From the NCBI GenBank assembly GCA_965228855.1, contig CBDDIJ010000003.1, forward strand, positions 2,144,001 to 2,208,000: a stretch of DNA of 64,000 nt, read 5' to 3'. The notes under the pieces were generated by a model. The model saw only the letters and a program-made list of their open reading frames with translations. It did no database searches and had not been told where the DNA came from. Within the stretch, counting starts at the first letter, position 1; every line of letters begins with the position of its first letter. Both the position numbers and the translations under genes were made by a program. Shown here piece by piece: positions 1-64,000 of the stretch. Source of the DNA: Candidatus Obscuribacterales bacterium (GTDB taxonomy: Bacteria; Cyanobacteriota; Vampirovibrionia; Obscuribacterales; Obscuribacteraceae).

Positions 1-1001
1 TCCCTACACAACAACCAGAGTTGGCTAAGACAGTTGAGATCGAGAGACTTGCGCCGCAAGAAATTTCACCTCAAAGCGAGGAGTTGCCGGCAAGCACCGG
101 ATTGCAGCCCATGACGGCGCCGGAACCGTGGCTTCGCATGTTCAATCATCACAGTGCGCCATCTTTTCCGCAGCTTCCCGGAGCCCAGTTGCCGAACTTT
201 CAGGAGACTTCGCTGTCTTCGCGTCAATCGCCCGGGTTTCAAGCGCCCGGATTTCAACCATCACACACACCGGCATCAGCACGTTTTTCAGCCCCCCTGA
301 GCGAAGGGCGCCTGCCTGAAGAGCATCTCCCGGAAGCGCCACCGCCCGCGGTGATGGATACATTGACCCTCGTGGATTTCAAACCAGGTCCGGTTGATGT
401 AAAAGAAACAGTTGCGACGCCTGAACCCGCAGAAGAACCGGCTTCAGCTCCTCTTCCTCGACGCAAGACACGAATGACCCTCGTTCAGGAATTTGACATC
501 ACTAAATTGATAGCTGAAACGGAAACACAATCTCAAAAGGTAATTCCAATTGAAACCGTCGATGATTTCAACGCGGCCATGCATTACTTCACTGGACAGG
601 CAGAAGGTCGTACCTATACAGCTGAGTTAAGATTCCGCGCGTCGTTTACACCTATACAGGACATGAAGGTGACGAGCGAACCGGAGGCGGCAAGCGTCAC
701 GGACGACAACGACTGGATTGTCGCGGACAACGTATTCTCGCCGGCAGCGAGTGAAGCACCACGGGTAGCACCACCGGCAAACTCTGGATTCAATATGCTG
801 GATCTGATCGATGAAAGTTATCGTACAATTCCAGCAAATCCGACGTTCTCTCAATCGCGTCAGGGACAGGTCGGACTATCCGTCGACTGGTCGCAGCCGA
901 TTGCCAAGCTACCTGCGGTGCAAGAGGGGCTAATGGGCGGAATTTCCGGCAATACCAAAGGCAATGGCGCACAGTACAAGAACCACTGGTCAAAGAGATA
1001 A
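1..1001 (+). CDS. Hypothetical Pro/Ser/Glu-rich protein, probably 5'-truncated by the window edge
   Basis: Frame is open from the window start through the track ORF 21..1001; low-complexity sequence; no recognisable domain. Confidence 0.6.
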   Translation, partial: PTQQPELAKTVEIERLAPQEISPQSEELPASTGLQPMTAPEPWLRMFNHHSAPSFPQLPGAQLPNFQETSLSSRQSPGFQAPGFQPSHTPASARFSAPLSEGRLPEEHLPEAPPPAVMDTLTLVDFKPGPVDVKETVATPEPAEEPASAPLPRRKTRMTLVQEFDITKLIAETETQSQKVIPIETVDDFNAAMHYFTGQAEGRTYTAELRFRASFTPIQDMKVTSEPEAASVTDDNDWIVADNVFSPAASEAPRVAPPANSGFNMLDLIDESYRTIPANPTFSQSRQGQVGLSVDWSQPIAKLPAVQEGLMGGISGNTKGNGAQYKNHWSKR

Positions 1002-1014
1002 CTGGAATCGCTCT

Positions 1015-2118
1015 ATGTCTGGATTTTTAACGTCTGTGTTCTCGCGCGGCGCATGTTCGCTGCTTCTTGCTGTAGGCGTGTCTGTTTCAAACACACTCGT
1101 TAATCCGGTAGAAGCACGCGGCAGCGCTGAGAAAAGCGGTAAAACGAACCACAAGGCGAAAGATTCACGTCCGGCCTTTATGATGTTCCAACAGTTCAAG
1201 CGTGAATCTGATGGACCAGTCTTATCTCCGCGCAGCGGCAAATTCGACAGTGTCGGAGCCTTCAATCCGACTGTGGTGAAGAAGAAAAACGGACACTTCG
1301 TGATGCTTTATCGCGGTCAAGACGACAAAGGCGTTTCCCGAATAGGATATGCGGAAAGTGAAGATGGAATTCATTTCAAACCTCATGAGCAACCGGTTTT
1401 AGAGCCCACCCGCGACGATGAGAAGAATGGCATCGAGGATCCTCGCCTGACTCCAAGCCTGAGCGAAAAAGGCGCATGGGATTTGACTGCCACCATATAC
1501 AATACTGACGCGCAGCTGGCACTGTTTCGTTCCAAAGACTTGAAGAACTGGAAACGCATCACCGTCATGATGCCGGCAAAACGCGGTAATTGGAATGTCA
1601 ACTGGACAAAGTCGGGAGCGATTGTTCCGATTAAGGTAAAAGGCAAGTTCTGGATGTACTACATGGGCGATGCAAAAAACGTGACAGATCAAACAGGTGT
1701 AGCCTGGTCGAAAGACGGCGTCAACTGGCAGGATGCAACTGACGCGCCGGTTCTGCGCCGGCGCGCTGGAAAGTTTGACTCAAAGGTAGTAGAGCCCGGA
1801 CCTGCACCGATTGTCACCGCTGATGGTATCTTGCTTCTGTACAATGGCGGAGACGATGATCTCACATACCGCACTGGCTGGGCGCTTTTCGATAAGAAAA
1901 ATCCGGCGAGGCTACTTGCAAGATCAGATACCCCCATATTCGAACCTCAAATGGAATGGGAGAAGAAAACCACATCATCGACGATACATCAGGCACCGAA
2001 TGTGGTGTTTGTCGAAGGTTTGGTCAAAGATGGCAAGCGGTATCTGGTCTATTACGGAGCGGCTGACTGCCGTGTCGGCGTCGCCTCCTGCGTGCTAGAA
2101 TCTGTCCCCGGAAATTAG
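1015..2118 (+). CDS. Glycoside hydrolase family 130 protein (beta-mannoside hydrolase/phosphorylase fold) with N-terminal signal peptide
   Basis: Motifs FNPTVV, LYRGQD, SRIGYAESEDG, GIEDPRL, NVVF, YYGAAD typical of GH130 five-bladed propeller; hydrophobic N-terminus ending VEA; ATG at 1015. Confidence 0.85.
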   Translation: MSGFLTSVFSRGACSLLLAVGVSVSNTLVNPVEARGSAEKSGKTNHKAKDSRPAFMMFQQFKRESDGPVLSPRSGKFDSVGAFNPTVVKKKNGHFVMLYRGQDDKGVSRIGYAESEDGIHFKPHEQPVLEPTRDDEKNGIEDPRLTPSLSEKGAWDLTATIYNTDAQLALFRSKDLKNWKRITVMMPAKRGNWNVNWTKSGAIVPIKVKGKFWMYYMGDAKNVTDQTGVAWSKDGVNWQDATDAPVLRRRAGKFDSKVVEPGPAPIVTADGILLLYNGGDDDLTYRTGWALFDKKNPARLLARSDTPIFEPQMEWEKKTTSSTIHQAPNVVFVEGLVKDGKRYLVYYGAADCRVGVASCVLESVPGN

Positions 2119-2161
2119 CTTTCACGTCACTTGGAAAGTGGCTTCGAAGGAGAGTCTGACT

Positions 2162-2704
2162 ATGCCGCATACGATTGAATCCGCAAAAACAGGTCGCGCT
2201 AACTGCAGAACCTGCAAGACTACGATTGACAAGGGAACGCTGCGTTTCGGGGAAGAAGTTCCCAACGCCTTCTCGCCGGGAGAAATGACCTTTCAGTGGC
2301 ACCATCTACCCTGCGCAGCGGAGAAGAAGCCATCAGCGCTCAAACAAGCCCTTGAATCGACAGATGTGGAAGTAGCAGACAAGGAAGAGTTGTTAAAAAC
2401 AATTGCCGTCACCGGCAAGAAAGAAAAACCATCCACATTTCCCTACGCGGAGCATGCGCCGACCGGCCGAGCCTCTTGTATGGCTTGCAGCGAAAAGATC
2501 GAAAAGGGCGACTTACGAGTCGCAGTTGAGAAAGAAGTTGAAGCCGGCGGTTTCGCACAACGCGGCGCCGGATATTTGCATCCGGCGTGTGCTCCGGAGC
2601 ATACTGAAGAAGACGCAGTCGACCTCTTCGAAAAGATCAAAGCAAATACGCTGAATCTCGAAGAGGATGAACTCGCGGCCCTTGAAGAAGAGATGTGTGG
2701 CTAA
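2162..2704 (+). CDS. Stand-alone protein with two PARP-type zinc fingers (zf-PARP)
   Basis: IESAKTGRANCRTC..KGTLRFG..WHHLPC and AEHAPTGRASCMAC..KGDLRV..YLHPAC, each CxxC...HxxC with the E-x-A-x-[ST]-G-R-A-x-C signature; RBS AAGGAG upstream of ATG 2162. Confidence 0.85.
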   Translation: MPHTIESAKTGRANCRTCKTTIDKGTLRFGEEVPNAFSPGEMTFQWHHLPCAAEKKPSALKQALESTDVEVADKEELLKTIAVTGKKEKPSTFPYAEHAPTGRASCMACSEKIEKGDLRVAVEKEVEAGGFAQRGAGYLHPACAPEHTEEDAVDLFEKIKANTLNLEEDELAALEEEMCG

Positions 2705-3194
2705 AGTGGAGACTTTAAAACTTCCAGCACATGATTTTCTGGATCAACACAACATCCCGTACGAGATCATGACCTTTCCTGACACGACGGAGAAAGGCGC
2801 AGCAGCTGTCGCTTCTGCTCTTGGATTTCGAGAACGCCAGATGGTGAAGACGCTCATTTTTCAAACCGACAAAGGCGAGAAAGCCTTGATAATGGTGGGA
2901 GCGGACCAGAACGCGATCTCGGGAAAACTAAAGAAAGCGCTGGGCTCGAGAAATATTTCGATGGCGCCACCAGATGTGGTGAAAGAGACGACCGGGTATG
3001 TGGTCGGTTCGATTCCACCATTTCACTGGCAACCAGAAGGTTTTCGAAATTTCCTGGACGAATCGCTGATGCTCGAAGAGAAGCTGGGTGTCGGAGCGGG
3101 TGTCTGGGGTAACGAAATCATCATTACACCGGCAAACCTGGTCGCGGCGACCAAAGCCACCGTTCTAAATCTCTGCACTCCCGACTCGCAGTGA
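2697..3194 (+). CDS. ybaK: YbaK/aminoacyl-tRNA deacylase (tRNA-editing domain)
   Basis: QMVKTLIF and TTGYVVGSIPPF motifs, about 165 aa; GTG start overlaps upstream stop. Confidence 0.85.
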   Translation: MAKVETLKLPAHDFLDQHNIPYEIMTFPDTTEKGAAAVASALGFRERQMVKTLIFQTDKGEKALIMVGADQNAISGKLKKALGSRNISMAPPDVVKETTGYVVGSIPPFHWQPEGFRNFLDESLMLEEKLGVGAGVWGNEIIITPANLVAATKATVLNLCTPDSQ

Positions 3195-3198
3195 AACC

Positions 3199-5001
3199 TC
3201 AGGCTCCATGCCCGCCGTAAAGCTGCTTCAGCCGAGAGAAACAATTAGTTAGCCAGTTTCCAGCACTGCCACTATCGGTAGAGCCGCGTTCACTTCGAGT
3301 CGGAGGTTGAACAGCTGAAATAGAAACAGTGTTTTTACCGCGACGCTTACTGGACTTCAAGCCGGACTTCGTAAGCTCGAGAACCTGCTCGAGAGTTTCG
3401 ACCTCGTAAGGCAGAGTGGCAACGCCCAAACTGGTTGTCGCTTTGATAAGTTGTCCGTTCTTCTGAATCAAAGAATCTGCAACTGAAGAACGAATGCGCT
3501 CGGCGATTTGAGCGCCTTGTTCGAGAGAAGTTGAGGGAAGGAAGACGATGAACTCATCGCCGCCGACCCGTCCGACCCAGTCAGAAGCACGCACAGCGTC
3601 CTGCAGAATGTTCGAGACGGTCTTCAATACCAGGTCTCCGGCGGCGTGACCATGGGTGTCATTTATTCCTTTAAAGTTATCGAGATCGATAACAATTCCA
3701 ACGACCTCATCGCCATTGCGTCGCGCAAGGGAAAGCTCACGGATCAGAACGCTTTCCAGACCGCGCCTGTTCAGCAAGCCCGTCAGTGGATCGGTTTTCA
3801 CAAGCTGCTCCAGTCGCGTGCTCGACTCCTCCAATTTTGAGACCATCGCCTTTAAACGCTGCTCTGTTGTCTTTTGCGTCGTGAGGTCTGTAAATATATG
3901 AATGTAGTACTGAACTGAGGCGTCCTCGAACTCGCTAGTCGCGACTGAAACCGGAACTTTCGCGCCGTTTGCGCCGTGAATGTAGCATTCGATCTCAGTA
4001 CCTGCCTCTATGCTCTGCCCGCCCAGAGTCGGGATCGCGCTGCGAATGTTTCGACCTAAAAAAGTCGACTTATTGCAGCCGAACATATTTTCTGCCGCTC
4101 GGTTCGTGAATTCGATAGTACCATCTGCGGTGGTAATGAAAATCGGTCGGGGAGCATTCTCCATAAAATGATTGACCAGCATCGCTGATGCTCCATTCAC
4201 GGAAGATGATTTGCCACCATTCATTTCCCATTCCGCCATTCTTGTATGCAGTCGCGCTTGAGTCGACCGCGGATTCGGAGACGATTGACCAAAACCAAGC
4301 TCTTTCTTGATCTCGAGCCATGCGGGGTTCTGTCCCAGCAGGCTTCTCGCACCGTTATCTGAATGATGTAATTCGGGGCCATTTTGTTGCGACCCGGCGA
4401 CAATTAAATGTCGAAGTTTGTTAGGAACAAGCAAAACGTCGCCGGACATAGCCAACTTCAACTCGGAGACAATTCGCGGTATCGCGTCTGTTGATGCGTG
4501 TTTACAAAGAAAGGCGCTGCAACCTTTCGCAAGAGCTTCCTTGCCGTCCTCAGAGTCGTCAGAATTCGTCAACATAATTATAGGACCGGTAAATCCGACC
4601 TGGTTGCGCAACTTATCTAAGATGATCAACCCGATGCGCTCGTCCACATCGTGCTTCTGATTGGCTTCGTACGGCAGCATGACGTCCAGGATGATGGCGT
4701 TTATGGACTTCATATTGTCGCCGTCTGAACACCAGCGCTTCGCTTCCAGGTACGACCCACACCGTTTGACGATGTTAATGTCGCCTTCTTCCGTCAAGAA
4801 ATCGCACAAGCTGTCGCGGAAAAATTCATCGTCATCAATGATTAACACGTTGGTGGCTGGTGCCTTGCGCTTCATCGGAATGACCTTATTGTTTCCAGTA
4901 GAAGTTCCAGCGCGCTCGCTGGAGTAGCCATACATCATTGTTAGTAAACCCGTCCGAATATGACCTAACAGAGCCAAAGCTAAGATATCCAGGGTGCCCA
5001 T
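3199..5001 (-). CDS. Diguanylate cyclase, REC-PAS-coiled coil-GGDEF (true start probably 4938 or 4875)
   Basis: VLIIDDD..IILDVMLP receiver; PAS (NRAAENMFG); TDPLTGLLNRR, DLDNFKGINDTHGHAAGD, RASD I-site, RVGGDEF intact. Confidence 0.93.
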   Translation of the reverse strand: MGTLDILALALLGHIRTGLLTMMYGYSSERAGTSTGNNKVIPMKRKAPATNVLIIDDDEFFRDSLCDFLTEEGDINIVKRCGSYLEAKRWCSDGDNMKSINAIILDVMLPYEANQKHDVDERIGLIILDKLRNQVGFTGPIIMLTNSDDSEDGKEALAKGCSAFLCKHASTDAIPRIVSELKLAMSGDVLLVPNKLRHLIVAGSQQNGPELHHSDNGARSLLGQNPAWLEIKKELGFGQSSPNPRSTQARLHTRMAEWEMNGGKSSSVNGASAMLVNHFMENAPRPIFITTADGTIEFTNRAAENMFGCNKSTFLGRNIRSAIPTLGGQSIEAGTEIECYIHGANGAKVPVSVATSEFEDASVQYYIHIFTDLTTQKTTEQRLKAMVSKLEESSTRLEQLVKTDPLTGLLNRRGLESVLIRELSLARRNGDEVVGIVIDLDNFKGINDTHGHAAGDLVLKTVSNILQDAVRASDWVGRVGGDEFIVFLPSTSLEQGAQIAERIRSSVADSLIQKNGQLIKATTSLGVATLPYEVETLEQVLELTKSGLKSSKRRGKNTVSISAVQPPTRSERGSTDSGSAGNWLTNCFSRLKQLYGGHGA

Positions 5002-5195
5002 AAAAGTCAGTTAGCGTAGATGCAGGCGCATGATGTCGAGCCTGCACATTAAATTGCGCAGGCAAAAATCGGCGAGAAGGCGCGACCATCAGCTTCACGG
5101 AGCTTGCGCGCGCGGACGAATCCGCGACGCATTCACCCTTGAGAGCGCTGAGTTGTAGCCTCGAGCAGGCCGGTTTTAAACGGAATGTACGCGCT

Positions 5196-6761
5196 TTAAA
5201 CGGGATGTACGCCGTGCTTTTTGTTGACCGGCGTCATTTCTTTCGTCGCATAGGCATTGAAACGATCGATTAGTTCGTTTCGCAGATTATTCGGCGTGAC
5301 CATTTGATCGACAACCATCTCGGCAGCGAGTTTATAGATATCGACGTCTTCGCGATACTCGTTGCGCTTCTGCTCTACGAATTCGGCGCGTTCCTTGGGA
5401 TCGCTTATTTCCATAATCTTATTGAAGAAAACAGCATTGACTGCCGCTTCCGGTCCCATTACCGCGATCCACGCCGTCGGTAAAGCCAGACAAACGTCAG
5501 GTTCGAACGCCGGTCCGCACATGGCATAGAGACCAGCCCCATAAGCCTTTCTAATGACGACCGAGATTTTGGGAACGCTCGCGGCCGACATCGCGGAAAT
5601 CATTTTCGCGCCGGCTCGGATGATCCCATCGCGCTCGACCTTGGTTCCAATCATGAAACCAGGAACATCAGCGAGGAACAACAACGGAATATTGAAGGCG
5701 TCGCAAAGGTACATGAAACGCGCACCTTTGTCGGCGGAGTCGACGAACAAAACGCCGCCCTTAGCCTTCGGCTGATTGGCTAATATGCCGACCGCGCGTC
5801 CGCCAATTCGTGCAAAACCTGTGATCAACTCGGGCGCCCAGAGTTTCTTCATCTCGAAGAACGAGTCCTTATCTATGATGCGGTCGATGACTTGCATCAT
5901 GTCGAAAGGAACGTTTTCCTTCTCGGGAATTACTTGCTCCATTGTTTTCTCGAATTCTTTTGCATCGAGCGGCGGCTGCACATCAACTGGAGCATGGCAG
6001 TTCGACGGCATGAAGCTCAAGTATTTCTTGCAGAGTTCAATCGCTTCTTCTTCGCTTTGAACCAAAACATCACCGACTCCACTGACCGAGCAGTGCATGC
6101 GCGCGCCACCCATTTCTTCAAGCGAAACTTTCTCGCCAATGACCATTTCAGCCATGCGTGGCGAACCCAGATACATTGATGCGCGACCTTCGTTCATAAT
6201 GACGATGTCGCAGAATGCCGGAATGTAAGCGCCGCCTGCAGCGGACGGTCCGAACAAGAGACAGATCTGGGGAATGTATCCGCTCAATTCGACCTGATTG
6301 TAGAAAATCTTGCCGGCACCTCTTCTGCCTGGAAACATCTCGACCTGGTCGGTAATGCGTGCTCCGGCCGAATCGACGAGATAAATCAACGGTACTCGAA
6401 GTTTTTTGGCGGTTTCCTGAATACGAATGATCTTCTCGACTGTCCTCCAGCCCCAGGAGCCGGCTTTTATGGTTGAGTCGTTCGCCATGAAACAAACGGT
6501 TTTGCCTTGAATTTTGCCGACACCACATATGACACCATCGGCAGCCAATCCCTTATCGAGATTATTGGCGAATGCTCCATCTTCTACTTCAAAGCCAGGA
6601 TCGAGCAACAAGCGAAGACGCTCTCTGGCGAAGAGCTTTTTCTCTTCCTTGAGCTTTTCGTGGTACTTAGGAGCGCCACCAGCCTTGATGCGCTGATGTT
6701 CTTTCTCGAGTTTTTCGCTCTTGCTCTCTGTAACCTTCTCGTCCTTCACTTTGACTTCCAT
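5196..6761 (-). CDS. Acyl-CoA carboxylase carboxyltransferase (beta) subunit, YngE/methylcrotonyl-CoA carboxylase-like
   Basis: LVDSAGARI, GPSAAGGAY, DVPGFMIG, RKAYGAGLYAMCG motifs; C-terminal KKHGVHPV. Confidence 0.92.
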   Translation of the reverse strand: MEVKVKDEKVTESKSEKLEKEHQRIKAGGAPKYHEKLKEEKKLFARERLRLLLDPGFEVEDGAFANNLDKGLAADGVICGVGKIQGKTVCFMANDSTIKAGSWGWRTVEKIIRIQETAKKLRVPLIYLVDSAGARITDQVEMFPGRRGAGKIFYNQVELSGYIPQICLLFGPSAAGGAYIPAFCDIVIMNEGRASMYLGSPRMAEMVIGEKVSLEEMGGARMHCSVSGVGDVLVQSEEEAIELCKKYLSFMPSNCHAPVDVQPPLDAKEFEKTMEQVIPEKENVPFDMMQVIDRIIDKDSFFEMKKLWAPELITGFARIGGRAVGILANQPKAKGGVLFVDSADKGARFMYLCDAFNIPLLFLADVPGFMIGTKVERDGIIRAGAKMISAMSAASVPKISVVIRKAYGAGLYAMCGPAFEPDVCLALPTAWIAVMGPEAAVNAVFFNKIMEISDPKERAEFVEQKRNEYREDVDIYKLAAEMVVDQMVTPNNLRNELIDRFNAYATKEMTPVNKKHGVHPV

Positions 6762-7057
6762 CCTGATTTACCTGTAGCAGTTGTTTGGGACTGATCGGCT
6801 CGCCGACCTCTATGCTTGGCATCGTCTTCAAACCCCGGAGACAGTCTCAGATGTCAACATCCCAACAGCTCAGGGGCGCGAAGTTGCGCTTTGACGGCGA
6901 ATCGGCGAGTGAGTTTGTTTGCTCCGCCGAGCCGTCCAGAAAGCATTCTACTAACAAGAAGGCGCAGACCTCGATTTCTACCAATTCATTTCAAAATGCC
7001 GAAGCCAGATTTAATCGATATAATGATGGCTTGTGGAATTTGCTTCGGGGAGCAATC

Positions 7058-9598
7058 GTGACAACCAACAAATCGAGCGGTGAGAGGGACGGAGAACGCT
7101 CCGGTTTAAACAATTCGCGCCGCGACTTTTTGAAACATGCCGCGATTTTGCTGGCTGGGCTGAGCACAGCGACCATCGCAGAGTCAGGTTTTCTAAAACC
7201 ATCCCATGCCAAAAACAGCTACAAGATAGGCGCATTCACGGGCGATGATTTCACCATCGGTCACAAGATTCGAGACGGAAAGCAGCCCAAGCTGCCAGCT
7301 TCAGTCACCGAGAAAGTTGACTTCGTTATCGTCGGTGGCGGGCTATCCGGTCTCGCTTCCGCTCACTATCTACAAGACGCCAATTTCATTCTATTGGAAC
7401 AATACAATGATCTCGGCGGACACGCGCGTGGTGCCAGTCACAACGGCATAGGCTACTCATACGGCGCCGCATATCTCTCTACTCTCGACGGGTCGGTCGG
7501 TGAGCTTGTCGATGATTTGGGTTTAAAACCGCTCACGCTCGACGATTCAAAAGATGCATGGTATCGCGATGGTAAATGGCTTCGGGGCACCGCCGGCAGT
7601 GACGACATCATCTTCAAGGAATTTAAACGGCTCAAAGAGGAGCACAGAAATTTTTTCGGCAAATGGGATGGTTTGTATCCAAGCCTCACTAACTTTCCAG
7701 ACTTCCTCAAACTCGATGATATTTTGATGGACGAAGTTTTGAAAGGCTACGATCCAACCTTTACAGCGCTCATCGACAATTTTTTGAAGTCTTCTCTAAA
7801 TGCAGGCTCGAAGACTGTATCTGCACTCTCAGGATTATCGACACTGGAAGATGTTTTGAACAAAACGTATTTACTTCCGGGAGGCAATCCGGCTCTGACT
7901 GCGGAACTCGTGAAACGCCTGGATCGGCCGCATGGAGAGCGGATTAAAGCTGGTGCATTCGTATGGGAAATCAAGCTCAACGATAACGGTGCAACGGTTA
8001 CATACAGTTTAGCGGATGGGTCCATGCACGTCGCCGAATGCAAGCACGTTATCATCGCAACACCACATATGGTGACAGCTAGAATTGCCAAAAATCTAAG
8101 CGATCGAGCAAAGGCGACTATGTTCCGCTTTCGTTATGGTGCGTATCTGGTGGCAAATGTTTTATGTGGGAAACGTTTATTCGATGGTACTTATGACAAT
8201 TTCCTTCCCCCGTCATTTGAAATTGCAGACATAACTCCGGCAGAGACGCCTTACATGATGAACGGCAGTTATAAGCCGGATATGGGTTCTGTTCTCACTT
8301 GCTACACGCCCTATGAGCCGGGTTCGATTGGGCGAACTGTGCTGTACCAGGGCGACAAGAAGAAAATGGCTTCTGACGTATTGACACAGCTGTATAAACT
8401 TCTGCCTTCTCTGAAAGGCAACGTTAACGAAGTGGTGTTGACCCGGTGGGGTCACGCAATGGCGGTCACAAAACCGCAATACTATAAATACGTCGGCGAA
8501 CTCCAGGCTATGGAAACCAGTTCTTTCTCATTCGCTCACTCAAGTGCACATGGGCTACCGAGTGCCGAAGCAGCTATTCAAGGAGCGAAACACGCAGCGG
8601 AGAAAGCTCGGAAACTCAAGGTCTCAGTCAAGCCTATTTATTCGATCTCAGTTTTGGCTCTGATAATAGCGGTATTGAATTTGATGGCACCTGCCTCAGC
8701 TGCTGAAACAGGCAAACCGCACCACTCGCTTCCCTCATCACCGAAACCAAATACCTTGATCTGGTCTGTCAGTAATCGGCGGCTAGCCATTCCGGTTTTC
8801 GGAGCAGAAGGTATCGCTGCCGTTGCAAACGTCGGCTCTGGAGAACAGGTTAAAGGGACTTACCTGACAATGGTTCACGGCATCGGTCCTGGTCACGATT
8901 GCGGGCTGGTGGCTGGCGATATGTTGTTGATGGTGGACAAAAAGGTGACTGAAACTCCTGAGCTTACAACTCAACTAGTCACCGAATACAGTGGCATGAG
9001 AACGACTATTCGATATGCCAGGAAGAAGGGAAATGTTCTGGAAGTCAAAGATACCGAGGCGTACTGGACAATCCCCAAAGCTGACAGTTCAACCATGCCT
9101 TCAGCCGGTTTTGACTCGACCCAAACCGTAGGAGCCGTCTCACATGCGCTGGCTGACGAGGTCTCAACTGAAGACCTCGCAGACTATATGATCGAGATCA
9201 TAAATAACGACCGAGCCATGAATGGCAATCTGCCAAAACTTTATAAGAGCGAAACACTTTCGGCAATGGCAACGAAATACGCTGAGGAGATGGTAAAGCG
9301 TAAGTTCTTCAGTCACACCGATCCGGACGGTCATGACATGACGACACGCGGCGCCGCAAATGGTATCACCGGACATCTGGCTGAGAACATTTCCGTGGTC
9401 AGAAACAAGGTCGTCGACGCGCGCGAATTAGTAAAACGCTGCCAGAAAACCATGATGAACGAACCGCCCAATGTGCCAGGCAATCACCGCGCCAATATTC
9501 TCGATAAAGAGCAGAAGAGCGTAGGCGTGGGTGTTGCAGTTCTTCCAGAAGGCGGCGTCATCACCGTTCAAGAATTCTCTCACGATGAGTTGCCATAG
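7058..9598 (+). CDS. Tat-exported FAD-dependent oxidoreductase (amine oxidase-like) fused in frame to PDZ-like and CAP/SCP domains
   Basis: SRRDFLK Tat motif; IVGGGLSGL Rossmann fold; RWGHAM; C-terminal CAP motifs FFSHTDPDG, AENI, HRANIL, VGVGV; GTG at 7058 after GGGGAG. Confidence 0.8.
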   Translation: MTTNKSSGERDGERSGLNNSRRDFLKHAAILLAGLSTATIAESGFLKPSHAKNSYKIGAFTGDDFTIGHKIRDGKQPKLPASVTEKVDFVIVGGGLSGLASAHYLQDANFILLEQYNDLGGHARGASHNGIGYSYGAAYLSTLDGSVGELVDDLGLKPLTLDDSKDAWYRDGKWLRGTAGSDDIIFKEFKRLKEEHRNFFGKWDGLYPSLTNFPDFLKLDDILMDEVLKGYDPTFTALIDNFLKSSLNAGSKTVSALSGLSTLEDVLNKTYLLPGGNPALTAELVKRLDRPHGERIKAGAFVWEIKLNDNGATVTYSLADGSMHVAECKHVIIATPHMVTARIAKNLSDRAKATMFRFRYGAYLVANVLCGKRLFDGTYDNFLPPSFEIADITPAETPYMMNGSYKPDMGSVLTCYTPYEPGSIGRTVLYQGDKKKMASDVLTQLYKLLPSLKGNVNEVVLTRWGHAMAVTKPQYYKYVGELQAMETSSFSFAHSSAHGLPSAEAAIQGAKHAAEKARKLKVSVKPIYSISVLALIIAVLNLMAPASAAETGKPHHSLPSSPKPNTLIWSVSNRRLAIPVFGAEGIAAVANVGSGEQVKGTYLTMVHGIGPGHDCGLVAGDMLLMVDKKVTETPELTTQLVTEYSGMRTTIRYARKKGNVLEVKDTEAYWTIPKADSSTMPSAGFDSTQTVGAVSHALADEVSTEDLADYMIEIINNDRAMNGNLPKLYKSETLSAMATKYAEEMVKRKFFSHTDPDGHDMTTRGAANGITGHLAENISVVRNKVVDARELVKRCQKTMMNEPPNVPGNHRANILDKEQKSVGVGVAVLPEGGVITVQEFSHDELP

Positions 9599-9610
9599 CC
9601 CAGGAGTTCC

Positions 9611-10252
9611 ATGCCACGAGTATTTATCATAGCCAACGGTCAAGCGGACTTTCCATTTTCTTTTCCCAGTCTTATTTCCAGTAATGACATTGTTATTTGT
9701 GCCGACGGCGGTAGCAATCACGCTGCCGAGTTGGGGGTGAAACCCGCTATCGTCATAGGCGATATGGACTCTGTCGCGCCAGACTTGCTCTTGCAGTATC
9801 AGCAGGGAGGTGTGGACATACGCAGGTTCCCGAAGGATAAAGACGCAAGCGATCTGGAGTTATGCCTGGAAGCTGCGGTCGGTTTCAACCCGACGGAGAT
9901 TACATGTATCTGCGTGCTCGGCAACCGCGAGGACCACGCGCTGACCAACACATTTCTCCTGGCTCGCTACGCCAGTCGAAATAACAAGGTGACGATGCTG
10001 GGCTCGAATTGGCAGGCACAATTTATCACGAAACAACACCCTAGAGAATTCACCGGAACCCCCGGCGACATAGTGTCACTCATGCCCATGACCGCCACCG
10101 TCACTGGTGTCACCATCGAAGGCGTAAAGTGGCCGCTAAATAACGCCGAGCTGGCATGGGGAAGTTCGCACACCGTCAGCAACGAATTCGCCCAAACCCA
10201 CGTCTCCATCAAAATCACCACCGGCCTCATCCTCGCCATGCATTATCAGTAA
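9611..10252 (+). CDS. thiN: Thiamine pyrophosphokinase
   Basis: CADGG, IGDMDS, KDKDASDLE, GNREDH, KWPL, VSNEF motifs; RBS AGGAG. Confidence 0.93.
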   Translation: MPRVFIIANGQADFPFSFPSLISSNDIVICADGGSNHAAELGVKPAIVIGDMDSVAPDLLLQYQQGGVDIRRFPKDKDASDLELCLEAAVGFNPTEITCICVLGNREDHALTNTFLLARYASRNNKVTMLGSNWQAQFITKQHPREFTGTPGDIVSLMPMTATVTGVTIEGVKWPLNNAELAWGSSHTVSNEFAQTHVSIKITTGLILAMHYQ

Positions 10253-10256
10253 AATT

Positions 10257-10591
10257 CTCACTACTATATACCTTCGTACTGAAGAGAGTCCAAGAGTCGT
10301 TGTGCCGTCTCAGTTTCGAGCACTCCTCCTTAATTCCCATCTGCCCAATATCCCCCTTTGTCTACGTGAGAGCGCCGATTTTGAGCAATTGCGTCATAGC
10401 CAGATAGACACGCGAGGGTCCAGAAACCTCACTACTATATGGTCTCGTCACACCAAGCGTCTCAAAACTCTTATGCATCCAGGATTTCGAGCCTTTCCTC
10501 CCGATTCCCATCTGCCCAATATCCTCGTCTGTCTACGTGAGAGCGCCGATTTTGAGCAATTGCGTCATAGCCAGATAGACACGCGAGGGTC
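10257..10591. repeat. Two tandem 171-bp non-coding repeat units with an identical 62-bp hairpin-forming core
   Basis: CTCACTACTATAT at 10257 and 10428; ATTCCCATCTGCCCAATATCC at 10333 and 10504; identical core 10359-10420 and 10530-10591 bounded by inverted TGTCTA/TAGACA. Confidence 0.9.
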
Positions 10592-10685
10592 AGCCTGGCA
10601 GTATGAATTCCAGCGTTGCTTTCCTCATAAGGTTTTCGAGACGCCCGGAGGAACGAAATTCTATAGTAGGAAGTTTGTAAATCCT

Positions 10686-13600
10686 TCAGTGGAAGTTTCG
10701 CGCTTCCATGTCCGGCTGCCCCTTGATGCGCGGCAACGGCTCACAGTGTGAAGCAATAATATTGGCGACACCAAACTCAAGTTGCAGTCGCCCCTCCACA
10801 CAAAGGAAAGACGGTCCTCGCAAAACGCGCCTGTATTGCTCGAAAACTTGCGGTCGAATAATAACATTTGCAAGACCGGTTTCGTCTTCCAGCGTCAAAA
10901 AAACAAATCCCTTTGCCGTCTCCGGTCGCTGCCTGCAAATAACAGCACCAGCAACTTTGATGATACTGCCATCCTCAGCTTTGGTGATACCAAGACAGGA
11001 ATGAATTTTGTTCTCGTCAGCCCATCTTCGATAGAACTCCATAGGATGAGCCGACGTAGACAAACCCGTCATTCGATAATCGTCACCAATCATCTCCAGC
11101 TTGCTGAGCCGTGGAAGCGTGATTTCTTTGCGTTCGAAGGCCTCTCGTTTTTCCTCCGGCAAATTCTCCATCAACGCGTCCAACAGTGGCGTCGGTCGCG
11201 CCCGACCGAGCCGCCCGAGTATCTCCCAGAGCGCTTCACGGCGTCCTGGATAAAGCGTTTCGAACGCACCTGCCTTAGCAAGAATTTTCAAATCCGCAGG
11301 TGCCAGACCACTCCGCTCAACTACATCTTCAAGCGACGTAAAATTGCCGCCTCTATTCCAGGACTTTTCCAAAATTTCCTTCGACTTCCTTCCCAATCCG
11401 TCGATAAAACGCAAACCTATGCGCAATGCCGGTTTCGTCATACTCCGGGCACGCTTACCTTTAACTATATTTGATACCGCCTGTGGTTCACCGGAAGGCA
11501 CCACATCGATTACATCATCTTCGACTTCGAGAGTGCAGTTCCAACTACTCTTAGCAAGATCGATCGGACGGACCTCTACACCATGCCGCAAAGCATCACG
11601 AATCAAAGTTCCCGGACTGTAAAACCCCATCGGCTGCGCGTTTAAAATTGCACAATAGAACTCCGGAGCATAATACAATTTCAGATGCGCCGAAGCATAA
11701 ACCAAAAGCGAAAACGACGCCGCGTGACTTTCTGGAAAGCCATAATTCGCAAACGCCTTCAACTGGTGAATTATGGTGGCAATCGCTTCCTCTGAAAAAT
11801 TATTCTTGCGCATGCCGGCACCAAGATCATCACACAAAGCCAACATTCGCTCCATAGAGCGTTTATGACTCATCACTCGCCGCAACTGGTCAGCCTGAGA
11901 AGGAGAAAATCCGGCTGCCACCACAGCTAGTTTCATTCCCTGTTCTTGAAAAAGTGGAACTCCAAGTGTTCGCGACAAAATCGGCTCCAATGAGGGATGC
12001 AAATACACGACTGGCTCCTCACCACGCCGCCTGCGTAGATACGGATGAATAATGTTTCCTTGAATCGGACCGGGTCGCACGATCGCAATTGAAACCACAA
12101 TGTCGTAAAAACATTTCGGCTTCAATCTCGGCAAGATATTCATTTGAGCACGCGACTCAACTTGAAATAAACCAATCGTGTCGGCATTCTGCAACATTTG
12201 ATAAACAGCCGGATCGTGCATATCAAGCGCACCAAGATCAATGTTGACGCCGCGAAACTGCTCGACGAGTTTCAACCCCTCCTGAATCATCATCAACATG
12301 CCGAGCCCAAGCAAATCAATTTTGATCATTCCAACAAGATCGATGTCATCTTTGTCCCATTGAATAACCGTACGCGCATGCATTGAAGCAGGCTCAATCG
12401 GAACTAGCTCACCAAGCGGTCTTCCGGAGAGCACAAAACCACCGACGTGAATCGAACGGTGACGCGGCAATTGATGCAACCCAGAAACAATCTTTAGCAA
12501 TAAACCAACTCGCCTGTCATTACGATCCAAACCGATGCGTTGCAATCCACCGTCGAGTAAACGTTGAACCGCACCAAGAGCTTCAGTATGCTCCCCCTCG
12601 GATGACAGTCGATCTGCCTGTTCTTGCGAAAAACCTAATACGCGAGCCGCGTCGCGCACCGCGGATTTACCGCGATAAGTAATAATCTCGCAAACCATCG
12701 CAGCATGCTCGCGACCATACTTTTCATAGACGTATTGCAAAACTGTCTCGCGCTCTTGATGCGCGATATCAAGGTCTATATCAGGAGGTTCATTGCGTCC
12801 CTCCGAAAGAAACCGCTCGAATAAAAGCTCCATGCCTATCGGATCAACCGCTGTAATCATCAAGCAATAGCAAACAGCAGAGTTTGCTGCCGACCCTCGG
12901 CCTTGCACCGCGATACCACGAGAGCGTGCGAAACGCACAATGTCCCACATTATAAGGAAGTATGGTCCCAGGTCTAGACCAGTAATCATGCTCAATTCAT
13001 GATCTATTTGTTTGATGTGTTTATCCGTCAAATCCGGATAACGAATGCGCGCCCCCTCCCAGACAAGTTTTTCTAGCAGCGCATTGTGATTGAGCGAATC
13101 GGGTTTCGCCTCGCTGGAACCAAGCCCCACAAGCTCCGGCGGCAATTGAAACACAGGCAATGGTGTGCGAAGAGAACCGAGTCTGAATTTGCAACGCTCC
13201 GCCACAATCAGTGAATTTCGAACTCCCGTCAAATTATGTCGCCACAAATGAGCCATCTCATCCGGCGACTTCATATACCAGCTTGCGTTCGGTCGCAAAC
13301 GTCGCCCTGCCTCGGCGAGCGTCACCTCATGCCGAAGACAGGTCAACACATCATGCACAATTCGTTTTTCCGGACGCGAATAATGCACGTTATTAGTCGC
13401 AACCCAGGGAATCTCACACTCATCGGCCAGCTCAAGAAGCTGTTTTGCAAGTATTTGCTCTTGCGTGATGTAGTGATCCCACATCTCTATGTAGAAACGA
13501 TCTCCAAAAACTTCCTTAAACTCGCGCGCACAAGCACGCGCACTTTCAACATCGCCTTTGGTAAGAGCTGACGGAATCCGTCCATGCGGACAACCTGACA

Positions 13601-13967
13601 GGACCACAAGTCCATCGCTACTTGCATACAAATCAGCACTCTGAACTCGCGGAGATCCACGCACGCAAGCAGAACGCGCCTTCGTAATTAAGCGACAAAT
13701 GTTTTTGTAGCCAGTCTCATCCGCAGCCAGCAAGATTACATGCGAGTGATCATCCAGCGTGAGTTCCGCGCCAATTATGGCATTCAACTCTAGCTCTCTC
13801 GCCGCAGTAGCGAAACGAACGATTCCTCCCATATCGTCGTGATCGGTCAATGCCAGCGCTGCGAGGCCAATCTCCTTAGCCCTAACGGCGAGTTCCTCAG
13901 GATTGCTCGCGCCATCTAAAAGAGAAAAAGCAGAATGACAATGCAGCTCAGCGTATTCGTATCGCAA
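10686..13967 (-). CDS. dnaE2: Error-prone DNA polymerase III alpha subunit DnaE2 (ImuC)
   Basis: PHP YAELHCHSAFSLLDG; QGRGSAANS; PDIDLD; YGFPESHAASF; OB fold RQRPETAKG; C-terminal ARNFH matching the DnaE2 [S/A]R[D/N]F[H/R] tail. Confidence 0.96.
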   Translation of the reverse strand: MRYEYAELHCHSAFSLLDGASNPEELAVRAKEIGLAALALTDHDDMGGIVRFATAARELELNAIIGAELTLDDHSHVILLAADETGYKNICRLITKARSACVRGSPRVQSADLYASSDGLVVLSGCPHGRIPSALTKGDVESARACAREFKEVFGDRFYIEMWDHYITQEQILAKQLLELADECEIPWVATNNVHYSRPEKRIVHDVLTCLRHEVTLAEAGRRLRPNASWYMKSPDEMAHLWRHNLTGVRNSLIVAERCKFRLGSLRTPLPVFQLPPELVGLGSSEAKPDSLNHNALLEKLVWEGARIRYPDLTDKHIKQIDHELSMITGLDLGPYFLIMWDIVRFARSRGIAVQGRGSAANSAVCYCLMITAVDPIGMELLFERFLSEGRNEPPDIDLDIAHQERETVLQYVYEKYGREHAAMVCEIITYRGKSAVRDAARVLGFSQEQADRLSSEGEHTEALGAVQRLLDGGLQRIGLDRNDRRVGLLLKIVSGLHQLPRHRSIHVGGFVLSGRPLGELVPIEPASMHARTVIQWDKDDIDLVGMIKIDLLGLGMLMMIQEGLKLVEQFRGVNIDLGALDMHDPAVYQMLQNADTIGLFQVESRAQMNILPRLKPKCFYDIVVSIAIVRPGPIQGNIIHPYLRRRRGEEPVVYLHPSLEPILSRTLGVPLFQEQGMKLAVVAAGFSPSQADQLRRVMSHKRSMERMLALCDDLGAGMRKNNFSEEAIATIIHQLKAFANYGFPESHAASFSLLVYASAHLKLYYAPEFYCAILNAQPMGFYSPGTLIRDALRHGVEVRPIDLAKSSWNCTLEVEDDVIDVVPSGEPQAVSNIVKGKRARSMTKPALRIGLRFIDGLGRKSKEILEKSWNRGGNFTSLEDVVERSGLAPADLKILAKAGAFETLYPGRREALWEILGRLGRARPTPLLDALMENLPEEKREAFERKEITLPRLSKLEMIGDDYRMTGLSTSAHPMEFYRRWADENKIHSCLGITKAEDGSIIKVAGAVICRQRPETAKGFVFLTLEDETGLANVIIRPQVFEQYRRVLRGPSFLCVEGRLQLEFGVANIIASHCEPLPRIKGQPDMEARNFH

Positions 13968-14128
13968 GACGCAAAAGGTTCAAAAGGTTTATCAGGTGGA
14001 TTTGAAAAAAAATACGCACTCTCCCCCACGCACACTCGCACGAGTGAACGGGGGAAGTAGTACTTCCTCGCCGCCCCTTTTCCTCAGGCTCAGCATCAGA
14101 ATCGGCGCGACTTGAAGATAGTATTCAA

Positions 14129-14157
14129 ACATTACCATACAAATGTATGCACGTCAA
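14129..14157 (-). promoter_or_regulatory. Sigma70 promoter of dnaE2 (TTGACG-N17-TAATGT) with palindromic operator CATAC-N4-GTATG in the spacer
   Basis: Minus strand TTGACG TGCATACATTTGTATGG TAATGT; palindrome at 14136-14149; same architecture upstream of imuA. Confidence 0.75.
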
Positions 14158-14396
14158 TAATCACCAAATGCCCTGGATCACATTAAAGTCACGCAGCCAC
14201 ATTTATATGGAAGGCGATGGAGAGGCAAATTACTGAATTTCGTAATTTCCCCACTTGTCATAGGGTTGTTCCTGACGTAAAAATAAGGCACTTGCTCGCA
14301 ATATCAAAACCTCGACCCCCATGCAAAAGGCACCCTAGCCAAGTTGCACAAAAGCGCGCGCGTTCCCATCACGCCGTCGTCGTAGGAGTTACTATA

Positions 14397-15926
14397 ATGA
14401 CCGAAAAATTAGACGCCCAACGGGTTGCAGACGATGCCGCTACGGCATTGCAAACCACCGATGATGCCACTTCAAGGACGATGCTCCAGCACGTAAATGA
14501 AGACCTGCGCGCACTCTCGGAACCCGAAAGAAATTACGTCGCAAACGACCTGGCGCTGAAAGGTTTACTGCCGGATCTGGCTATTGAAACTGGTCTCGTA
14601 AGCGAAGACAAATTTGCAACCAAAGAAGACCTGGCACGAGTTGCAGCCGATGAAGGCAACTCGACAGTCAACGGCATGGCAGCAAAATTTCTGACCGACA
14701 ACTTCTCGGCCCTCGGCGGCGGTCCCCGCACCGACACGAATGCAGACTACGTCAAAGGCTTCGATATGCGCTACGATCTTGCGCTCGAAACCGCGAACGT
14801 AAAACGTGAATTTGGCGGATTGCTGGATCTGTACAAAAAGCAAAATCCGAACGACGCTGACATCCAGGCAAGAGACGGTCTGCAAGCAAATGATATTGAT
14901 GCACTTTTGAGTAAACCGGAGGCGCTCTCGCCAGCACAATCCGATGCGCTCAAAACAATGAAAAACAACTTCGACTATATGAAGACTCCCCGCGGTGTCT
15001 GGACACTGACCGACTGGACGACTCCAAGGGTCAACGAAGAAAGCATCGGTGATTTCGTTAATACGGCAGTGCCTCTAGGCATGGCTGAACAACTCAAAAT
15101 TGCCGAAGCCGAGAAATCAAAACAAGCAGGTTTAGAAGAAGGCGCTCGTCAAGCCCAACAAGAAAGACAAACGCCACCTGAAAGCAAGCCAGCAGAGGAA
15201 ACGCCTGCGACTCCTGACGCACCTCCTGCGACTCCTGACGCACCTCCTGCGACTCCTGACGCACCGCCTACGACTCCGGATGCACCTCCTGCGACTCCGG
15301 ATGCACCTCCTGCGACTCCGGACGCACCACCTGCGACTCCTGACGCACCACCTGCGACTCCAGACGCACCACCTGCGACTCCAGACGCACCACCTGCGAC
15401 TCCTGACGCACCTCCTGCAACTCCTGACGCACCTCCTGCGACTCCTGACGCACCACCTGCGACTCCGGACGCACCTCCCGCGTCACCGGACGCATCGCCC
15501 GTCTCACCAGACGCACCACCTGCAACACCAGATCAACCCGCACCGCCCGCAACACCAGACGCACCTCCGGCTCTACCGGAAGCACCCACGCCTGATGCGC
15601 CCCCCGCATCGCCGGAGGCACCGGGAGATCAAACCACACCACCGGAAAATATGGAACGAGATAAAGTTACCGACAAAGAATACACAGTCGTCGCTGGAGA
15701 CAACCTGTGGAAGATCGCCCGCGCGCACCTGACCGAATTGGAAGGCAAACGCCCCAATAATGCTGACGTCCTCAAACTCGTCAACGAAATCGTTGCGCGC
15801 AACAACATCAAAAATCCGAACTTGATCTATCCGGATCAAAAGTTCATCATCCCTGGTCCGGCGGCGGCTAATCCCGAAGCGTCACCAACACCGGTTCCAG
15901 CCCCCTCGGCACCGCCGGAGTCGTAA
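14397..15926 (+). CDS. LysM-domain protein with a long Pro/Ala/Thr/Asp heptad repeat linker
   Basis: C-terminal YTVVAGDNLWKIA..NNIKNPNLIYPDQKFIIP LysM; AGGAG upstream of ATG 14397. Confidence 0.88.
   Translation: MTEKLDAQRVADDAATALQTTDDATSRTMLQHVNEDLRALSEPERNYVANDLALKGLLPDLAIETGLVSEDKFATKEDLARVAADEGNSTVNGMAAKFLTDNFSALGGGPRTDTNADYVKGFDMRYDLALETANVKREFGGLLDLYKKQNPNDADIQARDGLQANDIDALLSKPEALSPAQSDALKTMKNNFDYMKTPRGVWTLTDWTTPRVNEESIGDFVNTAVPLGMAEQLKIAEAEKSKQAGLEEGARQAQQERQTPPESKPAEETPATPDAPPATPDAPPATPDAPPTTPDAPPATPDAPPATPDAPPATPDAPPATPDAPPATPDAPPATPDAPPATPDAPPATPDAPPATPDAPPASPDASPVSPDAPPATPDQPAPPATPDAPPALPEAPTPDAPPASPEAPGDQTTPPENMERDKVTDKEYTVVAGDNLWKIARAHLTELEGKRPNNADVLKLVNEIVARNNIKNPNLIYPDQKFIIPGPAAANPEASPTPVPAPSAPPES
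15204..15536 (+). repeat. 21-bp coding tandem repeat (PPATPDA), 13 near-perfect plus about 3 degenerate units
   Basis: cc(a/t)cctgcgactcc(t/a/g)ga(c/t)gca units from 15204 to 15473, degenerate to about 15536. Confidence 0.95.
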
Positions 15927-16026
15927 AAATTCCGGTTCCCACCGCATTAAATCTCTTTGGGAAGCAGCCGTTCAACACAGTTCCGACTGCACGTAAAACG
16001 CTCATTCGCGTAGCAACCCAAACCAA

Positions 16027-16064
16027 GCCGAAATCGCCTCGAAGAAATTCGGGGCGTTTTTGGC
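16027..16064 (+). terminator. Probable intrinsic terminator downstream of the LysM gene
   Basis: CGCCTCGAA-GAAA-TTCGGGGCG stem-loop followed by TTTTT. Confidence 0.6.
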
Positions 16065-16509
16065 AAAACCTCGTTAACTCACAAGCAAGCAAAGTCTTTA
16101 GAAGCCCAGGAGCTTAATTTCGTCTCACCAAAGGCAGCTAGTCCTGGGATACAACCCCAGCAAGCAATCAACAGTCGAATAGCGCATTAATCACGGATGC
16201 GGGAAATACCGCCAAGAGACTTGCCAGCCATCCGAAAGTTTGGTGCCGGCAAGAGCGGTTAGTCCTGATGTGGACAGAAAAGCCCCAAGACTAGCCGAAT
16301 GTTAGACCTCATAACTGTTCCAACTTAAATGTATATCGAATTCCGCTACCACCGGAAGTGATTTCGCTTCGAATAACTTTGTTACGTTTTCCGAAGCCCA
16401 CCAATTGTAGTTTTCCGGGTTCGATCCATATAATCGTTCCCAACGTCTTCGGTATCCCAGTTTCTGGACGTAAATTTCAAACCAAATAAGATTGATGGTG
16501 GAGGACTCC

Positions 16510-17070
16510 ATGCAACTCAAACGTACTTCGACTCTTTTCTCAATTGCTCTGGCTCTCGTCGCAACAGCAATTTTTGATGCTCCGGCTTCGGCTCAGAAAG
16601 CGGCTTCCCCTTCCACAGTGAAGATCGGCTACTTCAACCTCACTATGGTTAAAGCCAAAACCCCGGCAGGCGATGCAGACGCATTGAAGAACCAAGCCGA
16701 AGGTCAACTTCGTCGCGATATCGAGACCGGTCAAAAGGCAATCGAAAAAGCACGCGCCGACAAAAAGACCGAAGCTGAAATCAAAGATATCGTCAAACAA
16801 GTTCAAACAGAACTGGCTGCCAAACAGCAAGCACTGTTCCAACTCGTTCAATCAGCAACTCTTCAAGACACACAAAGACTGGTTCAAGCAGTCAACGTCG
16901 TCGCCAAGAAAAAAGGTCTCGACCTGATCGTTGATGCCAACGCAGTTTACGCTGGTGGCAAAGAAGTTCTCGACAAAGGCATCGACGTCACCAACGACGT
17001 AATCGAAGCAGTCAACCCGATGGCAGCAATCGACCGCGCCGCAGAATCGAAGAAAGAAGCTTCCGAGTAG
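16510..17070 (+). CDS. skp: OmpH/Skp-family periplasmic outer-membrane protein chaperone
   Basis: Signal peptide ending ASA; KIGYFN; coiled coil; VAKKKGLDLIVD..DVTNDVI; RBS GGAGGA. Confidence 0.85.
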   Translation: MQLKRTSTLFSIALALVATAIFDAPASAQKAASPSTVKIGYFNLTMVKAKTPAGDADALKNQAEGQLRRDIETGQKAIEKARADKKTEAEIKDIVKQVQTELAAKQQALFQLVQSATLQDTQRLVQAVNVVAKKKGLDLIVDANAVYAGGKEVLDKGIDVTNDVIEAVNPMAAIDRAAESKKEASE

Positions 17071-17100
17071 TCGTTCTTCAACTCAGCTGAATAGGTTATC

Positions 17101-17133
17101 GAAAGGGCCGGTTTTACCGGTCCTTTCATTTTT
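17101..17133 (+). terminator. Intrinsic terminator after skp
   Basis: GAAAGGGCCGGT-TTT-ACCGGTCCTTTC followed by ATTTTT. Confidence 0.75.
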
Positions 17134-17175
17134 GTCGTTGTGCTACCTTATATAGACAGAAACAGCGAGGCGCGA

Positions 17176-17661
17176 ATGACCAGTCCATACGAAGAAGATA
17201 CGATTCTCAAGGTCGGCGACCCTGCACCACAATTTTCGCTGGAATCATATCCCGCGGGTCAGGTGAGTCTGAAAGACTTTTTTGGGAAACAGAATGTGAT
17301 CCTCGCGTTCTACCCCAAAGACAATACGCCAGGATGTACAAAGGAAATGTGCACCTTCAGCGAGCGCCGTCAGGAATTCGCAAGTGCTAATACTGTTATT
17401 CTTGGTGTCTCCACGGACGATACCACTAGTCACAAAGACTTCGCTACTCAATACGGTTTGCTAAATCAATTGCTGTCCGACACCTCCCGCGAAACCGGCA
17501 TGGCTTATGGCGCGGTGCGAGGCGATCGCGTTATGGCAGATCGGGTTCTTTTCGTCATCGACAAGAAAGGTATGATTCGGCACGTTCATTCCGGACAGCC
17601 TGATTTCGATGAGCTGTTGGAAATTGTCACAGCATTGGAAAAACTGCAAGCGGATAGTTAG
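17176..17661 (+). CDS. bcp: Peroxiredoxin, Bcp/PrxQ family
   Basis: LKVGDPAPQF, FYPKDNTPGCTKEMC (PxxxTxxC-xxxx-C), ILGVSTD, RVLFVID. Confidence 0.9.
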   Translation: MTSPYEEDTILKVGDPAPQFSLESYPAGQVSLKDFFGKQNVILAFYPKDNTPGCTKEMCTFSERRQEFASANTVILGVSTDDTTSHKDFATQYGLLNQLLSDTSRETGMAYGAVRGDRVMADRVLFVIDKKGMIRHVHSGQPDFDELLEIVTALEKLQADS

Positions 17662-17666
17662 CGTTC

Positions 17667-20246
17667 TTGAGTAACTCTGACCTCGAATTTGAGAACTATG
17701 AAATCGTCTCCAAGCTTGGAGAGGGTGGATTCAGCAACGTCTACCTGGCGATCCAAAAAACATTGGATCGAAGAGTTGTTCTGAAGGTTTTAAAAACAAA
17801 CTCAATAAACAACCGCGCGATCGTTAGATTCCAAAACGAAGCCAAAGCACTTAGCAAACTCAACCATCCCAATATCGCCTCGGTCTATGATTTTGGGCAG
17901 TCGTCAAAGGGAGATCTCTATCTCACCATCGAGTTTGTCGACGGCGACGATTTATCCACCCTGATTCAACAGCAAGAATTCATCGAAGTCGATGATGCGA
18001 TCGACATCATAATTCAGCTATGTAAAGCCCTCGATCATGCTCACCAACTCGGAATTATCCATCGTGACATCAAGCCGGCCAACGTAGTAATAACCCACTC
18101 GAGCACACCCGAAGGTGAGGCTGACATCAGCCGGCTGCACGCGAAACTGCTGGACTTCGGAATATCGAAATTGACCGAGGACGCCACCGAATTTAGTGCC
18201 GTTACGGTCGGCTCGAATCTGCTCGGTTCACCGCTGTTCATGAGCCCCGAGCAGTGTGAAGGAAAACCGATTTCGAAGTTCAGCGACCACTATTCACTTG
18301 GATGTGTTTTCTACAATATGCTCTGCGGGCAGCCTCCGTTTTTAGGCGAAACAGCGCTGTTGACCATGATGATGCATCAAAACGAACAAGCCGAACCATT
18401 ATCGAAAGTATCATCGCAGGATCTTCCCGACGGGATTGAAAAGATAGTCAACAAATTGATGTCTAAAAATCCAGGTGAGCGATACGCCTGCCTCTTGCAG
18501 GTCATCGAAGAACTTGAAAGTTTACGCACGCCGCCAGTCGAAAGTGAAGATACAGCCGACCCGGAGCCGCCTACTGCGCAGCGCAAATTCAGCAAGGCAA
18601 TGTTAGTCGGAGTAACATCAGTTCTTCTGTCTGTCAGTGCCGTTGCGCTCTCGTTGTTGTTCTTAAATATGAAAAATGACCTTTCATCTTCTGGCACCGA
18701 GTCTGGTGACAAAGCTACTGACTCGCTTTTTCCGCCACTTCCGACGACAGAGGAATCTTTCCAGAGAAAAGCTCAATCTCAGAAGGATTTCGAATATATC
18801 AATAAGCTTGCGGGCGACGAAGATATGCCTGAGATAGCTAGAAATCCCAAAATTCAGGTTGTGAACATTCCCAAAACGGGTATCACCGGCAATGCCCTGA
18901 GAGCTCTAAAATCTCTGAAATTAATGGTTCTAGATGTTTCTTACTGCAAATACCTGGGATCGTTAGACTTTTTAGAAGATCTTCCCTGGATTCAAATTCT
19001 TGATCTACATGATACCGAGATTGGTGACAAAGATTTGGCTTATGTGAGCAAACTCAAGAATCTCAAAGGGTTGAGAATTGATGGCTGTAAGCTCACTAAT
19101 AGCGGGTTGAGGCAACTTTTGAAGTCAGACTCGCTTGTTAAAGTTATGCTGCCTACCAACGCGGCGGTCGATCTACAAACTATCAAGAAGTTACATGAGG
19201 AACTTCCGCAATGCTCATTTCTTCCACGTTATAAGAAGAGCAAGATCGACTTGCGCACCGAGCAGCTCGGCATAAGCGATCCGTACAAATTAGCGATTGA
19301 GCTCAACAAAACTCCTCATTTGAGACAAACATCAACTTGCTACCTGAAAAATTTAGCCACCATATGCCAGATCCTCCTCATATCCGGCAAATCGGAAGAG
19401 GCAGGGAAGAACATCAAGCGACTCACGACGCTGAGCTTGCAGAGCGGAAATCAGAATGCAATTGCAACGGCGTATCACACTCGTGCCGAGTATGAAGCGA
19501 ATCATGGAAATTTTGCCGAGGCATACTATCTAAGCGAAAAATCACTTCCATTGTTTCGTGCCACAGTGCAGGTAGGTGATCCGGCGATTGTATCTGTCTA
19601 TCATGCATTCAACATCCTTTTATCGAGAATTGGCCACAAAGAAAGAGCAGTGACCGTCGCCGAGGAAGGACTTAAATTATTTGAGCAGTATCATGAACCC
19701 AATCTTGACCGCTCAGTAAAGCAGCATCCTTCGTCCGCGCCAATGGACGCGGTCGCAATGCGTGAGATGGTCGGTCTCTACTACTTATACGATAAACATA
19801 ACAGGGCAAAGGCAGCACCGCTGTTTGCAAAAAATATTGAGCTCCTCAACTGGCTGACCCCCAGTGCGAATGTGCTAAAGGCCAGAAATCTTATCGAATT
19901 AGCTCATAGCGAGACAAATAAAGACAAACGAATGCGACACTATTTAGAGGGAATGACTATCGTCAAAGATCTGAATTTCCCCGACGAAGATAATGCCATA
20001 ACGAGCTACTGTGATGCCGCTTTTAGCCTGGCTCAGCTCTATGACGAACAGTCAAATTCAGAGGCGGCAATCATCGAATTGCATCGAGCGCTCGCAGCGT
20101 TGCAACGCCAGAAAACTCTCGACACCTCTCGCGACGAGGTCTATCGCAAGGCACTCTTTCAATACCTCTCGAAGGCAGGAAAAACAGCAGAGGCTCACTC
20201 TGCCGCGGAAGAATTCGAGCATCGTTATCACAAGAAACCAATTTAG
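17667..20246 (+). CDS. Hanks-type Ser/Thr kinase with TM helix, LRR and TPR-like C-terminal domains
   Basis: LGEGGFSNVY, VLKVL, IHRDIKPAN, DFG, GSPLFMSPE; one TM helix; LRRs (LDVSYC, LDLHDTEIGD); helical TPR-like tail. Confidence 0.92.
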   Translation: MSNSDLEFENYEIVSKLGEGGFSNVYLAIQKTLDRRVVLKVLKTNSINNRAIVRFQNEAKALSKLNHPNIASVYDFGQSSKGDLYLTIEFVDGDDLSTLIQQQEFIEVDDAIDIIIQLCKALDHAHQLGIIHRDIKPANVVITHSSTPEGEADISRLHAKLLDFGISKLTEDATEFSAVTVGSNLLGSPLFMSPEQCEGKPISKFSDHYSLGCVFYNMLCGQPPFLGETALLTMMMHQNEQAEPLSKVSSQDLPDGIEKIVNKLMSKNPGERYACLLQVIEELESLRTPPVESEDTADPEPPTAQRKFSKAMLVGVTSVLLSVSAVALSLLFLNMKNDLSSSGTESGDKATDSLFPPLPTTEESFQRKAQSQKDFEYINKLAGDEDMPEIARNPKIQVVNIPKTGITGNALRALKSLKLMVLDVSYCKYLGSLDFLEDLPWIQILDLHDTEIGDKDLAYVSKLKNLKGLRIDGCKLTNSGLRQLLKSDSLVKVMLPTNAAVDLQTIKKLHEELPQCSFLPRYKKSKIDLRTEQLGISDPYKLAIELNKTPHLRQTSTCYLKNLATICQILLISGKSEEAGKNIKRLTTLSLQSGNQNAIATAYHTRAEYEANHGNFAEAYYLSEKSLPLFRATVQVGDPAIVSVYHAFNILLSRIGHKERAVTVAEEGLKLFEQYHEPNLDRSVKQHPSSAPMDAVAMREMVGLYYLYDKHNRAKAAPLFAKNIELLNWLTPSANVLKARNLIELAHSETNKDKRMRHYLEGMTIVKDLNFPDEDNAITSYCDAAFSLAQLYDEQSNSEAAIIELHRALAALQRQKTLDTSRDEVYRKALFQYLSKAGKTAEAHSAAEEFEHRYHKKPI

Positions 20247-20369
20247 CCGGTGGAGACGTTCTTGTCGCTATCAATACCGGAAGCTCGCTCGTCGCTTCCA
20301 TTACCAGTGGTATCGCCAACGGTGCATAAAGGCAACGCGGCATTCAACCGGCGCATGGCACGCTCGGAA

Positions 20370-21593
20370 CTACACCCAGCTCCACTGCATGCGTTGAGGA
20401 ACGCGCATGTTTAGCTCTTCAAGAGCCTCATCAAGACTGATGTCTTTCTTCACGCAAAGTCCCAGCAATTCCACCGCTTGTGTTCGAGGAAGATACCCGA
20501 AGCGCATCAGAGTTTGAACCCGAAGGGTTTTGTAGAGGACTTCCTCAGTGAGTAACTTAGAGTCTAGAAGCAGCTTGCCAATTTTGACGGCACTATCGGT
20601 ATTTGCCATCGCCTGTTCCAATTCCTCGCGTTTGCAAACCTCAGACTCTACGAGCAGGTCTCCCAGCCTCGTGTTTGAATCCGGCTTGTGCAGCAATTGA
20701 TATTCCGCGATTGTTGCGTACACATCGCTGTTCTCTTTGATTACTCGGCGAAGCGCTTCTGCCGCTTGGAAAGGCTTCAACGTACCCTTATTTATACTGC
20801 CCTGCAATGTCTCAGCCGATTCAAGCTGGTCTCGAGTAATAATGCCTCTTTCGACAAGAATCTGGCCAAAGGGCTTTTTCTTGAAAAGCTCTATTTCCAG
20901 ACACTCAGCCATCTCCTCCATCGTCACGAGGTTGGCCATCTCGAACAGCTCGCCAACGCGAGTAGTCTTAGCGTCAGGGTGAATGAAAAAGCCCAGCTCG
21001 AATAAAGCCTGCTCGAAGGAGACTTCGCGTTTTCTCGCATAACGCAGTCCCTGCGCGGCTTTATCCTTATCAAGACCGGTCTCTCTCATCATGTATACAG
21101 CACTCAGCGCCGTATACAGCTGTTTGGTAGTCAGTTTGTCATCCGTGAGCAGCCACTGGCCGATCATCATGCCGGCGTCTGTTGAGTGCTTAAGCGCATT
21201 GCCCAGGTCTTCCCGACTCAGCATCTTGGCGGACATCAGCAGCTGAGTAAGTTCGTTCGTAGCAGATACGACAATATGAGTCTGCTGGTGCAGCTTTTCA
21301 ATCGACTTGACTGCGTCTTCAAGAGAAACTTTGTTCTGTATCACCAGGCGAACAGCTCTGATGGCCATATCTAGCGTTATCTTTTTCTCTTCTACTTGCT
21401 TGAGCGCCTTTATGGGCGCTTCTAGTTTATCGGCTTCCGTAATTCCAGCGTCTACTAATGCTTCCTGGAGTTCGAGGTCTAGCTCGGCAGCGAGCTTGGT
21501 TCCGGCTTCAACTTGCTCGCGAGTTAAGACACCACTGCCCAGGAGTATTGGCACGAGCTGGGAGGACTGAGTATCTTTACTGGATGTGGTCAC
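20370..21593 (-). CDS. Protein built of repeated MshEN-like (GSPII N-terminal, c-di-GMP-binding) motifs, with no ATPase domain
   Basis: RVGELFEMANLV, PFGQILVERGII, RLGDLLVESEVC, KIGKLLLDSKLL, MIGQWLLTDDKL and further degenerate copies; probable GTG start at 21593. Confidence 0.75.
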   Translation of the reverse strand: MTTSSKDTQSSQLVPILLGSGVLTREQVEAGTKLAAELDLELQEALVDAGITEADKLEAPIKALKQVEEKKITLDMAIRAVRLVIQNKVSLEDAVKSIEKLHQQTHIVVSATNELTQLLMSAKMLSREDLGNALKHSTDAGMMIGQWLLTDDKLTTKQLYTALSAVYMMRETGLDKDKAAQGLRYARKREVSFEQALFELGFFIHPDAKTTRVGELFEMANLVTMEEMAECLEIELFKKKPFGQILVERGIITRDQLESAETLQGSINKGTLKPFQAAEALRRVIKENSDVYATIAEYQLLHKPDSNTRLGDLLVESEVCKREELEQAMANTDSAVKIGKLLLDSKLLTEEVLYKTLRVQTLMRFGYLPRTQAVELLGLCVKKDISLDEALEELNMRVPQRMQWSWV

Positions 21594-21943
21594 CTTTGCA
21601 CCTTGATAAAAAAATGCGTTTTCTCGGTCCATCTCGCCATGGACACTATTCAAATGTTACCCGAAATTTGGGTTTCACATCCTTTGTTTGAACACGATTT
21701 TTATCCGGTATATGCAATCGGGCTCGGCTTGGACAGAATTCTGCAAGGGAGCCGAAGCAGCACCGCCGCACTTTATCGGTCCGGTCCTGGTCCCCAAGTC
21801 GGTCCGGACCTGGCGCCCGAGTCGATCGAATTCGGGTCTGCCAGTCGATCCAACGTTCGTCAGTGGTAGGGTCTTGGCAGTTGTTATCGCCGCGTCAGTA
21901 TTAATGTCCGTGTCGGTCTTTGCCGTTTCGCGTCGTGCTCATC

Positions 21944-23578
21944 TCAGTCATATTCGCCTTCGATAAACCAGGTTTGACACTCGTGGTCGTAAACAAGCAG
22001 CATCATCAGCATCAGATCACTGGCTGCCGGCTGAACCAGAGCCGTGTAATACGACTTGCGCACAGGCTCTTCCCACCACAACCCAGAAAGGCATTCCGGG
22101 TTGGTGATGCTTTGAATTCTGTACAGCCGCCCCTCATAGGTAAAGGCCTGCGGCTTTGTCTTGTGAACCTCCATAAAAACGGCGATCGGACTCGGGTGCC
22201 TTTTCAGAACCAATCCGGAAACTAGCCCGGCGGTGCCTGTTTTCTCTTTGACGTAGTCAACGGCAATCGCGAGCCGCTTCCTTTCGGAAGAGACCACCGA
22301 CAACTCCCTTTTGCCGGAATTCCTTTTGCCTTTTGACGACCGCGTTTGCGTCTCCGTCTGCTTGCGCGACGAGATGGCTGGTTGCCATTCTCCGGCTCGG
22401 TCGGGTGTGTATTGATCAACGGGTACGGGCTTGACGAGAACATTGTCACCTCCATATCGAGTGTTTAACTTTTGAACAAGCAGCAAAAATGATTCTGAGA
22501 AAACGCCGTTCTCTTCGCTTGGAATAATGCCGCTGGCATCGTTAGACAGCACCGGCATTTGCTTGAATACTTCAATCGAAGTCCTGGAGACAATCAGGCG
22601 GAGACTGGTAAACTCCTTTTCAAGCCGTTTGTTCTCAATTGATAATCGCAATACTTCCAGTAAAAATTTGCTCTGGCTCGAAGGACGAATTAATCGAACG
22701 GTTCGCTCATCAAACAAATCCTCATCCGAATAAAAACAGACTACAATTTCCTCCGCACATAACCCCTTTTCTATCAATAATTGGGTGAGCCGATCGAGCA
22801 TTGACTTAATCACAAAAAGCGTGTCGTTGAGAGCTTCTATGGGACCACCCATATCAACGTAACACTGAAACTCGGTTTCAATTTTCGGCAAAGAGGGCTG
22901 ACGTGCGTCAATACCAGAAGCCAGGCTGTAGGCAAGCAATCCTTCTGATTCAAATCGCGATGCCACCTCATCAACGGGCAATGCGGTCAACTGACCCATT
23001 CGTTCGATTCCTAGCCCATAGAAGATCTCTCTGAGCTCACTTTTGATTGGCAGAAAATCAATTGAAAGCGTTGACAGAAACTGCCGATCCTTGCCATGCT
23101 CCACTATGTGCCAGCGACATTTTTTATTTTGCGCCGCCACAATTGCAGCAAAAGCACTGTCAGCCATTCCGATACTACATTCGGTGTATCCTTTCCGACT
23201 TACAAATTTCAAAACGTCTCTTGCGAAATAATTTTCACCTCCTAGAAGTGAGAGTCCATCGGCATCTATCAGGAAAGTTCCGACCTGACATGCCGACACT
23301 CGCGGAGAACAAGCCACCAATTCAGCAAGCATTTCCTTCTGCGCTTTTATATAAATGTGTTCGTCGTAATCCCTCCAAATTAGTTCAGAACAAACAGCTC
23401 TTGCTTCAGAGAGTCTCATGCCGACTCTGACGTATTTCCGCTCAGCCTCAGCCGAACAAAGTAAAACCCTTGATCGTCCGCCGATTAAAACAAATGGCTT
23501 TCCCTTAAGCTCAGGCTCATGCTTTTGCTGTACGACGATCTGGAATCTGGGGATGCGTAAACAAGCGATTCGGGACAT
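21944..23578 (-). CDS. imuB: ImuB, catalytically inactive Y-family polymerase accessory protein
   Basis: RIACLRIPRF, VGMRLSEARAVC, SPRV, degenerate LIDADG, GIERMGQL, clamp-like QMPVL, C-terminal PEC..GLWW..WFIEGEYD. Confidence 0.88.
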   Translation of the reverse strand: MSRIACLRIPRFQIVVQQKHEPELKGKPFVLIGGRSRVLLCSAEAERKYVRVGMRLSEARAVCSELIWRDYDEHIYIKAQKEMLAELVACSPRVSACQVGTFLIDADGLSLLGGENYFARDVLKFVSRKGYTECSIGMADSAFAAIVAAQNKKCRWHIVEHGKDRQFLSTLSIDFLPIKSELREIFYGLGIERMGQLTALPVDEVASRFESEGLLAYSLASGIDARQPSLPKIETEFQCYVDMGGPIEALNDTLFVIKSMLDRLTQLLIEKGLCAEEIVVCFYSDEDLFDERTVRLIRPSSQSKFLLEVLRLSIENKRLEKEFTSLRLIVSRTSIEVFKQMPVLSNDASGIIPSEENGVFSESFLLLVQKLNTRYGGDNVLVKPVPVDQYTPDRAGEWQPAISSRKQTETQTRSSKGKRNSGKRELSVVSSERKRLAIAVDYVKEKTGTAGLVSGLVLKRHPSPIAVFMEVHKTKPQAFTYEGRLYRIQSITNPECLSGLWWEEPVRKSYYTALVQPAASDLMLMMLLVYDHECQTWFIEGEYD

Positions 23579-24380
23579 GAGTATTCAACCTGGTTTCCAT
23601 ATTCTGTGTCATACCATCACGAGAAATAAATCCTTGAATGGCAGGTGTAATCATGGCAATGCCATTCATACCGTTTTCATAACTAATCGGAGCCGTCCAT
23701 TTGAATTGCATACTGGTATGAGTACCCCAGCCACTACCTGTGGTGCCATTCAAATTGGCTCTAAAATGCTGATCCCTCAAAATAATCAATGCAGACTTTG
23801 AACGTTCCAGAGCTCTTTTCAAGCGCGCAAAGGTTCTATCCGAAAGAGATATCGATGCGCCCATATCAAATACAATGGCATCAAAAACGGCGCTTCGAAT
23901 CAATTGTTCTACCACCCAACAGGCTTCCAGACGGATGTCCTTTTTTCGGGCAACGTTGTTTTCAGCTTCATCCGAATTGTCCTGCTGAGCGAGATTTTCA
24001 CTGACTCTCACCGCAAAGAATTCACCGTTAGTGTGGCTCTTTCGTTGCATCATATTCAGTGGCACAGGTCCACACAAACCTTCGCGCACGAAAGCCCAAT
24101 CCCCAGCAACCAAGCGGCTGAAAGTGTCTACATATGCTACATTCAACCCGCTTGCGCACCAGTAAGTTACTGCCCCTCTAAGCAGCGTAGACTTGCCGGA
24201 AGAAGAAATTCCCGTCCATTCACTGATTTGTCGTCTGGCAAACCCGGAAGCGATACCAGCATCGATATCACGAATCCCGGTACGCAGGATTTTGTCACCA
24301 TCTGCCCCGGTGAGCCATTTCCCGGGAAACAGCTGCTCGAGTTGTTGTTTTAAGACGGCTACATTTGCATTCATGCGCAT
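23517..24380 (-). CDS. imuA: ImuA, RecA-like mutagenesis cassette protein
   Basis: LRTGIRDID, Walker A GISSSGKST, VAYVD, FDAIVFD; overlaps the imuB start. Confidence 0.8.
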   Translation of the reverse strand: MRMNANVAVLKQQLEQLFPGKWLTGADGDKILRTGIRDIDAGIASGFARRQISEWTGISSSGKSTLLRGAVTYWCASGLNVAYVDTFSRLVAGDWAFVREGLCGPVPLNMMQRKSHTNGEFFAVRVSENLAQQDNSDEAENNVARKKDIRLEACWVVEQLIRSAVFDAIVFDMGASISLSDRTFARLKRALERSKSALIILRDQHFRANLNGTTGSGWGTHTSMQFKWTAPISYENGMNGIAMITPAIQGFISRDGMTQNMETRLNTHVPNRLFTHPQIPDRRTAKA

Positions 24381-24656
24381 CACCACTTCTGCCTGACAAG
24401 AAGTCAGCCAGTCCAAAGCCACCACCAACTAAGCAAGCACACAGACTTACAACGACGTTTTGGCGCCGCCTCCACGGCGTTAGAACCTCGAAGCAATTCC
24501 AACGACTTCTTCCGTCGCCTACAAGCAATTAGTAGACAGCAAACCGCGCAAGAAACGCGAGACTTTCACCCCGCCTTCCACACACAGCCTCCGCCTGAGC
24601 AAATCTCTCAGCCGCAGCAGCTGCTACTAACCCCTACTTTTACAACCAGTAAAACC

Positions 24657-24685
24657 ATTCTACCCATACATCCGTATGGCGTCAA
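24657..24685 (-). promoter_or_regulatory. Sigma70 promoter of imuA-imuB (TTGACG-N17-TAGAAT) with palindromic operator CCATAC-N4-GTATGG in the spacer
   Basis: Minus strand TTGACG CCATACGGATGTATGGG TAGAAT; palindrome at 24664-24679. Confidence 0.8.
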
Positions 24686-24902
24686 GTAAAAATCCGCCTA
24701 TCGGCAAAGCCATCCCCGCCCCCAGCGCCCGCATAACCCTCAAAATCCCCACCACGTGGGAAAAACCGCCCCCCGCGGTCACAAATAAGTCACGCAACAT
24801 CCATAAACTCAATTCATAAGGCTGAACAAGCCTTCGAGAAATCGATGAGTCTCTGACTGGCGTTGACGGGACAACTATCGACCCCATCACCAAAAACGGT
24901 GT

Positions 24903-27527
24903 ATGGGGTTTCTCATAAATATAGATAAGGGATTAACCAACCTGATCAGAGGGGCACATTTTCCTAAGAGCATAGGTTGGCATGAAGAGAACCACTTGAG
25001 TTCAAGCACTCCGAGCGAGAAACCCAAAAGGTCAGTTGAGGATAAGCGTGCCGCAGGATTTTTCCTGTCGGTATTCGATCGCTCGACTACCAGGATCGCG
25101 CTACTTCTCATCCCTTCTCTGGTTATTTCACTTCTGCTCGCTCAAGCTTTCAATCCCGTCTTGATTCCGCTGACGGCAGAGCCACTAGCCAGGCAAATCG
25201 CCCAGGAAATCGAACCAGGCGCCATCAGCGAATTCGAGATCATGCAAGTGATCCGTCGATACAACCTGGCCTGGTGTTATCTCTCAGACAGAGACAATCT
25301 CAAAGCAGTCGGCGTCACCGCGACTTTCGCGCCCAAGACACGAAGAGGAATTCCGTCGACATCAAAAGAGATCGAAATTCGAGACGAGCGTTATTACGAG
25401 GCCGTCGTGCCCTTCCAAAACAACATGAATCTGCACGTCGGTCTCCCATTGAATCGGCATCTGCCAAAACTCACTGGCTCCGACGCACTTACTTCGATAC
25501 TCTACACGCCGATTCATCTTGGAGCCGTGCTGTGCGTTCTAGGTCTGGTCTGGCTCACCATGCTTATCTTGCTTGAATCAATCATTGGAATCTCAGTTCG
25601 AATACTGGGCGGAACGATAGACAACCTCACGGCTCTGGTCGCAGACCCTTTCACGAAACAACAGATCGCGGACATAACAAAATTGAGCTGGTGCCCGTCC
25701 GATTTCAGAGCGGTAGGTAGAAGCCTGGATCTGCTTATGAACCGGGTTTCGGAATACAAAGACCAGCTACGCGAACGCTCCACCGAAGAAGGGTTAGATA
25801 CGCTGAAATGGAAAGGGCAAAAACGCCCGATGTTTCAAGTCACCGAGTCTCGCGAGAAGCAACAAAGTTCCGCAGATTACGCAGTCGAAAGCGGCGTGTT
25901 TGCCGTGAAATTTGACAAAGAGCTCCGGTCCGCTGAATCGTCCTACGAATTTGCCGTCAAAGTGCTCGACGGAATCCACGACCTCTACACTGACACAATC
26001 GATGCAGCCGCGTTTATCAAAGTGGAGAAGAACCAGCAGATCACAGTCGAATCCTGTCTGCAACTCGATGATGACTCACTTGCGCTGCTCGAGAAAATCG
26101 ATCATCGCGAATTCATCGACGAACGCAATATGTCAAAACGCAGTATCGATGTCGGTCCCATGCTGATCAAGAAATTCGGATTCGAAGCAATCGCCACCAA
26201 AGATTCCTTCGGCAGAATTCTGTACTTCCCTTTCTGTTATGAAGGAAAACCGCTCGCGCTTCTCGCAGGTTTCATCAAGCAGGGACACAACCCCAACCCG
26301 GAGCGCATCAAAGCGCTGGAAAGGTTTCGAGACAAGGCGCTGGATCTGTATCACGAACACAGATTGCGCGAAGAACGCGACGACGATCGATGGACGGATC
26401 CAGCGACCGGAATGGGCAATAAAACTTACTTTCAAGAGCTCATGCCCAAGGTCGTTGAGCGCATGAAAGCGAAGGGATCACCGGGTCATTTCTCAATTTT
26501 GATGATCCAGCCGGACTTCACGACTCCGCGCTTAGCCCGTTTCCCAGCCGAGATGCACGATCGGTGGTTCGTAGAAATCGGCAAACTCATTAACGGCGTT
26601 CTTCCGATAAGCAAAAAAACAATTCCCGAAAAAGGCGCTACAAATTACATGATTCGCTATCAAGAACACGTAATGGCAGTCGTTCTCGAAGGAATTAAAG
26701 GAAAGGACGCGGTCAACGTCGCCGAAGGAATCAGAAACTCGGTGATAAGCAAATCCCAGTGGTCTGGCGGAGCCACAGACCTTTCGTTGTCTGTCGGCGT
26801 AGCGACCTTTCCCAGAGACAGCGAGAGCGCCGAAGAAATAATCGCCAAAGCAGCAACCACTCTTGCATACGTGAAGGAAAAACTTGGAGGCAACGCCGTC
26901 TGCGATTCGCAGAAAGTTCCCGAAGACTTCAAGCCCCGCGAGGCAACCGAGATCCAGGGCACTCTGGGCGTACTGGATAATGTTGGATTGCTCCAGTCAA
27001 TTTCATCAAGTGAAAAGAGCGGCGTGCTGATAGTGGTAAACGACATCGGTCAGAAGTTCGTTATCAGCTGGCATGAAGGTGCACCGGTCAACGCATCGCT
27101 AGGCGATCTAATCAGCCTCGATGCGGTTATAGAATTTATCACAACGTTTAAGAACGGCAGCTACAACTTCCAAACACGCAGTATCGCCCCTGGTGACAAT
27201 CAATCGACCGATCTACGCTCACTCGAGCGTTGCCTCATGGAAGCGGCGCTTTATGAGGACAAAATGATCGCGGCATTACGAGCGATACCATCTCCGGACC
27301 GCCTTGTTCGTAGCGTAGATAACCCGGTTGGTTGGCAAAAGGTCTCACAAGACCCGGACATCGTACCGGAAGAAGTGAGCGCCATGCGAGAGCTCTTCGG
27401 CATGGCCGACGGGACCAAAACTCTCTCAGCCATCTTCAACAAACTTACTCGCCAATGCACGGCAATGCGATGGCGCGCGGCAGCACTTTTGCTGCAGTAC
27501 GAACTTCTTCAAATGAAAATTGACTAG
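24903..27527 (+). CDS. Membrane signalling protein: 2 TM helices, GAF-like region, degenerate GGDEF, DUF4388 (PatA-N-like) domain
   Basis: TDPATGMGNK; RYQEHVM at the GGDEF position; LSVGVATFP; QGTLGVLDNVGLLQSISSSEKSGVL typical of DUF4388; start uncertain. Confidence 0.75.
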   Translation: MGFLINIDKGLTNLIRGAHFPKSIGWHEENHLSSSTPSEKPKRSVEDKRAAGFFLSVFDRSTTRIALLLIPSLVISLLLAQAFNPVLIPLTAEPLARQIAQEIEPGAISEFEIMQVIRRYNLAWCYLSDRDNLKAVGVTATFAPKTRRGIPSTSKEIEIRDERYYEAVVPFQNNMNLHVGLPLNRHLPKLTGSDALTSILYTPIHLGAVLCVLGLVWLTMLILLESIIGISVRILGGTIDNLTALVADPFTKQQIADITKLSWCPSDFRAVGRSLDLLMNRVSEYKDQLRERSTEEGLDTLKWKGQKRPMFQVTESREKQQSSADYAVESGVFAVKFDKELRSAESSYEFAVKVLDGIHDLYTDTIDAAAFIKVEKNQQITVESCLQLDDDSLALLEKIDHREFIDERNMSKRSIDVGPMLIKKFGFEAIATKDSFGRILYFPFCYEGKPLALLAGFIKQGHNPNPERIKALERFRDKALDLYHEHRLREERDDDRWTDPATGMGNKTYFQELMPKVVERMKAKGSPGHFSILMIQPDFTTPRLARFPAEMHDRWFVEIGKLINGVLPISKKTIPEKGATNYMIRYQEHVMAVVLEGIKGKDAVNVAEGIRNSVISKSQWSGGATDLSLSVGVATFPRDSESAEEIIAKAATTLAYVKEKLGGNAVCDSQKVPEDFKPREATEIQGTLGVLDNVGLLQSISSSEKSGVLIVVNDIGQKFVISWHEGAPVNASLGDLISLDAVIEFITTFKNGSYNFQTRSIAPGDNQSTDLRSLERCLMEAALYEDKMIAALRAIPSPDRLVRSVDNPVGWQKVSQDPDIVPEEVSAMRELFGMADGTKTLSAIFNKLTRQCTAMRWRAAALLLQYELLQMKID

Positions 27528-27558
27528 CGAAGCAAGCATCTCCGCAAGCCTCTAAAAT

Positions 27559-30500
27559 CTACCGTTTCCGACGCACCGCACTGGATGCGGTGTCACCTTT
27601 AAACTCGTCCTTACGGCGCACCGCGCTCTTCGCGGTTGCCTGCGCCTCTATATCGGTCATCTTCACAGACTTCGACACTTTGCAAACTTGCTCGGCGTGG
27701 TATTTCAAATGCTCCATCTCGCTGAGTTGTTTTCCGAAGTAGACAGCCGAGTAGAATTTCAGGAAGCTGGACAACGCATCAGGAAGCGCTTCGGGCGCCA
27801 CCTTCCCAGCGGACTTGCGCTCGTCTATTACACCCTGAACTCGCGCCAGAAATTCCGTCGGCGTCTCCGCAGGCTCGCGCGTCAGCTTCATCGACTTCTT
27901 GATCGCTTTGCTTACTTTCTTATAGTGCTTCCACTCAGGTCCACGCCCAGAATTGGCTTTACGCCACTTTCTATACAAGGTCAGTAAAACTCTGAAGGCT
28001 ATAAAACCGACAACAAGCGCTATCAAAGCCGCGACACAGAAAGTGACCACCTCGCCCCACTTGACGATAAACTGTGACTTCTCCAGACCAAGCTGTTTCT
28101 GCACTTCTTGTTGCGTGTACTGAGCCTCGCGCTTCTGCGCAGGCAAGACACCGCCTGGATGGGCGTCGAAAGGTACCCAGCCGAACTGCGGTACAAAGAC
28201 TTCGGCCCAGACGAGCTGGTGCTTCATTCTAACTTCCTGCTCGCCTGTAACACCGTTGTGTTCACCCGGAGCAAAACCGCTCACAAGTCTCGACGGGATG
28301 CCAACGCAACGCGTCAGTACGACGAAGGTGGAAGCGAAATCGTTACTGTTGCCGACGCCTCGGTTGAATAAGAAATCATCGACCAGGTCCTTGGCTTGGC
28401 TGTCTACCACTCGATTGCCATCATATTCGAAATTGTCGCGCAGATAATTGCAAATCTGATCAGCCTGGACAAACCAGTTGTAGCGCGGGTCAGAGTTGGT
28501 TTCCGCGACCTTGAAAAGCTCATCGGAAGTGCTCTCCGGCAGCTGCAAATACTGAGAGAATCGCTCTCTAATCGCATCGTCCTCGGCCGCGGATAAAGGC
28601 ATTTCCTGCCTCATTGCGTCGATAGGATAGATAGGTAGCTCGGTTTTGACCTTGATTTCAGCGTTTCGATTGATAGCTTTGGGAGAGGTCATGACCCCAT
28701 ATGGATCGACATCCACCTTCTTTTGATCTTGACCAAGTTTCAATTCCTGGGGTATCCAGCCACCCGGAATCACATGCCCAATCGACTTTGCCTTGACCTT
28801 GATCTCCTGAACCAGCTCCACCGTCGGCAGAGCAGATTCCGGTTTTAACGCATCAGCCATGCCGACCTTGAAGATCGGTCGCTCAGTGGATTCGAAGACA
28901 AACGGACGAGCAAACTTAGATTCCTTCAGCTGTTCTTGCTTTTCCTCCGAGCTCTCCTCGGTTGCGGCAGCCTTCTGCGGCTCGACCTTCTGAGGCGACT
29001 CAGACCTGAGAACCTTGGGTTCCACGGCATTTGTCGGCGTAGCATTAGTGTTACCAAACACAGATGGCTGGCTGCCTTTCACAATCCCTGTCTCAGTCGT
29101 GTTACCAAATACGGAAGGTTGACTTCCTCGCACGATTCCCTGTGGCTGCTGATATCGCTGCACCGGCTTCACCACAGGCTTTGGCTGGACCTTCTTCTCT
29201 TCTTTTTTGACGACACCATCAACCACGCGAATCTTGTCGACAGGTGCAGCCTTCTTCTTAGGAGGGGTGCGCTTCCACATCGTTCCTGTATAGAAATCGA
29301 AGCACTGGCGCCGCAAATAGACAAGACGCCGGGACTTTACAGTGAAAACCATCCGTTCATCGAGCTTTTCCTTATCAGCAACGCGAAGGATGTTGTCACT
29401 ACCGATGGTGACATCACTTTCTCCACCGCTCTTGCCATCTTTTCCGTCTTTGCCGTCTTCAGCGGGTCCTTTGTTGCCACCCGTTCCGTCCTTACCTTCT
29501 TCGCCTTCTCCGCCGCCTTTCTTACCTTTTTTATTCTTCTTGGTTTTGGCTTTTTTCTCGCCACCACCTTCGGTGCCCTTTCCATCTTTTCCGTCGGTGC
29601 CGGCAGTACCATCTTTGCCATCAGGATTTACCGGAGTCGGTGGCTCGTCCTTCTGTTTATCTTTGCCTTCAATCTGTGCCTTAGCGGCTTCGGATGCGAC
29701 AAACGCCTTTGTTTTCGCCTGGCGCTCGGGCGGCTTATCTTTCTTCGGTGGCTCTGTTTTCTTCTTTTTATCATCAGGCGCTACGACCGGATCCGAGTCG
29801 GCTTCCGCTTTGTGAGCGTTATCGTCTCCATCCTTTGTCAGCTTCGGCTTGTTTTTGGTTGGCGTCGGAGTAGACTCGGCCTTGTCCCGGGCCTTCGCAT
29901 CCATTGCCTCTTGCCGCTTTTGAGCCATCTGCTCTTGAACGTCTTTCTCGGCTTTCTCGCGCTCTTTCTTTAGCTCTTCCTCTTTCTTCGCCTTGGCACG
30001 CGCTTCTTCGGCGGCCTTCTTCAGCTTCTCCTTCTGCTCTTCCGGAGTTAGCTTCGAGGCGTACTTACCGACCATTGGCAGCTGTTTATTCTCGTGCTTG
30101 TTAAACCAGTCGCGACCAGCATGCGCATCCTTTGGTCCTGGCTGCGGCGGCGGAGGCATTGCAGCTTTGTAGAACATATCAGTAAGGTATTCGAGCTTCA
30201 TCGTCTTACTGTACGCCCAGACTTTGTCTAAAAACTCATCAGCTCTAGGAACATAGATAAACATAGCCAGCGCGATCAGCGGCACCACCGTCAACAACGC
30301 GATGGTGTTGCCTCTAGGTACGCGTCTGGCCCGTTTCTGGTTCAAAAACAACGGAACTTCCGGCGCGTTGGTGATCCTTCTAGCTAGCCATTCTGTGAGC
30401 GTTCGGGAGACGCAATCGAAATACATCATCAGTGCGCCGAGCAGCAAATAGGCGAACACGCAACAACCATAAGGCAATCCTTTTGCCACTGGTGCCGAAA

Positions 30501-30903
30501 GGCAAATTAACAATAGACCCAGTCCGGTAGCCGTATGCAAGTCGGTTCGAGTTCTCATCGAAAAAGTTACGAACGCAAAAATTCCACACAAGAAGTGGAC
30601 AAAAGGAGAGACGTAATCGAATTCATCTCGAAGCGGTCCGGTGAACTCGTACATCGTGTTGACACCGACCAGAAGAATACCTACCCACCAGATATATTTG
30701 AGCCAGCGGGGGTCTTGCTCACGAAATTTATAGCTGAGGAAACTGCCGGCGACGATTAGCACCAGATAAATCGCCGCCATCCACCAGGCCGTTCGCACGA
30801 ATAAACTGCTTGCCACCGTGCATAATACCGCCATGGCAAACACGACAGCACGCAACGGAATCGAATCCTCGGGAACCTCATGAACTGACTGGTTTTCGCT
30901 CAT
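27559..30903 (-). CDS. TgpA-like membrane transglutaminase-domain protein (DUF3488/transglutaminase/DUF4129-like), catalytic residues substituted
   Basis: N-terminal TM helices; YLRRQCFDFYTG; DFLF..GNSNDFAST..GIPSRLVSGF..WAEV..GWVPFD; ETPTEF in C-terminal domain. Confidence 0.85.
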   Translation of the reverse strand: MSENQSVHEVPEDSIPLRAVVFAMAVLCTVASSLFVRTAWWMAAIYLVLIVAGSFLSYKFREQDPRWLKYIWWVGILLVGVNTMYEFTGPLRDEFDYVSPFVHFLCGIFAFVTFSMRTRTDLHTATGLGLLLICLSAPVAKGLPYGCCVFAYLLLGALMMYFDCVSRTLTEWLARRITNAPEVPLFLNQKRARRVPRGNTIALLTVVPLIALAMFIYVPRADEFLDKVWAYSKTMKLEYLTDMFYKAAMPPPPQPGPKDAHAGRDWFNKHENKQLPMVGKYASKLTPEEQKEKLKKAAEEARAKAKKEEELKKEREKAEKDVQEQMAQKRQEAMDAKARDKAESTPTPTKNKPKLTKDGDDNAHKAEADSDPVVAPDDKKKKTEPPKKDKPPERQAKTKAFVASEAAKAQIEGKDKQKDEPPTPVNPDGKDGTAGTDGKDGKGTEGGGEKKAKTKKNKKGKKGGGEGEEGKDGTGGNKGPAEDGKDGKDGKSGGESDVTIGSDNILRVADKEKLDERMVFTVKSRRLVYLRRQCFDFYTGTMWKRTPPKKKAAPVDKIRVVDGVVKKEEKKVQPKPVVKPVQRYQQPQGIVRGSQPSVFGNTTETGIVKGSQPSVFGNTNATPTNAVEPKVLRSESPQKVEPQKAAATEESSEEKQEQLKESKFARPFVFESTERPIFKVGMADALKPESALPTVELVQEIKVKAKSIGHVIPGGWIPQELKLGQDQKKVDVDPYGVMTSPKAINRNAEIKVKTELPIYPIDAMRQEMPLSAAEDDAIRERFSQYLQLPESTSDELFKVAETNSDPRYNWFVQADQICNYLRDNFEYDGNRVVDSQAKDLVDDFLFNRGVGNSNDFASTFVVLTRCVGIPSRLVSGFAPGEHNGVTGEQEVRMKHQLVWAEVFVPQFGWVPFDAHPGGVLPAQKREAQYTQQEVQKQLGLEKSQFIVKWGEVVTFCVAALIALVVGFIAFRVLLTLYRKWRKANSGRGPEWKHYKKVSKAIKKSMKLTREPAETPTEFLARVQGVIDERKSAGKVAPEALPDALSSFLKFYSAVYFGKQLSEMEHLKYHAEQVCKVSKSVKMTDIEAQATAKSAVRRKDEFKGDTASSAVRRKR

Positions 30904-32384
30904 AGCGCCTCCAGATCCTTCTCCCATTCGATGCGTCCGACGACTTCGCCCTGCGTCGGTCCCATCGCGCGTTTCACATCTTCCTGCGAACGCGTCTTTG
31001 TTTTTCTCAGGGATGCCATAGAGAATCCTTCTTTGCCTTGCGAAGCATAAGCGTCTTCGTCAAAGTCCCAACCGAATGGTACCACTATCAATTCTAGCGG
31101 ACTGCAGATCACATCTCCCTTTTCAGGGTGATACTTCATCACCTGTTCGGCTGACGGAATAAGAGTTACGACGTCTTTCTCTACGACACTGAAATCGAGA
31201 AGTGCGTCGGCATCGTCATCAGTTGAGGTTCGAAAATTACCGGAAACCAGCTCTACGCGCGCTAGAATCTCAGAATACAACTGCAGACCGGGGTTGATGT
31301 TTTCCGGCAAATCACTCATCAAGGCTTGCATTTCCTTCGACTGAATCGGCGGATTGATTAAAAGCTCAGGGAGCTGCCCTCGGTTGTATCCAAGGTGGCA
31401 AAGCGAAATGGCAGTGGACACAGCCAGCTCGAATTGTTCGGCATTCTTGTACGGCAATCGCAAGTTCAACAATAAATCGAAGACCGGAATGGTTTCCTGG
31501 TCAAACTCGCGCACAAGCATTTTGCCAAGTCGTGCCGTCGAAGGCCAGTGCACATGTCGCAAACTATCGCCGCTCTTGTACTCTCGAACACTGCGAAAAC
31601 TGGTGGATTGGTGCGTGATTTTACTGCTATGAGAAGCCATCCCCATGAGAGAACTGACTCCGCGCAGGTGCTCCATAAAGTTACCGGATATCGGATAAAG
31701 TCGCGGATATACGGTGATTGAGATGTCCTTTTTGTTGTCCTGTACCTTCATGGTGCGCGACCACCAGACGATTCCGAGCGGAAAGCAGGTGCTGATTTCA
31801 ACACCTTTCAATAAATAAACACCGCGTTTGAGAAGCGGTGTCGGAAATTCAAACCATTTTTCGTCGTCCAGCGACTCGATCAAAACGGGCTCAGGCGGAA
31901 GAATTTTTTCGAAAGTGCGGCCGTCTTTACCACGCCGCGCTACGTCTACGTTTAACCGAAGCCATTTGGCAGGAATCAACCACGAAAACGGTCCGAGAAT
32001 GTTACGTCGTTTCAGCTTAATAATGACAGTGGTGCCTTCGTAGGAAAGCACCTCTCCTGGCATCGAACACTCGCCTTTCACATCAAGCAAGATGAGAAAC
32101 GGAATGACCGCGCCCACTACTGCCGCGCACAGAAAGCCGGATGCGAGCAGATACATCCACTCATTTGCAACTACCGCGCCGAATACATAGATTAAAATGG
32201 CACAGACGATCATGCCAATGAAACGAGTTTCCATCACCAGTTTCATGCCGAACACGCCAATCGGCAACTGCCAGATCTTCGGTGGCTTGTAGTCCGGATT
32301 TACAGGCGGCACAGCAGGAGCCGCCTCCATGGAAGCAAGCGGCTGATCGCCTGGACCTTGCGTTTTTTTCTTGAGTCGGTGCAT
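30900..32384 (-). CDS. DUF58 domain membrane protein
   Basis: FRSVREYKSGDSLRHVHWPSTARLGKMLVREF; FELAVSTAIS; two N-terminal TM helices. Confidence 0.9.
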   Translation of the reverse strand: MHRLKKKTQGPGDQPLASMEAAPAVPPVNPDYKPPKIWQLPIGVFGMKLVMETRFIGMIVCAILIYVFGAVVANEWMYLLASGFLCAAVVGAVIPFLILLDVKGECSMPGEVLSYEGTTVIIKLKRRNILGPFSWLIPAKWLRLNVDVARRGKDGRTFEKILPPEPVLIESLDDEKWFEFPTPLLKRGVYLLKGVEISTCFPLGIVWWSRTMKVQDNKKDISITVYPRLYPISGNFMEHLRGVSSLMGMASHSSKITHQSTSFRSVREYKSGDSLRHVHWPSTARLGKMLVREFDQETIPVFDLLLNLRLPYKNAEQFELAVSTAISLCHLGYNRGQLPELLINPPIQSKEMQALMSDLPENINPGLQLYSEILARVELVSGNFRTSTDDDADALLDFSVVEKDVVTLIPSAEQVMKYHPEKGDVICSPLELIVVPFGWDFDEDAYASQGKEGFSMASLRKTKTRSQEDVKRAMGPTQGEVVGRIEWEKDLEAL

Positions 32385-32421
32385 TCAGTTTCGACCGGCG
32401 AGATTGGTTTCAAACAGAACT

Positions 32422-33378
32422 TCAGGCGGGTACAGGAACGTGCTCCAGAACCTTCTTTATAATGTCAGTGTGACATATCCTGCTGGATTTCACTTTGGGC
32501 ACGACCCTGTGACCAAACACATACGGCGCTAATGCTTTCACATCCTCTGGCGTGACATATTCGCGCCCCTCTACAAACGCCATCGCCTGGCTGGCCTTCA
32601 CCAGAAGCTGGCTTCCCCGTGGGCTCACGCCCAGTACGACTGAGGGGTGATTTCTCGTGGCCGTCACAATATTGACGATATACTCGACAATTTTGTCGTG
32701 CACAAATATCGCCCGAATAGCGTGTTGCATTTCTTGAATATCTTTGGTCGTGAGCACAGGCTCAACGACGAACGCGCCTTCTTGCAAAGTCTTGCGCACA
32801 ATTTCCATTTCTTGCTGAGCATCGGGATAACCCAACGACATCGAGATCATGAAACGGTCGAGCTGCGCTTCCGGCAGAGGGAACGTACCGTGGTGCTCAA
32901 TCGGGTTTTGCGTTGCAATGACGAAAAACAGTTCCGGCAACGGACGAGTAGTACCGTCGGTGGTTACTTGTTTTTCCTCCATCGCTTCCAGCAAACTGGA
33001 CTGTGTTCGGGGAGTGGCACGATTGATTTCGTCCATCAACAGAATGTTGGTAAAAATTGGTCCGGGCATGAAGTGAAACGTCGATTCACGCTGGTCGAAA
33101 ATGCTCACCCCTGATATGTCGGAAGGCAACAGGTCCGGAGTCGCTTGAATCCGTTTGAAGTTTGCTTGAATCGATCGAGCTAAACTCTTGGACAGAAGTG
33201 TCTTTCCAGTACCGGGCACATCTTCGAGGATGCAATGTCCGCCTGCTAAAACCGCTACAACTGCCAGTTTGCAGGCTCGCACTTGCCCGACCAACGCTCG
33301 CCCCATATTCTCGACAAGGTGTTGGGCTTTTGGCGAGAGTTGCATTATCGCCGGGTTTGCTGCGGTCTGATTCTTCAC
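32422..33378 (-). CDS. moxR: MoxR-family AAA+ ATPase
   Basis: LEDVPGTGKT, RIQATPDLLPSD, DEINRATPRTQS, ATQNPIE..GTFPLPEAQLDRF, GVSPRG. Confidence 0.95.
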   Translation of the reverse strand: MKNQTAANPAIMQLSPKAQHLVENMGRALVGQVRACKLAVVAVLAGGHCILEDVPGTGKTLLSKSLARSIQANFKRIQATPDLLPSDISGVSIFDQRESTFHFMPGPIFTNILLMDEINRATPRTQSSLLEAMEEKQVTTDGTTRPLPELFFVIATQNPIEHHGTFPLPEAQLDRFMISMSLGYPDAQQEMEIVRKTLQEGAFVVEPVLTTKDIQEMQHAIRAIFVHDKIVEYIVNIVTATRNHPSVVLGVSPRGSQLLVKASQAMAFVEGREYVTPEDVKALAPYVFGHRVVPKVKSSRICHTDIIKKVLEHVPVPA

Positions 33379-33561
33379 AATTGCCTCCGTTCTACGGCTA
33401 CACCTGGCTTTTCATACCCAGGGCTGATTGTCGACTAAACATCTTATGGATGTCTACTGACAATTGGTAATGCCAGTGACTTAGAAGCTTATACATCTGC
33501 CCAGATAAATTCCAATGGACTATAATCGAATTTTAGAAGTTCGTTGGTTTGGGTGAGGAAT

Positions 33562-33813
33562 ATGTCTCAGAACACACGCATGCTACTTATCGCGCTTGTC
33601 GTCATGGTCGTCTTCGGCATATTTTTACAGTCGTTAATCGCCAAGTCTCTGCAGGATAGCAGCGGCTCTGACGCTATGAACACCTTGCCGAAATTGCCCT
33701 CGTCGACAAACATAGAGCCTCTGCCTGGCATCGAACCGATTCCTGGAGCAGTTCCAAACCTACCGGGAAGTCAGGGTGCCGACACGAAGAACGCTCCTGC
33801 CAAGCACAAGTAA
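33562..33813 (+). CDS. Small single-pass membrane protein with Pro-rich tail
   Basis: RBS GAGG; hydrophobic N-terminal helix; IEPLPG/IEPIPG repeat. Confidence 0.65.
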   Translation: MSQNTRMLLIALVVMVVFGIFLQSLIAKSLQDSSGSDAMNTLPKLPSSTNIEPLPGIEPIPGAVPNLPGSQGADTKNAPAKHK

Positions 33814-33945
33814 CCAGCTGGACGACAAACGTTCCTTAGCGATTTGCTGATTGCTGCACCAGAGCAATCAAACGCTCAGGTGTACACAGCCAAACTGCAA
33901 AAGTTCTAAACACCATTCTTGCTAATTTATCGGACGGTGGATCGC

Positions 33946-35355
33946 CTACGCCTTAGGTTCCGCGTGCAATGAGCCCTCGCCTGCAAAACTTTCTCCGCTT
34001 GATGAAACCTGGACGGCAATGTCGGGAGAAATTCCGACCGCGACGGCGGGTCCATCCTGTAATTCAGGATTTCGCAAATGCTTGATGAAAACGTTAACCA
34101 TGCATGCCACCGGCAGCGATACTATGACTCCAAGCATCCCATCTAAGCGTGCGCCAATCATGATGGCTATGAAAATTATGACCGGATGCAAACCGATGAC
34201 GTTGCCTATGTATTTCGGTCCCACGATATTATCTTTGAGCCATTGGAAGATTCCGAATACCACGAGCACCACGGCGAGTTGCACGATACGGTCAGCATGA
34301 ATATGCTCGACGCCCGCTACTAGCACAGCGATCACTGTAGGAATAATGCCCACGGTCGGACCAATGACGGGAACGATTTCCCAGACACCGAGTATGATAC
34401 CAAGCGCAAGAGCATACGGCACTCCCATAAGTGAATAAACCGCAACCATGAATGCGCCGAACAAAAGACCGAGTACAATCTGACCTTTGAAGAAGCTGTG
34501 CAAACTTCTGTCCGTATCCTGAAAAAAGGATAGAACGCGTGAGCTGACTGCATCGGGGAATACACCGGCGGTTTCCCTCGACATTCTCGAGCCATCCAGT
34601 AAAAAGTAAAAGGCAAGAATCAGTATCGAAAGCCCGTAAAACAGCCACGTTAGAGTGGAGGTCGCCACGGTAGTCAAATGCGTCATGATTAAGCCAGCAT
34701 CGGGCTTAGGAGCAGTTGCGGCGAGATTTACCAGAATATCCGAGGGTTTCATGTGGATATTTGCGGCGCTCAGCTTCTTCTCCAAAGGCTCCAGATAAAC
34801 CATGATCGTATTCAAGAAGGCAGGAATTTGATCGAACGTGGACTGCAACAGCTGCGAAATCTGATACACCAATATTGGTATCACTATTATTATGGCGACT
34901 GCAATCGTTACGCTACCTAGAGCGTAGACGGTTAAGACGGCAGCAAGTCTGGATTTGATATAGCGCTCAATTAAATCGACCAGACCGACAACTGTGTAGC
35001 AAACAAAAATCGCAAGCGACAGAATTCGAAGGATATCCGAAAATGTCTGAAGTACTTGAATGGCTAGAAAGGCTATCAGCAAGCCGAGCGTGATGATCAC
35101 AAGGCGTCGCTGCAAGATCGCCAGTTTCTGCTGCTCGTTGCTTACACTCAGCTGAGCTCCGGACGGCAACGTCTGAATATCATCTCCTGTCAGGAGGCTC
35201 TCGTCAGTCGGCACACCAAAAGCGACTGTGTCAGGCTCACCAGGACGCGGCAATCGCTGCGACTCCTCCCCTTCGGGACGGCGTCTAGCGCTGCCTTCAT
35301 CTGGTTTTGGGATGGACATGAGAACCGGACTTCCTCCTGGATATCGTCTACTCAA
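33946..35355 (-). CDS. AI-2E family (PerM-like) transporter; ATG at 35319 is a likely alternative start
   Basis: FYFLLDG, FFKGQ, IVPVIGP, NIVGPKYIG..GLHPVIIFIAIMIG..GMLGVIVSLP. Confidence 0.92.
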   Translation of the reverse strand: MSRRYPGGSPVLMSIPKPDEGSARRRPEGEESQRLPRPGEPDTVAFGVPTDESLLTGDDIQTLPSGAQLSVSNEQQKLAILQRRLVIITLGLLIAFLAIQVLQTFSDILRILSLAIFVCYTVVGLVDLIERYIKSRLAAVLTVYALGSVTIAVAIIIVIPILVYQISQLLQSTFDQIPAFLNTIMVYLEPLEKKLSAANIHMKPSDILVNLAATAPKPDAGLIMTHLTTVATSTLTWLFYGLSILILAFYFLLDGSRMSRETAGVFPDAVSSRVLSFFQDTDRSLHSFFKGQIVLGLLFGAFMVAVYSLMGVPYALALGIILGVWEIVPVIGPTVGIIPTVIAVLVAGVEHIHADRIVQLAVVLVVFGIFQWLKDNIVGPKYIGNVIGLHPVIIFIAIMIGARLDGMLGVIVSLPVACMVNVFIKHLRNPELQDGPAVAVGISPDIAVQVSSSGESFAGEGSLHAEPKA

Positions 35356-35396
35356 TCAAACGAGGTCTTGCAAGCTCAGTAGCTTTGCCCCAAAGA

Positions 35397-36170
35397 TCAC
35401 CTGCTGTTTAATACTTGCTTCAAATACTCGACTCTCGAAAGCACGGAAGCGTTAACACTACCGCCTGGGGTTAAATCAATAACCTTCTTGTATTCGGAAA
35501 GCGCTTCCTCTCGCTTATCCTGTTGCATGTTGATGTCTCCAAGAAGCTGATGATATCTGGCTTCGTTCGGTTTCAACAGCAAAGCCATTTTGACCTGCAC
35601 TTCAGCCTCCGGAAACATCGACTTCTTGGCCAATACTTCGCTGAGCCTGTAGCGCGACTCCACATCGGAAGCGTCAATATCGATCGCTTTTTGAAAACGC
35701 TTCTCAGCATCATCATATTTGCGCAAACCTGACTCGATGATACCAAGATTGAAGTAGTAATCGGCGCGTTCCGGCTTCAGACGCAACGCAGTGAGCGCCT
35801 CTCCTTCCGCCTCCTCCAGACGGTTCAAATCTTTCAACACAACGGCGAGATTGTTGTGGTAAGCGCCACCGCCCGGATATAGCTCTATGGCTTTCTTGTA
35901 GAGCGCGACTGCTTCATTTAGTTTCCCCTCTGACTGCAACTTGATGGCTTCACTGTTCAATGCACGTGCTCGTTCCTTTGCACCCTCAGTAGCTTTGACA
36001 GCCCCTTGCGCCCAAACCGGCTTCAACTGCGCCCCGGCGCAGAGCAAGCAGACAGCAACGGCAAAAACTTCCAAAGCACGCACATAGCGCCTTGCCTTTA
36101 GCCAGGAAGCACATACCTCAAGCGGTAATGAAAGATTTAATTGCATCGGATCCGACCCGTGCCCCATCAA
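35397..36170 (-). CDS. Secreted TPR-repeat protein
   Basis: Signal-like hydrophobic segment; repeats such as YKKAIELYP, YHNNLA, YFNLG, FQKAIDID. Confidence 0.85.
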   Translation of the reverse strand: MMGHGSDPMQLNLSLPLEVCASWLKARRYVRALEVFAVAVCLLCAGAQLKPVWAQGAVKATEGAKERARALNSEAIKLQSEGKLNEAVALYKKAIELYPGGGAYHNNLAVVLKDLNRLEEAEGEALTALRLKPERADYYFNLGIIESGLRKYDDAEKRFQKAIDIDASDVESRYRLSEVLAKKSMFPEAEVQVKMALLLKPNEARYHQLLGDINMQQDKREEALSEYKKVIDLTPGGSVNASVLSRVEYLKQVLNSR

Positions 36171-36505
36171 TTTGTAAACTATCTATTGATTCTCTTACCA
36201 CATTGTCAGGCGACAGACATCATCATTTGATAAACAGCAAGAGAAGACCGCAAACTCAGTAAAGACAACACTTTCAGGACGACCGATAACTTAAAATCCG
36301 GAACAGCCTCTGCCTTCGGCGAAAGCCAGAAACTATCAAGATAAGCCCGTGCCGATAACTTGATTTAAATTGTCCGCGAGCAACTGAAATCAAGTTGTGA
36401 CTGGCCTGTTACCATGTACGAAGCAGCAGCAAAGAGGGTCAATCAATAGACAGGAAGCAAAGCGGTTGGAGAATAAAACGTTTGTCGTGCCGGCCCGAGA
36501 TCAAC

Positions 36506-37852
36506 ATGCAATCAAATTGGTTTCACCTTAGGCGCATTGCCGCACTTGGTGCAATTCTGTGTGTCACCATATCCGGTACCATCGGAACTAGCATGCCTGT
36601 GTCTGCACAAACAGAGTACTGGAATACCAAAAACCGAGCAAAGTCTCAAAATCTCACTTCCACAGCGCTTAACTATCTGAACACTCGATACACGAAAAGC
36701 AGCACGAAGAACGCGACAAAGAACCTAAATCAAGCGATTGTGCTATTGAAACAGGCAATCGAGGCTGATGATACGGACCCGCTTCCACACTATCTTCTCG
36801 GCTTATGCTTGAACATTCAGGGCAGTTACGAGCAGGCGCTAGACCTGATGCGCAAAGCTTACTCGCTTAACCCGAAAGAACATGAGGTCCTTCTCGCGAC
36901 AGGCATGACGCAATATCTGAATGGACACTACGACAAAGCCATTACTCTTTGGGAGAAACTGGCGACGGAACAAAAGTCTTTAGTTGGACCCGTTAATGCG
37001 TTAATCGGCTTTGGCTACTTGAGACAGGGCGATTTCGAGACAGCAGCACGCAGCTTTTCGACAGCCAAAGCGAACTCACCCGGCTCACAACTGGCCTATC
37101 AGGGCATCGCGATACTAAACTACCTGGCAGGCGATTTGACTCAATCAAAACAAGCCGCCGAGCATGCGCTGTCACTCGGTGCATATCCCTGGCTCAATCT
37201 ACTGTTGGCTCGCATCGACTATCTTGAAGGCAATGATGCATCAGCAGCTAATCGGATAAAAACATTCAAAAAGCAGTCCGGCTCGAAGTACATCCCGCGC
37301 ACGATGACTGCAATGGGATTCAGCAAACAGCACGATTTCAGACTGGACCCATTCGAGAACGAAATTTACGATTCACCAGGGGCGATACTAGCCAGGTCAA
37401 TTAACGACAACAAAAAAGAAAGTCGCCGGAAGTCTTATGCCAAACAAGGCAAAGTCGACGAATCAATGAATAAGGCGAAACGTCTGACTTCCATAAATTC
37501 TTCTGACTACGTCGCACTGCACGAGACCGGAATGCTCCAGCTCTCATCCGGCGATTACAAAGGCGCGGCAACTACTTTCCAGGATGTTTTGCGACTCTGC
37601 CCCAATTGTAGAGTAGATTACATCTACCTTGCTGAGGCATTCTTCAAATCTGGCGACGTCGACAATGCGAAGAAGAGTCTGGACTACTATCAAAAAACCT
37701 ATCCTCGTCAAAATCTCGCAGCAAATTACAAGAACATCGCCACCGCGACCAGTACCACCCCTCCTCCTTCGACAACTCCTCCGGGACAAAAACCATTACC
37801 TGGAGAAGGTCCTCAGACACCACAAGATCAAACGCCTGACTCCGATTTCTAG
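36506..37852 (+). CDS. Secreted TPR-repeat protein
   Basis: Signal peptide ending VSA; TPR motifs HYLLGLCL, YDKAITLW, YLAEAFF; Pro/Thr-rich tail. Confidence 0.85.
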   Translation: MQSNWFHLRRIAALGAILCVTISGTIGTSMPVSAQTEYWNTKNRAKSQNLTSTALNYLNTRYTKSSTKNATKNLNQAIVLLKQAIEADDTDPLPHYLLGLCLNIQGSYEQALDLMRKAYSLNPKEHEVLLATGMTQYLNGHYDKAITLWEKLATEQKSLVGPVNALIGFGYLRQGDFETAARSFSTAKANSPGSQLAYQGIAILNYLAGDLTQSKQAAEHALSLGAYPWLNLLLARIDYLEGNDASAANRIKTFKKQSGSKYIPRTMTAMGFSKQHDFRLDPFENEIYDSPGAILARSINDNKKESRRKSYAKQGKVDESMNKAKRLTSINSSDYVALHETGMLQLSSGDYKGAATTFQDVLRLCPNCRVDYIYLAEAFFKSGDVDNAKKSLDYYQKTYPRQNLAANYKNIATATSTTPPPSTTPPGQKPLPGEGPQTPQDQTPDSDF

Positions 37853-37864
37853 GGAATATCTTAC

Positions 37865-39583
37865 ATGACTGCCGTAACACCAGTGGAAGAATCGACGACC
37901 TTCATCTCCGACTTTGGTCCAGTGCCGTCGGACACGCTGGATATGACGAAATCGAAGTACGAAATTCGCATGTACCGGATGTCGACAGAGAGGACGAAGC
38001 AACTCGGTGAGGCACTCGGCTTTTCGGCGCAATTCGATTCAGAAGAAGTTTTTGACGCCTTCGCTGATGTCTGGAAGGACGAGGGATACATCACTTTCGA
38101 GATGAAATCAAACACTCGTCCGATGACTATCTCCCTGCGATACAAATCCGATCGATGGAGCCCAGTTGAGACACACACGCCCAATAAGCGCGAAACTGAA
38201 AGCGAACTGCCGAAAACTCGCGGCGTGAAAACAATTTACCATGCCTTCCTGGACACAACTGTCCTGGACCGATTGGCTGAACTGTTGCGTGTAAAACCAG
38301 AGTCGCTGACAAAACTGTTTTACCGGATCAATTTGAAAACAAAAACATATGCGCTGGCAGCAGCCGACGATGCAGTCGAGCACTTCCCGGAAGCGGAATC
38401 GTTTAAAACCGCAATAATTCCAAGAAAAGCCATACCGACGGAAACCCAGAGCGACACCACGGATGATACCACAGGGGAATTAAGACACATGAGCGACCAG
38501 GACGACGCGAATGATTCCGTTGAGGACTTGAGCCAGAATTCCGAGCCGGCAGCGGAGTTAACGGATGAGCAGACCGCCGGGGATGTCCCGGCGAGCGAAC
38601 CATCCGCGCAAGATAAATTGCCCGAACAAACATCAGGAGCCACGCACGCAGCGGAAGAAACAACCGAAGAGACGCCAACAGCGGAGAAGCCAGCTGGAGA
38701 GAAAGCAGTCGAAACGCCGGTTTCTGAAAAACCAGCTGATGAGAAACCAGTAGAAGCATCGGCAGCAGAAAAACCAGCTGTGGAGAAACCAATCGAGACG
38801 AGAGTCGAAAAACCGGGCGCGGAAAAATCGGCTCCGAAGTTCGAGCAATCATCGGCAAAATCATTCGACGCGACACCGTCGGCCAGACCTGAGCGCGCTC
38901 CGATGAGGGCAGAACCGGCTCCAAAGCAATCCAGTTCAAGTTCAAGCTCTAGCTCTAGCCAGGCGAAATACCACACCTATTCTCAAAGCGAAGTTGACAA
39001 TCTCATTCGTAGAAGCGCGGAGAACATCACAAGCAGCGTTACAACGAAGATAAATCAGCAGACTAAAACAGTGGAAAAGAATTTGAAAAATCAAGAATAC
39101 GCCTTCAATCAAACGTTGGAAAAACTGACCAAGCAGATGGAGCAAGCAAACGCCAAGCTCGATAAAGCGAGCGATGATTTGAATGCTGGCTCGGCAAAAC
39201 AGATGGAAGAGTTCCGCAGTCAACTGAATAAAGAACTCGACGACTTCAAGAGTAACTTTGACAAAAAAGTAGTTCCCGGTATCAAACTTCTGGATGCTCG
39301 CCTGGAGCAGCTTGCCGAAGTGAAGAAACAGAACCAGACTCAAACCATAGGCGGCATGAACCCGGGCGTTCTGGTCGGAGTCGTGGTCGCGATAGTAATT
39401 ATTGCCGTCGTCAACCTGGTAATCAGTTGGTATGCCTTCGAGCGTATATCGAACCTCGAAAAAAGCCATGCGGAGCTGATGATGAAGTCGGTTCCGAGCG
39501 CAACCAGCGACGTTCCGGTTCCCGATCTGATGAAAGATCAGATCGATAAAGAACAGAAATCGGCTCCAACTGTCTCACCATAA
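37865..39583 (+). CDS. Hypothetical protein: globular N-terminus, acidic EKP-repeat linker, coiled coil, C-terminal TM helix
   Basis: 572-aa ORF; EKP repeats, poly-Ser, heptad region, hydrophobic VLVGVVVAIVIIAVVNLVISWY. Confidence 0.75.
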   Translation: MTAVTPVEESTTFISDFGPVPSDTLDMTKSKYEIRMYRMSTERTKQLGEALGFSAQFDSEEVFDAFADVWKDEGYITFEMKSNTRPMTISLRYKSDRWSPVETHTPNKRETESELPKTRGVKTIYHAFLDTTVLDRLAELLRVKPESLTKLFYRINLKTKTYALAAADDAVEHFPEAESFKTAIIPRKAIPTETQSDTTDDTTGELRHMSDQDDANDSVEDLSQNSEPAAELTDEQTAGDVPASEPSAQDKLPEQTSGATHAAEETTEETPTAEKPAGEKAVETPVSEKPADEKPVEASAAEKPAVEKPIETRVEKPGAEKSAPKFEQSSAKSFDATPSARPERAPMRAEPAPKQSSSSSSSSSSQAKYHTYSQSEVDNLIRRSAENITSSVTTKINQQTKTVEKNLKNQEYAFNQTLEKLTKQMEQANAKLDKASDDLNAGSAKQMEEFRSQLNKELDDFKSNFDKKVVPGIKLLDARLEQLAEVKKQNQTQTIGGMNPGVLVGVVVAIVIIAVVNLVISWYAFERISNLEKSHAELMMKSVPSATSDVPVPDLMKDQIDKEQKSAPTVSP

Positions 39584-39690
39584 TAGGTGGCACGAGGTTC
39601 AACTGGCAACAGTTTAGACTCCTAAACGGTTTCCAGCCGCGAACGGTTTCAAACAGTCATGATAGTTGTCGAACTCGGCGGCTAAGTCAG

Positions 39691-40344
39691 TTACGATCCT
39701 GCGACGTCAGAGCAAGCGGCTGATGGTTTGCCTTTCTTGAAGCAGTTTCTATAATGCGACTTTTTCCAGACGCCATCCTTTTTCACGAAGATGTCGGTAC
39801 AACGAGCGACATGCGTCTCCGGATGAGATCCGCCAATAGTTTTGACCGCTTCGAACGTGACCACTGCCTGGTCGCCTGTGACCTGGGCATATGGGTGACT
39901 GATCGTGTAAGAAACTATTGGATTGCTCGCGGAGTGCGCGGCATTCCAGCGAGTCTTGATGTGATTCATGATCGCTTCTCTGCCTACGATCAGCTCATTC
40001 TTCTTTTCGTCAAACGTCGTGCATCCTTCATCCATGTATTTCGACAACTCATCGAATTTGCCTTCGGAATATAAATGCGACATGTGTTTGAGCGTTTCGA
40101 TCACCTTCTCGGACTCGGCGCAAGATGCGTGAGGGCTCACACAAGCAACTTTGCCGACCTTCGAGGACGCAACGTGATGCTCATGAACGACTTCGTCCGC
40201 TCCCTTCGAGATCACTGGAGTTGATGCTTTTGTGCTGTCTTTACCGACCGAGTCAGCAGCTATAGCTGAAGAAGCGCTAAAGAACAAGGTCACAAGCGCC
40301 GAGAGCGCGAGACTTGTCAGGTTTCCAGTAATAAATTTAGCCAT
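39691..40344 (-). CDS. Secreted NTF2/SnoaL-like (DUF4440) domain protein
   Basis: Signal peptide ending AIA; IVGREAI, VTGDQAVVTF, RCTDIFVKKDGVWK typical of NTF2-like fold. Confidence 0.8.
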   Translation of the reverse strand: MAKFITGNLTSLALSALVTLFFSASSAIAADSVGKDSTKASTPVISKGADEVVHEHHVASSKVGKVACVSPHASCAESEKVIETLKHMSHLYSEGKFDELSKYMDEGCTTFDEKKNELIVGREAIMNHIKTRWNAAHSASNPIVSYTISHPYAQVTGDQAVVTFEAVKTIGGSHPETHVARCTDIFVKKDGVWKKSHYRNCFKKGKPSAACSDVAGS

Positions 40345-40495
40345 TCCAATTCCCTCAAACCCCGGACTCCAGCCAGTCGGTTTAACTCCGCTTGCGTTAC
40401 GTAGCATGAACGCCAAGGACCAAGCCCAAACTAATAGTAGTTGCGAATGTCATGAATGTCACTCTTTTTTTATCTTTAAAGAGAAAATATGAAAC

Positions 40496-40804
40496 CTAGT
40501 TAACTCTTTTCAGAGCATCCTCTACATCACGGATATTCCTGTCTGTGTCTCGCAAATATGAGTTCACTACATCGAGCTGCCTGTTCAACTCGTTGATCTT
40601 CTGCGAGATTGCGTCGTATCGCAGCTGAAGGTTTCTGCGCTGATCCAGCAGCGCATCACGGGTTCGGTTCAAATTATTCAGCACTTCCGAGCTATATGCG
40701 TGTGCATAACCCATCGTCCATGAAGAGACGACTATAAGCGTCAGAAGCAAGAACCGGAGAGCTTTTTTGGCATCCACGACAAGAATCCTCTGCGTTGTCA
40801 ACAA
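40496..40804 (-). CDS. Small secreted coiled-coil protein
   Basis: Signal peptide ending AHA followed by a continuous heptad helix. Confidence 0.7.
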   Translation of the reverse strand: MLTTQRILVVDAKKALRFLLLTLIVVSSWTMGYAHAYSSEVLNNLNRTRDALLDQRRNLQLRYDAISQKINELNRQLDVVNSYLRDTDRNIRDVEDALKRVN

Positions 40805-41051
40805 TCATGATAGTTGCATGCAAGCAACTTGATCAAGTAGTGATGAACAAGTGAAACGGGATCACAACCCGATCTTTATTGAGCAGCCGGTGTCGGTTTG
40901 TTGGAAACTTTTTTCGCGCGCAACGAATTCAAAACTAACACTGCGGGAAAGCCGCCTCGCTACTCGGTTAGAATTGAACTCGAAATTCGCAACGCGGGAA
41001 ATTATCTTTTCCCCAGTCCACCCTTCATATAAATGATCGAGTAAATCACTG

Positions 41052-41990
41052 ATGTCAACTGCTACTTCCGACCAATCGTCAAAACCTGAATTTAGAAACC
41101 TGATGGAAAGCGCCGACTCCCAGACTTATATAGATCGAGCAATCGAGCTGGCTATCGCGGAAGACCTGGGCTTGAGAAACGAAGGTGATATAACTTCGAG
41201 CGCGATTATGGGTGAAGACTCCGTCGCTTCCGCCGTAGTGCTTCTTAAGGAACCTGGTGTGGTAGCCGGTCTTGATATTTTCACCAGGGTGATGAATCGA
41301 TATTCGGACGAGATTAAACTTGAGGTTCTGATTGCCGAAGGGTCGTATGTTGATGATGAAAACCTTCCCCGCAAGCCACTTCCTATCATAAGAATCGTTG
41401 GACCATCTTCGGCGATTCTGGCTGCAGAACGAGTTGCGTTAAACCTTATCCAGCGCATGTCAGGCGTGGCGACGATGACGAAGAGGTTCGTAGACAAAGC
41501 CGCTCCTCACAAAATTGCCATTTTGGACACCAGAAAGACCACGCCGTGCCTGCGTGTTTTCGAAAAGTACGCTGTAGCAAGCGCTGGCGGAACCAACCAT
41601 CGTATGGGTTTGTTTGACTGCATCCTTATTAAGGAAAACCACATTCGCGTTGCTGGTGGAATTTCAAATGCCATTCAAGCCTGTCGCAAAAAATTTCCGG
41701 ATAAGCCGGTCGAGGTGGAAGTTACCACTTACGATGAAGTCGAAGAAGCTCTATCAAACAACGCAGAGAAAATTCTCCTTGACAACATGACACCAGAAAT
41801 GGTGCGCGAATGCGTCTTGAAAGTTCAGGGGCGAAGCAAAATCGAAGTCTCAGGCGGAATCAACCTGTCCAACATCGACAGATATCTGATAGACGGCATT
41901 GACTATATATCTATTGGAGCCCTGACCCACTCCGTCAAAGCTATCGATCTAAGTCTGGAAATTTTGGATATTTCGACGGTCGAGAAGTAA
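41052..41990 (+). CDS. nadC: Nicotinate-nucleotide pyrophosphorylase (quinolinate phosphoribosyltransferase)
   Basis: EDLG..GDITS, ERVALN, DTRKTTP, NHRMGLFD, KENHI, EVEV, ILLDNM, EVSGGI, ISIGALTHS. Confidence 0.97.
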   Translation: MSTATSDQSSKPEFRNLMESADSQTYIDRAIELAIAEDLGLRNEGDITSSAIMGEDSVASAVVLLKEPGVVAGLDIFTRVMNRYSDEIKLEVLIAEGSYVDDENLPRKPLPIIRIVGPSSAILAAERVALNLIQRMSGVATMTKRFVDKAAPHKIAILDTRKTTPCLRVFEKYAVASAGGTNHRMGLFDCILIKENHIRVAGGISNAIQACRKKFPDKPVEVEVTTYDEVEEALSNNAEKILLDNMTPEMVRECVLKVQGRSKIEVSGGINLSNIDRYLIDGIDYISIGALTHSVKAIDLSLEILDISTVEK

Positions 41991-42333
41991 CACAAACCCG
42001 CTATCTGAGCAACTCTTCGCGGTCCTTGTCGTTATTGGGTGTGCGGCTTTTTGCTCAAAAAAGCCCGTGTCCATCAGTGTTGGCAAGAAGCTAAATCTAT
42101 CTAAGAATGCCATCTGTCAAGCTGTACAAAAGTCGTGAAAGGCACAGCATATCCGGCTTTGAGTCTTTGATGAGAGGATATTCGATCTACGTATCAGGTG
42201 TTCTCTTTTAGTACCTGAGCGTATACACTTATATGGTCTTCAGGTTCTCTTTATTTTTCTGTAAATCCCACTTGCGAGCGATTGTTCGTCGTCGGGGTTC
42301 GGGTTTGTCCTTCCAAATTTTCGGAGCACGAAA

Positions 42334-42756
42334 ATGAGCGACATCACCAGAGTTTTTATAGTCGAGCAAGACGAGCCAGCGCTCATCATGCTGAATCTTT
42401 ATCTCGACCAGTTCGACGATATCGAAATCGTAGGCAGCGCCACGGCTCGTCCCGAGCTTGAGCAGCAAATCGGTCGGGCAAAGCCGGACGTTGTAATCTA
42501 CAACTTACCGTCGTTGTCTGAGACCCTTCCGAGCCTCATAAGTAATCTCAAGTCGAGATCCACCTGTCCGGCTCTTGTGTGCATCAGAGAAGGCAATTTC
42601 CTGCCCCTCGAAGGCACATTCAGGCAAACGCCTGAGGCATTGCTTCCGTCGTTTACGACGGTGACCAATTTGGTGGAGACGATTCGCCGTTCCGCCGCCA
42701 AGTACAAAGTCTCAGCCCAGGTTTCAGCTCAGCTGCCCCTGTCCAAAGCCGGCTAA
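42334..42756 (+). CDS. Single-domain atypical (pseudo-)receiver protein
   Basis: RVFIVEQD..DIEIVGSA..KPDVVIYNL resembles a NarL-type receiver; phospho-acceptor Asp appears as Asn. Confidence 0.7.
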   Translation: MSDITRVFIVEQDEPALIMLNLYLDQFDDIEIVGSATARPELEQQIGRAKPDVVIYNLPSLSETLPSLISNLKSRSTCPALVCIREGNFLPLEGTFRQTPEALLPSFTTVTNLVETIRRSAAKYKVSAQVSAQLPLSKAG

Positions 42757-42777
42757 AACAACAAGTTATAGGGATCG

Positions 42778-42814
42778 CCGCCCTGGCTCTTCGGAGTCAG
42801 GGCGGTTTTCTTTT
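42778..42814 (+). terminator. Intrinsic terminator
   Basis: CCGCCCTGGCTC-TTCG-GAGTCAGGGCGG followed by TTTTCTTTT. Confidence 0.88.
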
Positions 42815-42885
42815 GCTCCCAGGATCGGCAAACTTGTGCCGCCGGCAGCAACTGACCAACGCTTTCGCCAAAATGCTAAAACAAA

Positions 42886-44634
42886 ATGCGGTTGGCAAGA
42901 GTTAAGCGGCCGGTCGCTACAATGGAATTATTGAACACCAAGCTTGTAGAACTCGCGAGGCGTCAAAGCAACGGACCCGACATCCTAGCAAAGCAATCCC
43001 AATTGATTTCCCCTATCGCAGCTCTTTGCCTTTCTCTTTTCGGCCTACTTTGTGGTCTGGTCGTAGCTCGCGTCATGCTCGTTAGGTCTCTGTCCGCGAG
43101 TGGAAAACACCTCTCGAAGATGGAGTCTTTTATAGAGGAACTTCCAATTCGAATTTCAGGTATCACGACGAGCAGCGGTTTAAACGCAACTGCAGTTACA
43201 TCGGCAGCCAATTCAGGTGACGGTGATTTGGAGATTAGCACCGTATATGCTACTACCAGCGACACCACATCAGGATTTATCACTACATCTGGTTCCACCA
43301 CCACATACGGTTCTACCACCACATCCGGCACCAACACTACATCCGGTTCCACTCTCACTGACGACCAATCAACCTCATCTGGTTTCGCAACCACACCCGG
43401 TTCTAATACCACAGGTAGTACCAACAGCAATACCGCTTGTGGTGCTACATCCGGTTCACTGTCAGTTTCCACCAATCAGCAGCCCTTATCAAACCGCCAA
43501 CCGGCCGGTACTACAAAAGCCGTAGCTCTGTTAACCCAGAGTTCGAGACCGTATTCGCAGACATTGAAACCTGCTGAGATTGCGTTTCTTATCCGAGGCG
43601 GTGACATAAATCATACGATTATCGTGCTCACCGTTGACTTGATTCAGCGAGCAATCAAAGCAAATACAACTTCGTTCTCAGAAACTCTCGCCGACTACGA
43701 AAAGAGCATGTGGCGCATCGTCACCCGCTCTGTAAAGGACTGGGCATCGCAGAAGGTTCAACAAACGGTCGTGTCAGGCGCGAAGAACCCGGTAGCGGCT
43801 GTTCGAAGAATAGTGTTCCTCTACAACTTCATTCGCAATTCGCTGCGTGGTTTGATAGCGGACACTATCGCGGATCCGAGACAATTGAAGAAATACTTTT
43901 CACCTACCGGTCTCATCAGAATTTTCATAGACTTCACCAGTCAAGGCTACAAGCAAACTTTCCAGGAAGAGCTACGCAAAAGCCTTTTGCGAAGAGGCCT
44001 GCTCGTACCTGAAGGAGCTCGAGAGAGCGTAGGAAAACGTTTCTTTGCGATTGGCGTAGTCGGTTTAATCGCCACATTGATAACAGCGTATTGTTTCCTT
44101 CCAAACGGAGCGGTTGCATTCATCACATGGTTCGCGGCTCTAGCCGGCGGTTTCGTGGCGAGGACTTTGCTAGCCCTGAGACATCTGGTGCCTTACTTCG
44201 ACGAGATCGCCGTCGTGGTCGGCCAGGTACGCAGAAAAAGCTTCCGATTGACTATAGTCAAAATTTTGTTGCGCTCCGTCAGTGCAATTTCGTGGCTCGC
44301 ACTCGCTCTTTCGCTTGGATTTACGCTGAGCTTCGGGTTTATCTTCATCAAAGCGTTCTCAGCCAGCGCAGGCTGGACTGATTTCGGCGCGCTCGCCGCC
44401 ATGACGGTAGCTAATTTTGCGATCGCCGATTTTGTTTTCAACGGCGTGAGATTAAACATCGACGAGTGCCCGACCAGAATCGCCGAAAAGCAACTTGAAC
44501 AGATGCGTAAGGAGCTGGAGCACGTCAGCCCGCTCGAAACCTTTCGCACAATGCTGGCATCGCCGAACTACGACCCGACATTCTCGAAAATCCTTGCCCT
44601 GTATGGAATCGAGACTCTATTGATCCTCATCTGA
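42886..44634 (+). CDS. Multi-pass membrane protein, TIGR04222-like, with Thr/Ser/Gly repeat insert
   Basis: LKPAEIAFLIRGG and LLRRGLL motifs, ALYG near the C-terminus; several TM helices; TTSG repeats; start uncertain. Confidence 0.65.
   Translation: MRLARVKRPVATMELLNTKLVELARRQSNGPDILAKQSQLISPIAALCLSLFGLLCGLVVARVMLVRSLSASGKHLSKMESFIEELPIRISGITTSSGLNATAVTSAANSGDGDLEISTVYATTSDTTSGFITTSGSTTTYGSTTTSGTNTTSGSTLTDDQSTSSGFATTPGSNTTGSTNSNTACGATSGSLSVSTNQQPLSNRQPAGTTKAVALLTQSSRPYSQTLKPAEIAFLIRGGDINHTIIVLTVDLIQRAIKANTTSFSETLADYEKSMWRIVTRSVKDWASQKVQQTVVSGAKNPVAAVRRIVFLYNFIRNSLRGLIADTIADPRQLKKYFSPTGLIRIFIDFTSQGYKQTFQEELRKSLLRRGLLVPEGARESVGKRFFAIGVVGLIATLITAYCFLPNGAVAFITWFAALAGGFVARTLLALRHLVPYFDEIAVVVGQVRRKSFRLTIVKILLRSVSAISWLALALSLGFTLSFGFIFIKAFSASAGWTDFGALAAMTVANFAIADFVFNGVRLNIDECPTRIAEKQLEQMRKELEHVSPLETFRTMLASPNYDPTFSKILALYGIETLLILI
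43264..43460 (+). repeat. Degenerate 18-bp coding repeat (TTSGxx)
   Basis: TTSGFI-TTSGST-TTYGST-TTSGTN-TTSGST and further degenerate copies; acatc(c/t)gg units. Confidence 0.75.
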
Positions 44635-44766
44635 CCACGGTCGATCCGCCGACCGTTTAATTATCGGATCTTGATAGAGAAATCTCCATTATTGGGCAGA
44701 ACTAAGGCATATCTCGTATTTTCAGTGATTTACAATCACTTCTCGGTCAGGTTCGATCCTCCAACT

Positions 44767-45663
44767 ATGGGCAACAAAGGGCTCAAGCACGCATTCCCCG
44801 GAATAATCACCGGTGCCTCAACTGGCATTGGTCGGGGGTTGGCTATTAAACTGGCCGCCGACCACAAGGCGCGGCTGGTCATAAATGCGCGCAGCCAGGA
44901 CAGCCTGGAAGAAACCAAGAAAGTCGTTGAGTCCAACGGAGGTCAGGCATTCGCCGTCGTTGGCGACATCGCCGATCCCGAGGTGCGCCACCGCATGGTC
45001 GAGACCTGTCTCAGAGAATTCGGCGGAATCGACCTGCTCGTCAACAATGCCGGTCTCGCGACACCGGGTCTCGTCACGAATCTTTCGACGGATGACTGGC
45101 GACAGGTATTCGAAGTCAATTTTTTTGCCTGTCTGGATAGCGTCTACCGGGTCTTGCCGCAGTTTCTGAAACAGGGTTACGGCAAAATCGTAAATATCTC
45201 TTCCGTCGCTGGCAAAGTCGCCTTTGCCGGCAGTGTCTGCTACGCATCAAGCAAATTCGCGCTCACGGCAATGTCAAACGGCATGGCCGCAGAGTTTGCG
45301 CACAACAACATCGATGTCCTCACCGTTTGCCCCGGTTGGGTTCGCACCGAATTCTTCGAAAAAAATGCAGTCGCCGACGTCAAAAATCCGACTCTAATTG
45401 CTCAGCAGAATGACCTGCGCGGCTGGTTGATGAAAAATGTCCTCTCCATCTCGACCGAGCAAGCAGTCGACGATATTGAAGTTGCCTTAAACAAAGGTGG
45501 CAGCCATGAGATCATCATGACGGCGCCGGGCAAATTTATAGAAAGGCTCCAGGGCTTGACGCCAAACCTTCTCCACGCCGTCAACCGGCGGTTGCCGCTG
45601 GATGCTCTGGACAGCAGTCGAACGGAGAACAGGGTGAAGGAGGGGCCATCAATAAACCAATGA
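44767..45663 (+). CDS. Short-chain dehydrogenase/reductase (SDR)
   Basis: ITGASTGIG, LVNNAG, NISSVAG, YASSK, CPGWVRT. Confidence 0.95.
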   Translation: MGNKGLKHAFPGIITGASTGIGRGLAIKLAADHKARLVINARSQDSLEETKKVVESNGGQAFAVVGDIADPEVRHRMVETCLREFGGIDLLVNNAGLATPGLVTNLSTDDWRQVFEVNFFACLDSVYRVLPQFLKQGYGKIVNISSVAGKVAFAGSVCYASSKFALTAMSNGMAAEFAHNNIDVLTVCPGWVRTEFFEKNAVADVKNPTLIAQQNDLRGWLMKNVLSISTEQAVDDIEVALNKGGSHEIIMTAPGKFIERLQGLTPNLLHAVNRRLPLDALDSSRTENRVKEGPSINQ

Positions 45664-46331
45664 GCTCAGAATTGTCGCCTAAACCTGAATTTGACATGGA
45701 CGATTTCCTGGAGAAAGTCTCCGGCTATCGCTATGAGCTTCGCAAGGAGCGCCAGGTCAAACAAAAGGTCAAGGCGGCTATGTCCACTCTCGGTGCTGCA
45801 ATAGTGCATCTCTGCCAGTTAGTTGGCGAACAATTCAAGGACGACGACCCGGCCATCGCCGGTGCGGTTAAACAGCCGCTACTGTCCGCCGACCTCCTCG
45901 ACGACGCCGTGCTCGTGAAGTCGGGCAAGCGCCATCTAACGTTCATGACCCTATACGGTGTGGGCAATGACCGCGAACTGCCCGGCGGGCGTCAGGAACG
46001 CTGCGGCAATATCGGAGCGTACGCCCATCTCAGCGATCAGGAGAAGGCTCCGTTGTCCTCGCGCTTGATGATTTACGGCAACGGCGACATCTCCGATGGC
46101 GTTTCGACCTGGAATCTCAGTGAGGGAATTCAAGGTTTCATGCCCTATCTGACGAGAGTCCTGAGCCGATACATTTTTCAAATGGATACGTACTGGGCGA
46201 AAACCGACCAGATGCCTGTACCTTTCTCGAAAGCGCATGTCATCGACGGAATGCTTTATATAGACGATCTGCGCCGGCAGGCGATTTCGTTCACTGTCAG
46301 CGAGATTCTGGAAGACAAAAAAGACGAGTAA
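45660..46331 (+). CDS. Hypothetical protein translationally coupled to the SDR
   Basis: ATGA overlap with the SDR stop; 223-aa ORF; no recognised domain. Confidence 0.7.
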   Translation: MSSELSPKPEFDMDDFLEKVSGYRYELRKERQVKQKVKAAMSTLGAAIVHLCQLVGEQFKDDDPAIAGAVKQPLLSADLLDDAVLVKSGKRHLTFMTLYGVGNDRELPGGRQERCGNIGAYAHLSDQEKAPLSSRLMIYGNGDISDGVSTWNLSEGIQGFMPYLTRVLSRYIFQMDTYWAKTDQMPVPFSKAHVIDGMLYIDDLRRQAISFTVSEILEDKKDE

Positions 46332-46460
46332 ACTGCGCTAGCAACAACTTGCTTCGCCGCGAAGCCGCGGAAAACCAGCGTACCGCACGGTAAACCAGTG
46401 TAATCCCCAGTTTGAACATTCCGGCAGTCATGTTGGCTTGAATAGTTTTCGTTATCTATA

Positions 46461-47978
46461 ATGCGAGTAGGTCCACCGCGTTTCGCCAGTGAGAATAAAT
46501 TTGTTGTGGCAGAACTTGAACTGACAATTCCTCTGAAGAGCAATGTGTGCAAAGTCGGCATGGGCGTCATGGCGATTCTGATGCCGGTATGGGCTATCGG
46601 AATCCCGTTTTGCCTGGGGCTTACGACCAGCATGGTCCTTCGCAATCCAAATGTGATGAACCCGCTTGCCGCGATAGTGTTTTTCTCCTTGATGATTCTA
46701 ATCCCGACTGTGTCTGTCATTCTCGCAGCTATTTTCGAGGACGACGTCTTGCTCGTGAGCAAAGAAGGTATCGCTTTCCCTCTCAGGATGCTGGGTCGGC
46801 TCGGTTTCAGACGCGCACGTCACTGGTCCGATCTTCAGGCCGCATCAATTCAACTAACCGAAACATCAGGCAAGGAGCCCAAAGGCAATTTGAGTTTGTT
46901 TTTCGGATCAGGCGGCAACGCCACAGTTCAAATCGACAAATTCTCGTCTAACGACCTTGAGCAGCTGCTTCTTGCAATTGAGATCTGGGGATCAAACTGC
47001 AAACGCGATCCTGAACTCATCCAATTCCACAATCAGTATCAAAATGAAAACCGCGGCGTAGAGTCGCTCAGCTACACGCAAATGTGGGAGGAAGAACTGA
47101 GCCGGCGTTTTGCAAGTACGTCCTTCGTGCCGTTGGAACCTGGACATGTGCTTAAAAACGGTTCGCTCAAAGTTCTCCGTCAACTTGCATTCGGCGGACT
47201 CTCCGCCATTTATCTGGCACAAGAAGATAAGAAGGGCGTTGTCGTTTTGAAAGAGGCGGTGATACCGCCAAACTCTGATGAAAGCCAGCGTGCCAAGGCG
47301 CTTGAGATGTTCGAACGTGAGGCAAAGTTTCTGGTTAGACTCGACCACGATCAAATAGCGAAGGTTCACGATCACTTTCAAGAGGATGGGCGAAACTACC
47401 TGGTCCTCGATTACATACGCGGGCAGGACCTTCGCCAGTTGGTAAAACAAAACGGTGCGCAGCCGGAAGAAAAAGTTGTCGACTGGGGTCATCAAATCTC
47501 CGATATTCTCGCGTACCTTCACGATCAAAACCCACCAATCATTCACCGGGATTTGACGCCGGACAACCTCGTTCTCGACAACGAGGGCAGAGTTATGCTG
47601 ATTGACTTTGGCGCGGCAAATGAATTTGTTGGCACCGCCACTGGTACCTTGGTCGGAAAGCAAGCTTACATCTCACCGGAACAGCTGCGTGGAAAAGCAT
47701 CGACATCAAGCGACATCTACGCGCTTGGTGGCACATTGCACTTTCTGCTTACTGGAACCGATCCCGAGGCGCTGAGCGCATCGAGGCCGAAGTCGCAGAA
47801 CGAAAGTGTTTCTAGTGCGGTTGATGATCTGGTTAAGCAGTGTACGGAAATGGAAGAGCACGATCGTTTCCCTCATGCACGAGACATCAAAGCGGTTCTG
47901 GCAAAACTGCATGAAGAAAATTTGGCGAAAAAACCGGCTCCGGTAGATGCTGAAGCAGAGCCGGCGGCGAGCACTTGA
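46461..47978 (+). CDS. Membrane Ser/Thr kinase (N-terminal TM helices, PH-like domain, C-terminal kinase)
   Basis: LAFGGLSAIY, VVLKE, IHRDLTPDN, IDFG, YISPEQ, SDIYALG. Confidence 0.9.
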   Translation: MRVGPPRFASENKFVVAELELTIPLKSNVCKVGMGVMAILMPVWAIGIPFCLGLTTSMVLRNPNVMNPLAAIVFFSLMILIPTVSVILAAIFEDDVLLVSKEGIAFPLRMLGRLGFRRARHWSDLQAASIQLTETSGKEPKGNLSLFFGSGGNATVQIDKFSSNDLEQLLLAIEIWGSNCKRDPELIQFHNQYQNENRGVESLSYTQMWEEELSRRFASTSFVPLEPGHVLKNGSLKVLRQLAFGGLSAIYLAQEDKKGVVVLKEAVIPPNSDESQRAKALEMFEREAKFLVRLDHDQIAKVHDHFQEDGRNYLVLDYIRGQDLRQLVKQNGAQPEEKVVDWGHQISDILAYLHDQNPPIIHRDLTPDNLVLDNEGRVMLIDFGAANEFVGTATGTLVGKQAYISPEQLRGKASTSSDIYALGGTLHFLLTGTDPEALSASRPKSQNESVSSAVDDLVKQCTEMEEHDRFPHARDIKAVLAKLHEENLAKKPAPVDAEAEPAAST

Positions 47979-47991
47979 GGAACTGGCAAAG

Positions 47992-49818
47992 ATGAGTAAA
48001 AACGAACTGGTTCAATACCGAGTCAATCAAAACGCTCTCGCCAAGCCGGTCGAAGAGGAACTTCTGATTGCCTATCGTCCGTTTCACAATACTGAGAAAT
48101 GGATAGAATATCGCTTCAACGAATGGAACACATGGAAAGCCTGGGCTGCTCTGGGTTTCGTCATACTCTTTTTCGTGATGGGTGGTCCGCAATTTGTGAT
48201 GGACATCCTCCAGGCTCTTACCGGTGGGGCAAGCGCTGGGGGAAGTCTCATCCCTGACAAGCCTATGGATTCAGGCACAATACAGCCTATGTTGGACGGA
48301 ATGAAAAACAATTTTCAGCCACCTCCGCCGATTATCGAGCCAGGAAGCGGAGCGGCTTCCTTCACGAGCGCAAAAGTCGTCGAGTGGTTTGCAATCGCTA
48401 TGAGCGTTGGTGGTGTCGGTGCATATGGTTTGATGCAGCGAAAGCCAACTCACCTCTTATTGAACGATCACGGCATAGCCTGGGAGTGGCGCCGCTCCCT
48501 GATGAACTTCGGTCACATGGTGCCCTGGTCGGCAATCACACATATCGGCGTGACCTGGCCGGAGAACAGAACATCACCGCAAGACAGCTTGTTAACGTTC
48601 TCCACAGCCTCTAACCCGCAAGCTATGCAGATAAAGCTTGGTGGCATTGCAACCACGGAAGAACGCGAACAATTTCTCAAATGTCTTGAAACCTGGGCTC
48701 CGGACGTTTCAAAAGACGCCCAGGTCTACGATGTGCTGACGCCTCCGCCAGACCACAGCTATACGGAATTGTGGTTGCAAGCCCTTTCCGCTCCGCCGAA
48801 ACGCGAGCGTTTGACACCACTGATAGCGGGTGCAGTACTGGGAGAGGGAAACTACACGATCGTCTCTCAACTCGGTGTCGGAGGTCAAGGGACGGCCTAT
48901 CTTTCGACAATGCCTGATGGAATGGAGGTCGTTTTAAAAGAGTTCATTCTCCCCGTTTATGTTGATATAAACATCAGGCGCCAGGCGTTAGAACGCATGC
49001 AAAATGAAGTTCAAATGCTGAAGAAGCTGGACAACGACCGAATCGTGAAGCTGAGAGATTTCTTTATTGAAGATCATCGCGGCTATCTCGTTCTTGAACT
49101 TATTGATGGCGATTCTTTGAGAACGATGGTGAATAAAAACGGAAAGCTCGATGAGAAGACCGTCATCGGACTCATGCACCAGATGTGCGATATGCTCGAA
49201 TATTTGCACAGTCTGTCACCGCCTGTAGTGCATAGAGATTTCACGCCGGATAATTTGATTTTAGGAAGCGATGGTATTTTGAAACTGGTTGACTTCAATG
49301 TCGCTCAACAGAAAGATGTCACCGCTACCGGTACCGTGGTAGGTAAGCATGCTTACATCCCGCCAGAGCAGTTTCGCGGAAAACCCAACCACCAGAGCGA
49401 TATCTACGCGATGGGAGCATCGGTTTACTTCTTGTTGATTGGAGAAGATCCGCAGCCAATTACATCCTCACGTCCCAAAGAAGCTGATGAAAACGTCAGC
49501 CATGGTTTAGATCACATTGTCGCTCGTGCCACCGCACTCGATACCGCTTACAGATATCCCTCCGCACAGGATTTACGGGCAGAGCTGGCATATTTAGCGA
49601 AGAACGGTCATGTCAGACCGCAATTAGAAACCAAAGAATCAACTGACTCCGCGGAGGCAGGCACAACTGAAGCTGCCGCAGATGTCGCGGTCGCGAACAC
49701 AGCGGAACCCGACGGGGAAAGCACGGTCGCGAGCACGGCGGAGAACACAGGGGAAAGCGCGGTCGCGAACTCGGTTGAATCCGTAGGCGAAAGCGAAGTT
49801 TCCAACACTAGCGCTTAA
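47992..49818 (+). CDS. Membrane Ser/Thr kinase, tandem paralogue of the upstream gene
   Basis: LGVGGQGTAY, VVLKE, VHRDFTPDN, VDFN, YIPPEQ, SDIYAMG; RBS GAGG before ATG 47992. Confidence 0.9.
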   Translation: MSKNELVQYRVNQNALAKPVEEELLIAYRPFHNTEKWIEYRFNEWNTWKAWAALGFVILFFVMGGPQFVMDILQALTGGASAGGSLIPDKPMDSGTIQPMLDGMKNNFQPPPPIIEPGSGAASFTSAKVVEWFAIAMSVGGVGAYGLMQRKPTHLLLNDHGIAWEWRRSLMNFGHMVPWSAITHIGVTWPENRTSPQDSLLTFSTASNPQAMQIKLGGIATTEEREQFLKCLETWAPDVSKDAQVYDVLTPPPDHSYTELWLQALSAPPKRERLTPLIAGAVLGEGNYTIVSQLGVGGQGTAYLSTMPDGMEVVLKEFILPVYVDINIRRQALERMQNEVQMLKKLDNDRIVKLRDFFIEDHRGYLVLELIDGDSLRTMVNKNGKLDEKTVIGLMHQMCDMLEYLHSLSPPVVHRDFTPDNLILGSDGILKLVDFNVAQQKDVTATGTVVGKHAYIPPEQFRGKPNHQSDIYAMGASVYFLLIGEDPQPITSSRPKEADENVSHGLDHIVARATALDTAYRYPSAQDLRAELAYLAKNGHVRPQLETKESTDSAEAGTTEAAADVAVANTAEPDGESTVASTAENTGESAVANSVESVGESEVSNTSA

Positions 49819-49843
49819 CGGTTCCGATCCTGCAGAAAAGAAT

Positions 49844-50797
49844 TCAGTCCAGAGCGGACTCCTCTTCTTCAAGTATCGAGTCAATTCGACGTCGGATGGC
49901 AGCAGCATCAGCGTCGCGATCGGTTTTTCTCAATAAATCGGCATATTGTTCAAGGCATGATAGAACGTTCTGATGTTCCGGTCCCAGAGCCTCTTCGAAA
50001 ATTTCGACAGCTCGCAAATAGAGCGATTCGGCTCGAACGTATGTTCCATGCTTGTGGTACAGAGAGGCAAGAGAAGCCAGGCTCTCTGCGACTTTCGGAT
50101 GGTCCGGACTGAGCAATTTCTCTCGAATCCCAAGCACGCGACGCAATAAAGGCTCTGCTTTGTTGTAATCTTTGTCGTCAGTAAATAATTCAGCCATACA
50201 GAGAAGTGTATTCGCAACTTCCGGATGCTCACGTCCGTAGTAGCCTTCCTGGGTGTGTAGAACCTGGCGAAATACGTGCTCGGCTTCTTCGGATCTTCCG
50301 TGTTCGGCATAGAGCAGAGCAAGATTAAATTGAATCTCGGCGACTTCGAGATGGTCATCGCCTACAAAGCGCTGACGAATCTCGCAGGCGCGCTTATAAA
50401 GCAACTCGGCGCGATCCATGCTTCCCAGATATCTGTAAAGGTCAGCCAGATTATTCATCGCGGTCGCAAGTGTCGGGTGCTCGAAACCCAGAGACTTCTC
50501 CTGTATAGCCAGAGCCTGACGAAACAGGGGTTCAGCCTCTGCAAGCCGGTGCTGTGCCATGTAGACCATGGCGAGGTGATTCATCGCAGTGCCCACTTCC
50601 GGATGATCAACAGCCAGCGCCTTGTTTCGAATATCCAGAGCACGCTTCATGAAGCCCTCAGCCTCTTCGAAGCGGCTTTCGTGATAAAGCAGCAGTCCTA
50701 TCGAAGTCAGATACTCCGCCAGTTCAGGGTTTTCAGCCCCCAGCGAAGATTCGAGTTGGGGCAACAAAGACAGTAGAGCTTCGATATTTTCGTTCAT
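49844..50797 (-). CDS. TPR protein (kinesin-light-chain-type 42-aa repeats)
   Basis: Repeated HPxVAxxxNxLA..AEPLxRxALxIxE units. Confidence 0.92.
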   Translation of the reverse strand: MNENIEALLSLLPQLESSLGAENPELAEYLTSIGLLLYHESRFEEAEGFMKRALDIRNKALAVDHPEVGTAMNHLAMVYMAQHRLAEAEPLFRQALAIQEKSLGFEHPTLATAMNNLADLYRYLGSMDRAELLYKRACEIRQRFVGDDHLEVAEIQFNLALLYAEHGRSEEAEHVFRQVLHTQEGYYGREHPEVANTLLCMAELFTDDKDYNKAEPLLRRVLGIREKLLSPDHPKVAESLASLASLYHKHGTYVRAESLYLRAVEIFEEALGPEHQNVLSCLEQYADLLRKTDRDADAAAIRRRIDSILEEEESALD

Positions 50798-50912
50798 TAC
50801 GTGCTGCGTAGCCGGCCTTATTCGAGCTTATCACGTCCAACATTTTATCTGTGCCCAGCTTGACCAACTTTGTATTGCCGGTCCAGAAAACGGTTGCGAT
50901 TAGAAACAGCGA

Positions 50913-53012
50913 TTAATCAGAAAAGCCGACTGAGTTAGCACTCGTTTGCATAGCAGACTTCATTCGGCGGTGGGCCGATTTGATCATGTCCTCGAGCTTC
51001 GAGCCGTCTCGCTCACAATCGGCAACGCCCGCACTGAATGTGGTACTGAAACTAAAAGCGGAACCAGGAAACTCAAAGCGTCGAAAATCTTCCTGCAAAA
51101 GCTGAATAGTACATGCCGCCATATCACGATCGCAATTTGCCAGAATTAAAACATATCCGCCGTCGCTCCAGCGACCACGCAAATCTTCCGAGCGGTAGCG
51201 CTGCTGAATCAGTTCGCCAAAGCGCTTAGAAGCCTGGCGGGCGGAAAACTGACCTTGCACCAGGCTAAGATGATCGTATTCATCCATTTGAAGAAGCGCC
51301 AACGACATCGGCGAACCAATCTCCAGATGGTCCTCCAGTAACAGCTTGGCCTGTGCCATGATTATGTCTCCGTTCATCACGCCGGTCTCAGGGTCGCGCG
51401 TACGGGATTGTCGCTTGAGGCTAGATTCGTTGAGCTGATTCATGACTCGGTTGATCAACTCCGGCGCGAGGACGGGCTTAGTCACAAAGTCATTTGCGCC
51501 AACAGAGAACGCCGCACTTCTTGATTCCGGGCTCGTCTTCGATGTGAGGAAAACCACCGGTAGCTCCTTCAACTCAGGCTGCTCACGAATCATGCGACAA
51601 ACCTCAAAACCGGTCAGTCCGGGCATCATCACATCGAGTAAAACAACATCCGGTCTGAATTCAGAAATCTTTTCCAGAGCCAGACTCGGATTCGTACAAG
51701 TTTTCGTATCGATTCTCTCACCTTCAAGAACACTGCTGACAAACCGACAGAGCACTTCGTCATCGTCGATAGCAAGAACTCGGGGACGAACAGCGTGAGT
51801 CATCATCAATAGCGCATCTATGCCCTCATGCAATCCCTCCGCTTGCACCGGATGCGGTATCACCACCGACGCGCCGACATAAATGCGCTCGACCTCTGTT
51901 AGTTCGAAATCTTCAGGAATAAACACACCCAGAGGTAACGCTCGATTGCCCGGCATAAGCCGTATGTCAGCTGCTCGCTGAAAACTCATCTCTTTATTGC
52001 TGGTCACTTCCAACAACATCGCATCGACCTTCTGCTTTGCTAAACTTTCCGCAACTCCCTTCGGAGAATCCGCCAGGTCAATCCGCGCGAGTGTCTTAAC
52101 TTCAGAGTTTTGGCATGCGTTCGCCACATCCGGAGCATTGGAAACTATCAGCACGGTGGACTTAGATTCAGGTTCCTGAATTTCCGTATTTTGATGCGCG
52201 GTTGTACTGATCTCTTCATGACCGCGAGCAATCAACCGGATTACTTCTGACCAGTATATTTCCTGATCGGTATCCTCTCGCCCATCCAGATTCTGCATCA
52301 GATCTTCAAGTCGTCCAGCAATCTCACTCACACCCATCAAGCCGAGAGAACCAGCAGTTCCTCGAATTCTATGGGCGATATGCGTTGCCTCAACCAGCAC
52401 ATCGAGACGACTTTTATCATTATTATGAATATCCACTAGTTCAGTCAGCGTGCGCCAACTGGCCTCCAGGTCCTTCAAATAATCTAGTCTGGCAATCTCA
52501 ATGGCTCGCTGAAGATCCATCTTCTTCTTAATTACTGCCAGTTCTTGCACCATCTCTTGAGTGGTGGTGTCGGTCGCATAATATTGATAGGCGTTGCCGT
52601 CTCCGAGGCTGACCTGCATGTAGGTCTTCTCATAACCTGGCAACAATGACTCAACCTGCTCGATGAAAGATCCGGGAATGATCGGCTTGCGCACGATTAA
52701 ACTTACGCGCAAAATGTTTCGCAACTTGTTGAAAGTAAGTGAGTCGCATGGGATTGCAGAACAGAACACGACTGGCGTGTTACGCCCCGAATCTCTGAGT
52801 TTCTCGATCCAGGTGATACCGTCCATTTTCGGCAGCCTGTAATCGACTATGATCAGGCAAGGCTCTTCCCTTGAGAATACCTGCATGCCAGCATCCGGTG
52901 TGCTGGCCTCGATAACACCATAGCCTCTGGATTCCAAAATCTGCTTGACGAGTTCCCTGAAGCCCGCGTCGTCATCGAGAATCAGTACGTTTCCGCTCGT
53001 GGTTTTTGGCAT
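50913..53012 (-). CDS. Multi-domain response regulator REC-Hpt-pseudoREC-REC-degenerate GGDEF
   Basis: VLILDDD..IIVDYRLP; Hpt AHRIRGTAGSLG; middle receiver MLLEV; VLLDVMMP; RSEDLRGRWSDGGY. Confidence 0.88.
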   Translation of the reverse strand: MPKTTSGNVLILDDDAGFRELVKQILESRGYGVIEASTPDAGMQVFSREEPCLIIVDYRLPKMDGITWIEKLRDSGRNTPVVFCSAIPCDSLTFNKLRNILRVSLIVRKPIIPGSFIEQVESLLPGYEKTYMQVSLGDGNAYQYYATDTTTQEMVQELAVIKKKMDLQRAIEIARLDYLKDLEASWRTLTELVDIHNNDKSRLDVLVEATHIAHRIRGTAGSLGLMGVSEIAGRLEDLMQNLDGREDTDQEIYWSEVIRLIARGHEEISTTAHQNTEIQEPESKSTVLIVSNAPDVANACQNSEVKTLARIDLADSPKGVAESLAKQKVDAMLLEVTSNKEMSFQRAADIRLMPGNRALPLGVFIPEDFELTEVERIYVGASVVIPHPVQAEGLHEGIDALLMMTHAVRPRVLAIDDDEVLCRFVSSVLEGERIDTKTCTNPSLALEKISEFRPDVVLLDVMMPGLTGFEVCRMIREQPELKELPVVFLTSKTSPESRSAAFSVGANDFVTKPVLAPELINRVMNQLNESSLKRQSRTRDPETGVMNGDIIMAQAKLLLEDHLEIGSPMSLALLQMDEYDHLSLVQGQFSARQASKRFGELIQQRYRSEDLRGRWSDGGYVLILANCDRDMAACTIQLLQEDFRRFEFPGSAFSFSTTFSAGVADCERDGSKLEDMIKSAHRRMKSAMQTSANSVGFSD

Positions 53013-53187
53013 AAATCACTCTCAGCACTTTTTTTTCGGACTAAATATTTTACAGCATGAGAAAGCGCCATTGCCTGCGTGATTAGCTACTCGGCAACCT
53101 GTAGAATAAAAAATTACGAAACCCAAGAGAAGAACATCGACGTAAAAACGTCTTTCACTTTTTGCTCAACTTAGAGTGCTAGAAAAT

Positions 53188-55941
53188 CTATTTGTCGCGT
53201 TCAGCTACGGTTATGTTCGCCTGCGCAGCAGCCAGTCGTGCAACAGGCACACGGAACGGCGAACAGCTCACATAATTTAAACCAAGTTGATGCGCGAATG
53301 CAATCGAACTCGGCTCGCCGCCATGCTCTCCGCAGATTCCTAGCTTCAGGTCCGGTCTGGTTTGCAATCCATATTCAACGGCAATTTTCATCAATTTTCC
53401 AACACCATTGACGTCAAGCACTTCAAACGGATTCGACGTCAGGATCTGTTCCTTGTCTGCACCACGAGCGATACCATCGAGATATTTATGCAAGAATTTT
53501 CCTTCCGCATCATCACGACTGTATCCAAAAGTCATCTGCGTTAAATCATTGGTTCCGAAACTGAAAAACTCTGCATACTCAGCAATTTCATTGGCAGTCA
53601 CGCATGCACGAGGAATCTCTATCATCGTGCCAAATTTATATTCAACATTGACGCCCGCTTTATTCATAACAGCCTTGGCTACACTTTCAAGCTGCTCACG
53701 AACAACCTTGAGCTCGTTTGCATGTCCGATGAGCGGAATCATAATTTCCGGATAGACTTTGATACCATCGTTCTGAACTTTGATCGCGGCTTCGAAGATG
53801 GCACGCACCTGCATCTCGTTGATCTCCGGATACATGAGCCCGAGGCGGCACCCACGCAGTCCCATCATCGGATTCGACTCGTGCAAATCATTGACCGTTT
53901 TCAGAACAGCTTCCTTTCTGCGAAGTTCGATGCCGGTTTCACCCTTCGCCTTCATGGTCGCAATCTCTTCGATCAGTCCTTCCGGTTTCGGCAGAAATTC
54001 ATGGAGCGGAGGATCTAGCAGACGAATCGTGACCGGCAATCCGTCCATGGCCTCGAAGATACCGATGAAGTCTTCTCGTTGCATCGGAAGCAGTTTATCC
54101 AGAGCTTCTTTTCGGTCATCGACGCCGCCGGCCATGATCATTTGTTGAACGATTGGCAGACGCTCCTGACTCATGAACATATGCTCCGTCCGGCACAAAC
54201 CAATGCCCTCCGCGCCAAATTCCCGAGCCAGGCGAGCGTCCTGGGGCGTATCTGCATTTGTTCGAATTTTCAGTCGACGAGTCTCATCGGACCACTGAAG
54301 CAGGACTTTGAACTCTTCGGAGAAATCGGGATCTTGAGTTTTGATCTCACCAGTAAAGATTTCACCGGTCGATCCGTCGATTGAGATGGTGTCGAACTTC
54401 TTGATTGTGTGAGAACCGGCGATAAACAGTTCCTTACCCAAGTCTATTCTCAGGGCTTCACAGCCGGCAACGCACGGTTTACCCATCCCTCGGGCCACGA
54501 CGGCAGCGTGGCTGGTCATGCCACCACGACTGGTGATTACCCCCTGGGCAGGAACTATTCCATGGATATCGTCCGGGCATGTTTCAATCCGCACGAGAAT
54601 GACTTTCTGCCCCTTGCCGGAAAGACTCTCCGCTTCCGACGGGTCAAACGTCACTTTCCCGATAGCCGCACCGGGAGAGGCGTTTAATCCGGTCGCAATC
54701 AGCCGACCTTCCTTCTTGGCCTTTTCCTTGTCTTCGGTTTCAAAACTAGGCAGCAACAGTTGATTCAGAGCAGTTGGCTCTATTCTCGCTAGTGCCTCGT
54801 CTTTACTCAAAATTCCTTCTCTGCACAAATCGACAGCTACTTTTACAGCAGCCGCAGCGGTTCGTTTGCCGGTTCGAGTTTGCAAAAGGAACAATTTGCC
54901 TTTCTCAATCGTGAACTCGATATCTTGCATATCCCGGTAGTGTTTTTCCAAACTGTTCACAGTGCCGAGCAGTTCGTTGAACACATCCGGCATTTCCTTT
55001 TCCATCTCGGAAATTTTCTTCGGGGTTCTTACTCCGGCGACTACGTCCTCGCCCTGCGCATTTACAAGATACTCACCGTAGAGGACCTTCTCTCCAGTGC
55101 TGGGATTTCGCGTAAAGCAAACTCCGGTTCCCGATCGATCATCGAAATTTCCAAACACCATGGATTGGATATTCACAGCAGTCCCAAGATTGTGATCGAT
55201 TTTGTTGAGCCGGCGATAGTAGACGGCGCGAGTATTGTTCCAAGATTTAAAAACCGCTTCGACAGCGCCTTGAAGCTGCTCCTTAACTTCTTGAGGAAAG
55301 GTCTTCTTCGTCTCAGACTCAACCAATTTCTTGTAATCTGCGATCAGATCTTTGAGCTGTTCGACTGAAAGATCGGAGTCGACTTTGACGTTAGCTTTCT
55401 TTTTTGCAGATTCGAGAATTTCTTCGAACTCGTCCTTGTCGATATCGAGCACTACGTTGCTGAACATTTGAATGAAACGGCGATAACTGTCCCACGCAAA
55501 ACGGGCATTTCCGGTTTGTTTTGCTATAGCCTCAACCGTTTTATCATTGAGACCTAGATTCAAAATCGTGTCCATCATACCCGGCATCGAAAACTTTGCA
55601 CCGGAGCGAACTGACAACAGAAGCGGTTTCTCAAGGTCGCCAAGTTTGCGGTCGAGCGATTTTTCGACGCTCTCGAGTTCTTTCATAACCTCGTCGAACA
55701 AGCCGCTCGGAAACTGACCGCTCTTACTGTACTCGCGGCAACAGGTCGTCAGAATTGTCAGACCCGGCGGCACATTGACACCACTCGAAGTCATTTCCGC
55801 AAGACCTGCGCCTTTGCCGCCGAGCAATTCGCGCATCTCATCGCGATTGCCATCGAAAATTTTGTACGCATCTTCGAAAAGAAAAACTCGGCGATTTCCG
55901 ATTTTGTCTTTGCCTTTACTAGTTTCGGTGGTGCTCAGCAT
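53188..55941 (-). CDS. ppdK: Pyruvate, phosphate dikinase
   Basis: LLGGKGAGLAEM, SVRSGAKFSMPGMMDTILN, GGMTSHAAVVARG, GIGLCRTEHM, FSFGTNDLTQ, GICGEHGG. Confidence 0.98.
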   Translation of the reverse strand: MLSTTETSKGKDKIGNRRVFLFEDAYKIFDGNRDEMRELLGGKGAGLAEMTSSGVNVPPGLTILTTCCREYSKSGQFPSGLFDEVMKELESVEKSLDRKLGDLEKPLLLSVRSGAKFSMPGMMDTILNLGLNDKTVEAIAKQTGNARFAWDSYRRFIQMFSNVVLDIDKDEFEEILESAKKKANVKVDSDLSVEQLKDLIADYKKLVESETKKTFPQEVKEQLQGAVEAVFKSWNNTRAVYYRRLNKIDHNLGTAVNIQSMVFGNFDDRSGTGVCFTRNPSTGEKVLYGEYLVNAQGEDVVAGVRTPKKISEMEKEMPDVFNELLGTVNSLEKHYRDMQDIEFTIEKGKLFLLQTRTGKRTAAAAVKVAVDLCREGILSKDEALARIEPTALNQLLLPSFETEDKEKAKKEGRLIATGLNASPGAAIGKVTFDPSEAESLSGKGQKVILVRIETCPDDIHGIVPAQGVITSRGGMTSHAAVVARGMGKPCVAGCEALRIDLGKELFIAGSHTIKKFDTISIDGSTGEIFTGEIKTQDPDFSEEFKVLLQWSDETRRLKIRTNADTPQDARLAREFGAEGIGLCRTEHMFMSQERLPIVQQMIMAGGVDDRKEALDKLLPMQREDFIGIFEAMDGLPVTIRLLDPPLHEFLPKPEGLIEEIATMKAKGETGIELRRKEAVLKTVNDLHESNPMMGLRGCRLGLMYPEINEMQVRAIFEAAIKVQNDGIKVYPEIMIPLIGHANELKVVREQLESVAKAVMNKAGVNVEYKFGTMIEIPRACVTANEIAEYAEFFSFGTNDLTQMTFGYSRDDAEGKFLHKYLDGIARGADKEQILTSNPFEVLDVNGVGKLMKIAVEYGLQTRPDLKLGICGEHGGEPSSIAFAHQLGLNYVSCSPFRVPVARLAAAQANITVAERDK

Positions 55942-55969
55942 TACTCATCTCCAGTCATAGCGTGTGGAT

Positions 55970-56851
55970 TCAGCGATCTTTCCTCATGTGAAGGTAGATC
56001 TCGCTTGAGGTTTCCTCAATAGCTTTAGCGGACACGTCCATGACGTGACAGCCAAGTTCTCTAAAAATTTTTTTGGCGTATTTAATTTCTTGCTGGATGC
56101 GTTCTTCGTCAGCGTAATCATTGTCGCCCGGCATGCCCAAGACATGCGCGCGCGTCGCTCGAATTTCTTGCAGCAAGAAAGAATCTAAGTGAAGACCTAT
56201 AATCTTTTTCGGACTGACTTGAAAAAGGCTCAGAGGAAGGTCAACGCCGTAGACGATTGGAACGTTCGCGGCCTTCAACCCATAATGATGGGCGAGATAC
56301 ATACAGTTCGGCGTCTTGCTCGTTCGTGAGACCCCAATCAAAATCACGTCCGCTTGCAACAAGCCATCAGGGTTTTTACCGTCATCAAATCGAATAGCGA
56401 AGTCTACCGCTTCGATTCGCTTGAAATAAGTTTCGTCAAGAAGGTGAAGTCGGCCGGGTTGCGACAATGGTGATTGACTGGTCAACGTCGAAATTCGATT
56501 GATCAGTGGTCCGAGGAGATCAACCGTAGGAACATCATGCCTGGCAGCTTCTGCCTCGATCGCTTCTCTGTACTCAGGCAGTACGAGCGTATAAACGATG
56601 AGCGCTTTGTCGGAGGCAATCTCTCGCACTAAGGTCTGAATCTGCTCGACATTCTTCACCTGCGGCAATCTGAAGATTGAAGCGCGACCAGGGGGGAACT
56701 GAACGAGCGCGGCTCTGGCAACCGAATCCGCTGTTTCACCACTCGAATCCGAAACCGTGAAGATGATCAAATCTCTGCCGTCATCGGGCAGCCGTGCCAG
56801 CAATTCGTCTTTACGAGCTTCGTTCACACTCAACCACCGATAGCTGTTCAA
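55970..56851 (-). CDS. ppsR: PPDK/PEP synthase regulatory protein (kinase/pyrophosphorylase, DUF299)
   Basis: VSDSSGETA, YFKRIEAVDFA..DDG, GVSRTSKTP, KAIEETS; immediately upstream of ppdK. Confidence 0.95.
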   Translation of the reverse strand: MNSYRWLSVNEARKDELLARLPDDGRDLIIFTVSDSSGETADSVARAALVQFPPGRASIFRLPQVKNVEQIQTLVREIASDKALIVYTLVLPEYREAIEAEAARHDVPTVDLLGPLINRISTLTSQSPLSQPGRLHLLDETYFKRIEAVDFAIRFDDGKNPDGLLQADVILIGVSRTSKTPNCMYLAHHYGLKAANVPIVYGVDLPLSLFQVSPKKIIGLHLDSFLLQEIRATRAHVLGMPGDNDYADEERIQQEIKYAKKIFRELGCHVMDVSAKAIEETSSEIYLHMRKDR

Positions 56852-57349
56852 AACGCGAACTTCATTTTCCCATCCTTATAAAGAGCGGGAGAAAATAGCT
56901 GCTTATTTTTAGTATTTCCTATCGGCAAACGGTTTTCAGGACCCGCTCGGGAGCAGGAGATTAGCCGCAGCTAATTCACAATCGCAATTATTTGTTAACA
57001 ATTCGAGCCGGGCCAAATTAGGCTTGAACAATCGAGTATATCTAAAAGGATCCTCTAAGCCTGTTAGCGAAGAAGCTCATCACAAGCCACTCTTCCAGGT
57101 CCTGAAACCATTTTGAAACCGAAATTCAGTACGGATTCGCTCGTACTATCGCTGTCCATCGGCATCAAACCGCTCCGTTCCAATTTACAAACCCTTGCTC
57201 TCTTAAACTGCACTCGCTAATAATCGATTATCTGCTTGGCGATGGTCTAGTCTCCATTTCCAAGTCCGCCGCTGCATTGGAATAGTTTTGACACCTGCCG
57301 GAAAGGCGGGTTTTCATCTTTGAATTGTTCCATAGCGTGCACGTTTCCT

Positions 57350-60300
57350 ATGACTAAACGGATGGACTGCTGCTTGTTCAATCGTGACGAACAACTGAAT
57401 TTCGAAGAGCGCGACGCCTGCGGCGTCGGATTCATCTACCGCCCGGAAACTTCTCGAAGCACCATAGATGATGCCCTGAGCGCGCTGGCACAGATGGAAC
57501 ACCGCGGAGCTACGGGTGCAGATGGTGTCACCGGAGACGGTGCCGGAATTCTTACGACCATTCCAAAGGAGATTTTTCGACGCGAAGGCATTTCGATCGA
57601 TGCAAAAGACGCACTTGCTGTACTTTTTATTCCGGACAACTTAAGCAAGAGACGCAACAGCGACTTGATCGCGATGCACAGGGAGTATATCGAAAAGTTT
57701 CTCAAATCAAAAGGGTTTACCGCACGTATATGGCGCCCGGTGCCCGTGGTCAGAAACACACTTGGTCCCGTAGCCCTCAAGCATGCGCCTTTGATCGAAC
57801 ATCTGATCATTTCATGCGACCGCCACCTGATCGGAAGAGAACTGGATCGCGCCTATGCTGAGTTGCGCGTTTCTCTGAGTCAATTCATGCGATTTGAAAT
57901 TGGCGAACCGGACTTCTATGTTTCCTCCCTGTGCAGAAAGACGATCGTCTATAAGGCGATGACCACCAGCCAAGGACTTGTTGATTTTTACAGCGACTTG
58001 AGAGATCCACTGTTTCAATCTCAATGGGCATTGTTCCATCGTCGATTTAGCACCAACACCGTATCGCGTTGGCCGCTCGCCCAACCGTTTCGTCTACTGG
58101 CTCACAACGGTGAAATCAACACTCTAAAAGGAAATCTAAACTGGCTTCATGCAAGGCTAAGTCAGTCGGAACTGGACGTACAGGCGACCTGGGACGATAC
58201 TCGAAATGAGCTTACGCCCGGCAGCAAGGTTGACTACGCCGGTTCCGATTCCAGCGTTCTCGACTTTTGCGTGGAGGCATTGTTGAAGGAAGGCGACAGT
58301 ATAGAATCTGCGTTCATGAAGCTCATTCCCGAAGCGCATGAGCACCACTCGCATTTGAACGATCATCCCGAAATACAGCACTTCTACGAGTTCTTTGCAC
58401 CACACCAGGAACCATGGGACGGTCCCGCTCTTGTTGCATTTTGCGATGCCACCACAATTGGTGCAATTCTGGACCGAAACGGTCTACGACCGGCTCGTTA
58501 TTCCTTATATTCCGATGGAACCGTATTTCTCGCCTCTGAAGCAGGTCTAAAAATCAGCGCTGACGCAGACGTTGTTAAGCGAGGGCGGCTTGGACCTGGT
58601 CAGATGATCTCGGTAGACATCAAAACCGGCAAAGTAAATCATGATGTCGAAGTAAAAACGGAAGTTGCCAGTGAGCAGCCCTTTGGTCAGTGGCTTTTGA
58701 AGGAACGTCGCGCACTCAAGAGTGGGGCTTTCAGCAAAGAATGGAGCTACAGTCCGGAAGAACTTTCGTCGCGGCAGGTTGCGGCGGCATACACGCTGGA
58801 AGACGTTGAAAGCATCATCACCTTCATGGCGATGAACGACAGTGAGCCTGTTCTTTCCATGGGAGATGACACACCGCTGGCGGTGCTTTCTTCAAGACCG
58901 AAAAAGATGGCCGACTTTTTCAGACAGCGCTTCGCGCAGGTAACAAATCCTCCCATTGACCCAATCAGAGAACGTCTGGTGATGTCACTGACGACCTACC
59001 TGGGGAAACGAGCATTAAGCCTAAATCCGCACCCGGCACTTGCACGGATGATACTTTTGCCCAGCCCGATTATCAACGATGACGAGCTGAGCTTTATAGA
59101 GGGCCTGGCGCACGAATTCAAGACAGCAAGGATATCCACTCTTTTCCACGAGAGCAAGTCTCTTGACGTAGCTATCAAACAACTTTGCAACAACGTGGCC
59201 GAATTGGTCAGGAATGACGCAGTCAATATTATTCTGAGTGACCGCGAGATAAATTCCTCTCACCTGGCAATACCTATGCTCGCGGCTGTAGGAGCCGTGC
59301 ACCATCACCTTATCCGCACGGGCTTGCGACTCAAGTGCTCGTTAGTGGTGGAAACAGCCCAGTGCTGGACGAGTCATCAAACTGCCGCACTGATCGCATA
59401 TGGTGCCCAGGCGATCTCACCATACCTTGCATTCGAGACGATCCGGCACTGGTATTGGAGCGACAAAGTTAAAGCGCTGGTCAATGACGGGACAAATGAG
59501 CAATATAGAGGCTTAACAGTTTATCAATGTCAGTCTAATTTCCGAGCTGTCCTCGAGTCTGGTTTGCTCAAAATCATCTCGAAGATGGGCGTGTCAAAAC
59601 TAACCAGTTATGTCGGTGCGCAGATTTTTGAATGTCTGGGTTTAAGTCGAGAGGTGGTTGATCTGTGCTTTACCGGCACCAACAGCCCGATTGGCGGTAT
59701 GACGTTTCAAGATCTGGAACGCGAGATTCGTGCTCATCACACGAAAGGATTTTCGCCGCAACCTGCGCTCATTGATGAAGGTGTGTTTAAAAACAAGCGC
59801 GCCGGCGAATATCACCGCAACAATAATGACCTGGTAAAAGCGCTTCACACCGCAGTGGCGTTGCGAAACTCCGATGCCGACGATGGCGTTAGAGGCGCAC
59901 AGTATAAGGAATACAGCGAACTCGTTTCTCAACAGCCACCGTCGACGTTGAGGGAACTAGTAGAAATCAGGTCTGATAGAGAACCTGTCGATCTGTCTGA
60001 GGTCGAATCGGTCGAGTCAATCGTGCAAAAGTTTTGCACAGGCGGAATGTCACTGGGAGCGCTTTCCAAAGAGTCACACGAGACGCTTGCCATTGCGATG
60101 AATCGCTTGAACGCTCGATCGAATTCCGGCGAAGGTGGAGAAGATCCAGTTCGCTACAAAAAGATCAATGTCAGCGCTGATGGAACCAGCCCGGATTTCC
60201 CAGGTCTGACCGGACTTCGCGAAGGTGATTCCGCCGCGTCGAAGGTTCGGCAAGTTGCGTCCGCCCGCTTTGGTGTAACGCCGGAGTATCTTGCCACAGC

Positions 60301-62026
60301 CGACCAGCTGGAGATCAAGGTCGCTCAGGGAGCCAAGCCGGGAGAGGGCGGTCAACTTCCCGCGCACAAAGTCTCCGAATACATCGCGAAACTGCGTAGA
60401 ACTGATAAAGGCATCACACTGATTTCGCCGCCTCCGCATCACGACATATACTCTATTGAAGACTTAGCCCAGCTGATTTTCGACCTGCGCCAAATCAATC
60501 AAACTGCCCAGGTGTCGGTCAAACTGGTATCAGAACAGGGAATCGGTCCAATAGCTCTTGGCTGCGCAAAAGCCGGCGCTGACATCGTACACGTCGCAGG
60601 GCACGATGGTGGCACCGGTGCTGCACCGGTCGGGTCGATCAAGCATGCAGGTCTTCCATGGGAACTCGGTCTGGCTGAAACAAACCGATTCCTCACTGAA
60701 AACCATTTGCGCAATCGCGTCACAGTGCGCGTCGACGGCGGACTGCGGTCTGGAGAAGACGTCGTAAAGGCTGCTGTCATCGGCGCCGATGAGTTTGCTT
60801 TCGGCACCGTCGCCCTGATTGCACAAGGTTGCATAATGGCGCGCGTCTGTCACACCAATAACTGTCCGACCGGAATCGCATCGCAGAAAGAAACACTGCG
60901 CGAGAAATTTCGCGGCAACCCGGACAGCGTTGTGGAATTCTTCCGCTTTGTCGCCGAGGAAGTTCGCTACCGGCTTGCCAGCCTCGGTTATCGCTCATTG
61001 CGCGAACTCAGAGGTCGAACCGATCTGTTTTCGCTGAAGCCTGTCAAACTGGCAAAGTGCTCGCAGCTGGATCTATCCGAGATACTGGAATATCCTGGCG
61101 GAAGCGGTGCCGATGAATATGATGAATCGATTGCCATCACATACGGTGAATCGTCGAAGACATCCTCGAAGCGCGGCGCAAACAAGTGCGGACTAAACGA
61201 ATTACTGACGAACGATCCCGAAATTGTGAGCGCAGTAGAAAATCAGTCCAGCATTATCAAGAGCTATCACATCACCAACGTAGACCGTACAGTTGGAGCC
61301 AGCCTCAGCGGTTTAATAGCCACTACCCACGGTGACACAGGATTCACCGGACAAGTGGTGTTGAACTTCAAGGGCGCTGCCGGCCAAAGTTTCGCCGCAT
61401 TCAACGCGAAGAATGTCCTCATGTACCTCCGAGGCGAAGCGAACGACTACGTTGCTAAGAGCATGTTTGGCGGAGAAGTAGTCGTCAAGCCGGATAGCTC
61501 ATGCAACGAAGAATCGCCGGTAATCGCAGGCAATACATGTTTATACGGCGCAATCGGAGGAAGATTGTTTATCGCAGGTCAAGCCGGCGAACGATTTGCC
61601 GTCCGAAACTCCGGTGCTCAGGCAGTTGTTGAGGGAGTAGGAGATCACGGCTGCGAATACATGACCGGTGGCACTGTGGTCGTTCTAGGTCCTACCGGGC
61701 GAAACTTCGGCGCTGGAATGTCGGGAGGCATCGCGATAATCCTCGACGAAGATGGCAGTTTTATCGAGCGTGTCAACAAAGACTGTGAGAAAAAGCTCTA
61801 CCACTTAACAGCGCAGTGTGAAGCTCTCGCGAAGAGCCTGATCGAAGATCACCTGAGACTTACCGGCAGCCGTAAAGCACAATTCGTTCTCGAACATTGG
61901 GAAGATTACAGAAGCAAATTCGTGCAACTGATACCGCCTGCGGAGCGCGAACGCGCCGGCATCTCTAAGGAATCGCATCCTGAAATCGTTGTGGAAAGAC
62001 GCGACCGTTTTGTCCACAGCGCATAA
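57350..62026 (+). CDS. gltB: Glutamate synthase large subunit, ferredoxin-dependent type (GlsF/Fd-GOGAT)
   Basis: ERDACGVGF, HRRFSTNT, HNGEINT, GMSLGALS, QGAKPGEGGQL, CIMARVCHTNNCPTG, GCEYMTGG; Fd-type insertion after GEGGED; no adjacent gltD. Confidence 0.95.
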   Translation: MTKRMDCCLFNRDEQLNFEERDACGVGFIYRPETSRSTIDDALSALAQMEHRGATGADGVTGDGAGILTTIPKEIFRREGISIDAKDALAVLFIPDNLSKRRNSDLIAMHREYIEKFLKSKGFTARIWRPVPVVRNTLGPVALKHAPLIEHLIISCDRHLIGRELDRAYAELRVSLSQFMRFEIGEPDFYVSSLCRKTIVYKAMTTSQGLVDFYSDLRDPLFQSQWALFHRRFSTNTVSRWPLAQPFRLLAHNGEINTLKGNLNWLHARLSQSELDVQATWDDTRNELTPGSKVDYAGSDSSVLDFCVEALLKEGDSIESAFMKLIPEAHEHHSHLNDHPEIQHFYEFFAPHQEPWDGPALVAFCDATTIGAILDRNGLRPARYSLYSDGTVFLASEAGLKISADADVVKRGRLGPGQMISVDIKTGKVNHDVEVKTEVASEQPFGQWLLKERRALKSGAFSKEWSYSPEELSSRQVAAAYTLEDVESIITFMAMNDSEPVLSMGDDTPLAVLSSRPKKMADFFRQRFAQVTNPPIDPIRERLVMSLTTYLGKRALSLNPHPALARMILLPSPIINDDELSFIEGLAHEFKTARISTLFHESKSLDVAIKQLCNNVAELVRNDAVNIILSDREINSSHLAIPMLAAVGAVHHHLIRTGLRLKCSLVVETAQCWTSHQTAALIAYGAQAISPYLAFETIRHWYWSDKVKALVNDGTNEQYRGLTVYQCQSNFRAVLESGLLKIISKMGVSKLTSYVGAQIFECLGLSREVVDLCFTGTNSPIGGMTFQDLEREIRAHHTKGFSPQPALIDEGVFKNKRAGEYHRNNNDLVKALHTAVALRNSDADDGVRGAQYKEYSELVSQQPPSTLRELVEIRSDREPVDLSEVESVESIVQKFCTGGMSLGALSKESHETLAIAMNRLNARSNSGEGGEDPVRYKKINVSADGTSPDFPGLTGLREGDSAASKVRQVASARFGVTPEYLATADQLEIKVAQGAKPGEGGQLPAHKVSEYIAKLRRTDKGITLISPPPHHDIYSIEDLAQLIFDLRQINQTAQVSVKLVSEQGIGPIALGCAKAGADIVHVAGHDGGTGAAPVGSIKHAGLPWELGLAETNRFLTENHLRNRVTVRVDGGLRSGEDVVKAAVIGADEFAFGTVALIAQGCIMARVCHTNNCPTGIASQKETLREKFRGNPDSVVEFFRFVAEEVRYRLASLGYRSLRELRGRTDLFSLKPVKLAKCSQLDLSEILEYPGGSGADEYDESIAITYGESSKTSSKRGANKCGLNELLTNDPEIVSAVENQSSIIKSYHITNVDRTVGASLSGLIATTHGDTGFTGQVVLNFKGAAGQSFAAFNAKNVLMYLRGEANDYVAKSMFGGEVVVKPDSSCNEESPVIAGNTCLYGAIGGRLFIAGQAGERFAVRNSGAQAVVEGVGDHGCEYMTGGTVVVLGPTGRNFGAGMSGGIAIILDEDGSFIERVNKDCEKKLYHLTAQCEALAKSLIEDHLRLTGSRKAQFVLEHWEDYRSKFVQLIPPAERERAGISKESHPEIVVERRDRFVHSA

Positions 62027-62063
62027 AACTGTTTTGAGCGCGAAGACCGTGCCGATTTCAAGC

Positions 62064-62399
62064 CTAAACGCAAAGTTCCAGACTTGGGTTGAACAAGCAA
62101 GAGCCGCAATAAACCGGCTTCTGACCGCTCGGTTTATACGGAACATAGGTGAGCGCATAGCACGAGGCGCAGACAACAGCGGATATCGACCCGGCGCCTT
62201 TTCGTGAGGTGCTCCTGGATCTCAAAATTACCCGGCAGTTGTGGCAACGGCTCGGCGCGGAATTCACGTTATTGGCTACGAAGTGCTTTTGCTCTGATGC
62301 GCTGAACACAAAGTCGCAGCCGCAATCAACGCAGTTCAAATATCTGTCAAACTCGGTTTGGCTAACAAAATCGTCGCCCATCAAATCAGCGTAATTCAT
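62064..62399 (-). CDS. Small zinc-ribbon protein (zf-trcl-like plus CxxC-x17-CxxC domain)
   Basis: CVDCGCDFVFSASEQKHF..PSRCHNCR and CASC..VPYKP..KPVYCGSC; RBS GAGG. Confidence 0.88.
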   Translation of the reverse strand: MNYADLMGDDFVSQTEFDRYLNCVDCGCDFVFSASEQKHFVANNVNSAPSRCHNCRVILRSRSTSRKGAGSISAVVCASCYALTYVPYKPSGQKPVYCGSCLFNPSLELCV

Positions 62400-62609
62400 A
62401 AGTCCTCAATCATGGTGGCTCGGTCATTGTTACTTTCGCTGCACAGAGACTAAGGTCGGGTTAACAGGAGATAAAAACCAGCTTATCGACTGTAAACACT
62501 AGTGTTCGCCAAAGGCTCGGAACGTTTCTATATAAACGAATGACACAAAAACGCCGGCAATGCATTAGACTCTTGACTATGAGTTCGAATTCCGCACGGG
62601 CGTCACATT

Positions 62610-64000
62610 TTGACTGATCAACCAGCAGGCTCAAAAAAACCGTCGCCGAACGACTTCAGTGTCGGCGAAGTCGTCTTCGAAAAATATAAGATCGTCAGAT
62701 TTATCAATTCAGGCGGAAACGGCCGCGTCTATCGCGCCACCGATATCTTCCGAAACGTTGATGTCGCCCTCAAAACCATGCTTTTTGATGAAGCTGACAC
62801 AAAGGCACTTATCCGTTTCCAGAGCGAGGCAAAGACAGCCTCAAAATTCAAGCATCCTAACATTGCCACCATATACGATTTCGGTTTTTCCGGAAACACT
62901 CCGTACCTCTCAATGGAATACATTGAAGGCGAGTCTCTTGCGGAGCGCCTCTCCGGCAACGACACTCTTGACCTGGAAATTTTTTGCGAGATATTTTTTC
63001 AGCTATCGGTTGCCATTCAGCACGCGCATAATCACTCGATAGTGCATCGAGATTTGAAGCCCCAGAATGTCATGATCAGTGAATGTGATGGTTTTCTGCA
63101 AGTAAAAGTTCTGGACTTCGGCGTAGCAAAAACGCTTGCGGAGAACGACATTGAAACCGCAAAACTTACAACCACAGGCGGTGTGGTTGGAAGCCCCCTG
63201 TACATGAGTCCGGAACAAGCTTCCGGAAGAGAATTGACGACTAAGAGCGATCTATATTCACTCGGTGCCATGATGTTCCGAAGCTTGACTGGCAGGTCTC
63301 CACTGAGGGCCGCTTCTTCCATCGAAACCATTATGCTTGTCGCGTCGACAAGCCCGCCGAAAATACAGACGATCAAAGAAGACGTTCCGCCTGAAATTGC
63401 CAACCTTGTGGATGCATTGCTAGATAGAGATCCCGAAGCGAGACCCGACCTTGCAGACGTAGTGATTCCGACGCTGCAGGCGGCTGCCGATAGCCTTGGA
63501 ACAAAGCTGGAAACTCCGGAAGAAATTGCTCGCGGAGCTGGCGGCAAAGGTTTTAATCGAAAATATACAGCCCTCATATGCGGTGCGCTTATTCTCTTAT
63601 TTTTAAGTGCAGGCATAATCGTTTTTTTGCTTTTGAAGAACCCTGAGATGTTCGACACCAAGAGAGAAGAGCCTTTCACTATAAACGATGACGAGACTGT
63701 AAGACCTCTCAACGTAATAATTGAACGTTTGCCACCAGTAAAGGAAGGTTCGAACGAAACTCGTTTTCTCAAGTCAGCTGATTTTAAGGCACCGCATAAT
63801 TACCTGATAAATTGGGAGAACGCAAATGCAGTCGATGAAAGTCTGCTCCTGATTCCTGAGCCTGAAAAGGTAACTGAACTACGATTGAATAAAACAAAAG
63901 TCGAGACGCTAAAGGCTCTTCCGCGATTCAAAAATTTAAAAAGACTGTATCTAGGAGAAACAAAAATAGGAGATCAATCGCTCAAAAACATCTCTGACTT
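62610..64000 (+). CDS. Ser/Thr kinase-TM-LRR protein, 3'-truncated by the window end (absent from the ORF track because it has no stop)
   Basis: Manual translation from TTG 62610: YKIVRFINSGGNGRVY, VALK, VHRDLKPQN, LDFG, GSPLYMSPEQ, TM helix, then LRR LRLNKTKV..LYLGETKIGD. Confidence 0.9.
   Translation, partial: MTDQPAGSKKPSPNDFSVGEVVFEKYKIVRFINSGGNGRVYRATDIFRNVDVALKTMLFDEADTKALIRFQSEAKTASKFKHPNIATIYDFGFSGNTPYLSMEYIEGESLAERLSGNDTLDLEIFCEIFFQLSVAIQHAHNHSIVHRDLKPQNVMISECDGFLQVKVLDFGVAKTLAENDIETAKLTTTGGVVGSPLYMSPEQASGRELTTKSDLYSLGAMMFRSLTGRSPLRAASSIETIMLVASTSPPKIQTIKEDVPPEIANLVDALLDRDPEARPDLADVVIPTLQAAADSLGTKLETPEEIARGAGGKGFNRKYTALICGALILLFLSAGIIVFLLLKNPEMFDTKREEPFTINDDETVRPLNVIIERLPPVKEGSNETRFLKSADFKAPHNYLINWENANAVDESLLLIPEPEKVTELRLNKTKVETLKALPRFKNLKRLYLGETKIGDQSLKNISD

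Follow-up and report, generated by a model that had tools for sequence, protein, structure and literature searches.

CATAC-N4-GTATG as a probable LexA operator at the separate dnaE2 and imuA-imuB promoters of Obscuribacterales

The LexA boxes closest to the palindrome described here are those of cyanobacteria, with the consensus AGTACWNWTGTACT, and of Bacillus subtilis, with the consensus CGAAC-N4-GTTCG (PMC3091678). The boxes with 4-nt spacers named in an initial annotation of the present locus are about right when set against these published consensuses (PMC3091678). In its account of the translesion cassette, a 2012 review describes imuABC as nearly always under LexA control, notes that split cassettes with one box each are known, and states that imuABC is absent from cyanobacteria (PMC3901139); the typical LexA repression of imuA-imuB-dnaE2 on which the annotation relied is in agreement with that account. 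The split imuA'B and dnaE2 of Mycobacterium tuberculosis likewise have separate promoters with one box each, and the box differs from the one discussed below (PMC3901139). Changed LexA motifs that still govern translesion polymerases and a radical SAM protein have been reported from Balneolaeota (PMC7739468), Bacteroidetes (PMC8565304) and Francisella (PMC13148647), and the Balneolaeota motif also governs a helicase (PMC7739468), as the box described here would. These three motifs (TTACACATATTTTWTACATA, GGA-N5-TCC and GTG-N11-CAC, respectively) are unlike CATAC-N4-GTATG and were tested by EMSA; the main text of the three papers contains no 'ATAC' (PMC7739468, PMC8565304, PMC13148647).

The locus lies in a stretch of 64,000 nucleotides from a Candidatus Obscuribacterales bacterium (the window), in which the cassette is split by about 8 kb of unrelated genes. 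The minus-strand dnaE2 (imuC) gene at 10,686-13,967 encodes an error-prone DNA polymerase of 1093 aa that scores 1203.6 bits against the NF004225 model (cut-off 939). The imuB-like gene (21,944-23,578, minus strand) encodes a Y-family polymerase homologue of 544 aa, with the IMS domain (PF00817) above its cut-off and the Pol IV models under theirs, and it overlaps the end of a RecA-like, imuA-like gene (23,517-24,380, minus strand; open frame to 24,428, first ATG at 24,380). The product of the latter matches the ImuA model at E 0.006, far below the cut-off, is also a weak match to the RadB and RecA models, and resembles the RecA of a relative by BLASTP (E 2e-5). Because the ImuA match is weak, the gene is called imuA for its position and its resemblance to RecA, and with that reservation the gene names first proposed hold. 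The genes between the two parts of the cassette (14,217-21,653) include LysM-like, peroxiredoxin-like, Ser/Thr kinase and MshEN-type c-di-GMP-binding protein genes and others. An Rfam scan of the window gave no match.

The promoters predicted for the two parts carry the same palindrome in their spacers, exactly as first reported. The dnaE2 promoter reads TTGACG-TGCATACATTTGTATGG-TAATGT on the minus strand (14,157-14,129) and the imuA-imuB promoter reads TTGACG-CCATACGGATGTATGGG-TAGAAT on the same strand (24,685-24,657), both with a spacer of 17 nt. The palindromes, at 14,136-14,149 and 24,665-24,678, are perfect, are kept in relatives as described below and are the sole matches to CATAC-N4-GTATG in the window at one mismatch or fewer. 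The count of two at that tolerance is by itself within chance (mean 0.66; at least two in 18 of 100 shuffles), but neither site has a mismatch. Both promoters had been called sigma70 promoters; a consensus scanner recovers that of imuA, with 10 of 12 matches, and misses that of dnaE2, which falls under its threshold with a -10 element (TAATGT) matching at three of six positions. At dnaE2 the final TG of the box, at -15/-14, would supply an extended -10.

The source genome (8.2 Mb, about 51% G+C) contains nine perfect CATAC-N4-GTATG sites where about two are expected from the half-site frequencies. Control spacers of 0-15 between the same half-sites give 1-7 sites each, with seven for a spacer of 11, and over 41 genomes together there are 259 sites, compared with 95 for the reversed control. 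This enrichment is only mild, so the raw counts were not relied on and the evidence for the box is that of position and conservation. Five of the nine perfect sites lie before dnaE2, imuA, ssb and a PA0069/Rv2578c-like radical SAM gene (best model matches below cut-off) and in the divergent region between ku and a glycogen-debranching gene; the other four fall within open frames. A matrix was built from 83 distinct sites of relatives, with all lexA sites and those of the source genome and its near twin left out. Both of its arms are conserved and the central 4 nt are variable. When the source genome was scanned with it, the top ten sites (23.8-17.3 bits) were all intergenic, and nine of them stand at repair-type or lexA promoters: imuA, the radical SAM gene, ku, dnaE2, ssb with a second box of its own, a Rad3/DinG-like helicase, lexA, and a gene for a PD-(D/E)XK-like protein of 264 aa divergent from xseA. 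The remaining site lies in a defence-type locus, with a Cap4-TPR-PIN gene on one side and a 257-aa gene on the other. Matches ranked below these are mostly in coding sequence. The lexA site of the source genome, TATAC-TTAC-GTATG, is 63 nt upstream of the gene. Sites with one mismatch also occur at radA and dprA in the source genome and are absent among the 54 matrix matches of at least 11 bits. In this genome the right-arm ATG of the box opens the reading frames of the helicase and dprA, where it may be the start codon.

Conservation was assessed per gene, counting a locus when its best site had at most one mismatch within -350 to +30 of the start. The lexA loci were the best 80 of 94, selected by helix peptides and titled mostly Obscuribacterales or Melainabacteria, with some titled otherwise. 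For dnaE2, imuA, recA and the 264-aa gene the best 30 loci were taken, of 54, 57, 44 and 41 matching genomes, respectively. All sets except those of lexA and recA contain the source genome, and the counts that follow are not independent events, since the genomes are related to one another and the sets have members in common. The site stands before lexA in 74 of the 80 loci, and the remaining six have it at two mismatches (80/80 at two or fewer). It precedes imuA in 30/30 loci and in a further 6/6 (36/36), ssb in 27/28, the radical SAM gene in 26/30, the DinG-like helicase in 18/21 and the 264-aa nuclease-like gene, which is conserved in 41/41 genomes, in 29/30, mostly as tandem boxes. The background in the source genome is 40 of 5278 genes (0.8%). 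The occurrence before lexA and ssb that had been proposed as a check is thereby borne out, and, as expected of a LexA operator, the same site is found at translesion and repair genes (imuA, split dnaE2, ssb, the radical SAM gene and the helicase). The ku gene has it in just 7/30 loci and was ruled out as a core member of the regulon.

The distribution of the box before dnaE2 follows the architecture of the cassette. Overall it is present in 20 of the best 30 loci. Where the cassette is split, dnaE2 has a box of its own in 20 of 22 loci, and where imuB is in the same locus as an intact operon, dnaE2 has none in any of eight; these operons carry the box before imuA in all seven that could be read, the eighth ending at a contig edge. 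Of the two split loci lacking a near box, one shows a site with one mismatch at -427 and the other is free of sites over 4.3 kb. A single family contains both split and intact forms. Since the dnaE2 box tracks the split and the imuA box is found in the intact operons, it appears that selection keeps a box at every promoter that drives the cassette.

The genes recA and uvrA do not share in this pattern, contrary to what had been expected of both. At one mismatch or fewer the box is present in none of 30 recA loci (400 nt upstream; best 30 of 44) and in none of 30 uvrA loci (450 nt upstream), and in the source genome no site at two mismatches or fewer was found at recA, uvrA, uvrB, ruvA or dinB. 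The best matrix scores at recA and uvrA are 5.0 and 7.0 bits against at least 17.3 for the members, and both were rejected as members. The regulon is thus not the canonical one in which recA and uvrA are under the box. The proposal that the box defines the DNA-damage regulon of the lineage stands for lexA, ssb and other damage-response genes; with recA and uvrA outside, it does not extend to the whole response. The recA promoters share an element of their own, TTTTAAT (21/30), preceding GCTATAAT and about 24 nt upstream of the -10. The idea that the TTTAAT element of recA marks a second regulon was dropped when no gene-linked match was found in the source genome or at 30 uvrA promoters, a weak test because the pattern missed the recA of the source genome too.

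Compared with the cyanobacterial AGTAC-N4-GTACT, the Obscuribacterales box has in common a 14-bp palindrome, 5-bp half-sites, a 4-nt spacer and the inner TAC-N4-GTA; both occur in the same phylum and both are found at lexA and ssb (PMC3091678). They differ in the outer two bases, which are CA/TG in Obscuribacterales and AG/CT in cyanobacteria (PMC3091678), and the matrix, with C in 78/83 and A in 80/83 at these two positions, departs from the cyanobacterial half-sites AGTAC and AGAAC. Two predicted sites in Microcystis carry one CATAC arm (PMC3091678). In most cyanobacteria of that study recA is a LexA target (PMC3091678), and in Obscuribacterales it lacks the box. Matches to dnaE2 are present in 54 of 61 genomes of Obscuribacterales, in contrast to the absence of imuABC from cyanobacteria stated in the review (PMC3901139). 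The geometry is also that of the B. subtilis box, with C..AC common to the half-sites and positions 2-3 being GA in Bacillus and AT in Obscuribacterales (PMC3091678). The matrix accordingly has an ATAC core and not the GAAC half-site of Firmicutes and Actinobacteria; a GAA-N6-TTC form is found in the sister family f9 (f2 to f11 are working labels for families of the class Vampirovibrionia). Searches of the literature on LexA motifs and on LexA of Melainabacteria, Obscuribacter or Vampirovibrionia did not find CATAC-N4-GTATG, motif databases and most subscription journals lying outside the search. The initial annotation was likewise aware of no earlier description, and we are fairly confident that the motif is undescribed.

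The source genome encodes one LexA above the TIGR00498 cut-off, with no second match at E 0.001, and the named relatives of this protein are from Candidatus Melainabacteria. It has the PF01726 (winged-helix) and PF00717 domains, and A115-G116, S148 and K186, invariant in 28 homologues, align with the Ala-Gly cleavage site and the catalytic Ser and Lys of solved LexA. In the helix III region it has LKNRMTIHQH where the solved chains have FRSPNAAEEH, and N40, R41, M42, T43, H45, Q46 and H47 are invariant in the 28 homologues, so that, judged from the alignment, the recognition helix of the single LexA is particular to the lineage. Across the class, the palindromic dyads that precede lexA were counted without bias (6 of 71 loci were not parsed). 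The dyad is ATAC-N4-GTAT in 12/15 f1 loci and TATAC-TTAT-GTATG in both f2 genomes. In f9, the carrier of a Bacillus-like box, the top dyad is CGAA-N6-TTCG (10/15) and the LexA helix is VSSTSTIH(F/Y/H)H, compared with L(K/R)NRMTVHQH in Obscuribacterales; recA has the Bacillus-like box in four of five f9 genomes by pattern and in the fifth by eye. In f8, TGTAC-N4-GTACA precedes the gene of a distant LexA-like protein of 193 aa in 9/9. In f4 the dyad is CATA-N6-TATG (8/14) and the helix is GITKGTLQYH.

These data bear on whether a different DNA-damage regulator, of the XRE/HTH or WYL type, might bind the box and control lexA as well. Such regulators independent of LexA exist (DdiA of Myxococcus and PafBC of mycobacteria), recA and uvrA are without the box, and two LexA clades with different helices have the same box at lexA. 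The last point is the main oddity of the data set: because f4 has a different helix and yet the same box at lexA, helix and box are not one-to-one. In five f4 genomes a relaxed pattern, of whose 25 sites 16 were viewed, revealed no evident repair regulon apart from lexA, and in five f9 genomes a search for covariation at dnaE2, the radical SAM gene, ssb and the 264-aa gene found no dnaE2 above cut-off and otherwise no clear orthologue or neither box. Against another regulator, f9 and f8, whose LexA proteins belong to other clades, also have other dyads at lexA, which supports LexA as the reader; the geometry of the box fits known LexA boxes (PMC3091678); no second LexA-family match is present in the source genome; and no candidate regulator turned up, although no systematic search was made. 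We consider this reading improbable.

It is very improbable that LexA binds the box and the regulon is not damage-inducible, as in Synechocystis, where LexA is reported to have been repurposed. This precedent comes from one cyanobacterium (PMC3091678), and the position of recA outside the regulon is in keeping with it; against it, LexA retains its cleavage site and catalytic dyad, and the target genes serve translesion synthesis and repair.

The box lies over the predicted core promoters, at offsets of -20 to 0 from the -10, as a repressor site would. It begins 15 nt before the best predicted -10 in 18 of the 20 distinct sites at dnaE2 and in 15 of 30 imuA sites, 14 nt before it in 15 of 25 sites of the radical SAM gene, and 19-20 nt before it at ssb (22/26), where it overlaps the -35. 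At lexA the start of the box is the best predicted -10 itself in 59/71: the left half-site TATAC lies within TATACT, 17 nt after TAGACA, and this spacing led to TACTAT being dropped as the -10. The dyad is therefore present at the promoter of lexA itself with its left arm doubling as -10, half of its conservation there needs no repressor, and the right arm alone, conserved at 0.91-1.0, is free evidence for an operator. The right-arm ATG is in frame and open in 19/74 lexA, 0/30 imuA and 0/20 dnaE2 sites, which rules out a leaderless ATG as the explanation for these three genes. It is most improbable that the palindrome is a side effect of promoter sequence (-35, extended -10, -10 or leaderless ATG) or the site of an alternative sigma factor or activator. 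In favour of this reading, some of its bases also belong to TTGACA at ssb and to the -10 at lexA and at the helicase, and its ATG begins the helicase and dprA frames. Against it, the offset to the -10 varies among genes by as much as 20 nt, a freedom that a sigma element does not have; both arms are conserved around a variable 4-nt centre, these ATG frame counts are low and just 0.8% of genes have the box.

CATAC-N4-GTATG is thus very probably the operator of the single LexA of Obscuribacterales, with a translesion-centred regulon that does not include recA. The LexA-box reading of the initial annotation is supported by the box at lexA, ssb and damage-response genes and by the 5-4-5 geometry shared with the Bacillus and cyanobacterial boxes (PMC3091678). 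LexA as the binder, a dimer reading the two 5-bp half-sites, repression and induction by damage are what we infer from the sequences. By analogy with described systems (PMC3091678), the LexA dimer would cover the promoter and block RNA polymerase at a few damage-tolerance promoters, and RecA on single-stranded DNA would trigger self-cleavage of LexA, freeing them. ImuA-ImuB-DnaE2, SSB, the helicase, the radical SAM protein and the nuclease-like protein would then be made and lexA would afterwards be re-repressed, with recA presumably expressed outside LexA control.

A quick LexA tree (no outgroup, midpoint root, five short or mis-started rows dropped) groups f1 with f2, f4 with f10, f9 with f11 and f8 with f3, and places f1+f2 with f9 at a support of 86 and f4 apart at 92. 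The description of the box as a third variant of an ancestral box is drawn from likeness, and the midpoint-rooted tree gives no order for the changes. A possible, rather doubtful scenario is that Vampirovibrionia hold a series of LexA specificity changes on one 5-4-5 scaffold, comprising CGAA-N6-TTCG in f9, CATAC-N4-GTATG in Obscuribacterales and f4, and TGTAC-N4-GTACA at the LexA-like gene of f8, in which the unlike helices NRMTVHQH and TKGTLQYH would read the same box. The switch in Obscuribacterales may have coincided with the departure of recA from the regulon for its separate TTTTAAT element, and the PD-(D/E)XK-like nuclease gene, with its tandem boxes, may have been recruited to the SOS core along with it.

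That little-studied phyla should yield further LexA motifs is to be expected, and the surprise here is moderate. The box provides a predicted regulon for an uncultured, non-photosynthetic order that neighbours the photosynthetic cyanobacteria, and it flags the conserved 264-aa nuclease-like gene as a likely damage-response gene. The Obscuribacterales box is one or two bases per arm away from the cyanobacterial and Bacillus boxes, and because the boxes are this close and those other forms occur in relatives of the same class, the co-change of LexA and its operator would be testable with few proteins.

At the lexA promoters of the Obscuribacterales (L032-L111) the triplet TAC stands directly 5' of the CATAC-N4-GTATG box, the predicted LexA operator of the order, and so also 5' of the predicted -10 element; it is as well conserved as the box itself (1.0, 1.0, and 0.91). 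Some of these loci carry a second box 20 nt upstream. The same triplet 5' of the box was found again at helicase promoters.

Elsewhere in the Vampirovibrionia, families f8 (L300-L308) and f3 (L298-L299) encode LexA-like proteins of 193 aa, and upstream of these genes lie overlapping GGAAC/TGTAC-N4-GTACA boxes (9 of 9 in f8) that are close to the cyanobacterial box AGTAC-N4-GTACT. A lexA match was obtained in just 3 of the 34 f6 genomes covered by the class-wide search, and most of these genomes are 99% complete. In family f4 (L284-L295, L313-L315) a CATA-N6-TATG box sits within the -35/-10 spacer of the lexA promoters, the same layout as in the dnaE2 and imuA-imuB promoters of the window, and judging from its sequence, TAnTAT-ATAAGT-ATG, the gene looks leaderless.

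The recA upstream regions of the order (L172-L201) share TTTTAAT ~24 nt 5' of GCTATAAT, a second and more distant common element, TTTTATACCC, and scattered single ATATAC half-sites. These elements could possibly reflect a second regulator or another promoter type. At dprA, a site with one mismatch (G000:C5:224895, L206), whose ATG opens the gene, has a low matrix score and may be a leaderless promoter that mimics the box. The 182-kb contig C4 of the source genome (L210), where G+C shifts from 29% to about 65%, also encodes a distantly related second version of the imuA-imuB-dnaE2 cassette, at 44% identity, with a reading frame disrupted near the dnaE2 3' end and no CATAC-N4-GTATG box; the contig is probably contaminant or chimeric sequence.

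An unnamed 264-aa gene divergent from xseA (G000:C5:1386634-1387428; L207:1593-2387) was matched in all 41 genomes of the order searched, and the box, mostly in tandem, lies upstream in 29 of 30 loci (the best 30 of the 41 genomes with a match). Its product has no match to Pfam or NCBIfam models; Atlas features (0.93-0.95) suggest a PD-(D/E)XK nuclease, as a lead only. A strong box at G000:C3:1656150 (L208) lies within the promoter TTGATG-16 nt-TACAAT, between an unnamed 257-aa gene and a defence-type gene (Cap4-nuclease/TPR/GreAB/PIN), a placement that possibly links this defence locus to SOS.
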